From: Anolis carolinensis
Lineage: Eukaryota
Length of the DNA: 64,000 nucleotides
Assembly (NCBI RefSeq): GCF_035594765.1
Contig: NC_085844.1
Coordinates: 175,848,107-175,912,106, forward strand
Direction of reading: 5' to 3'
Positions 1-64,000 of this stretch are shown in pieces; positions within the stretch are counted from its first letter, which is position 1; each line of letters opens with the position of its first letter. A program made the position numbers and the translations under genes. The notes under the pieces are model-generated. The model ran no database searches. It had not been told where the DNA came from and saw only the letters and a list, made by a program, of their open reading frames with translations.

Positions 1-1035
1 ACACGTTCCAGGTTGTCAATATCTCTTTTAAATTGTGGTGCCCAGAATTGGATACAGAGTGATTCCAGGCGAGGTCTGACCAGGAATACTGTGTCCAATT
101 GACTTCCACACAACCCTATATCCCAGAATATCAAGACAGAAAATCCCACAATATCTGCATTGAAAATCCAACACTGTACCTTTTATTCATTGGTAGTTTT
201 TCATTTAAATACAAATTAGAGCTTACCTTGTCTAGCTTCCAAGATCAGATGGAGTCTGCTGCCTTCAGCAAACATTATTACAAAAGATGCCCTGACAAAT
301 TTTAGCAAATAGCAATATACTGGCCAACAGTGTGTTTGTCTACAGGAGTGTACCTAGGTACTGTCCACCTGCCTTATGCATCCAGTTAAGGAGCAGTTTT
401 AATTCTTTGCAAAGGAGACAAAGCAGCTGAACAGTACAAAAACATATGCTGAGTGTCAGTTAGTAGTTGAGCTTTCTTGTGCGCAGGAGCCATGGCATTG
501 CACAAGGGGAATTGTATACTTCCCGTGCCCAACACCTAAAAAGTAATTAATGCTTACACCTAAGCTACCAACAGAATTCTAGCCATACTTTGGATTTGCT
601 ATCTTTTTCCTGGTTTTTAATTTTTTTTGTCTTGCTGCCAAATAAGAGGGTCAGACAGGTAATAGTAGCTGAAGTGGCAACTAACCTACAGACTAAGAGG
701 TGCATACAACTTCTCCATCTTGCAAGAAATTGTAAATATGGTGAATATCACAGATCTCCAAATTGGCTTGGTACTTCTCTAATGTCATTTTTTCTAGTTC
801 ATTGCAATATCAGTTTAGAATTGCACTAGCCAGTTAGGGTGACCAGACAGAAAGATAGGCAATAGTTTTGACACTTGTAATAATTGAAAGGAAGATTTGA
901 GCATGTGCTGCTTTTTATGTCAGGATTAGAAAATGGCACCTACCAGAGTTGCCCTTTCTACATATTTATGGAAGGTACTTCATAAATATAAACTCTTCCC
1001 TATTGGATCAGCCTTTGACATGTCTCTTGTTATAG

Positions 1036-1184
1036 GGGCCAGCTGCCCTCCTTGTGGGTCTCAGTGGTGGAGCTGCACCATGGTTGTCTTTCATAAGTAT
1101 TGTACCTGCATTCCCAGAAGCCTTTGTCGAGATGGCATACAGCACTGCTTTGACTGGTCTGATGAATATATCTGCACAAAGTGA
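1036..1184 (+). CDS. LDLRAD1: Low-density lipoprotein receptor class A domain-containing protein 1, terminal coding exon (upstream exons not identified in window)
   Basis: Acceptor tctcttgttatag|1036; encodes ASCPPCGSQWWSCTMVVFHKYCTCIPRSLCRDGIQHCFDWSDEYICTK* (TGA 1182-1184), matching the recalled LDLRAD1 C-terminal LDLa-like repeat (CPPCGPGWWRC...CIPRHLCRDHVQHCSDWSDEY); convergent with LRRC42 as in human synteny. Confidence 0.9.
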
Positions 1185-2932
1185 GCAGCCAAGGACAGCA
1201 AACCTTCACACGATAATGGGAGCAAATCATCAAGTACTGTCATTGTGGAACCACCATTCATTTTAGAGCTTTGCAGAGGATATTTTATGTAGTGTTACAT
1301 ACAGCACTTCCAGATCAATTATTTGTCATCTTTTAAGCTCAGGAAGATATTTATAAACCTCAAAGACATCAGCAAATTGATCAAATTTGGAATAAAAGAA
1401 ATCTGGACTTGACTTTCATCTAACTTCAAGAGAGAAGACATCACTCAAGCAATAACTGACAAACTTACTGCACAATTCTCTTGCTAAATAAAATGACAGA
1501 TACACTATCTGTACTTCTGATGATGTAAACTATGTGTTTTTGTTTGCCCACTTTCAACTTACCTGTCAACTTTTGGATGAATTTCACTGGGTTTTATTGG
1601 GGAAGGAATACTCAGATGCGGCTTTGCCAGTTTCTGAAATAAGACCTACAACTCCTGGTATTCATTGGCAGTTTCCCATCCAAGTATTAACCGGGACCAA
1701 CCCTGCTTAGCTTCCAGGTTCAGAAAGTTTTTGGTTCTTTACTAGTATCTATTCATACTCAACATTATGAAATGACTGAGGGCCTCCTGTACCAATTGTA
1801 GTTGAACCTTCTTTCCACACTCTCATCTCTGTTATTTTCTCTGAGGCTGGATCAAGACTTGTCATATAATCCAGTTTCAGAATGCAGATTAACTGCATTG
1901 AACTGGATTATATGGCAGTGTAGACTCATATAATCCAGTTATATAGTTAATCTGTATTCTGAATTATAGCATTGTGTTATATAGCATTGTAGATCCAGCC
2001 TCAGGAAACGATTAACGTTTGCATACATTTAGTTCAAACCACGTCAGCATGTTTGGTAACTTCTTTATCCTTGTATGCATTTTGACGAATGTTGTCTTGC
2101 ATTCAGAGATTAAATCTTGTTAATTGAAGTGGAAGGCAAAAAGAAACAAAGGCCAGAACAATAGCTATCCAATAAAATGTTAAAAGACGTCAGTAATCAT
2201 GGTTTTTTATTAGTTCTAGCTAAGGTCTAGTCTTCTTAGATAGAATAACTTTGTATGAGTTTCATACTTTTATGTAGAAGTTAATCATATTATAAAATGT
2301 AATCAGTACTTTAGAAATTGTATATCCAATAACCTGATCTCTTTAACTATATCCAGTTTCAGATTCCTTTCTGTCTGTTGTAAAGAGCCATTCAGTATAG
2401 CTAATGCAATAAACAAGTATTGCAAGTACTCACCGAAGTAAGCCAAGAATCTTGCATCACAGTATTTGACAAATGTTAAAAGCATCCAAATATTAATGGT
2501 ACATAGAAACTATGCTCACTGTTGTAGAATCACAATAACCAACGTTGTAATTACATTATGTGTTTGCATAATGATTTTTACACTACATGTGTTCCTTGGC
2601 AAATACAGGAATATCTGAGAAAATATTTGAGTCACAATGGAGGCTATTTACATATACAACTATGAATCCTAAAGATTAGTTATGTGATGGAAAAATGTTG
2701 ATTTAAAATGAAAAACTGTAGGATTATTTTGCAAACTTTTAACTTACATTAGTCATTAGTTGAAATATATAAATTTGTTGACAGAAAAATGACCGTTTGA
2801 CTCAGTTTTTTGATACCACTGCCTCTTTTCAATAAGAGAGACACAGTATAAATTTACTTTATTAGAATTTTCAGCAATATCATTTTAAAAAGGGTTTCTT
2901 TGTAAAATACACAGCATTTTTATAAACTGAAT

Positions 2933-5900
2933 TCAGTAAGAATTTAGCAAGTCCAAATCTTCCACTGAAAACGTAAAATGCTTTGACTGAAAAGTCTGTT
3001 CTTTCTGTTCAAGTGTAACACGCTTTTTATTCTGTAATTCTTCATTCATCTCAGTTTTTCCTTGCAGTGCAGAAAGGTTTGCCATATCTGTGCTTTTCCT
3101 GTAGAACTGCAAATTCTCAGAAGTCTTGCTTTGCTTCTCTTCTAGAAATTCTTGTAGAGGTTCTTCTTTTTTGCGTCTTTTTCCATCTGTAAAAGAGACC
3201 TCATAAATTCCCTACAAAGGGATAATCTTTTAATACAGCTTTATTTTGCTGTATTTGCTGGCTAGCAACATTAAAACAGGAGTATTTTAAAATACAGTTT
3301 CAAAGATTCAGATACTTTAAACAACTGAAGAATTCCAGTTGTGACTCATTAATTATTTTCAGTGAGAGTATCCTTTTCTTCCTATCAACAGCTATAGCCA
3401 TGTTTTGTCAGAAGACGTCTATTGCAGAAAAAACTGGAGCCTGGAGAGGGCACAGACCAGAAATACTGTGGATGAATTCACTTTCTTATCCTTTTTCCCT
3501 ACCTGTTGCTTTCTTTCCTTGCCCTCTTCCAGCCCCTCAAATGGCTGAGGAAGACACAGATCACTTGTGAAGAGACCTAAACTGATTGCTTGCTCAGGAC
3601 TACTTTTGAAATGAAACTAAGAACTGATGGATATCAGGTATTTCTCTTTTAAATGGATCATGATGTGATGGAGGGGAGAGCTCTTTTCAAATTATGGGCT
3701 GATACAATTAAATGCAAGGTTCTGTGCCTTCAGCACATGCTTCAGAATTACAAAACACAAACATCTGTGCTGTAATCATACACTGCTCTGTTTTAACCCT
3801 GTGCACTGTTTGACTGGAGGTAGTGTGTATATAAATAACTAGCTAAACTCCCCAGCAATCTGTTATGAAGCAGCGTGAAATGAGCATTAGGTAAAAAAAA
3901 GAAGGAAAAAGCATCTAAAAATGTAAAGAAGCACCAACAGCAGTTTTAACAGACCAGAAGCTCATTGAGCACAGCAGTAGAGCGAATGAGCTTCAGCAAT
4001 TACAAAAGCAGTCAAGCTTTAGACGCTATAAAAGACTGTATTGAAAGATCTATAAAGGAAAGTAAGGGTCTATCTATCTATTTAGCTCTTTGGAGACATC
4101 TTGTCTCTCTCCATGCTCACAGGAGAAAAATAAAAACGGAGGATTTAGGGACTTGCTATGTGGCCAGGAAACTTTGAATAAAAAGAGGTCTAACATTATA
4201 AAAATATGTCTAACCAACAAGATAACAGGAGAGAACAGAGTGGCAGGCCGACACAGAGGCCAATGCGGGAAGGGCTTTTCCCTGCCAACTAACTCATCTG
4301 CCTATTTCCCTGATGAGGACTATAAACATGTGCAGGATGTGGTTGAGTTCCAACAATAATCAGGGGAGAAAATGGGGGATTCCATGCGGGAGAGCCTTTT
4401 GAAAATTTCTGGGACCCACAGGTTGTACATCTCAATCTCGTATTAAACTGGATGAAATCAGCATATCCATCCAGTTCCAGTAAATCCTGTTCTAATGAAT
4501 CCTTAAAAGTGTTGTTCATGTTAGGATCTAAAGAAGCTATTTGTCAGAAATATTAAAAATAACTAAGTATTTTTAATTTTAAAAATGTGAATCAAGCATT
4601 GAAAGGGTTAAATAAGCTATTGTCGCCCTGAGGGGAGTGAGTAGGAGGAAGCCTGTTAGAGTTAGTGGGCCAAAGCTAGTGTTGTCCTGAGGAGTGTGAG
4701 TAGGCCTCAGTATGAGAAGCTCCAGCGTGAAGGCTGCTGTGTGCAAAGTTCATATGTGAAGCTCCTGTGTAACTTCAGTGTGAGAGACTCTGTGGGAGCG
4801 AAACTAGAAGCTGTTTATCTGCATGAGAAAGAAGTCCAACATGGAAGGAAGTATAAAGAACTTTGTGTTATGGAAACCTTGTTTCTGTAAATAGTGCAAC
4901 CATATTATTTTGCTATAAAGAAAAACCTCCAAAGGAAGAGATAACATTGTTCTGTGTGTTTTTGTTCTTTTTATCACTTTTGGCTACTGGTGCTGGGGCA
5001 CGCTGCTGCTAGTAAGTTACTCTGTTATATGTTTATGGGGAGGGTCTTTTGGTAATAAGCCCACTTGCCCAACACTATTTGGGGCTGTTTTCTTGATTTC
5101 CACCTTCTGAGTCCCAAAGTCAAATAACTATTAAGAAGTAGGTTGCTTCTTCAGTTCCTGCAGCTGGTGTGTGTGTATCTGTTGTTCTTATCTTCTATTT
5201 ATGCTTTAAAATAGTCTCAGTGAGCAAAAATACAGCCCAATTCTAATACTCTCTCCAGAAATAGTTCAAATAGTTTTGGTTTAGAAGTAAATATCTTTAT
5301 TCAGTTACTTACAGAAACGTTGAGTTGATGTTCTAGATTTCATTTTTTCTTTTGCCTTAATTGATTCTAAGATTGCATGCTGCCATTGCAAGACAGTCTA
5401 GAAAAATTAAGAAAGGAGATGTTTTAACATCAAAGTTATTCACAAAGCTCAGAGAAAAGACACTAAGGGTCAACATGCCCTATTCAATATGAATACTAAA
5501 CCAACATTTTAAAGTGCTGGATTTAAATGTTATATGTACCTTCTTTATACAGCAAAACAAGACATTGGGAACAAACACCCTTGCCAAGCACGATTTCAAG
5601 TTTGCTTGACAATATTAAAGTAACGTCTTCTGTTGTCGTTAATCTCATTTTAAGGTAACATTTTGTAAAAGAGTGAATGTCTAAACTAATACTGTACTCT
5701 TCATGACTCTAAATCCAATCTGAATGTTGAAGGTATTATAAATCCTTCAGAGGCTAACACAGGAGAGGAAGCACAACTATATTAAGACAGTAAGTCTTAA
5801 TCAATACATACCTGTTCAGCCCAACCTTCTGTTTTGCAGTTGTTATGATCAAATTCTTTCAAAGACTCTTCAGAATGAACCAGACCTATTTTTGTTTGGA

Positions 5901-7125
5901 TCTGATAAATGGTTGTCTTTGAGCACTAATGAAAAGGAGAAACCAAAACAGGTTGTGTAGGAGAACTCATTGCCCACCAAGGTCTGATTTTTATACCAAC
6001 ACAACATTTCTGACTTTTATGTTTTCCTTTTAGAATCCCAATATATATCAAAATAACATCTTTCCATTTCTGTATTTTAAATGCAGCACTCAGCTGTTTA
6101 GCATAAACTTTTTTTCACCTTTAGGCCAGTCCCAGAGAGATCCAAATAGTTCAGCTTTTTGAAAGAAAGCAGGTACCCAATTCCCATATGGGTGATTTCT
6201 GGATTATCTATACAAAAACAAAAAAGGATAGCATGTACACAAAGGTCATACATACTTGTTAAATAACACAAAGGGGATCAATAGGACCCCATGACTAAAA
6301 ACTGTTCTATCATACCGACAAAGAAACATTTCATTGGAGAGGTGCTGAAAAAAATGAGAAAGGATTTGCATTTACTTAATTGGAAAACATCTATAACTTG
6401 GAGGGGTTGTATTAAACAGTTACTGTATTTATATTTCAAAATCTGAATATGAATTGTCTTGGAATTCTCAAGTACTACCAACTATAGAACACAGAATCAA
6501 AATTAACGTACATTCACACTTCACTGTAGTTAAGTAATATATGAACAATATATGGACTGTATGTTCAAATGAACAATACAAGATTGTTTGTTCTGTTACA
6601 TGATATAACAGAATAAGCTCTTGTGTTAGCTATATTGTATGTACTGTCACTCATCTAATGGCAACTCATTCATTTTTCTTTCTCTCTGCAGTAGCAGACA
6701 CTTAAATCATTCTAGTTTTTTTTAATTGACTAGGATTAACATTGAATTAAGAAGTATATCTAGACTTTAGACTGAAATCATACTTACAAGATAAATCTAG
6801 AACTGTTAGATTTTCAAGACCCCTTTTCATAATCCGAACAGGTGCAGTCATTTTGCGAAGACCAGCATCTGATAAGCAATTATCTTTCAGGAGAAGGCGA
6901 ACTAGGCTAAAGTAACCAATAGATATGTTTTATACAGAAATCTAGGATGTTTTGTTGTTAACTATCATCAACTCAATTTCAGCTTACAGCAACAGTATTA
7001 ATGAGAGATTTCCAGGTCACCCTGTTATCAACAGCCCTGTTCTTATTTTGCAAACTTGGCATTCATAAAATATGCTGCAACACTGTCAGGTTAATCTGAA
7101 TTAAGGCTGTATATAATACATAAAA

Positions 7126-7194
<69 letters not shown>

Positions 7195-10100
7195 CTGCAT
7201 TTCTATACCGCTTTTCTCACCCCTGGGGGGACTCAAAGCAGTTTACAACATAATAAATGGCAAAATTCAATGCCTTACATATATATAAAATATATCACAT
7301 ATTTAAATCAAAAACATACAACTGTAGATTAAAACAATTACAACTATAAAAACATCAAACATAGACATATGTATGAAACATATTACAACAATTAACATAG
7401 ATCCCTTCTCTCCCACCACCATCCCCCACCACCATCCCCCATCTCCCTCTCCATAGAGTTTCAACCTTTCTTTATATACCCTCCCTGCTCCCCTAGGGAG
7501 CAAGATGGTGGAGGCGTTGCTGTGGCTTATGGGAATCATTTGTTGGCCAGGTGGAATAGTAGTGAATAGCCTTGCAGCCTCAAAGCCTGGCCGTTTTCTG
7601 GAGTAGCAGAAGTAGCACCCTCAATCAAAGAGCCGCTTTGAAGCCTGGCTACTTCCTTTGTAGGGGAATCCTTGTTTGGCCAGCTTGAACTGCACTGAAT
7701 AGTCTTGCAGCTTAAAAGCCTGGCCGCTTTCTACATAGGGCATCCTTGTTAAGCCAGGCTGAATGGGATGGCTTCAGAGCTTGGAGGTTTTCTATCTAGG
7801 GGAAATCTTGTTTGACCAGGTTGAACAGCACTGAATAGCCTTGCTGCTTGCAAGCCTGGCCGCTTTCTACTTGTGGAATCCTTGGTTGGCCAGTTTGAAT
7901 AGCAATTAATAGTCTCAGTGTGGCAGGTATGAATGCTGCAATTAGCCACCTTGATTAGCATTTAATGGCCTTGCAGCTTCAAAGCCTGTTTGCTTTGTGG
8001 GACATGGTCCGGGAGCTCATGAAACATGTAGCATCCGTGTTTTTCTGGGCATGTAAGCGTGTGTCCAGATATATGTGTTTGGGCATTTGTTTTTTGTGTT
8101 ATAATTTTCTACTGTTGTTGTCCTGTCTGAGTCGCTGTTGTCTGTCCCTTTATTGCAGTTGTGTGTGTACACAGTTCTATGCATTGGCTGTGCTCTTCAT
8201 GGGAGATAGGGATTGGATGGGTCTGCTGATGCAAAGCTTTGTAGTGGTATTCATGTTGGTTACTATTGTTTTGCGTTTGGCTGAAAGTGGTGAGGCTAGA
8301 GGGGGTTTATGTCCCTGTGGAGTATTGTCTATGTTTGGTGTGTTAATTCTTGTGTGTTGCCTGGCAGTGTTGCTTTCCCCTATTGCAGCTTTTAAAAACT
8401 TATCTTTGAACTCAGTCATCGCGTTTGCGCGATGTCCTTTTAGCAATGTCCCTGACAGAATTCTAAAACAAAAAGTTTTTAAAAGCTTGAAAAGGGGAAA
8501 GCTTTCCTTCACCCTTTTTCCTCTGTCTCGGATATGGTTGTTTAGGGCTATTGTCCTCCTCCGTAGCGTTATGCAATCCGCCGGGCCGGCGGTTGGAATG
8601 CTTGCGCGCAGCTGCCTTTCATGCATGTCTGTCTTCCAAGGGTGCGGGCTGCTCCGCGCATGTGCACAGTGCAGTTTTTTTTGTTTTTTGGGAATTTTGA
8701 GTGACTTCCAGTTTGATTTTTTTTTTTTTTTTGGTTTTGCTATCTAAACATAGCGGGGATGACCATGTCTTTTGTGGCCAAATTTCATGGGTTTGGGGTG
8801 TGTCGTTTCACTCTTTAAGTTAGAAATGGTCAGAACATTTTTATATAGATAGATAATATTTTTAAAGAATTCAGCAAAGCCACTTGGCAGTTATCATAGA
8901 TTTCTTTTGGCGATAGTAGAATATTGATCCAATGCAGTGGTTATACAGGACTCAAGACATTACCAGTTAGGGAGCACTTCATATTGCCAATATAACTAAT
9001 GTGTATGATATTCAAATCCAACTTTAACTTGAATCAGTTACTTAGACAAAACCACTTAAATGTTAAATGTGAATGTCTCTCTACCTCTAGTATAATACAG
9101 GAGTGTATAACTCATTATACCTTTAGGAAGCAACATGGAAGAGACCTATTTCACACAGAAAGCTATCAAATCCCTTTCATATACTATTATAATTTGAGAT
9201 CCCCTAATCATGCTTTCTGGCTTGGAAATTATAATGGAATTTTAAAAAATGCTAGGCTTAAAGAAGGTTAAATTTTGCTTCTTCACATTAACTTCTCTTT
9301 AGAGAATGCTATAAAATCTTAAAACAAACAGAGCAGGTTTTGTGTCTGCAGAACATAGCTTGGCCAGCATTTTCAGTTTTAACTCTTACAATGTGGGTAA
9401 ATCCAATGTTAGAGAATACTATTTGAAAAAAAGAACTGCAAAAATAATTAAGTCAGCTGTGCAATGTACAGCGTATAAGATTTTATAAATTTCAAATATG
9501 ATTCATTTGAAGGTCGAAATAATTTGAGCCCCTCCCCCCTTTATTTTCTTTAGATATCAGTCTATCACTTGCCCCCAGTAAATTTGTACCTGGATAGTGT
9601 TGCATTTGTGATATGTTGTAAGAGGTCATGATCATCTCCAAGTTTACAACAGGACAAATCCAAACAAACAAGACCCTGGAAGGATTTAATTTCTTCAAGT
9701 TTTTCAGAAATAACTAGATAGCTGTAAGGAGTAGAAACAAAAGTTAAGTGTTGCCTTGTTCAGTAACCTTTGTTCTTGTACGTTTAAAGTCAATATTAAA
9801 TATAAAAAATGCAGCTAGTCATAGTAGTTGGTTCAGTTTAAATATATTGGACAAAACAAAATTGCTACAGAATCAGTTAAAAGATCATGTTTGTGAAACA
9901 ATAATTGTTCTAAAGCCAACCACAAATAAGTCTGACAAAGAGCTAGATAAGACCATTCAGCCCATCCTATTTATTTGGTCCCATTTTAAATTAGCTTCAA
10001 GCAACACATGTTCCTATTTGCTGCTTTTTCAATAACAAATGGAACAATGTTCTTTGGATTAAGTTTCAAAAATGCCACTACATCAAAATTATGTAAGCTT

Positions 10101-10566
10101 ACCTCTTTTTCAAGCATAGCGTTTGAAGTACTAAACTTCCGTAAACCTCTGTAAATTTCTGCAGGGCACAAAGTCCTGTTCTTGAGTCTGAAAACTTCTG
10201 TCTCGCATCTGCTGCATAGAAAAGCTTTTCTGCTATCTGCTCAGGAAAGCCAATCAATGAATCAACATGATTCATGTTGTCAGCAATGTAACTCAAGACT
10301 AAGTTGAAGAGAGATTTGGCCGAATAGCGCAGATTTCCCTCCTTGGTGTAGGTGAAGATGAAATGATCTGTCCTTCCGTTGTCATTACCTCTGTTCACAT
10401 AAAGCTCAACAGAGAATCCTTTGGAGAACAGCCTTGAAGGCCCTGGATTTACAGCACGGTTGTTTACTCTTCCTGTATTTTTATTCACTTTATATAGCTG
10501 TCCATTTTCTCGAACATATATAGGCCCTCTATCAGGGAGATTTTCTTCATGGAGATAGTATGACAT
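2933..10566 (-). CDS. LRRC42: Leucine-rich repeat-containing protein 42; 7 coding exons: complement(join(2933..3186,5313..5397,5812..5925,6119..6207,6788..6906,9590..9721,10103..10566)), 418 aa
   Basis: Starts MSYYLHEENLPDRGPIYVRENGQL...; contains LFSKGFSVEL, FIFTYTKEGNLRYSAKSLF, YLVISEKLEEIKSF, LKDNCLSDAGLRKMTAPVR, CKTEGWAEQ; ends DLDLLNSY* (TGA at 2935-2933). All junctions GT-AG with consistent phase; total 1257 nt. Confidence 0.95.
4621..5074. mobile_element. Probable solo LTR (454 bp) in LRRC42 intron
   Basis: Starts TGTCG, ends CAACA; flanked by 4-bp direct repeat CTAT (4617-4620 / 5075-5078); no internal coding domain. Confidence 0.6.
7127..7193. repeat. (TTA)n microsatellite, likely the tail of an adjacent LINE remnant
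   Basis: About 22 TTA units read directly. Confidence 0.9.
7514..8849 (-). mobile_element. Non-autonomous Helitron, 3'-clipped
   Basis: Minus strand begins A|TCTATATAAAAA at 8849 and ends in ...GCCACAGCAACGC (7526-7514), identical to part of the 3' hairpin of the full Helitron at 61478-63493, but without the terminal CTAG; internal ~60-bp degenerate tandem repeats (7530-7990) resemble Penelope pLTR sequence. Confidence 0.65.
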
Positions 10567-10948
10567 TCCTCTTGAAAATTTTTGGGGCAAAATAAACAAA
10601 GCAAAACATCAAACAAAGCAGCAGCAAATTCAATTTATGAAAGTGTCTTTTACTGTCATAGCCAGCTTATACTGTACTTCATAATTAAAAAACAAAAGAA
10701 AAACCAAGCTTTCAATGGGAGACACAGATATTGAATAAAGGCTAGAATCTATTCAGTATAGCATAAATATCCACTAAGGGAGGCAGACAAAATTTCTTCC
10801 TTTTGTAAAAAAAATGATATAGAAATTACAGGCATTCCCCAAGTTATTAACTATTTTTATGCATTTAAACTTGTAATCAACGGCAGTCTTCCCATGAATA
10901 GGAAGCCAGATGGTTTAGAAAGCATCCTTTTTGTGTTTCCTTCATGTG

Positions 10949-11728
10949 TAGGCAATCCTCCAGTTACAAACATTCGACTTACAAACGACTCATAATTTAA
11001 AAAGGGACTCATAGTTTAAAAAAGGGCGTGAGAACAACAGGAAGCGAGAGAAATCTATCCTAGGAAGGGGAATTCACTCCTGAAAGAGTTATCATGAGGG
11101 AAAGATGTCTCCACTGAAGCTTTCTAACCAATCCTTGTTTCTACAACAAGCCAAATTTTTCCAAATCCAATTATCACAGGGAGAGAAAGTAGGGTATAAT
11201 CATTTGAATAGGGGCAGAGACAGTAAAACAAACCCCACATGGGTATTAACCCTTCCCTATGCTATTTAAAGCATACACACACACACACACACACATACAT
11301 ATATATGGCTGAAAATGTGTACTACAGTAGAGTCTCACTTATCCAACATAAACGGGCCGGCAGAATGTTGGATAAGCGAATATGTTGGATAATAAGGAGG
11401 CATTAAGGAAAAGCCTATTAAACATCAAATTAGGTTATGATTTTACAAATTAAGCACCAAAACATCATGTTATACAACAAATTTGACAGGAAAAGTAGTT
11501 CAATACGCAGTAATGTTATGTTGTAATTACTGTATTTACAAATTTAGCACCAAAATATCATGATATATTGAAAACATTGACTGCAAAAATGTGTTGGATA
11601 ATCCAGAATGTTGGATAAGCGAGTGTTGGATAAGTGAGACTCTACTGTAGTTCCAACTAACATGCAAATTCAATTTATGAACAAACCTACAGAACCTATT
11701 TTGTTCGTAGCTTGGTAACTGCCTGTAC
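10949..11728. mobile_element. Tc1/mariner(pogo)-like MITE with a second MITE (11325..11647) nested inside
   Basis: Imperfect TIRs (AGGCAATCCTCCAGTTAC / GCTTGGTAACTGCCTG) flanked by TA; inner element has TIR CAGTAGAGTCTCACTTATCCAA with TA flanks. Confidence 0.6.
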
Positions 11729-12232
11729 ACCACAGCCAGATGATTAATGTTTTCCATAATATTTTTAATAATTTCACAGATGTAACGAAGTTTGCGTCTC
11801 AATTGCCACTCTGCATTACAGTCTAGATGCAAGAGGGATATAATATAATAATTATAACAATAATAGGTTTGTGTGCCATCAGAAAGCAAATCTGTCACAA
11901 TCTCAGCCAATTGGTCCACCCACACTGTAAAATTAATGTGTTTGGCACCACTTTAAGGACCATAGCTTTTCAATCTTCTTTGCCAAAGAGTGAGTGCCTC
12001 ATCAAAATGCAACTCCCAGGATGCCATAGCACTGAGCCATGGCAGTTTAAGTGGTGTCAAACTGCATTAATTCTGTAGCATAAATGCACACAAGGTTGGC
12101 ATTTGTGATTTGAGGACCATTACTCTAATTTACTTATTTCTTATCCCGCCTTCCTCCTCATAAGGACTCAAGGCGGCTAACAATGACATGACACTACACA
12201 ACAGGATTAAAAAATATGGCAAATAAATATAC

Positions 12233-12632
12233 CTTATATACTCGAGTATAAGCCAACCCGAATATAAGCCGAGGCACCTAATTTTACCACCAAAAAACTG
12301 GGAAAACATTGACTCCAGTATAAGCCGAGGGTGGTAAATTTCAGAAATAAAAATAGATACCAATAAAATTACATTAATCGAGGCATCAGTAGGTTAAATG
12401 TTTTTGAATATTTACATAAAGCTCAAATTTAAGATAAGACTGTGCAACTCTGATCAAATCATTATTCCCATCTTCTTCAATGTAAATGTGCTTATGTATC
12501 CTTTTAATAGAGTAAAATAATACATGTAATAATAATAATAATAATAAATACAGGAAAATACTACATGTAATAATAGAGTAAAATAATAAATTCAATAATA
12601 ATAATAATAAGATCAGAGTGAAATAATAAATG

Positions 12633-12664
<32 letters not shown>

Positions 12665-12883
12665 GAGTAAAATAAATGTAATAGTAGCAACAATAATAGA
12701 GAAAAATAATAAATGTAATAATATCAATAATAATAGAGAAAAACAAATGTACCATATATTCTCGAGTATAAGCTGACCCAAATATAAGCCAACCAGGACC
12801 CTCACCCGAGTATAAGCCGAGGGGGGCTTTTTCAGTCTTAAAAAGAGGGCTGAAAAACTAGGCTTATACTTGAGTATATACAG
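12233..12883. mobile_element. Tc1/mariner-like MITE
   Basis: TIRs CCTTATATACTCGAGTATAAGCC / GGCTTATACTTGAGTATATACAG with TA flanks; AT-rich (AAT)n interior. Confidence 0.7.
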
Positions 12884-14074
12884 TAATACAGTACAGTCTT
12901 GCTTATCCAACATAAACGGGTGTCAGAACGTTGGATAAGTGAAAATGTTGAATAATAAGGAGGGATTAACGGAAAGCCTATTAAACATCAAATTACGTTA
13001 TGATTTTACAAGTTAGGCACCAAAATATCATATTTTACAACAAAACGACAGAAAAAGCAGTTTAATACACAGTAAAGTTATGTAGTAATTACTGTATTTA
13101 AGAGTTTAGCACCAAAACATCACAATGTATTGAAAACATTGACTACAAAAATATTGACTACTAAAAGGCAGACTGTGTTGGCTAACACAAAACGCTGGAT
13201 GAGTGAAGGTTGGATAATCGAGATTCGAGACTCTACTGTATATAAATACAAAATATCAATATAAAATGTTAGAAAAACAATGAGTGTAAAAGATAAAAAC
13301 ACACCAAGGGGCCCTTCCACACAGCCATATCACCCAGAATATCAAGGCAGAAAATCCCACAATATCTGCTTTGAACTGAGGGCCCTTCCAGGCAGGCCCT
13401 AAATCCCTGGGTCAGGTCCCAGGTTTTCTGTTTATCCCAGATTATCTGGCAGTGGGGACTCATATAATCCAGTTTAATGCAGAAAGACTGGGATCAGATC
13501 TTGGGATATAGGGCTTGTCTGAAAGGGCCTGGGTTATCTGAGTCCACACTGCCATATATTCCATTTCAAATGAGATAATGTGGCATTTTATTCAGCTGTG
13601 TGGAAGGGGCCAAGGAGACCAGGATATGAATGTGCGGCTGGTGGGGACGAGGGAACAAGCCTTCTCGGCAGTGGCCCCCCGGCTCTGGAATGCATTGCCA
13701 AAAGAGTTCAGGCAATCCCCTACATTATCCAGTTTCCGTAAGGAACTGAAGACCTGGTGGTGTTTGCAGGTTTTTGAGTAATTACATTGGAATACCACCG
13801 ATTTCTGGGCCTGAATATATTGCACAAGATTTCTCTAGCCTAAAATGATACATTTTAATATACAGTAGAGTCTCACTTATCCAAGCCTCGCTTATCCAAG
13901 CCTCTGGATAATCCAAGCCATTTTTGTAGTCAATGTTTTCAATATATCATGATATTTTGGTGCTAAATTTGTAAATACAGTAACAGGGCCGGCTGGACAT
14001 ATGAGGCTGCTGAAGCGGCGGCCTCGGGCGCTGGCCGCTAGGGGCGCTGTCGAGGCGTCGACAGCAGCCCATAG

Positions 14075-15332
14075 TGCCACAGCAGAGATTGCCCAATTCT
14101 CCCTTAGTTCCTGGACGCGGCCGCAGCTCGCCCTAACGACCTGCGGCCGCGTCCAGGAAGGGAGAATTGGGCGATCCCTGCTGTGTGCACGCACACAGCA
14201 GAGATCGCCCAATCCTCCTTTAGTTCCTGGACGCGGCCGCAGCTCGCCCTGGCGACCTGCGGCCGCGTCCAGGAAGGGAGAATTGGGCGATCCCTGCTGT
14301 GTGCACGCACACAGCAGAGATCGCCCAATCCTCCTTTAGTTCCTGGACGCGGCCGCAGCTCGCCCTGGCGACCTGCGGCCGCGTCCAGGAAGGGAGAATT
14401 GGGCGATCCCTGCTGTGTGCACGCACACAGCAGAGATCGCCCAATCCTCCTTTAGTTCCTGGACGCGGCCGCAGCTCGCCCTGGCGACCTGCGGCCGCGT
14501 CCATGAAGGGAGAATTGGGCGATCCCTGCTCTGTGCACGCACACAGCAGAGATCGCCCAATCCTCCTTTAGTTCCTGGGCGCGGCCGCAGCTCGCCCTGG
14601 CGACCTGCGGCCGCGTCCAGGAAGGGAGAATTGGGCGATCCCTGCTGTGTGCACGCACACAGCAGAGATCGCCCAATCCTCCTTTAGTTCCTGGGCGCGG
14701 CCGCAGCGCGCCCTGGCGACCTGCGGCCGCGTCCAGGAAGGGAGAATTGGGCGATCCCTGCTGTGTGCACGCACACAGCAGAGATCGCCCAATCCTCCTT
14801 TAGTTCCTGGACGCGGCCGCAGCTCGCCCTGGCGACCTGCGGCCGCGTCCATGAAGGGAGAATTGGGCGATCCCTGCTCTGTGCACGCACACAGCAGAGA
14901 TCGCCCAATCCTCCTTTAGTTCCTGGGCGCGGCCGCAGCTCGCCCTGGCGACCTGCGGCCGCGTCCAGGAAGGGAGAATTGGGCGATCCCTGCTGTGTGC
15001 ACGCACACAGCAGAGATCGCCCAATCCTCCTTTAGTTCCTGGGCGCGGCCGCAGCTCGCCCTGGCGACCTGCGGCCGCGTCCAGGAAGGGAGAATTGGGC
15101 GATCCCTGCTGTGTGCACGCACACAGCAGAGATCGCCCAATCCTCCTTTAGTTCCTGGACGCGGCCGCAGCTCGCCCTGGCGACCTGCGGCCGCGTCCAG
15201 GAAGGGAGAATTGGGCGATCCCTGCTGTGTGCACGCACACAGCAGAGATTGCCCAATCCTCCTTTAGTTCCTGGACGCGACTGCAGCGCGCCCTGGCGAC
15301 CTGCAGCCGCGTCCAGGAAGGGAGAATTGGGC
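14075..15332. repeat. GC-rich 116-bp tandem array (~11 copies), each unit an imperfect palindrome
   Basis: Unit GCACACAGCAGAGATCGCCCAATCCTCCTTTAGTTCCTGGACGCGGCCGCAGCTCGCCCTGGCGACCTGCGGCCGCGTCCAGGAAGGGAGAATTGGGCGATCCCTGCTGTGTGCAC recurs at 14191, 14307, 14423 ... 15235; the period is also visible in the ORF track. Confidence 0.97.
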
Positions 15333-15344
15333 AAGGAGGAGGCA

Positions 15345-15770
15345 AGTGGACAATATCAACAGAAAGGAGGAAACCATGAAAATGAACAAAATCTGGCAAA
15401 CAGCATTTTAAAACTCTAAAATCAGGACAGTAAATAAAGAAACACACTCTGAAAAAGGGAATTCCAGACATGAAACAACCTGGTAACACCTCCCAACAAA
15501 GGATTCCCACAGGTCGGAATCAGCCAGACCTTGAAGCTGCAAGGCTTTTCACTCTAATCAAGGTGATTAATTGCAACATTCACACTTGCCTCCAACAGAC
15601 AAGAATTCTTTCTCCCACCCTGGACCTTCCACAGATATATAAACCTCTCTTGCTTAGTTTCCAACAGACCTCACAACCTCAGAGGATGCCTGCCATAGAT
15701 GTGGGCGAAACGTCAGGAGAGAATACTTCTGGAACATGGCCACGCAGCCCGAAAGACATACAACAACCCT
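15345..15770 (+). mobile_element. Penelope-like element 3' end / pseudo-LTR fragment
   Basis: Reverse complement of the region downstream of the GIY-YIG ORF at 18476-18910; contains a hammerhead-like motif with CAGAGGA in place of CTGAGGA. Confidence 0.75.
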
Positions 15771-15774
15771 AAAG

Positions 15775-16096
15775 GGCAAATGTTTTTCCCCAGACATTAA
15801 GTCCAGTCATGTCTGATTCTGGGGTTTGGTGCTCATCTCCATTTCTAAGCCAAAGAGCCAGCCTTGTCCGTAGACTCCTCCAAGGTCATGTGGGATGACT
15901 GCATGGAGCGGCATTACCTTCCCGCTGGAGCAGTACCTATTGATGCACTCACATTTGCATGTTTTTAAACTTCTGGGTTGGCAGAAGCTGGGGCTAACAG
16001 TGAGGGCTCACTCTGGTCCCCCAATTCAAATCTGCTGCGGCCTTTCAGTCCAGAATTTCAGCAGCTCAGCGCTTTCACACGCTGTGCCATCAGGGG
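15775..16096 (-). mobile_element. Sauria SINE
   Basis: GGTGCTCATCTCCATTTCTAAGCC...TTACCTTCCCGCTGGAGCAGTACCTATTGAT...CACATTTGCATG matches the recalled Sauria SINE body; reverse copy at 63071-63405. Confidence 0.8.
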
Positions 16097-17314
16097 ATAT
16101 TATTTCCTAAAGGTTGTGAATATACAATATTTCTGATTGTTTTTTTTTGTCTGTTAGAGGCAAGTATGAATGCTGCAATTAGGAAAAATGATAAGGATGT
16201 AAAGACCTTGCAGCTTTAAAGCCTGGCTGTTTCCTCCCTGAGTGAATGTTTTGTTGGGAGGTGTTAGCTGGCCCTGATTGTTTCCTGTCTGGAATTCCCG
16301 TTTTCAGAGTGGTGTTCTATGCGATATGTTATGTGCTTCTGCCGTCTGTGGCCGTGAGAAAACAGAGGATTTACCAGACTTTGATGATGGGAATACTTTG
16401 TTGGGAGGTGTTAGCTGGCCCTGATTGATTCATGACTGGATTTCCCCTGCTTTGCTACACCCATTACAATGGTCCACGCTGGCGTGGCACTTCTGAAGGA
16501 CAAGAGTTCACTTCCTGAGAAAGGAAGTGTCTCTTCTCCTGGGGCTGCGTTCTCCCAAACAAAACTGATCTGAAGCTAGTCCGAAGTCTGAAAAATCTTC
16601 TGAAGAGATATCATGACCAGGAAACCTTTGTGTAGTACTTGTAGACTAGAAATAACAAAAAAATTAAAATTGTTGCAAAGTTTATTAAAATATGTATTTA
16701 TTAAAATGCAAGATTGGTGTTAATTCTATGTAATGTTACTATATGAACATAATGTTGTTAATAAACTTCTGGTTGTAAGGTAAACTCTTTTATCCATTCT
16801 ATTCACCTCTACCTTCTACCTTTTATTTCTCGGTGATTGGGGTTTTTTTTGGGGGGGGGGGGGGCACCAAAATCCTGTTTCGCTTACACTTGAAAATTTC
16901 CTTGGGCCGGCCCTGTACAGTAATTACAACATAACATTACTGCGTATTGAACTACTTTTTCTGTCAAATTTGTTGTATAACATGAAGTTTTGATGCTTAA
17001 TTTTTAAAATCATAACCTAATTTGATGTTTAATAGGCTTTTCCTTGATCAGTCCTTATAATCCAAGATATTCACTTATCCAAGCTTCTGCTGGCCCGTTT
17101 AGCTTGGATAAGTGAGACTCTACTGTATTGGGTTTATGGTTCCCGTCCCCTTGATCAGGTCATGTAAGTGTTATTTATTTCTATAATTGTATTTTTATTT
17201 TGCTTAATAATGTGTTATTATGTTGCTATGTAATGTTTGTGTTGTTTTTATGATTGGAAACCGCCCTGAGTCCCATCCGGGAGATAGGGCGGTATATAAA
17301 TAAAGTTTTTTTTA

Positions 17315-17352
<38 letters not shown>

Positions 17353-17703
17353 CCCCTGTTAGCCTGGGGAGCCCATTGGGTGAGTCCTTGGGCCCTTCCC
17401 AACAGCCCTATATCCCAGAATATCAAGGCAGAAACCCCCACATTATCTGCTTTGAACTGAAATATATGGAAGTATGGACTCAGCTAACCCATTCAAAGCA
17501 GATATTGTGGGATATCGGGCCGTGTGGAAGGGCCCACAAACTCTCAGCCACAAAAAAAAACAAAAAACAAACAAACCATGCTATGTTCACCTTAGGGTAG
17601 CCATATAAGTAACAAACGAAGTACAAAGGGCGCAATAGATGTAGGAAGACTTTGCACGGCCCTTTGAGTCACCCTCAGCTTTTTAAAAAGGAGAGAAACT
17701 CAC

Positions 17704-18060
17704 CCCAGAGGCGCCAGGTTGAGTCTTGAGGAGGAGGAGAGAGGGACCACCACCAGCCAGCCAGCCATTCAGCCTTCGAGGCCAGGGCTTCTTTCCATCT
17801 CCACACAAGAGGCAGCAGCGCCACACACACAGAGAGAGAGAAAGCAGAGTCACGCCCGCCTCCTATTCCCCTGCTTCAAGACTTCTCTCTGAGTCGCTTT
17901 GTGCTCTTTTTTTATGTCCAGACACCACCGAAAGGCGCAAAACCCTGTGCAGAAGTCGTCCCCACTCTCCAGTGCCTTCGTCAGGCACAGAGTCCGCCTG
18001 CACTGCGTGTGGACGAGAAAAAGGGAATGGCGGGGAAGGAGCTCTAGACTCCGCAGAACG
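17704..18060 (-). promoter_or_regulatory. Probable non-coding first exon / CpG-rich promoter region of LRRC42
   Basis: CpG-enriched non-repeat segment with a minus-strand donor (GG|GTGAGT; plus strand actcac|ccc at ~17698-17704). The ATG-bearing LRRC42 exon begins with an acceptor at 10570, so an upstream UTR exon is required. Confidence 0.55.
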
Positions 18061-18100
18061 GATGCAATTTGACACCGCTTCAGCTGCCATGGCGCTAGGG

Positions 18101-18234
18101 CAGGCATGGGCAAACTTGGGCCCTCCAGGTGTTTGGGACTTCAACTCCCACAATTCCTAACAGCCGGTAGGCTGTTAGGAATTGTGGGAGTTGAAGTCCC
18201 AAACACCTGGAGGGCCCAAGTTTGCCCATGCCTG
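18101..18234. mobile_element. 134-bp near-perfect palindromic MITE (hAT-like TIR CAGGCATGGGCAAA)
   Basis: Arms complementary over ~64 bp around a short loop; related copies at ~50005-50132 and ~51663-51792. Confidence 0.85.
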
Positions 18235-18475
18235 CCCTAGAATGAACTGGGCATCCCAAACAGCCATTGACAGCCACGAAAGGCGCCCTTTAATGCTGCT
18301 GCAGAGGAATATCTTTGCTTTCCAAGTGGACAAGACAAACCAGTCAGTTAGCAAAGTGCTGCCCCGTTTCTCTTTTTATTCCCCTCTCCTTTTTTTGACA
18401 TTGTACCACGGTCGTTTTAAAAGTACAGTATATCTTTCTTATGCAACTCTCCAGAGGCTTAAAGTGGTATCAGAC

Positions 18476-19385
18476 TGGGTTGCTGTTCATTTTCCGGGCT
18501 GTATGGCCATGCTCCAGAAGCATTCTCCTCCTGACGTTTCGCCCACCACTATGGCAGGCATTCTCAGAGGTTGTGAGGTCTGTTGGAAACTAGGCAAGTG
18601 GGGTTTATATATCTGTGGAAGGTCCAGGTTGGGAGAAAAGAACTCTGTTTGAGGCAAATGGGAATGTTGCAATTGATCACTTTGATTAGCATTTAATGGC
18701 CCTGCAGATTCCTGGCTGCTTCTTGCCCCAGGAAATCCTTTGTTGGAAGGTGTTAGCTGGCCCTGATTGTTTCCTGTCTGGAATTCCCCTGTTTTCAGAG
18801 GGTTGTTTTTTATTTACTGTCCTGATTCTAGAGTTTGTTTGTTTTTTAATACTGGTAGCCAGATTTTTTTCATTTCCATGGTTTCCTCCTTTCTGTTGAA
18901 ATTGTCCAGATGCTTGTGGATTTCAGTGGCTTCTCTGTGTGGCCTGACACGATGGTTGTTAGAGTGGTCCAGCATTTCTGTGTTCTCAATAAATATGCTG
19001 TGTCCAGGTTGGTTCATCAAGTGCTCTGCTATGGCTGACTTCTCTGGTTGAGTTTGTCTGCAATGCCTTTCATGTTCCTTGATTTGTGTTTGGGCAATGC
19101 TGCTGCATTTGGTGGTCCCTATGTAGACTTGCCCACAGCTGCATGGTATACGGTAGATTCCTGCAGAGGTGAGAGGATCCTTCTTGTCCTTTGCTGAACA
19201 TAGCATTTCTTTGATTTTCTTCGTGGGTCTGTAGATAGTTTGTAAATTGTGTTCCTTCTTCAGCTTCACTATGTGGTCAGTGGTTCCCTTGATGTATGGT
19301 AAGAAGAACACTTTTCCTCTGGGTGAATCTTTGTCTTTACTTTCGGGATTTGTTCTTGGCCTTATAGATCTTCTGATGTCTGTGG
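18476..19385 (-). mobile_element. 5'-truncated Penelope-like retroelement: GIY-YIG endonuclease ORF remnant plus pseudo-LTR
   Basis: ORF 18814..19401 contains LPYIKG...GIYRIPCSCGQVYIGTT...IKEH...SAIAEH...REATEI...NFNR, the characteristic Penelope GIY-YIG domain; pLTR with degenerate hammerhead at ~18528-18570. Confidence 0.9.
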
Positions 19386-19429
19386 CGGTGTCAAACTGCA
19401 CTAGCTCTACAATGTAGTTGCACTCTATA

Positions 19430-20722
19430 GCTGGACCTATACTGCTATATAACCCAATTCAAAGAAGATAATCTGAATTATATATGGCAGTATAGAAGAG
19501 GCCTAATTTATTTTCTGAATCCAGATTATCCACTTTGAATTGGAATAATATGAGTCTACACTGCCATATAATCTAATTCCATACAGATACTCTGGATTCA
19601 GAAACTGGGGGCCCTTCCACAAAACTGAATAAAATCCCACATTATCTGCTTTGAATTGGAATATATGGCAGTATGGACTCAGATAATCCAGTTCAAAGCA
19701 GATATTGTGGGATTTTCTGTCTTGCTATTTAGGATTATATGGCAATGTGAAAGGGCCCTTTGTTATAGGGCAGTGTAGAAGGGGCCAAAGTTGAACTTAT
19801 GTGGACCTATGATGACCCTAAGGCGAATCTGTCACAGGGTCTTCAGGCAAGATTTGTTCAGAAGAGGATTGCCTAATAATAATAATTGGCCAAAGGTAGT
19901 AATAACAGTAACAACAACAATGGTAATTGCACAAAGTTTGCCCAGTGGGTTTCAGGTTAATAATAATAATGACTGCCCAAAGGTAATAACAAAAACAATA
20001 GCCCCAAGGTCGCCCAATAGATTTCAGGGTTGGATGAGAATTTGAACCTTGGTCTATATAATCCAGGTTAAAGCAGAAAACCTGGAATCAAATCCTGGGA
20101 TATAGGACCTGTCTGGGGGCCCTTCCACACAGCCCTATATCCCAGAATATCAAGGCAGAAAATCCCACATTATCTGAGTGTGGACTCACATAACCCAGTT
20201 CAAAGCAGATATTATAGGATTTTCTGCCTTGGTATTCTGGGATATAGGGCTGTGTGGAAGAGATCCCAGACAGGCTCTATATCCCAGGATCTGATTCCAG
20301 GTTTTCTGCTTTAACCTGGATTATATAACTCCACACTGCCACATAATCTGGGATAAACAGAAAACCTAGAATCTGACCCTGGGATATAGGGCCTGTCTGG
20401 AAGGGCCCAGTTTCATTGAACTGACTGGGGCTTTATTCGAAGGCCCCTTCCAAACAGTAATATAACCCAGAATATAAAGGCAGATAATCCACAATATCTG
20501 CTTTGAAGTGGGTTATCTGAGTCCACACTGCCATATAATGTAGTTCAATGTAGATTTTATACAGCTGTGTGGAAAGAGCTTCTACACTGCCATTAAAAAC
20601 CAGATTATCTGCTTTGAACTGGATTATATGGCAGTGTGGACTCATATAGTCCAGTTCAAAGCAGATGATGTGGATGATCTGCTTTGATAATCTGGATTAT
20701 ATGGCAGAGTAGAAGGGGCCTA
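19430..20722. mobile_element. Cluster of nested PIF/Harbinger-like MITEs (TIR GGCCCCTTCCACACAGC / GGGCCCTTCCAGACAGG)
   Basis: Repeated inverted GGATTATATGGCAGTGTGGACTC / CCAGTTCAAAGCAGAT modules; related copies at 1845-2000, 13309-13612, 17390-17535, 25753-25903. Confidence 0.65.
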
Positions 20723-20839
20723 AGTAGAGATGTTCAGGACTGCGATGTATAACCGCATCCACAACCTCCAATATTTGTTCTCTGCTTTATTGATTTATTA
20801 TGTATATGTTTTTGTTTTGGGGGGAAACCAGAGCCACCC

Positions 20840-21092
20840 ACGCACAACAAAGCACCCGCCCCTTCCGTCATTTCCTGCGAGGAGTTACAGAACCGCCCCT
20901 TTCCCCGCCCCTCTCAAGAGGCGCTGACTGGAAATCCTCTTCCGCACCTTGAGCGAGATAGTCCCGCCTCTTCCTGTCCTTCCTTTCCGGGTCCGCAAGG
21001 GTTGCTAAGCAACCGAGCAACTCTCAGGGCGGATGGATGAAGTGAGGGACTCGTTCTAGGCAAACCTGTATGAAGAGTGAGAGGAAGGCGAG
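20840..21092 (+). promoter_or_regulatory. HSPB11/IFT25 CpG promoter with GC boxes, ETS-like TTCCGG and a palindromic RFX X-box GTTGCTAAGCAAC (21001-21013)
   Basis: CCGCCC boxes at ~20855 and ~20905, TTCCGG ~20985, X-box ~80 bp upstream of ATG 21093. Confidence 0.7.
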
Positions 21093-22424
21093 ATGAAGTT
21101 TACAGACTATTGCCTCCGCTCGGAAGGAGCTGAAGTTGTATTGGCAACGTCCAGTGATGAAAAATTTCCCCCCGAAAATATCATTGACGGGTAAGGTTTG
21201 ATCCTGAGCAGAAGTTGTTTGCTGTGTGCCTTCAGTTCAGAAAATGTCTCACTTATGGCGACCCTATTGCTTGGCCATGCCTTCCACGGAGGCTGAATTT
21301 TCGTTTCCTCAAAGTTAGAATCCGAATACATATGATCTTTACTCAAGATGCTTTCCCCATAATATATAGTTCGTTTTGTCAATGTTATTGTTACCCTAGT
21401 AAATAAAATTATTGTATTGTCGAAGACTTTCATGGCCGGAATCACTGGGTTGAGTTTGTATGGCCATGCTCCAGAAGCATTCTCTCCTGATGTTTCTCCT
21501 GCATCTATGGCAGGCATCGTCAAACGTTGTGAAGTCTGTTGGAAACTAGACAAGTGGGGTTTAGGGTGGGAGAAAGAACTGTTGTCTTTCTACCTTGCGG
21601 AATCCTTGGTTGGCCAGTTTGAATAGCAATTAATAGTCTCGGTGTGGCAGGTATGAATGCTGCAATTAGCCACCTTGATTAGCAGTTAATGGCCTTGCAG
21701 CTTCAAAGCCTGGCTGTTTCCTGCCTGGGGGAATCCTTTGTTGGGAGGTGTTAGCAGGCCCTGATTGTTTCCTTTCTGGAATTCCCAATTTCCCTGCTTT
21801 CAGAGTGTTGCTCTTTATTTACTGTCCTGATTTTAGAGATTATATTGTTCTGTATTATTATACCACAGTAATTGTTACATATTATATTTATAATTTTATA
21901 TTATCTGCTTAGAACTGGATTATATGAGGCCCCTTCTATACAGCTGTATAAAATCCACACTGAACTGGATAATATGGCAGTATCGACTCAGGATAATCCA
22001 GTTCAAATCAGATACTGTGGATTATCTGCCTTGGCATCCTGGGTAATATAGCTGTGTGGAAGGGCCTTGAGTCTACACTGCCATATAATCCAGTTCAAAT
22101 TGGATAATTTGTATTTTATAGTGCAGTGTGGATGAGGCCTAAGTGCACTCTTCCTCTGCCCTGGGTACCATTTTGGCTGAGGGTGTTGCTAGGATACGAA
22201 AGGGGCACGGCCTAAAGGCAGGCGGGGGGGGGCTAAAGGCAGCAGAGCTTACCTTTCTAACTGGCAGTTAGTGGGAGAATGGCTCTTTCTCATCCTCTGT
22301 AATTTGGACTATTTTTCTAGATTTTTTTGATTGAAAGACATACCTTGGATGACTATGACTTTTGTGGCCAAATGTGGTGTGGGTTCAGTGGTTTTGCTGT
22401 TTACTCCATAATAAAGTGCCACAT

Positions 22425-22484
<60 letters not shown>

Positions 22485-25400
22485 TAAATATAAATATCAA
22501 TACATTTTATTATCAGGATTATATTCTCTGATTTATATATTATAAGTTGAGGTTGCAGTCCTGTTCTGTCTCCGTGCTTAACTAAAAGAACTGGAAGGCA
22601 CCGTAGCACAAAGGACAGATCAGAGACTATATTTGGCAAATCAAAATGTTTTATTAATAGACAAATTGAACTTCTCTTCGTCTTGGTTGCCGCTATAAAG
22701 TCTCTATAAGGAAACGAAACCTTTGAAGTCTATGCAGTTCTGGATGGTTATTGCCATACACCATAAAGTCCCGACATGACTGGATTCTATTATCTTTGCA
22801 CTGACTTTAATACAATGTTGACATGACTTTATGTATCACTGTATTATACGGCTCTTTAATCTAATTTGAATACAATTCTGATGTGACTTGAATTAATACA
22901 GTTCAGATATGTCTTCAGTTAATAACATTCCGACCTGACGTGAATTTCTGCGCACCTTCTACCTTCCTATGCTTCCTTCCAGAACTAAGCGCTAACTGAC
23001 AAATCCTAACTGACAAAAATAACAGCCATTTCAACGCTAGTACAAGCCAAGGCTAAGCTCTGCCCCTTCAGAACCTTAAAGGGGCAGGGCAGTAGGTTGA
23101 GAGCCTTCTGGTGGCATGACGTCCCAATTACTTGAAAATAGGATGCAATAAACACAGTGGGATCTAGACATATATAAGCATACGTTAGCCGCCATAGGAA
23201 TAAAAATGACAAATTATATCAGAAGACTAACTTGCACACAAAAAAATCCTTTATTGGTTAAGGACTTTATCTGTGTACAGTCAAAATGGAATAACTTAAT
23301 TCTATTCAGTGTGGTTTGAAGATGGACTGTTAGCTATCATACTAATAATATGATGGGGAACGGGCTTTAGCACAGCAGGTTAACCACCAGCTGCAATAAA
23401 TCTTGCTAATCAAAAAGTTGGCAGGTCAAAGCCTGGGTCGAGGGTACTCAGAGGTCTTTTTGCCAGTTCTAAATAGGTAGGAATAAGTCCCAATTTAGTC
23501 ACTTGATCTATTTGTTAGTAAATAGACATAGGCCCAATCTACATTGCCATAGAATGAAGTTTGAAGCTGTATTACATGGTCAATATAGAGTCTTCTAATG
23601 CAGTGTAACCTCATTGAACCACTGCTGTGGTTTTTAACTTTGAAAATGTTTTGATGGAGTTTAACTGTGATTTTTAGTGCTGTTTTAGTGTTTGCATATT
23701 TGTATATTTTAAATTCTATTCTAATGTTTTTATGTCAAGCTGCTTTGAGTCCTCTTTGGGAGAGATAAAGTGGGGTGTTATTATTGTATGGGTCCACCCA
23801 CACGGTATTAATTTTAAAACAGTATGTTGGATATCTTTATTTTTCTACATTTTTCTATCTACAAACTTTATGTGTGGCAGATATGTCTGTAAATATGCAT
23901 CTAACATTATACATTTATAAGGGGTATTTCACTTTGTTTTACTAGACGATCTGACACATTTTGGGCAACAACTGGAATGTTTCCACAAGAATTTATTATT
24001 TCTTTAAATAAATGTGTAACCATAAACAAGCTCACAATCCAGTGCTATTTAGGTAAGTTATATTATACTGCAATATTTAGTGTTGTACCTACAATATGTA
24101 TTAGATTTGCTTTATACTTCTAGAATATAGTTAACTTTATATCAGGAAATGAGCACTTGTGTTTTAATTGTACATTGAGAAATAGCTCTCATTTTCATAA
24201 AATAATTAATTCAGGCCTTGACCTACATTAATTAATACTTGTAAACTTTTCATATCTATTTTAATACCCAAGGAAAAAAATAATCACAACTGAAAGTTAA
24301 AATAATTCTTGCTGTAAATTATACTTTTATCAAAACGATTTAGAAAGTAGTTGTAAGTGTGTGTCCTTGTTATTTATTTATTTATTTATATTTATTTTTC
24401 AAACTTATATGCCGCCACTCCCCTAGGGCTCGGAGCGGCTTACAAAAACCGGCTAAAATCAACAATTTAAAAAACATTTTAAAAACATCTTTAAAAAAAA
24501 CATCTTAAAAACATCCTAAAAGCACCTTTTAAAACATCAGCAACAGAACTCAAAAGCCTGCCGAAACAGGTGTGTCTTACATGCCCTGCGGAAGGCCAAC
24601 AAGTCCCGCAAGGCACGGACTTCAGATGGCAAGGTGTTCCACAGAGATGGCGCCACTACTGAAAAGGCTCTGCGTCTAGTTGCAGTTAGACACAAGGTCT
24701 TAAAACTGGGGACTTCCAGCAGGTCTTGGTCCTCAGAACGGAGGGATCTCTGGGGTTTGTAGGGGGTGAGGCGGTCCCTCAGGTACATCGGCCCTGGACC
24801 ATGTAAGGCCTTGAAGGTAAGCACCATCACTTTGAAAGTGATCCGGTGCTCAATTGGTAACCAGTGCAGGTGCCGTAAGATTGGTGTTATGTGGCATCTT
24901 TCCGGGACTCCCGCAAGGAGCCGGGCAGCTGCATTTTGCACCAATTTGATTATTTTCTTTGCATGTGGTGTTAACCTTCCTTGAATAGGCATAAGTAAAG
25001 TACACCTGAAAATGGGATTTGGTGAGGCCCCATTCCTCTTTGGCAGGAAAGGCTAAAGGCCTTGTAAAACTACAAATCCCAAGGTTTCGTATCATTGAGC
25101 CATGGCAGTTAAAATGGAATCAAACTGCATTCATACTACAATGTAGGTGAACCTTCAGATGTATCACTTTATGTCACTTAATAGTTTTGTAGCTCATATT
25201 TTCATGAATATTGAGAATTTAGTCTTCTGTAAGTACTATTTTGTAATTGATTTTTAAAAGAGCAAGATAGCTGAAGGTATAACTGATATATATTTTTTAA
25301 ATTACTACCTCTAGTGCAAACATTACGGATTGAAAAAAGCATGTCGAAAGAGCCAGTTGATTTTGAACTCTGCATTCAAAAAGGTAATTGTACTTAATAT

Positions 25401-27692
25401 AATAGCTGAGGTCAAATAGGTCATTATATGATATACATTAGGGCTTTATTCTGCTTGTCATTCCCAACTGGAGTAGACTCATTTAACAGATGGAACTACA
25501 TATTTTATTTATTAATTTGAAGGATATTCTCTAATAGGAATTAACAATTGAATGTAGACCTTAAATGGCAGTCATATGTACTTGTTGGACAAACATTTGA
25601 TTGAATCTGATCAAACTCAGATTGAATTAGTGTGCACATATATGATTGGATTGTGAGTGGATTGGAACAGATGAGTAAGAATTGGAAACAGCAACTAATT
25701 CACAACATCTTTCGTAGTATAAGAGTGTATGCCTCTTACACTAATTAACTAAGGATCCTTCCACACAGCCATATAACCCAGAATATCAAGGCAGAAAATT
25801 CCACAATATCTGCATTGAAGTGGGTTATGTGAGTCCACACTGCCATGTATTCCAGTTCAAAGCAGAAAATGTAGGATTTTATTCAGTTGTGAGGAAGGGG
25901 TCTAAGTTACTAGTCAATTATTCAATTCATGTAACAATTAGATAATAGCCTTACTACATGCTTTACAGGTTCTTTGCAATGATTATTTTCTGAATAATGA
26001 AAGAGTCAGTGCATCTTGTTTTCATTTGGGAAGGCTTGTCCATGCATAGAGGGCCACTGTTAAAAATATCTCAATCCTAATTGCTACTCACTTGATGGAA
26101 AAAGTTAGGGCAATGGGCTTTGACAGGAAGCTTTTAAACTCTGGATAAATACTTTCAGGAGAAGCAAATACATTTAAAGTTTTTTTTAACGTAATTAAGT
26201 ACTGGCTCCAATGAAACCAGTAACAAACTACCTGTAGATTTCACTGAGCATTTAATTTTCCACTAGAAGTAGATTGCTTTATTCTTCTCTAGGTTCTCAA
26301 ATTTATAAGACAAACTATATGTCATATACCCACTTTTTTGATTATTTTTTTAAATCTAGAGTTGCAGTCTACAGAGGGAGAGCTTCAAATTGAAGAATTC
26401 TCTGTAAGTATATAGCAATGCAATATATACAATAAATAGGGAGAAATGTGTCAGCAATTTTAAAAAATGAACTGTATCTAACAGTAATTCTCAGTGTGCT
26501 CCATCGACGAAGCATACTGAGGGGCTCCACGGTTCGTTCCTTCTCCAAGCTTTCCCTTCTCTTTCCTACTCTTCCTCTTGTCCTCCTTGCCGCCAAAAGC
26601 CTTTCCCCATGGCGTTCCTTGCCCCAAAAAGCCTTTTTCCCTCCCCTCACTTGCCCTCAAAAGCCTTTTTTCCTCCCTTCCCCCACCCTCAAAAACCTTT
26701 TTTCCTCAATGCCCATAACCTTTCCCCCTTGTTTTGCTTGCTTCCAAAATCCCTTTTCCCTCTCACCACTTAGGGGGTGTTTTGATTGTGCTTTTCCTGC
26801 ATGGCAGAAGGGGATTGGACTGTATGGCCCTTGGGGTTTTCCATTGAAATACTGTTAAAGTTTATGTTGGTCAAAAAGTCTGCCCATGCCTGATATAAAT
26901 GTGTTATATATACTATAATATATAATAAAATATATAAACGTTTCTTGGGGCTCCACAATAAACTTTTGCTTTAAAAAGGGCTCTGCAACTGAAAAAGTTT
27001 GAGAACCCCTGCTATAGAGGTATCTTTGTGTTTGTGCATATGTCCATATATTACACTGGATAGCTAAAATGTAGATTATTCCATATGTCTAAAATTAAGG
27101 AATGCTGACAGTTACTGTTTGGGATTACTGATTTCCGTCTTGACTAGCTTTTTTGATAGTTTGAGATACATGCAGTGATATCAAAAGTATATTATTTACT
27201 CAGACATAAATGATTAATATTTTCCAAAACTCAACTGAATTTACTTCTTAGCTAGTTTGTTTAGGGTTTCGGCTTCTGTAATGTGCAAAAATTTTCCATT
27301 TATAATTAATGACATCTCAGTTTTTTGGAACTTAAAACTGATTTTTAAAACGTTTAAAGACTGACCTCAATCATACAGATCACCAGCTAATTTTTGTTAC
27401 TTAACATCATGTTTCAAGATGTTACAGATTGTATTCTCTGTCTTTAGCATTTATAAGAGCACCGGAATCCTCAAAAATTAAAAATATGCTTAAGCCAGCC
27501 CCGTTGAAATGGATATTAAACATTTTTACGCGACTAAATTGTGCTCAGAATTTTATAACATTGATATTAATATGATTGTTTTTCTTTTAACAGTTTCCAG
27601 AGATGCAAGCTTCATATCTGAGATTCATAATTTTGTCCGCTTTCGATGCTTTTGTATCAGTGCATAGGGTAATAGCAGACGTAATAGCTTGA
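21093..27692 (+). CDS. HSPB11: Intraflagellar transport protein 25 homolog (HSPB11/IFT25); join(21093..21190,23946..24052,25315..25383,26360..26403,27594..27692), 138 aa
   Basis: MKFTDYCLRSEGAEVVLATSSDEKFPPENIIDG/RSDTFWATTGMFPQEFII.../VQTLRIEKSMSKEPVDFE.../ELQSTEGELQIEEFS/FPEMQASYLRFIILSAFDAFVSVHRVIADVIA*; GT-AG junctions, phases consistent (417 nt). Confidence 0.95.
21413..22452 (-). mobile_element. Penelope pLTR fragment joined to the 5' portion of a non-autonomous Helitron
   Basis: 21413-21835 is pLTR-like; 21830-22452 resembles the reverse complement of the 5' part of the Helitron at 61478; minus strand starts TC(TA)n at 22452 inside an expanded (TA)n(GA)n microsatellite (22426-22478). 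Confidence 0.6.
24371..24950 (-). mobile_element. L2-clade LINE 3' fragment
   Basis: KLVQNAAARLL...[21 protein letters not shown]...[15 protein letters not shown]...KTHLFRQAF, with a (TAAA)n tail; near-identical to the copy at 52260-53181. Confidence 0.9.
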
Positions 27693-28780
27693 TATTTTAT
27701 TTCAAACTTAAATATTATTTCTGCAACACAGTAATAACATTGCATTGTGTAATACATTTATAATATGTTTTATAAATAATGTTTTGTTTGTTTTTATTAG
27801 AGTATTTTTCTGTTGTTCAGCATTTTTAAATTATTGTTTGTATAATAAATAGGATTCTTCTGCAGAAAGCATAGTGTGTTTTCTGTAAACACGGATCCAC
27901 TTCTAGCTATCACTAGTTTTCTAATCTAGGGATTAAGTATATGAATGGAAAACATTTGCAAACATGTAACTTGCTCTATGTCAGAAATATTTCTGACTGT
28001 CTTTTAATTTGAAATCATTTCAACTGTGTGAAAATGAATTCTGCAGTCCAGCATTTTGTTCCTTCTGGTCCAGTTATGAAGCATACATAAAAGATCCATT
28101 TTGTTTCAAATAAATTTTAATAGAAACAGGTAAACCAAGTCCTCTTTGAAGGGTTTTCATACTACAATAGTTTAAGCTGCAGAGAACAATCTGTCCTGGA
28201 AGTATTGTATTTTATACATAGTTCAAATCCAAATAACTATGGGATTTGTTCCATCTATATTGAACTACATAACTACGTAGGTTTTGGATGTGTGATGTTT
28301 CAAAAAAGCTTTTCACACCACATGACAACTACTTTTGAAATGGACCAGAATTTCAACAGTACTTTGATATATACATGTGTAGTTTTGCAATCTAAAGTAA
28401 TGTCATTTCAGTGAATGAATTAAAACACTGGTAACACTAGGGATCCTTGCTAATATCCATGCTTTTTACAATAAAAGGTGGGTCACCTCTTATTGTAATG
28501 ATTAATATTTTTACACCAGCAGTGTTTTTTTTGTCAAAATGTACATGATCATAATATATTTTCAACATAGCCTTGCATCACAATAAATAGCAAAACAGTC
28601 TTCCCTTTTCCTCCTTCAGAAATACAAACTCATATCACTATTATTCATATTTATCCAGATGGGGACTATACTTCTGTGTACACCTACAACCATTTTTAAA
28701 TGGTAGACAAAAACAACCACTTCAGTCTGTTTAAGATAGTTTGACTTAGTTTAATATTGTTTAGCATCCTGTTTCTATCA

Positions 28781-28850
28781 ATATTTTTTCCAAATCAGGC
28801 CACAGCTCTTCATGCTTTAAGCTATGACTATCATAAATAAATACAAATAG
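28781..28850 (-). promoter_or_regulatory. SECIS element in DIO1 3'UTR
   Basis: Minus strand reads ...TTATTT-ATGAT-AGTCATAGCT-T-AAA-GCATGAAG-AGCTGTGGCC-TGAT-TTGG...: AUGA core (28834-28831), ~10-bp helix II, apical AAA (28818-28816), 3' UGAU (28797-28794); ~450 nt downstream of the stop. Confidence 0.93.
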
Positions 28851-29284
28851 AAACAAAATGAAGTTAATGAGTACAACAGTTCAATTCAGAAAGCCATTAT
28901 GTGCTAGTAGACATTCAAAGCATTACATTTGATCATAGGAAGATAAGGTGCCCCCTAAAAAAAGTTTCCATACAGTTATTTCTCAGCTGATTGTGCCACT
29001 GTTGTTTATATACATTCCTTAGGCGAAGATGACTGATATTTTGCGGGTAGTCATGTAAATATAGCTATTCAGTGCCTAATTTAATGTGTATATTTGTACT
29101 CTATGGACAAATTGTGACTGCTGAACACTTAGTTGATAGTATGTCAGTTCTCATTTTTTCCAGTTTAATGCGGCTTTATCCTCCAAAAATGTTTTTCTTC
29201 TAAAGGTATTTTAATACTTTTGAAAATTAACCAGACTAGGAAGTGACCATATATGTATGTGAGCACCACATCTGTTTTATAGGT

Positions 29285-32200
29285 TTAAAGTAGTTTTTCC
29301 AAAACTTCACGGACTTCTTGTGGATTGTAATTCCATGGTCCCACTCCACCCTGTAAAAGGAAAAATACGGTGTTTTTCTGAACAGTTCTGGAAAAATGAT
29401 TGAAGGGTGTAGGGGAGAAACCAGGAAAAAACTGAAAGAGAGAAGGAAATCTTTTTCCTACACTTTATGAAAATATGATACTGCAATTATTATTTTCATT
29501 TTTTTCTGATTACGCAAATATTACAATTCCTCATGTAGGCCATTGGTAGGCATTATTTTCCTTACAGAACCTAAAGGATAAATGACATTACATGGAAATG
29601 CACAGAAGGCCCCACCACCACTATCCTGTGCCTTGTGAGGAGTGTGTAGGATCAGAACCATCTGGCTATGTCCTCATATCCTGAAGCAAAATGATTATAT
29701 TAAGAATAGTCCAGAGATTTCAACCCTGCTTTACTAATTTTATATCTTGCTATGGCAATATAATTGGGTGCTTCCCCAATCCACATAGAGCTATACATGA
29801 TTGTAGTCACTTTATGTTACTTAACACTTGTTACCTTATAGACAATATTTCCCCCTTGAAGCACATAAAGTCTCTCTGGAAGAGCCGCATAGGTTGAGCT
29901 ACTCAGGTTTTCCATAGTATCCATGACCACTGAACATAAGGGGTACTGTTTTAGCAGGATCTCTGCAGCTTGCATACGATCATGGAGAGTTCTGTGACTT
30001 TTAATAACAATATTGTTCTTAAAAGCCCATCCATCTAAAACAAAGAGTATGGTTAAACACATTACAAAGCATGTTTTCATATTTACATTTATCAATCCAA
30101 ATAATGTATAGGATCCTAACTATTCAATTCAAACCCACACTATTTTCTGTGTTTCCCCCTTCCAATTAGCATTCTGAAACCACAAAGCAAACACTCAATC
30201 CTCATTGGGCTATTGGGGATGGAAGAGGTTTAAGCAACCTTTGTTCCTCCACTAACTGTGGTCATAACCTAGTTATAATTTTCTAGAATTGTTGGGGGGG
30301 TGGGTTCTTTCATTTAGTAGATATTAATATAATATAGGTTTATATGCACTATGTAGATGTTTTAAGGTAAGGATCCCTCATGAAGAGGCGAGAGAATGCA
30401 GTGTTGGAAGTGAGTGATTGGTGGAATGTCTGAAGAGGTTTTGAAAAGGCTGGTGTTTTGACAGGGTCAGGAATGATAGCTGTATGTTAAAATTAAGAAT
30501 TAGTATGGTTTAAGATTCTCCATGGTTAGGAGAGTTAAGATCAGATCTAGAGGACAGCTAGAGTTTTAGGATATGAGAGAGAATGAGATATGCATGTTAG
30601 AATGAGTTCAGTCAAGATATATGTATTAATTAAGCAATCTAGAATCATAGATTTCAAAAGGGACAAGGGACAACCACCCCGACATGCAGGAACACACAAT
30701 CAAAACTTTCCTGACAGATGGACATCCTGTATCTGTGATGCTATGTTCATTTTCAATTTTATAAGGCATTTCTCTATTATATACTTGGACCACAGAAACC
30801 TACATATTGTAAAGCTTGAGTTCAGACAGAGTGTCTGTGGAGGCAGCAGTTAATAAAGAGCGGTGTTGTCTGGGGCAAAATGAAATAAAATCCCATACGG
30901 GAGCCACAGGAACATCAGTTAGGGATCAGTGTTGGGACAGGAAATCCTCACATTTATGGCAGAGGTGGGGATAAGGGAAGAGGCCCCGCCCCTCCTATGG
31001 CCCCGCCCCCTTGTCCTAATAGGTGCCATCACCACCCCCCTGGATCGCTGCAGCACCCACTGGAGGGCGGTAGCACCCACTTTGGGAATCACTGCTGTAG
31101 TTTATATGCTTCATGTACTGTGCAGAGAGAGCTACAGCAACTATGCTTCACCTGAGGCATGGGCTTCTTCAATGTAGATCACAAGGAAATCTGCTGCAAA
31201 ACTGAAATCTTCTATAAGCTTCTTGAACTCTCCAAATCTGAACATAAATGAAGGTCAGGTACAGCTTCCAAATGCTAGGACTAAAGGCCTGTTATCTGCA
31301 AAAGATGAAGCAGTCTTTGAAGTGAGAGGATACAAAAAGTAACATGTAAGCCTCTATATATAGGAACTTAAGATTTGATTGTATAAACAGCATAAAATGT
31401 AGACATTCCAGAGGTCAGTGAGTGCTTCCAGGAAAGGCTTTTGTTGTATTTCCACATAAATTCATTTAAATAAGTTTTTGGGTATGTCTAGAAAATTAGT
31501 CTTCTATTTGTAACTCTCCTATGTTTTCTCTGTCCGCTTCCATGTTTGTTCTTCCTGTAGACAGTTTATAAAAGTAGGAAACCAGTAAATAGCTGCACTA
31601 TTGCTTTTGAATTGTGTGTTAGAAAGAGCATATGTGATTCCAGATAGATAGTTTCTAGGGCTAAGATCAGTCACAAAAACTTCTCAGCAATTTTATTAGG
31701 GCTGTCTTATGAAAAGTGACGTTAATAACTGAAATTGTCTGAAATTGTATTGCCTGTGTTGTAATGCCCTTTGTCCGTGGCCCCCACAGGGCCAAAAAGA
31801 GAAAACGCCTTTGCGGATGAGACTCACATATAACTTCCTTAAGGTCGCCCAGTGGATTTCCATAGACAAGCGGGAATTTAAACTATAGTCTCCTAAAAAT
31901 CATTGTGTGAATTGTTGGCCTCAAATCTGTTAAGGTCATTTTGAATCTGAATTCTGTTCTCTGAGATATTAACAATTCCTCCTAATTTGGTATTTGATAA
32001 TCTTCCCCTTTATCCCATTGTCAAAACATTTATTTTGTTTGAATACCAGCAAGGTTGAATACCAGCAAGTCCAGGAAGGAACTCTATGTCATCCCACTAA
32101 TCACATCTGTACATGATGGTGAGCATTTTTTGGGTCTGATCCATTAACCAGTTACAAATCTACCTAAAGGTACTACTGTGAACCCCTGCATTTCTCAAGA

Positions 32201-33926
32201 AGGATCGCTTTACATGAGCTGTCCACATCTTGAGGTCTTCTGAGGAGGGCTTTCCTGTATGTCTTGCCATACTCACCTTAGTGAAACCAGAGGAGGGGGC
32301 CTTTTGGGGGGCTATTCTCAAGCTTCGCAACTACCTTTCTAGAGAAGGTACACTGGTGGTCTCCTTGCTATCCTTATGTACTCAGGGGGAAGTTTTTGTA
32401 TTCAGATACCTTTGAAGGCTGACCGCTTTCATGCATTCTAGTTTTTTTTTTTAACATTCTTAACTATTATGCTTTTGTTTTTAATTTTTCTATGTCATAA
32501 AACTTTTTGTTGAATATGTTTTAACTTTTGTAATTAAGATTCACTACATCTAGAATAGGGCATCATAAACTGTGGGTTCCAACCACAAATCAGATCATGA
32601 AAAATTTGGCAACAGTAAAAGATTTCTGAATGCCACCTAGACATTTACACAAATCTTTTGGCAACAACATATGGTGTTTACACTGGACTCTGCAGAATAT
32701 GCTTCAGCTGTATTTCATAAAAAGGAAAACCAACCTATTTAGCAAGCCCTGCAAATGCTGATTTATTATGAGTAAGTGTTTGATTTTTTTTACCTATGTT
32801 ATATACTTTACCTATAAACCTGGGGTCAGGTAAACATTTTTCAGGCAGAAAGGGGCCATCAGTGGAAAAAAAGTTTAAGAAGCCCCGATCTAGAGCATTC
32901 CCTTTGATTTCTGAAGCCATATCATACTTGGTTTCTTGGTGTACTGTTTCCAGTTTCAGTGATACCATCTGAATATTCTTACATTTTACCTACTGAAAAG
33001 AATAGTTTAATGATTCATGAATGGTGGAAGAGAGGGCAAAGTACAATTTGTTTTTACTTCTCCAACACAATTTTATACACTAGAACTTTAACAAACATTT
33101 CGCTTTAGAGGAGTTTTTCCATTTACTTTTATGTTCGATTAAAATACATCTGAGGTTCAAGCTGTTATCTTTTTAAGATTTACCTGGGAATATGTTATAT
33201 TCATACTTGAATGTGTTTAGGATTGTGGTATTGTCAGATATAAATATTTTCCATTGCTTTCTCCAGAGATCTGACAGCAAATTATAAGAATAAACATTTA
33301 AAGGACCAAAATCAATACACTGTTATTTATGAAAATTATTTTTCCAGTTCATCATATACAGGTGAAAATGGGGGTATGATGCCCTCCACACAAGATAGAT
33401 ATAATTGTTTAAGATGGTTTCTAACAGTTCACACTGGTTTTGATACATTTTGGCTCTAAATTGAGAGATCATGGGTTGTGAAATCATGGCTGAAATTCAA
33501 GCTCAGCATGTTCTGAAGGGGATTTTGAAACCCGTTCAGATTATGTTCTAATGATGCAGCGAAGTTTCAAAAATCCCCATCATTTTAAAATTTACCTTGC
33601 ATGAAGTCCAGGATGTGATGAATTTTCCCATCAAAATCTACCACAGGGGTGTTGGGTGCAGGACAGCCTTGAAGTGCCTTGTCTTCCAGCCTTTTCCACT
33701 TTACTTTTAAGACAAAGAGTAAGTACTGGAAGCTGAAGAAAGTTGGACCCCAGTTTTCATAGACAAAATTAGGGTTCCTCCCCATGCTACTCCTCTCGCT
33801 CTGTTTCAATATATATCTCTTAGCAGTCGCTGGAAACAAGATCATAAAAAGTTTACCCACAGCAGTAGACAGGCATACTTGCAAGAGAAGCCAAGTCTTT
33901 AGCACCAATCTTCCAGCTTTGAACAT
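29285..33926 (-). CDS. DIO1: Type I iodothyronine deiodinase (selenoprotein); complement(join(29285..29350,29835..30034,31152..31295,33596..33926)), 246 aa, Sec UGA at 31257-31255
   Basis: [25 protein letters not shown]...[10 protein letters not shown]...APNTPVV; exon 2 [11 protein letters not shown](TGA)PSFMF...[20 protein letters not shown]...[33 protein letters not shown]. The U-P-S motif is DIO1-type; SECIS downstream. Confidence 0.96.
32566..32890. mobile_element. hAT-like non-autonomous element; inverted relative at ~59795-60060
   Basis: Shared TATTTAGCAAG.CTGCAAAT.CTGATTTAT core seen in opposite orientations. Confidence 0.5.
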
Positions 33927-34646
33927 ACTGCTGGAATGAGAAGCGGCAAAGTTGTGCAAAGCAGAATGCCAAACTACAACTGAAGTAAAAGGAAGAGGGA
34001 AGAACAAGATGGGGTGGTTAATCATTGATAGACCTGTTTATCTTCAACATGCAGTGATTACTTCTATTGGCTTTTAAGGCTTTGAGATTACATCAGAGTA
34101 AACATTTGTCTGTTTAATTATCTGTTAAGTGAAATGTTCATCAGATCACATGTGCCATTTTCAATATGTCAGGAATTATGGTCTATATACTCTTTTGTCT
34201 GGAACCAGAATCCGAAGAAATCAAGCTGTTCTAGATTTGCCCACTCATATTGCTTCATACATGGACTGAAACACCATTCATGTAAGGAGATCTCACTTGA
34301 TTTATGTAGGATTTTTATTGGTCACCAAGTACTGGTACTTATTTTTTTAAGTTATCTTTATCTTCAGTAGTAAATGAGACAAAATGTCTTTCTTTTTTTA
34401 GCCTCATAGGAACCATGCAGCACTAGAATGAGAACTACTTGTTTACAACTTTGTTAGGCTTTGAAACCAAAACTCAACAGTCATCCAAATCCATTGTACT
34501 ATTCAGTGATTTGTCGTGATTATACTTCATATGATCTCCATATCTGAAGGTTTGTGGAGTTCTTAATATGAAGGATAAATATATTCATTCTTGATATGTT
34601 AAAATCTGTGCAATTTTTAAAATGTTCTGCAGTGCATTACATCAGA

Positions 34647-36027
34647 CTAGGAGTTCTCAAACTGTGCTCTGTGGAGCTCTTGGGGCTTTGCGGGTGATAG
34701 TGAGGGGCTCCATGGCTGCTTCCCGTCTCCTCCTCTTTCCTTCTCCTGAGAAATGCAGGAAAATTAAAGTTTTGAGCTGTTTCAAGCAGCAGCAGATGCA
34801 GCAGAGTCCTCCCAGGGCACAGACCCATTCTCTCCCGCCTCCCTTACTGCCCAGACACTTTTTCTCACTGCCCAGACCCCTTCTGCTCTTCCTTTGCTTC
34901 CAAAATTCTATTTCCCTCCCACTGCTCAAGCTTTATGTTTTTCTGCATGACAGGAGGTTGGATTGGATGGCCTCTAGGGTTTCTATTATTATTATTATTA
35001 TTATTATTATTGACACAAAGACATAGTATGACACAGCAAATGAGATATATATATATATGCTTGATTTCATATCACAAAATCACAAGTCTTATTTCATATC
35101 ACAAAATCACAACACTTCCCAAGTGTTTAGGACTGTGTGATGTATTTTAGAATGATGCATGCAGATCCCAGTAAGGTGGCCTTTTGCAGGTGACAGATCG
35201 TAATTTTGTCAACAGCTGAGTTTTTCCTGTTGTTTTTCATCAATTTGACTGTCACTTCGTATGGTGACATCAATAATCCAAACTTTTTTCTTTTCCACAA
35301 CCATGATGTCTGGTGTGTTGTGTTCCCCTCAATGGATGCCACCTTGTTGTGGTGGGGGGCTCCTTGGAGCAGTTAAGGCCCCCCTGCCTTAACTGCTCCA
35401 AGGACGCTGAGAGCTGTGCTGGCGGTAGTGTAACTACCGGCAGGTCCAACTAAGCCAGAGAGGCCTCAGTTGAGGAGTGGAACTAAGAGCACCTAACCCA
35501 TTAGCACTATGGAGAAACAAACCAAAACAAAGTCTATACTGGCTCGGTCGTTGCCCAGGATAAAAATGATCGCGGTGGATGCTGCTGATTCTGGGCATCC
35601 ATCGACTAGTGGGCTACAGAATCAAAATACAAATGAACAGTCACAGAAGCGGCAGAAATATACAATGTCAGAAAACTGCACAATTATAATAATACAAAAG
35701 GCTTGATGGCCATCTGTTGGCGGTGCTTTTATTGTGTTTTTCCTGCATGGAAGAAGGGGGTGGACTGGATGCCCTTTGGGGTCTTCCACTGAAATGCTGT
35801 AGTGTATGTTGTTTACAATTTTTCTTCTTTTTAAACACTGTATTTCCGTTTGTATATACTTAGTGTGTGAATTAGTTCACACAAACATTCTCCATCCATT
35901 GCCCCTGGCCCGGCCTATGCCTGATATACATTACATATAATATAATATATAAACATGTCTTGAGGCTCCACAAAAAACCTTTGCTTCAAAATGGGCCCTG
36001 CAGATGTAAAAGGTTGAGACTCCTTGC
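34647..36027. mobile_element. hAT-like composite element (TIR AGGAGTTCTCAAAC / GGTTGAGACTCCT); related 3' part at ~26780-27011
   Basis: Inverted termini; the GGGATTGGACTG.ATG.CC.TTGGGG block and the terminal GGCTCCACAA...TGAGAACCCCTG block are shared with 26780-27011. Confidence 0.5.
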
Positions 36028-37627
36028 ATTAGTCTGTACCTTCACTAACATGTAACAATAAACAAGGAGAAGCATACATTGTGATGTAATTAGCGAATGT
36101 TAAGTTTCATTATGCTGGTTTCAATCTAAGGTAATACTTGAAAGAAAGACTACTGTTTCAACTGAAAATGTTCCCTATCATCTCTTGCCAGAGCCAGTGT
36201 TGCATCGTGGCTTGAGCACTGGACTACAGTGCTGGAGAATAGAGTTCAAATCCCCATTCAAACATGGAAATCCATTGGGTGACCTTGAAAAAATCACAGC
36301 TTCTTGGCCTCAGAGCAAAGCACTGGCAAATCCCCTCTAAATAAATCTTGGCAAGAAAACTATGATAGGGTCACCTTAAGGTTGCTATAATTCAGAAACA
36401 ACCTGAAGGCACACACAACAAAAAAACATTTATTGCCAGCTATGTTTATATCTTTGGCTTAAGGACCCCCCATTTAATGGTGGTTGATTTAAGACTTTTA
36501 CAGTAATTTACATTTGAAGATGGAATAGCAAAGCAACCTAAATAGCTTCCCCTGACATATGATCATTTTATAGTTTCTGATTATTATTCACACATTTTGT
36601 TTGTATGGACTTTACGTTCCTCCTCACAAAATTCTGCACAAAATATAATTTGTAGAAAAAGCAAAATATCCAGGCTTTTTGGAAGAAATAGTTAGAAACA
36701 TAAAAATGAAATGATAGCACTGTGAATTAATTTTATTCTATGGCAAACACTAAAATACTCAAAATTATGCAGATTTTTTAATTAAAAAATTAAATAAGGT
36801 ACAGTAAAATCTTCAGGTGAAACTGACTTCATTTAATTGAAATCTATTTCATTCACCATTTGCTTCAAAAGAGTGGAATTTCAACTAAAGTTCCGTACTG
36901 GCCGGTCATTCAAGTGTCATAAACTATGAAATTCAGAATGTTTCAATGATGCTTTCTTCAGATCTTTTGGCTCCTTTTCTTTTATTCAGCATGAGAAAGC
37001 CCCAATAAAGTGATATTGCACAGATAAAGATAGACGTAGCTGGGGAGAAAAGTCAAATAATTAGTATTAGTACTATATGGATATTTGAAATAACAGCACA
37101 CTTAATGGATTAAGTTCTACAATAAAGAGGAATCTATATTCTAACAGCCCAACCACACAAAAAATTATTTTTCTTGTTGTTATAGTTTTTGGGTTTTTTG
37201 GGGCTCTGAATCAGAAAATTGGATAGACTGCATCAGCTCTAGTTTTTTCAGATATTGTTATCATTATTCTTTATAGGTGAGTAGATGGTGGCTAGTAGAT
37301 GGCATATGTTCTGCATCTCAAAAACTAGAGGTTATAGGGAAAAAGCTGCAATTTTTGTAATTAGCAGATCAAATGTACCCAGAAACAGGTGTAACATTTG
37401 AGGCACCAAAATGTATGTTGGCCAGTGTAATATTTGTAGAGCTTTCAATTAACTCATTAATCAACTTGTTAAGTTATTATTTCACTAATTCTTCCCAGTG
37501 AATTCACTAACTTTTGTGTAGTTGACAATTAACACTCCCCTGAGTGTTAGATTCGTCAAGCACAAAAAACTGGCAGTACATCAATAAATCACTCCTTAAT
37601 ACTGTTAACTGCCCCAAGCATCATACT

Positions 37628-38047
37628 ACCGTGTTTCCCCGAAAATAAGACAGTGTCTTATATTAATTTTTGCTCCCAAAGTTGTGCTAGGTCTTATTTT
37701 CAGGGGATGTCTTTTGTCTTATTTTTCCATGAAGAAGAATTCACATTTATTTTTGAACAAAAAAAATGAACATTTCTTACATACTGTAAAGTAGTTGTCA
37801 TCACAAACCACACAAACTGTGAGTCCTATCAAGAATTTCTTGATACTGCCATTATTTCCATGTACAACAATCTATAGTACGTACATTTACCGATCCTGCA
37901 TGCTGTGGTGTTCTGTTTGGCAGGCATGCTTCCAAACAAAAACTTTGTTAGGTCTTACTTTTGGGGGAGGCCTTATATTTAGTAATTTAGCAAAACCTCT
38001 ACTAGGTCATATTTTCTGGGGATGTCTTATTTTAGGGGAAACAGGGT
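37628..38047. mobile_element. Tc1/mariner-like MITE
   Basis: TIRs CCGTGTTTCCCCGAAAATAAGAC / GTCTTATTTTAGGGGAAACAGGG with TA flanks. Confidence 0.75.
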
Positions 38048-38067
38048 ATAGTATGATGTATATAATA

Positions 38068-38550
38068 GGCCACACTGCAATTGAAAAGAGATGTTGACAA
38101 GCTGGAAGGTGTCCAGAGGAGGCCAACTAAAATGATCAAGGGTCTGGAGAACAAGCCCTACGAGGAGCGGCTAAAAGAGCTGGACATGTTTAGCCGGCAG
38201 AAGAGAAGGCTGAGAGGAGACATGACAGCCATGTATAACTATGTGAGGGGAAGTCATAGGGAGGATGGAACAAACTTGTTTTCTGCTGCCCTGGAGACTA
38301 GGATGCGGAACAATGGCTTCAAACTACAGGAAAGGAGATTCCACCTGAACATTAGGAAGAACTTCCTCACTGTGAGAGCTGTTCGGCAGTGAAACTCTCT
38401 ACCCCAGAGTATGGTGGAGGATCCTTCTTTGGAGGCTTTTAAGCAGAGGCTGAATGGCCATCTGTCGGGGATGCTTTGAATGTGATTTCCTGCTTCTTGG
38501 CCGGGGGTTGGATTGGCTCGCCCATGAGGTCTCTTCCAACTCTATGATTC
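38068..38550 (+). mobile_element. CR1 LINE 3' fragment
   Basis: ORF 38081..38392 KRDVDKLEGVQRR.TKMIKGLE...YEERLKEL..FS..KRRLRGDM...RFHLNIRKNFLTVR; ends in a CR1-type CCAACTCTATGATTCT tail. Confidence 0.92.
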
Positions 38551-38677
38551 TGGGCATTTCAGGTAGCAGATTTTTGATGAAATACCTACTCAAGAACATT
38601 GCATGATATTAAATCCTACAGTTACCCAAACGGCACAAAAGAAATAGCAACTAAAATAGGACAATATCTTACCTTAG

Positions 38678-46636
<7,959 letters not shown>

Positions 46637-46849
46637 TCATGCAGCAATGTTTGATGAAGTAGTTCAAAACTGGAAAAAATGGCTGAAAAATATAAAGCAG
46701 ATACTTACAAAGTGAGATTTAAAGATGCAACTAACATCCACATATTGGTGAAGCCAACTCCTGATAGAATCAATGATGAAATCTGATATTCACTCTGAAA
46801 CCCAAACATGAGTTGCCTTTAGAATGGAAAAGGCATTGTTCTGGTTTCT

Positions 46850-47306
46850 GAACATGAGTCAACGGTGCGATGTGGCAGCAAAAAAGCCAATGCAATTCTA
46901 GACTGCATCAATAAGAATATAGTGTCTAGAATAGATCAAGGGAAGTCATAGTCCCACTCTATTCTGTGTTGGTTAGACCTCACCTGGAACACTGTGTCCA
47001 GTTCCAGGCACCACAATTCACGAGGGATATTGACAAACTGGAACGTGTCCAGTGGAGGGCAACTACGGTAACATGATCAAAGATCTGGAAGCCAAGCCCT
47101 ATGAGGAACAGCTTAAAGAGCTGGATATGTTTAACTTGCAGAACAGAAGTCTGAAAGGACATGATAGCCATGTTAAAATGATGTCACATTGAGGAGGGGG
47201 CAAGTTTGTTTTCAGTTGCTCTGGAGGATTAAGACACAGAGTGATGGATTCAAATCATAGCAAATCAGATTCCACCTAAACATTAGAAAGAACTCTATGA
47301 TTCTAC
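46850..47306 (+). mobile_element. Degraded CR1 LINE 3' fragment
   Basis: GTTAGACCTCACCTGGAACACTGTGTCCAGTTC...ACATTAGAAAGAACTCTATGATTCTA; frameshifted RT C-terminus. Confidence 0.8.
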
Positions 47307-48136
47307 AATGCTGCCATAAAGCAGCAGAATCAGGGTTCAAATCTCCACTAAGCCATTAAACCTACTGAGTGACTTTGAGCAAGTCACACTCTCTCAGCCT
47401 AAAAGGAAGGCAATGGCAAACCTCTTTTGAACAAGCCTTGCTTAGAAAACTCTGTGATAGGTTCAGCATAGGATTGCCATGACTCAGAAATGACTTGAAG
47501 GCAAACAACAATTGGGACTGTTAAGCGGTGAAGCTGCCTACCTCCAGGAAATAATCAAACCACAAACTAACAAACCTGGCACCATTCATCTCTCAGAAAA
47601 GGAACATTAACAGTGTTTGTTTTGCTATTCCCTCCCAGAAAGAACACTTAGCCTAATGTAGAAATTATGACCTGGGGTTTATGTGAGTAACAATAAAATC
47701 CTAGACAGATGTTCAGGAGAGAAAGATAAATTGAATGCCACAGGATCTCCTCTCCCACATTAAATCAAAATTCAGCGAGTGATGCAGAGCAAGCAGAGCA
47801 ACGCACCACAAAAATCTAATTTGGAGGCAGCATTCTACACAGCACAGCAACTCATTTTAAATCCCTATTTTGTCATAAGAGAAATCCTATTAAAAACCAA
47901 CCATGTACTAAGAGTGAGTGAAGAGAGAAAATAGCTCCTGACTTTAAAATATATAGTGTGTCCATCCAAAATGCACACAGCCATAACAGCTTATAATTCA
48001 GGAATTCTGATTTTATGTATAATGATAATAATAATTCTTTTAAAACGAAATAATGAAAATGGGTTTTTAAATTGCATAGTTTTCAGGGCTGTGAGCAATT
48101 TGGACCCCACTCCTAGGAAAGTAACAACAACAACAA

Positions 48137-48594
48137 CGGGTTGCTGTGAATTTTCCAGGCTGTATATAGCCATGTTCCAGAAGCATACTTTAGTGATAAT
48201 GTGTTGTCAAAGGCTTTCATGGCCGGGATCACAGGGTTGTTGTATATCTTTCGGGCTGTGTGGCCATGTTCTAGAAGTATTCTCTCCTGACGTTTTGCCC
48301 ACATCTATGGCAGGCATCCTCATGTTTTGCCCACATGTATGGCAAGCATCCTCAGAGGTTGTGAGGATGCCTGCCATAGATGTGGGCGAAACGTCAGGAG
48401 AGAATACTTCTGGAACATGGCCACACAGCCCGAAAGACATACAACAACCCTGTACTTTAGTGATGTTTTGCCCACATCTATGGCAGGCATCCTCACAACC
48501 TCTGAGGATGCTTGCCATACATGTGGGCAAAACATCACTAAAGTATGCTTCTGGAACATGGCTATATACAGCCTGGAAAACTCACAGCAACCCT
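48137..48594. repeat. Nested inverted-repeat cluster made of Penelope pLTR/hammerhead segments
   Basis: Outer IR 48137-48199 / 48533-48594; inner IR 48233-48322 / 48362-48451. Confidence 0.85.
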
Positions 48595-49779
48595 GTGACA
48601 ACACAATAATTATAATGATAGTGTGTACCCCACTTTCCCCCTCAGGATTGGGACCCAAAACAGCCCATAGCCTTAAAATCCATGCCATTAAAAACATAAA
48701 TCATAAATATTAGAACTAAATTTTACAATTATCAGAACAACAATGTTATGCAGCCTTAACATGATTACAAATCCTAATAATACAGAAGCATCGCAAAACC
48801 GCAGGAGAAACTTGAAGACAGGTTTGCAACTTCAGAATTTGACATCAAAAGCAATGCCTATTGCTACACAGGGATGTCTTTTTCGAACCCCATACATCCA
48901 ATTGTAATTGAAGATGGAATTTGAAACTCTAATGAAAGCATTACAACACTTTATCCTTCAATATAAATGTATTTGTTTAAACATCTAATAATCACTACTA
49001 ATATTAGCTAATACAAAATACAGTAGAGTCTCTCCAAGCCTCTGGATAATCCAAGCCATTTTTGTAGTCGATGTTTTCAATGTATCGTGATATTTTGGTG
49101 CTAAATTCGTAAATACAGTAATTACTACATAGCATTACTGCGTATTGAACTACTTTTTCTGTCAAATTTGTTGTATAACATAGCAAGTTTTGGTGATTAA
49201 TTTGTAAAATCATAACCTAATTTGATGTTTAATAGGCTTTTCCTTAATCAATCCTTATTATCCAAGATATTCGCTTATCCAAGCTTCTCCCGGCCCGTTT
49301 AGCTTGGATAAGTGAGACTCTACTGTACAGACATTTCTGGGGGACATTCTGTACATATTCCAAGCAGGTGATTAAGGACACCACGGAAAAAGGGACCTGC
49401 ATGAAAGGACAAGGGGGCATCTACACTGAAGAATTAAAGCAGATTGATACCACTTTAGCTGCCATGGCTCAATGCTATGGAATCCACAGTTATAGTTTTA
49501 CAAGGTCTTTACTATTCTCTCCCTAAAAGTGCTGGTGAATCACCAAACCCCCAGGATTCCGTAGCATTGAGCCATGGCAGTTAAATTTGGGGTCAAACTG
49601 CATTAATTCTACAGTGCAGATGCACCCAGGGAGCCTGACACTTATGGCTATGAACCCAGCATCATCCTGCCTGCACATAAAACACAAGTGATTTCATTTG
49701 AAAGGGATCTACCAGCAAGGGAGCCGAGTAGGGGTGTGCTTCCGCCTAAACACGTATTTATCTGAACGTGTGAACCCCC

Positions 49780-50319
49780 TCCTGCAGCCTAGGCCCGGCT
49801 CAATTCCCCCTCCGCCAGGCGGCGCCATCACTACCTGTCAGCCGTAAAGCGAGGACGTACGGGCAGGCCTCTGTTGCCGGAAAAAGGCGCTTTCCCCGGC
49901 GGTCTCCCTTAAAGTGAAAGAGCGCCCTTGAAGCTTTATATAGGTTCGCTTCTAAGCCCCGCCTCTCTCAGCTCCGCCTTTTAAAGAGACAATTTCGCCT
50001 CACATTGGGCAAGCTTGGGCCCTCCAGGTGTTTTGGACTGCAACTCCCACAATTCCTAACAGCCTACCGACTATTAGGAATTGTGGGAGTTGCAGTCCAA
50101 AACACCTGGAGGGCCCAGGATTGCCCATGCCTCGTGTAGATGAATCAGTAACTATAAAAAACCCCCAAAGTCCTGTTCTTGGAAGCCCCTGGCAAATGAT
50201 TGGCGCGTTTCGAAAAACGTCACCCTTCTTCTAGGCTGCCATTGGCCGGGCGGCAAGGTCTGCCGGGATCGTATCCGGGGGCGTCTCCGGCCCCATTCCG
50301 CCTTCTGCCCGGGAGAAGG
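49780..50319. promoter_or_regulatory. Bidirectional CpG promoter shared by YIPF1 (-) and NDC1 (+)
   Basis: CpG-rich; minus-strand donor CAG|GTAG at 49835 (YIPF1 non-coding exon 1), minus-strand TATATAAA at 49942-49935, GC boxes ~49957-49978, inverted CCAAT boxes 50199-50203 and 50241-50245, E2F-like TTGGCGCG 50200-50207. Confidence 0.7.
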
Positions 50320-53300
50320 ATGCTTCATTCAACGCGGGAACAGCTAAACGTATGTATGGCCTGATGGATGTGCTAAGACACGTGTATAGCATAGTCACGT
50401 CTGAATGGTGGGGAAATACGGGTGAGACACGTGCTCATAAGAGCCACAGAGGACACCTACCTTGTAGAATACATGCGATCTGGCACCACTTTTAACTGTC
50501 ATGGCTTAATGCTATGGAAATTTGGGAGTTGTAGATTGGGGAGGCACCAGCACTCTTTAAAAGCCCTTGTGGAACTACAGCTCCCATAATTCCATAACAA
50601 TGAGCCAAGGCACTTAAAGTTTCAGACTGCATTCATTGACAAGAAACAATCAGAGCCAGTTAACACCTCCCAACAAAGGATTCCCCCAGGCAGAAAGCAG
50701 CCAGGCTTTGAAGCTGCCAGATAATTCAATGCTAATCAAGCTGGCCAATTGCTACATTCACACTTGCCTCCAACAGACAAGAGTTCTTTCTCCCACCCTG
50801 GACCTTCCACAGATACATAAACCTCATTTGCCTTCAGACCTCACAACCTCTGAGGATGCCTGCCATAGGTGTGGGCGAAACGTCAGGAGGGAATGCTTCT
50901 GGAACTCTAAAACTCTAAAATCAGGATAGTAAATAAAGAACAACACTCTGAAAATGGGAGAATTCCAGACAGGAAACAATCAGGGCCAGCTAACACCTCC
51001 CAACAAAGGATTCCCTCAGGCAGGAAGCAGCCAGGCTTTGAACATGCAAGTCAATCAAGGTGATCAACTGCAACATTCACATCTGTCCTAGGCAGACAAA
51101 AGTTATTTCTCCCAGCATGGACTTTCCACAGGTATATAAACCCTACTTGCCTAGTTTCCAACAGACCTCACAACCTCTGAGGATGCCTGCCATAGATATG
51201 AGCAAAATGTCAGGAGAGAATGCTTCTGGAACATGGCCATACAGCCCAGAAAACTCACAGCAACCCAGTAATTAAGTACTGCAATACATGCCACAGGAAA
51301 TAATTCCTGCATTTTTAATGAGTGCTTATGTGCTGGAAATTATTTCACTGACCATCTGTAAAATAAATATCAGCATAATTCGTTGAAAAATTAGTTGTCA
51401 AGCATATTTGTAAATGCGATTTAGTACAATGGTTGGGGATAGCTTACTTTTTGGGAGTAACTGAAGAGTGCATCTACGTTGCAGAATTAATACAGTTTGA
51501 CAATAGTTTAACTGCTATGAAATCATGAGAGCTGTAGTTTTACTAGCTCCTTAGCCTTCTCTGACAGTTCTGGTGCCTCACCAAACTACAATTCCCATGA
51601 TTCCATAGCATTGAGCCATGGCAGTTAAAGTGGTCTCAAACTATTAATTTTAGAATGTAAATCAAGCATGGGTAAACTTCGGCCCTCCAGGTGTTCTGGA
51701 CTTCAACTCCCACAATTCCTAACAGCCGGCTGTTAGTAAGTGTGGGAGTTGAAGTCCAGAACACCTGGAGGGCCGAAGTTTGCCCGTACCTGATGTAGAT
51801 TGTATCTAAAGGCAAGGATTTTTTAAACTTTCTGTTTTCTTTCCTAGATCTTGGGATGGAGAGCCGCTGCAACTATAGCTTGGTCTCTGCTTCTGCTTCC
51901 TCTTTGTGTTGCAGTTTTCATCACCATCAGCAGTGTTGACCTTGTCCACCCTATACAATGGATCACAAGTATGTACCATATCCTGTATGAGATGTACAAA
52001 TGCTTCTCAGCATTTATGTTGCATGTTAATCAAAGTGCACATTGTCTTGGTAATTCTTAACAATAGCCCAAGAAAGGGATGGGAGAGAAAGAATGGCTTG
52101 ACTTAACGACTATTCAGTGACCATCTACATATACCTTGCTAGACCAGACTTCTTGAGTCTGATGTAGTCCAGATGTGTCCCAGCAAGAATAAACCATGAC
52201 CAAGTTTGTTCAGATAATGGGAGTTGTGGTCCAACACTCAGAGAAGTCTGTGCTAAATCATTTATTTATTTATTTATTTATTTATTTTTCAAACTTATAT
52301 GCCGCCACTCCCCTAGGGCTCGGAGCGGCTTACAAGAACCGGCTAAAATCAACAATTTAAAAAACATCTTAAAAACATCTTAAAAAACATCTTAAAAAAC
52401 ATCCTAAAGGCACCTTTTAAAACATCAACAACAGAACTCAAAAGCCTGTCGAAACAGGTGTGTCTTACATGGCCTACGGAAGGCCAACAAGTCCCGCAAG
52501 GCACGAACTTCCGGTGGCAAGGTGTTCCAGAGAGATGGCGCCACTACTGAAAAGGCTCTGCGTCTAGTTGCAGTTAGATGCAAAGTCTTAAAACTGGGGA
52601 CTTCCAACAGGTCTTGGTCCTCGGAACGGAGGGATCTCTGGGGTTTGTAGGGAGTGAGGCGGTCCCTCAGGTACATCGGCCCTAGACCATGTAAGGCCTT
52701 GAAGGTAAGCACCATCACTTTGAAAGTGATCCGGTGCTCAATTGGTAACCAGTGCAGCTGCCGTAAGATTGGTGTTATGTGGCATCTTATCGGGACTCCC
52801 GCAAGGAGCCGGGCAACTGCATTTTGCACCAATTTGAGCTTCCGGATCACCGACACAGGAAAGCCAATGTAAAGGGCGTTACAGTAATCCAGTCTCAAGA
52901 TAACTGTGGCCTGGATCACCGTAGCCAGGTTGTCCCTAGACAGATAGGGGGCTAGCCGTCTAGCCTGCCGAAGATGAAAGAAGGCAGTTTTGGTAACGGC
53001 GGAGACCTGGGCCTCCATCGACAATGAAGGGTCCAAGAGGACTCCCAGACTCTTTACCAGTAAAGATGGGCATAGCACTTCGCCATCCAGGGTTGGCAAC
53101 TGGATATCCCCACTGCCTGGTTGGCCCATCCATAGGATCTCCGTCTTTGCTGGATTCACCCTCAACCTACTGGAACGCAACCATGGTGAGATTGATAAGT
53201 ATGAGCTGGTTCTTGCCTTGTGTGCTCTCCTCTTTCCCTCCTAATAGCACCATTATGTAATATTATGTAATATCATTTTTTTTATTGTTACCATGTTTCG

Positions 53301-56300
53301 TTTCCCTATAAATAAAACCCCTCCAAGAGCCCAAGTCTTTAGCAACCCTGCTGAAGTCTTGCAAACTCTTATTGTGTTTCCCTATGAGTCAAGTTGGATG
53401 TATCTGCATGATAAAATTGATGCAGTTTGATGCCACTTCAACTGCCATAGCTCCATGCTATAGAAGCCTGGGGTTTGTGGTTTGGTGTTCGACAGCACTC
53501 TTTGGCAGAAAAGGCTATAGACCTTGCAAAACTACATCTCCCATGACTTTGTTGCATTAGCCACGGCAGTCAAAGTGGTGTCACACTGCATTAATTCTGC
53601 AGTGTAAATGCATCTGTTGTTTCATGGTATCTCCAAAGCATGACAGAGAGTGGTCAGGCTTCATTTGCTCTTGGAGCCATTTATTTGCCTTTCTGTCAAT
53701 CCACATTTTCTCTAGAATTTTCCTACAGCACCGCATTTCAAATGAGTTGATTCTCTTCTTACAATTTTCTATTTTAGATGCATTCAATGACTTATATACC
53801 TCCTATGTGATCTTTTGCATACTACTGATGTCTGTGGTGATAGTGGTAATAAATATCTTCATTGTTGAATTTCATGCAGGTGAGTTGAACTGAATGTACT
53901 GTTAGCTTTCTATGAGACTATTGCTTTATGCTGAATTGTGTTTCAACTTTGCTTTAAGTCTGCTATATTTCACTGCATAACAAGAAACTTGGCCTTTATG
54001 ATATTTTTAAACTTTATTTTTTCATAAATCTTAAATAACCCTGAAAGCTACTGCTAAATCTATATTTATCTGATTTCACGTTGTCCTCTATCTGTTCTTT
54101 TTAAGATGCTCAGTGTCAAGAGTCAGACGCCAATTAGCGAACAAAAATAGAGTTTATTCAGCAGATAAGCCAAAAAGTAATGTTAACACAGAAAAAACCT
54201 TGAAACACTTCACTATCAGTGCTTCAAGAGCAGTTCAAACAAAAATGTAATTCAGCAACACAAGCAGGTAAAAACAAAGCTAAACAAACTTAGTGCAAAC
54301 TGCACTTTCTGAGTCCAAGCCCTGCTAGCCGGCTCTGTAGTTTTCAAAGGAACAATTCCCAAAAGAAAACACCAAATTGGTCAGGAAACAAACAAACAAA
54401 CTAAGAATGCAGTAGACTGCTTCCACAATGTGTATAAAGCCGAAGGCTCCAAAAGAATGGTGAAAAGACGTCGTCCGGGATTCCAAGGTCAGGTCAGGAG
54501 ATAACAGCGGTGTCCAAAGAGCAAGCCAGGAGTCAAAAGCCAATAGTAGTCATCAATCACAGGGCGAAGGCAGTAGCAAGGTCAAATTCCGATCCAAGGT
54601 CTGAAGAGGGTGCAGTCATCCAAAACAGGTCCACGATAAGACACAGCGAGAGCCAAGCTAGGTGATAACAGCAGATTCAAATCATAGTCCAAGTCCAGTC
54701 TTCATGGAAACACAGAGATCCCAATGGCGCCTCAGCAACACCTTGCCACACGCAAAGTGAAGTGGCCAAACATTCCCATTTTATTCCCCTTCCTCCTGGG
54801 TGACCAAACACTCACACCCAAACACCAGGTGTCCCAAATCTACTCAGAGTCTGAGCTCCACACAGCTAGAGCTCGTGGATCTGGAGTACCTAGCAATTCG
54901 TCGGAGTCCCAATCATCCTGCCCACACTTAGCCCCATGAACACTTAAAGAACCATCCTCCCTTCTCCAAGCATCCCAATTGGGATCAGCTCCTGCAGAAA
55001 CCCCAGGTTCAGAAGTATCCATAGACCCCAAATCCCCAGACATTGTGGCTGTGCCCATTCAGTGCCCGCTTCCCCAGCCACCACCTGTTCCTCAGCATCC
55101 ATCTCCCCATCTGAATCTTCCTCAGAAGATCCCCCATATAGCTCTCTAAGTCGCTTCCTGCGCAACTCCTCCAGTGAACCCTCATCACGAGGGTTTTTTC
55201 TTCCTCTTCGAATTCCATCCCCATCAACCTTAATCCCCGAAGGCGCAGTCACAACACTCAGGATGCTTGAAAAAACTATCATACCTTCTTTAGGAAAGGC
55301 TTCTATCATATTTTGAACTCCTGAAAACTTAAATCAGAGTGAGATGGTTGGAAAGTGATGTTTCAAATCACTTTCCAACCATCAAATGTGACCAAAATAA
55401 GAAGTGTTTTGCCTTGCTTTGGGTCAGGGGGTGCCTAATGCTGTTTTTCCTATGTTGCAGTTGTGCCTTCCATTCCTTGCTCTCGATTGGCATTGATCAG
55501 TAAGATTATCCACCCACAGCAGGTGATCCATTCAGTTGCCCATGCTGTCATGGGGATGCTGGTGGCTTGGTGTGCTGCCATTATGACGAAAGGGAAGTTC
55601 CTGCTTCTATCTGTACCCTGCACAAATACAGAAAGGTGGGTTCTGGGGGGTTATAGAGCTACTTTTACAAACATCACTTCTTGTGAAAATAAATATCAAA
55701 ATACTCTCAAATGATAGTGTTTTTACATCCTCATTTCCCCCAAGTGTGACTTGTTTCAAATATAGGCAAGTAACGATCTGGCAACCCAGATTTTTGTCTT
55801 GAGGAAGTACTGTATATACTTGTGTATAAGTCGAGGGCAGGGAGGCAGTGGCTATCATCACCATTTTCCCAGGCATTCAAAAAAGGCCAGAAGCAGTGCT
55901 ATAATGAAGAGAATAATGGGGTCAATATTTTTTTTAGGTCTCTGTAGATGAACTAAATCCTTATCTTTCTTTTTAAATTTAAGGAACAGTACTTACACTG
56001 ATCCATGGATAAGTCAACCCAGAGTTTTTGGTTTTATTTTTTAACTAAAATTTCTAGATTTAAACATGAGTATATGCAGTAAATTGTTTTTATACTTGTC
56101 ATTGTTTGGTTATGATAAGTCTTTGATTTGAGATACAATTGGACCTTGGCATCCGCTGGGGTTAGGTGCCAGGAATCCATGGGTGTTAAACTCCCATTAT
56201 ATACATTATTAGACATCTGTTACGTACAACAAAAAGGTTTGCTTTTGGGATTTTTGTTCTGAATATTTTCATCCCTAGGTGGTTTCATCCATGGCTACAG

Positions 56301-59300
56301 AACCAGTGGATATGATAATTGTGCTATTTTTGCTGAATCAGATAGAGATGGAGGAAGTTTATTTATTTATTTACTGTATTTATATACCGCTTTTCTCACC
56401 CCTAATGGCAAAATTCAATGCCAAACATACATGTAAACCAAATCATATCTAATCAATAAACGTATAACTATGCATTAAAACAATGAAACCATTAAAACAT
56501 AAGATATAGACAATATTTAGACAATCAACATAGAATTAAAATAACTAATATAAATATTAAAATCACATGATCCAAAACCATAAACCGGGACTGTCCTCAT
56601 TGTCAATTGCACATATTCCCTATTTATTTCTTGCCCTGCATTACTTTATTGCCCAAAAGCTTGTTCCCATAACCATGTCTTTTTTTTTCCCTGAAGGCCA
56701 AGAGGGAAGGCTCTGATCTAATCTCACTGGGGAGAGGGTTCCAGAGCCAAGGAGCCACCACTGTCTCTTGTCCCCACCAACTGCACTTGTGAAGGAGGTG
56801 GGATCGAGAGCAGGGCCTCCCCAGAAGATCTTAACCTCCGTGATGTTCATAGAGGGAGATACGTTTGGACAGATAAGCTGGGCCGGAACCGTTTAGTTGC
56901 TTCCTGTTGCCTCAGTTTTCCCATACTCTTGGATAGCTAAAATGTTAGTTTGTTTAACAGAAAAAGAATAGGATAATTGTAAAAAAATAATAGACTGCTT
57001 TACCATTAAAACATGCAAACAACTTTTTTAGCATTGGTTCCATTTTTTTAAACTCAAAATTTTAAGGATAAGACTGAGTATAAAGTTGTAGCATATATAT
57101 ACTTGTGGAATTAAATTAATGAAAGTAACTATTTTTGCTTTAGTGCCCCTGATGCTGACCTGCATGTGTGCCTGAATGAATACCACCTCTTTCTCTTGCT
57201 CCTTGGTGCTTTTATGGGTTACAGCTACAGCCTCCGATATCTTGTCAACAATATGAACTACCTTCCCTTCCCAATCATACAGGTAGGTGCAGAAAGGTCA
57301 GCGGGAATATGACGATGTGGAGTGGAGGGAAGAACCTTAATATCAAGTTGAGTTCAGGAAGGATTCTTTCAGAAGAAATGCCTCAAATGTAATAAGTTTG
57401 GTCTGCAGAATGGCCTTTGAGACACTGGGTGATGCTTTCACAAATTCTCCCTGGCATCATAAGAACTTTTTAAAATGTTTTTGGATCACTGGCATCATTT
57501 GCCAGTTTTAATTTGATATTAGATGCTGCTACATTTCCCCACTACTGGTTTGATCTTTTTATTATGTTCTTTCTCTTGTACATGGTTAGTATTATATGTT
57601 TTTAATGATTTCTTACAATGGCTACATAATGTCTGTTACTGGTCAGTTTAAAAATACTGCTGTATAATAAATAATACATAAATATATAAATAAAATTCTG
57701 AGAATCATGTGTAGATAAAAGCTTGTAGAAATAACAATCTTCTCAGGATCCAACTCAGCAATTCTTGGATTTATTTGTTGCCTTTTATAGTTACTATAAT
57801 ACTTAGAAAAGCAGAAATAAACCAAGGTTACCTTATTAGTTAACTTTGTTGGGAGATCCAGAGCAGTTGACATCCCTGAAACAATTTCTAATTTAAAATG
57901 AGGCTGCCCTTCCAAATCAAAAGTGCTACATGGATATGTTCTTTAAACTATTCCCTCTTCAAACATTTGTACCATATTTTTCAGCAATACAAGTATCTGC
58001 GCTTCAGACGATCCCTTCCCCTCCTGGCAAAGCATAGTTGTGTGGAATCACTTTATATGGTTAGGAACTTCTGTGCTGCCTACTACTTCTTTGGTAAGAT
58101 TTCACTTGTTCACTTTTCTGTAAACAATCCTAAGGATGAGATCTCTTCCAAGGTAAAATACATGTTGCTTTCCAGAAACTTTTGTATGACTAATATATGA
58201 AGAAAGTGTTCTGGAGTACAGAAATTACAAAACGATTCTTCCTTTAGACATCCTGCCATGTGAGATAAGTAATGTTTAGTAGTATTGAGCTCAAAGAAAG
58301 AACTGATGAGCACATATGAAAAGTCAAAGCAAATCAGGAGACAAAGCTGCATATGCTGACAGATAGTTTCTTTATTTGTTTTATTTGTATTAAGCATGAA
58401 AAATGTGTCCAGTAGGTTATTAGGATGTCTTGTATATCTCTTTTCTTTCATTCTCCCTGCTGTGTTATCCAAGTAGAGCACATTGTTGCAGATGTAATGT
58501 GGGTTGAACAATAGTTAGTGTTTTAGCAGGATGTCCTTATATTGGATTGATTCAGACGTAGTCATGCTTACAGTGGACTTGTTGAAATTGATGGACGCAT
58601 TAGTCATGGCTAACTCAAATCCCAGGGATTTTAGTGGACTTACTCTAAACATGACTATATCTGGATCCAACGTAGTAACTGGAACAGGGACTGTAGCATG
58701 GAAGGGCTTTTAGCTTGAGGTAACAGCCAGGGTAAGACTATGTGTCATTAGGCTGGGTATCCATGAAATGTGATGACGTTGACTTATCTTTGTTATATAA
58801 ATAGTTATGTTAAGCTAGAATAAAATTAATTTTGTCTCAGATTTCCCCCCAAAAAAGGTTATTAAATGTATTGTTCATAATATATTTTTACAAGGAAAAT
58901 TATTCTTTAAAGATCAAAAAGTATTATATGCCTGTCTTTACACAGCTTGATTTTTCTGCTTGTGGTACTTTAGGTTATATTCCAAGGACGTGGATAATTA
59001 CCACAATGAACCTTCAAACTGATAGGTTTGTATCTGAAAGCATTACAGTTATTTTTCTTTCTTAATTAATGGTGTGTGAGTAAAAGAGGTATTTCTAGTC
59101 ATTTTACAGGTTGCAAAAGAATATAGATGTGGTGATTGGCTTTCGGGTATGTTGGGCTTAGGCAATGGAAATTCTTAGATATTAACACCAATTCTAATTT
59201 TAATGGAGCTTCAAGTCAAATAAGAAGCTGATTAAAATGCTATTTATAAACCTTCTATACCAGTCTGAGCTTTTATTGCATGTTTCTAGACTCTTTTTAA

Positions 59301-62300
59301 AGTACCATCATAGACTGCATCTACACTGTAAAATTCATGCAGCTTGACGCCACTTTAACGGCCATAGCTCAGTGCTCTTTAATCCTGGAATTTGAAGTTT
59401 AGTTATGCACCAGTACTCATTGATTCCATACTATTAAAGTGTGTGTCAAACTGCATTAATTCTACAGTGTAGATGCACCTTGTTTTAATATAGCTATTGT
59501 TTCTAGCTTCATACCAGAAAAAAGAAATTTGTACTAAGGTATGTGTTGCAGAAAACCTTTTCCCTCAGTTGCATTTCTTTCTTTGTTTGTTTGTTTTAGT
59601 AAACTCCCTCTTCTTGACACAGTAGCTGGCCTCCTGGATTTGTCTCTTTTGTACCACAGCTGGCTCTGTGGCCTGTTTCTTCTGATGACGTGGTACCTTG
59701 CCTGGATGCTTTTCAGAATCTTTGCCACCGAGGTTGGTGCCAAACATCATATGCTGGCCTTCCCCCACCCAACATCCTTTGGATGTATTCGATTAAGGCT
59801 CCTTAAACTATTTCCACTCGTGACCCCTTAATTTTTTTACGTGACCCAAAGTATGTATGTGTAGGAAACAGGTATATAAATCAAACATTGACTGATGATA
59901 AATCAGAATTTGCAAGACTTGCTAAATAGGCTGATTTTCCTTTTTGAAGCATTTTCTGCAAAGTCCACCGTAAACACCACATATTGGTGCTAACAGGTTT
60001 GTGTAAATGGGTGGCATTCAGAAACCTTTTACAGTTGCCAAATATTTTGCGACACCAACATTGAACTAAAGCACATGTGTCAAACTCAAGGCTCACGGGC
60101 CAAATCTGGCCCTCCGTGTCATTTTGTGTGAACCTCCAGATACTGGGCTACAACTCCTGTATTACTCATCATTAGACATCATGACTAGAGCTGATGGGAG
60201 TTGTGATACAGTAACATTTGGACAGCTGCAGTTTGTTCTGTTTAGTCAGGAGAGTGAGGTTTGGATTTACATACAAGGCTTGTGGATACGGTGTCTGATG
60301 TTGAAATGTCCTTTGACCTTTCCCTAATTTCAGAGCCACAAATGCTGTTGGGTTACAATTCCCATTGTCCCCTGTCTGAATGGCAGATAGTAAAAAGTGA
60401 CAGGGGTTGTTATTCAATAACATCTGGGGACACAAATTGGGTAAAAACTAAAGAGCACCAACTACTATGTAAAAACATTACAGTTGGTCCTTTGTATCTG
60501 TGGATTCTCCATCCATGGATTCAGCAACCTTTTGAAGGCAACCCTAAGGCTGACGTGGCCCTCAGTGAAAATGAGTTTGATACCCCAAACTAAAGAGACC
60601 CCATTTGAGGTCAGGATTCAGTTTAAAACTACTAATACATTTATCCTTTGGAGGGTGCCAGCTTGGGGGAAAGTGTGTCCAGTGCTGTGTGGTTGCAGGG
60701 TCTCTGCTGCCATTGTAGCCTTTGTCATTAGAAGAACATGGAAACTGTCTTCTCTTATTAAAATGCAGCAGAAAATGTTGCGCTAAGGTTCATCTGTTTC
60801 CCATTGAAGAGTTTATCCTTCCTTTCTGTCGGGGTTGGCTGGCTGGTTGCCTATCATCTTGGTTGCAAATGGTGGTTGATGTGATTATACTTTAATGTTA
60901 ATGAATGAAGGTGGTCCCTTATGCTTGCTGCAGCTCCAGTGTGTGTGTATGTTTCTTTTTTAGGCCCATCATTTTCCTGTCCAGGCAACTTTTGTTGAAG
61001 AAGCAGACCAGTGTTTACCTAAAATCCTAAACAGCAACCCTCCCTCTCTTTTAAAGGTATGAATGCAGCATGATGCCTAGAATATCAGTCTGTATGTTTT
61101 TTGCATAGTCTTTGTAATAGAAGTTATGCAAGAATGTTTATAAAAGTTTGAATGTCACACTATAGTTAATACCGTTCATATGGGAGGCTCACAACCTAGG
61201 ATTTGGCTGGTGTTTCACACCAGTATGGAAACTTGATCTTTCTTCACCTGTGTAGCTTCTCCACATTTTCCCTTCTCATTTCCACTCTTCCTGCCCTCCT
61301 CCCTTTTTCTCAAGTTACTTTGAATGGTTTTCCCTTCATTTCCTAGATCTGATGTTTTTACTCCATCCTTACTTAGAGTGATAAAATCTTCATACTTTAT
61401 CTCTATGCTACATCTATAGCAGCTCATTCATATGTTATGGGCAATCCTTCATCACAATGTTTTGGTGGATTCCAACATCTATATATATAAAAGAGTGATG
61501 GCATCACGGCAATTCACAAAACAACAAAAGTACAGGCCCCCCAACCTCAAAATTTGACAACACAACCCATCATCCACGCCTCAAGGTTGATACAACAAAA
61601 AGAAAAGAAAAATAAAGTCCTAATTAGAGGGAGAGCAATAATTTTTTTTATCCAATTGCTGCCAGTTTAGAGGGCTAATCTCTGCCCACTTGGTTGCCTA
61701 GCAACCAAGGGACAGCCAGGTTTCAGTTAGGGGACAGGCCGATTTAGGCCTCACTTAGACTTCTTCCACAGATTATCTAATTTGCACTGGATTATATGGC
61801 AGTGTAGACTCAAGGCCCTTCAACACAGCTATATAACCCATTTATAATCTTATATTATCTGCTTTGCACTGGATTATCTTGACTCCGCACTACCATATAA
61901 TCCACTTCAGTGTGCATTTTATACAGCTGTGAAGAAGGGGCCTCAGATAATCCAGTTCTGAGCAGATAATATAAGATTAGAAATATACAGTAGAGTCTCA
62001 CTTATCCAACATAAACAGGCCGGCAGGATAAGTGAATATGTTGGATAATAAGAAGGGATTCAGGAAAAGCCAATTAAACATCAAATTAGGTAATCGTTAT
62101 ACAAATTAAGCACCAAAACATATTATACAACAAATTTGACAGAAAAAGTAGTTCCATACGCAGTAATGCTATGTAGTATTTACAGTAGAGTCTCACTTAT
62201 CCAACACTCGCTTATCCAACGTTCTGGATTATCCAACGCATTTTTGTAGTCAATGCTTTCAATATATCGTGATATTTTGGTGCTAAATTCATAAATACAG

Positions 62301-63992
62301 TAATTACTATATAGCATTACTGTGTACTGAACTACTTTTTCTGACAAATTTGTTGTCTAACATGATGTTTTGGTGCTTAATTTGTAAAATCATAACTTAA
62401 TTTGATGTTTAATAGGCTTATCCTTAATTCCTCATTATCCAACATATTCGCTTATCCAACGTTCTGCCGGCCCGTTTATGTTGGATAAGTGAGACTCTAC
62501 TGTACTGTATTTACAAATTTACCACTAAAATATCACAATGAATTTAAAACACTGACTACAAAAACATTGATTATGAAAAGGCAGACTGCGTTGGATAATC
62601 CAGAACATTGTATAAGCGAATGTTGGATAAGTGAGATTCTTCTTTAATATGAAATAATTACTGGGATAGAATAATGCAGAACAATATAATCTCTAAAACC
62701 AGGACCGTAAATAAACAGGGGAATTCCACACAGGAAACAATCAGGGCCAGCTAACACCTCCCAACAAAGTATTCCCATCATCAAAATCTGGCAAATCCTG
62801 TTTTCTCAGGGCCACAGACAGTAGAAGCACATAAAATATCGCAAACAACATCACTCTGAAAACAAGGGTATTCCAGACAGGAAACAATCAGGGCCAGCTA
62901 ACACCTCCCAACAAAAAATTCACTCAGGGAGGAAACAGCCAGGCTTTAAAGCTGCAAGGCCATTACATCCTAATTATTTTTCCTAATTGCAGCATTCATA
63001 CTTGCCTCCAATAAACAAAAAAAAAACAATCAGAAATATTGTATATTCACAACCTTTAGGAAATAATATCCCCTGATGGCGCAGCGTGTTAAAGCGCTGA
63101 GCTGCTGAATTTCTGGACTAAAAGGCCACAGGTTTGAATTGGGGGAGCGGAGAGAGCCCCCACTTAACAGCTTCTGCCAAACAGAAGCTCCAGCTTCTGC
63201 CAAACTAGAAGTTCGAAAACATGCAAATGTGAGTGCATCAATAGGTACTGCTCTGGCGGGATGGTAACGCCGCTCCATGTAGTCATCCCACATGACCTTG
63301 GAGGAGTCTACGGACAACGCCGGCTCTTCGGCTTAGAAATGGAGATGAGCACCAACCTCCAGAGTAAGACACGACTGGACTTAATGTCTGGGGAAAACCT
63401 TTACCCTTGACCTTAACTACTACCAATTCCTCAATACTTTATTCCACATACCACCATGCTTCGCCACAGCAACGCGTGGCCGGGCACAGCTAGTAAATTT
63501 ATATAAATCTAATTATCTAAATTTGTTTAGATTTGGTTGAGTAATTAAAATAGCTATATCTTTGAGAGTATCGGTTGTGGTGCCTAATGACAATTCTAGT
63601 GATAGAGTTGTGAATTGTTTCCCACATAGTTGGAGGGACTTCTTTCTATATTTTTAATGTACCTGGTTAAAAAATGAAAGAATTATAATTGTTTCCTTAA
63701 ATGGGCAAATGCAGAGGCAATATGGTTTGCATTCTTTTCTGCCCATCGGTACTATGTTTTACATGAGAACATAATGAAATGGCATAAATTATTTTAATAA
63801 TGGTGTTAAATATTATGTCTAGCTACATCTAGTAGCAAAACTCTGGAAATCAGAATAGAAATGTGGTCAACTCGATCTAATTTAATACTTGCCAATGTTT
63901 TCCTCTGCAGTTCTTGGCTTTACAGGACCTGATGTTTCTCTCCCAGTATTCCTCTGTGCGCCGTCAAGAGGTCTTCAGTCTTAGCCAACCAG
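50320..63992 (+). CDS. NDC1: Nucleoporin NDC1 (TMEM48), 5' part; join(50320..50349,51848..51968,53778..53879,55461..55635,57144..57282,57985..58093,58974..59025,59600..59732,60964..61056,63911..63992), continues beyond window
   Basis: [18 protein letters not shown]...HPIQW; [20 protein letters not shown]; CLNEYHLFL...[21 protein letters not shown]; [20 protein letters not shown]; [25 protein letters not shown]. The first coding exon ([10 protein letters not shown], 30 nt, phase 0) is the least certain. Confidence 0.93.
50637..51268 (+). mobile_element. Tandem Penelope pseudo-LTR copies
   Basis: Two head-to-tail copies of the pLTR (CCAGCTAACACCTCCCAACAAAGGATTCCC...AGACCTCACAACCTCTGAGGATGCC), typical of partial-tandem Penelope insertions. 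Confidence 0.8.
50847..50887 (+). ncRNA. Minimal type I hammerhead ribozyme motif of a Penelope pLTR
   Basis: CCT-CTGAGGA-T-GCCTGC(CATAGGT)GTGGGC-GAAAC-GTC-AGG: CUGANGA 50850-50856, stem II, GAAA 50877-50880, palindromic ACGT stem III, GUC triplet 50882-50884, stem I CCT/AGG. Confidence 0.7.
52260..53181 (-). mobile_element. L2-clade LINE 3' fragment with open RT C-terminal ORF (52425..53180)
   Basis: [11 protein letters not shown]...[18 protein letters not shown]...[11 protein letters not shown]...LHWLPI...; (TAAA)n tail at 52260-52285. Confidence 0.92.
54114..55256 (-). mobile_element. Solo LTR (1143 bp) of an LTR retrotransposon in NDC1 intron
   Basis: TGT...ACA termini, 5-bp TSD CTCAG (54109-54113 / 55257-55261), minus-strand AATAAA ~40 nt from the 54114 end. 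Confidence 0.82.
61478..63493 (+). mobile_element. Non-autonomous Helitron (2016 bp) with both termini and captured TE fragments
   Basis: Inserted between A (61477) and T (63494); 5' TCTATATATATAAAA; 3' hairpin GCCAC-AGCAACGC-GTGGC followed by CGGGCACAG-CTAG; no TSD; carries Harbinger and Tc1 MITE pieces, Penelope pLTR pieces and a Sauria SINE. Confidence 0.88.
63071..63405 (+). mobile_element. Sauria SINE (inside the Helitron)
   Basis: tRNA-like head CCCTGATGGCGCAGCGTGTTAAAGCGCTGAGCTGCTGA, body GTGAGTGCATCAATAGGTACTGCT...GGCTTAGAAATGGAGATGAGCACCAAC, tail AACCTTTACC. Confidence 0.85.
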
Positions 63993-64000
63993 GTATTTAG

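Follow-up and report, generated by a model that had tools for sequence, protein, structure and literature searches.

Tandem repeats borne by MITEs have been described in Xenopus (Xstir/Xmix and miDNA4) and Drosophila (Tetris), and a fold-back model has been put forward for Angel in zebrafish (reviewed, with transposon-borne arrays and fold-back models at large, in PMC9659126 and PMC12628747). For Anolis carolinensis, PMC3014272 describes the orphan non-autonomous elements hAT-N6/N7/N8_AC, which are 288-810 bp long, have the terminal inverted repeat (TIR) CAGAGSCGGYCC and are given there as having no known autonomous partner, as well as the composite elements hobo-N1 to N15_AC, non-autonomous hATs of 1.8 to >3.5 kb with captured fragments of older Penelope elements and SINEs. 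Non-LTR retrozymes have units that contain a hammerhead and are related to Penelope pLTRs, and they are reported to be excluded from introns (PMC7229834; bioRxiv 10.64898/2026.07.22.740005).

The locus analysed here has something in common with each of these. In a stretch of 64,000 nucleotides of A. carolinensis DNA (the window), eleven head-to-tail copies of a 116-bp palindromic unit lie inside a composite hAT-type transposon, which in turn splits a MITE within an intron of LRRC42 (Table 1). The array is probably a palindromic minisatellite that arose by fold-back followed by hairpin-promoted slippage or unequal exchange, and that was spread by a young hAT-type family.

Table 1. Positions of the array, its carrier and the surrounding features in the window.
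Feature	Position	Strand	Evidence or remarks
LRRC42 first intron, NCBI isoform X1 model	10571..17703	-	Holds the array
Host MITE, TcMar-N7_AC type, split by the insertion	13863..17125	+	TA flanks
Left target-site duplication (TSD) TACAGTAA	13976..13983	.	
Non-autonomous composite hAT-type DNA transposon, 2,932 bp	13984..16915	+	TIR, TSD, 3' arm contigs
5' TIR plus 5' arm, GC-rich and containing small hairpins, 91 bp	13984..14074	+	Weak resemblance to the unit
Palindromic array	14075..15332	.	10.8 x 116-bp units
Unit 1	14075-14189		More perfect palindrome at three sites than interior units
5'-truncated Penelope-like piece, ORF end and pLTR	15333..15770	+	81% to window copy 18477-18908
Composite of SINE and inverted Penelope piece, cargo	15772..16452	+	88% to window 62713-63408
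Element-specific 3' arm and 3' TIR, 463 bp	16453..16915	+	Contigs, Pfam
Right TSD TACAGTAA	16916..16923	.	

The array and its palindromic unit

TRF placed the repeat at 14078-15332 (period 116, 10.8 copies, matches 97%, no indels), and the eleven unit anchors are spaced by exactly 116 bp. The last unit (unit 11) ends after base 99 of 116 and there runs into the Penelope ORF-end and pLTR piece, the adjacency to which an initial annotation of this DNA had drawn attention. The richness in GC and CpG that it had also described is evident in a GC content of 65% and a CpG observed/expected ratio of 0.87 (vs. 0.32 for the window), and units 1-10 contain two NotI sites apiece (20 in total), whereas unit 11 lacks them. 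The array is noncoding, since its longest stop-free stretch measures 115 codons and is the same in all six frames.

The unit comes close to a perfect palindrome (fold z about -15). All four of the stems named in the initial annotation were recovered, with their TTAG bulge, and the unit junction GTGTGC-AC-GCACAC pairs as it had proposed. The linear monomer folds into a hairpin over the entire unit, with predicted energies of -100.8 kcal/mol for the plus-strand RNA, -108.7 kcal/mol for the minus-strand RNA (z -16.7; none of 200 shuffles as good) and -61 kcal/mol for the DNA (z -14.4; again 0/200), while the circular monomer gives the closed rod that had been anticipated. The paired junction and the closed rod are uninformative in themselves, because any full palindrome repeated head to tail pairs with itself at its junctions. 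All that the closed rod adds is that the unit boundary is the base of the hairpin, which is what hairpin-mediated slippage or flap retention would predict. As for the tandem stems of ~55 bp that a transcript had been expected to form, the stems themselves held up, but not as the sole fold of the array, for which the prediction is a nested long hairpin. If transcribed, the array would yield long double-stranded RNA. Rod-like folding is common in the DNA of this region, as five further whole-length hairpins of 83-148 bp were found within the 64-kb window.

Similar whole-length palindromic mini-elements are located at 18095-18240, 50006-50127 and 51654-51801. The first of these three has 71 of 71 bases paired and lies just upstream of the modelled first exon of LRRC42.

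The unit was also compared with known RNAs and with other sequence collections. Rfam returned 49 sub-threshold hits, none of them at the gathering score; the best, at 45 bits against thresholds of 84-245, were driven by stem length, and assignment to a microRNA precursor family was rejected. ARAGORN gave no hits, and an exact 22-mer had no matches in metagenome contigs. The hammerhead core pattern is absent from both strands of the array, in line with the initial annotation, which had noted that the unit has no such core.

Variation among the units

The interior units (2-10) differ at only 9 of 1044 positions. These differences trace to four changes, every one of which occurs in at least two units: units 4 and 7 have two linked changes in common, and units 5, 6, 8 and 9 have one. 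The unit order 4-5-6 is repeated as 7-8-9, an arrangement that a post hoc exact test found in 12 of 1260 orders; the planned lag-3 permutation test on the unit variants was not significant (p 0.35). Because the interior mutations are common to several units, the units were re-copied as DNA after mutating, and this sharing of variants shows turnover of units at the DNA level. Homogenisation of arrays spares the end units and divergence at the edges is therefore expected; units 1 and 11 are each off the consensus at 5 of 95 compared positions.

The 5' edge of the array coincides precisely with the palindrome base (TGC-CACAG). Unit 1, for its part, complements the opposite arm at three sites where the interior units do not. 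Both features fit, and point to, a linear founder palindrome. There is no clear sign that the structure has been under selection, as the changes at 7 of the 12 variant sites weaken or disrupt pairing on one strand or both and one further site lies in the loop. The remaining sites comprise two that restore pairs (unit 1) and two that make up a single compensating pair in unit 11 (49 and 72), both being CpG-type changes. Changes of the CpG type are confined to the edge units, a hint of past methylation of the array.

A composite hAT-type carrier

The proposal that the array is cargo in a hAT transposon is borne out by both ends of the element. The 10-bp TIR CAGGGCCGGC at 13984 recurs in inverted orientation at 16915, with 10 of 10 positions identical between the ends, and the 8-bp TSD characteristic of hATs, TACAGTAA, flanks the element on either side; the TIR may also resemble hAT-Tip100 ends. 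A short TIR starting YARNG is a hAT criterion in PMC3014272, and CAGGGCCGGC begins in this manner. The element is a clean insertion into a MITE: once the insert and one TSD are subtracted the host measures 323 bp, its two halves meet at the same position of another copy in the window, and its TIR and length agree with those of TcMar-N7_AC in the same source (PMC3014272). The annotation's alternative of a mobile minisatellite is likewise supported.

The 5' arm includes a small hairpin at 14035-14070 (GCTGT-N10-ACAGCAG) whose outer stem and spacing, judged by eye, are those of the array junction hairpin; its inner sequence is unlike that of the junction hairpin. A Helitron-type origin was considered and dropped by eye, the CTRR motifs beside hairpins having no TC start following them. 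The first 180-270 bases of the 3' arm, translated in the three plus-strand frames, gave no Pfam families.

The piece that adjoins the array consists of the end of a reverse transcriptase (RT) ORF and then a pLTR with a hammerhead motif, the Penelope layout described in PMC11167929. A Pfam search of its ORF piece gave nothing significant; the ORF of the related copy at 18477-18908 is 79% identical to an Anolis RT protein. The hammerhead-like motif, at 15680, has the core CAGAGGA instead of CTGAGGA, with an A at position 15681 where T is the majority letter in all four of the sequencing runs that we compared (see below). A second loose match to the hammerhead pattern occurs at 16600 in the 3' arm, and the motif in the Penelope piece is the only hammerhead-like motif of the element with the Penelope layout. 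The Penelope piece next to the array is older, decayed cargo.

The SINE in the remaining cargo is presumably a Sauria/ACA SINE. A second composite of SINE and Penelope, at 62713-63408, does not lie within any CAGGGCCGG-TIR element, and the composite is therefore a repeat in its own right.

Further Penelope sequences are scattered through the window. They include a minus-strand Penelope-like insertion at 18477-19389, with an open stretch of 180 codons that is 79% identical to an Anolis RT protein, and two tandem pLTR pieces at 50638-51266, of which the one at 50850 retains an intact hammerhead core pattern. In the region 48233-48594, copies of the Penelope hammerhead/pLTR end are entangled, some inverted and some in tandem; this local fold-back structure has two hairpins of 83-93 bp and 89-bp pieces that are 95-99% identical to 15682-15770.

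The family in public sequencing runs

Among the 24 runs listed in a search of public sequencing data, 20 hold at least half of the words, and all 20 derive from one organism (eight studies); the four listed runs from other organisms had a word share of 0.00, which is no proof of absence. None of the holder runs listed is recorded as RNA, a result that bears in no way on expression. Contigs from 4 of the 20 holder runs (X1, X3, X10 and X17) were compared over 15217-17300, with one array period included. The 3'-arm contigs had 0-1 differences in both X10 (depth 3010-4309, vs. 41-62 for four other listed contigs) and X17 (depth 293-363, vs. 6-12 for four other listed contigs), and in these two runs they were 25-100 times deeper than the other contigs listed, a ratio of depths that is not a ratio of copy numbers. 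These contigs suggest a young and probably multi-copy hAT-type family that has the 3' arm in common. Its size, read from contig depth and thus not a direct count of copies, would be tens to a few hundred young copies.

An X10 contig with no differences (depth 3609) bridges the SINE cargo to the 3' arm, and the SINE cargo is therefore a feature of the family. In X10 and X17, contigs also continue beyond the last unit into the Penelope piece, covering 28 letters of it where 31 were required, and are suggestive of a junction common to the family contigs. In all four runs, the last ~150 bp of the element were 3-15-fold deeper than the rest of the 3' arm, suggesting that a larger set of elements has the same 3' end.

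The unit itself was present in each of the four runs, and the 116-bp tandem joint ('goes back 116') appeared in eight contigs among those listed for X1. Unit 11 has private changes at four listed sites, and at these sites every one of the four runs shows the letters of the interior consensus. Relative to the 3' arm, the depth of the unit was several-fold higher in X1 and X17, in keeping with some ten units in each element, and about equal in X3 and X10, where GC or hairpin dropout may have reduced it. The low unit depth in two of four runs suggests that arrays of this kind are undercounted in short-read data.

Position of the array in LRRC42

The exon at 10105-10566 (minus strand) is 100% identical to A. 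carolinensis LRRC42, and the N-terminal extension of NCBI isoform X1 maps to 17706-17768 (minus strand), followed by GG and a GTGAGT donor. The array thus lies in the modelled first intron of this isoform, the location that the initial annotation had considered probable. Two orthologues begin at the downstream ATG at 10566, with the intron upstream, so that with this start the intron belongs to the 5' UTR. According to the gene model, transcription would run through the array. Effects at the RNA level, among them a long minus-strand duplex in the intron, would be a by-product; copies in introns would make it easy to test what reptiles do with long duplex RNA of this kind.

The extension of isoform X1 comprises 23 residues and is absent from the two orthologues checked. 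An IFT25-like first exon is located head to head at 21093, 3.3 kb from the upstream LRRC42 exon. No Pfam families were found in the LRRC42 and IFT25 exons, whose identities came from other comparisons.

Origin of the array

In the origin that we favour, a palindromic minisatellite formed in DNA, a single fold-back duplication of ~56 bp would likely have generated the 116-bp palindrome, and end-to-end duplications, through slippage promoted by hairpins or through unequal exchange, would likely have followed. Flaps that form hairpins withstand FEN1 and are able to cause expansions (PMC12708500). The young, multi-copy hAT-type family is likely to have spread the array passively, with mobilisation presumably provided in trans by a hAT transposase, and the family founder is likely to have picked up the Penelope and SINE pieces as old genomic DNA. 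Counting against this origin are the non-significant lag-3 test, the unit depth in X3 and X10, the compensating pair in unit 11 and the place of the array, which adjoins a sense-strand Penelope piece just where that piece is truncated on its 5' side, as a template switch would leave it. The ordered variants amount to a clean natural record of the passage from palindrome to minisatellite.

It is unlikely that the unit was instead an independent, palindromic MITE-like mini-transposon of 116 bp with ends TG...CA, which inserted into the hAT founder and was tandemised there. Unit 1 and the right arm do give complementary ends, TGC(A)CACAGCAG...CTGCTGTGTGCA, three whole-length palindromic elements of 122-148 bp occur in the window, and models for the tandemisation of MITEs exist (PMC12628747). 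However, units in the TG...CA register have no intervening TSD, solo copies of the unit number zero within 64 kb, and the depth ratios can be explained without copies outside the family.

Still less probable is a mobile dsRNA cassette, in which a concatemer of a closed 116-nt rod (either a circular RNA that has no ribozyme or a DNA dumbbell with hairpin caps) would have been picked up by a hAT and carried to tens to hundreds of sites, some of them in introns, with a read-through duplex of several hundred bp that would be diced or edited and would regulate the family or its host genes.

We also hold it very unlikely that the array arose by amplification of a subterminal repeat in the 5' arm of the hAT and supplies extra transposase-binding sites. 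The array begins 91 bp from the 5' end of the element, and the 5' arm aligns with the unit at 28 of 41 columns, but this best local score was reached by 35 of 1000 shuffles, with four regions tested, and the 3' arm has no similarity to the unit (155 of 200 shuffles score as well).

The initial annotation had raised the possibility of a concatemer copied from a circular or rod-like RNA by Penelope machinery: a small circle would have undergone rolling reverse transcription by the Penelope RT after a template switch, leaving a concatemer joined to a pLTR. The closed rod of the circular monomer would fit such an event, as would the location of the array directly 5' of a truncated sense-strand Penelope piece, the same junction in contigs of X10 and X17 (28 Penelope-side letters vs. 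the 31 needed) and the fold-back tangles of Penelope ends at 48233-48594; reptile retrozymes, moreover, have a mean length of 176 bp and a link to the pLTRs of Penelope (bioRxiv 10.64898/2026.07.22.740005). Yet the unit has no ribozyme, reaches the gathering score of no Rfam family and has no pLTR homology, its similarity to the Penelope piece not being significant (scores as good in 13 of 200 shuffles). On a circle no point is a natural beginning, whereas the array begins at the palindrome base; variants common to several units reflect re-copying at the DNA level; and the Penelope piece shows decay, including a mutation in the core of its hammerhead. The proposal is not upheld by these results, and we regard it as highly improbable. 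Membership among the retrozymes was likewise rejected: the array does have short tandem units, but neither the hammerhead nor the relationship to pLTRs.

No better placed is the rolling replication of a 56-bp DNA dumbbell, hairpin-capped at both ends, for which hairpin-forming hAT cleavage or a parvovirus-like terminus are possible sources. Its expected product is an (a a')n array with tips of 2-4 nt at both axes, which is the pattern seen, and the carrier is a hAT-type element; a repeated linear palindrome, however, produces the identical pattern. In addition, the asymmetries of the unit (the TTAG bulge and mismatches) are found in every unit and so predate the amplification, and an exact 19-mer had no matches in viral contigs, although this is a weak test.

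Finally, the chance of an assembly artefact is negligible. GC-rich hairpin arrays are hard to sequence and unit depth was low in two of four runs, but the units bear distinct, patterned variants and the unit is present in all four runs, with its tandem joint in X1.

Comparison with known elements

Searches of the literature, by topic and with six unit motifs, yielded no description of the element, which may already be catalogued in Repbase, Dfam or miRBase. Neither 'palindrom' nor 'hairpin' occurs in the main text of PMC3014272, and the three supplement files of PMC11167929 that were covered gave no hits.

The anole element has much in common with hAT-N6/N7/N8_AC: an 8-bp TSD, a young age, no known autonomous partner and nearly the same TIR (CAGAGSCGGYCC vs. 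CAGGGCCGGC(T/C)). It differs from them in having G for A at position 4 of the TIR, with further differences at 11-12 of the 5' end, in its length of 2,932 bp vs. 288-810 bp, and in its palindromic array and retroelement cargo. It is a close relative of these elements and not a member of the same family, being set apart by TIR and length. With hobo-N1 to N15_AC, from the same species, it has in common that it is a composite non-autonomous hAT carrying Penelope and SINE pieces; their TIR, TAGGCTT..., is different, and the accessible text on them describes no tandem palindrome array. Like non-LTR retrozymes it combines short tandem units, an association with Penelope and a reptile host, but its unit has neither a hammerhead nor a relationship to pLTRs, and the available parts of the retrozyme sources do not describe retrozymes as hAT cargo.

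In its mode of action the locus resembles Xstir, miDNA4 and Tetris, as these are reviewed: an internal tandem array is dispersed by a non-autonomous DNA transposon, and models of origin invoke stem-loop DNA. In contrast to those arrays, the anole unit is a near-perfect palindrome throughout and is repeated without a spacer, so that inverted repeats alternate along the array, which is carried by a hAT. Such a fully palindromic, spacer-free unit was not found described in the literature, a distinction drawn from published descriptions and not from comparison with repeat databases. A lizard hAT family that is absent from the tables of PMC3014272 thereby joins the transposons that both breed and spread tandem repeats.
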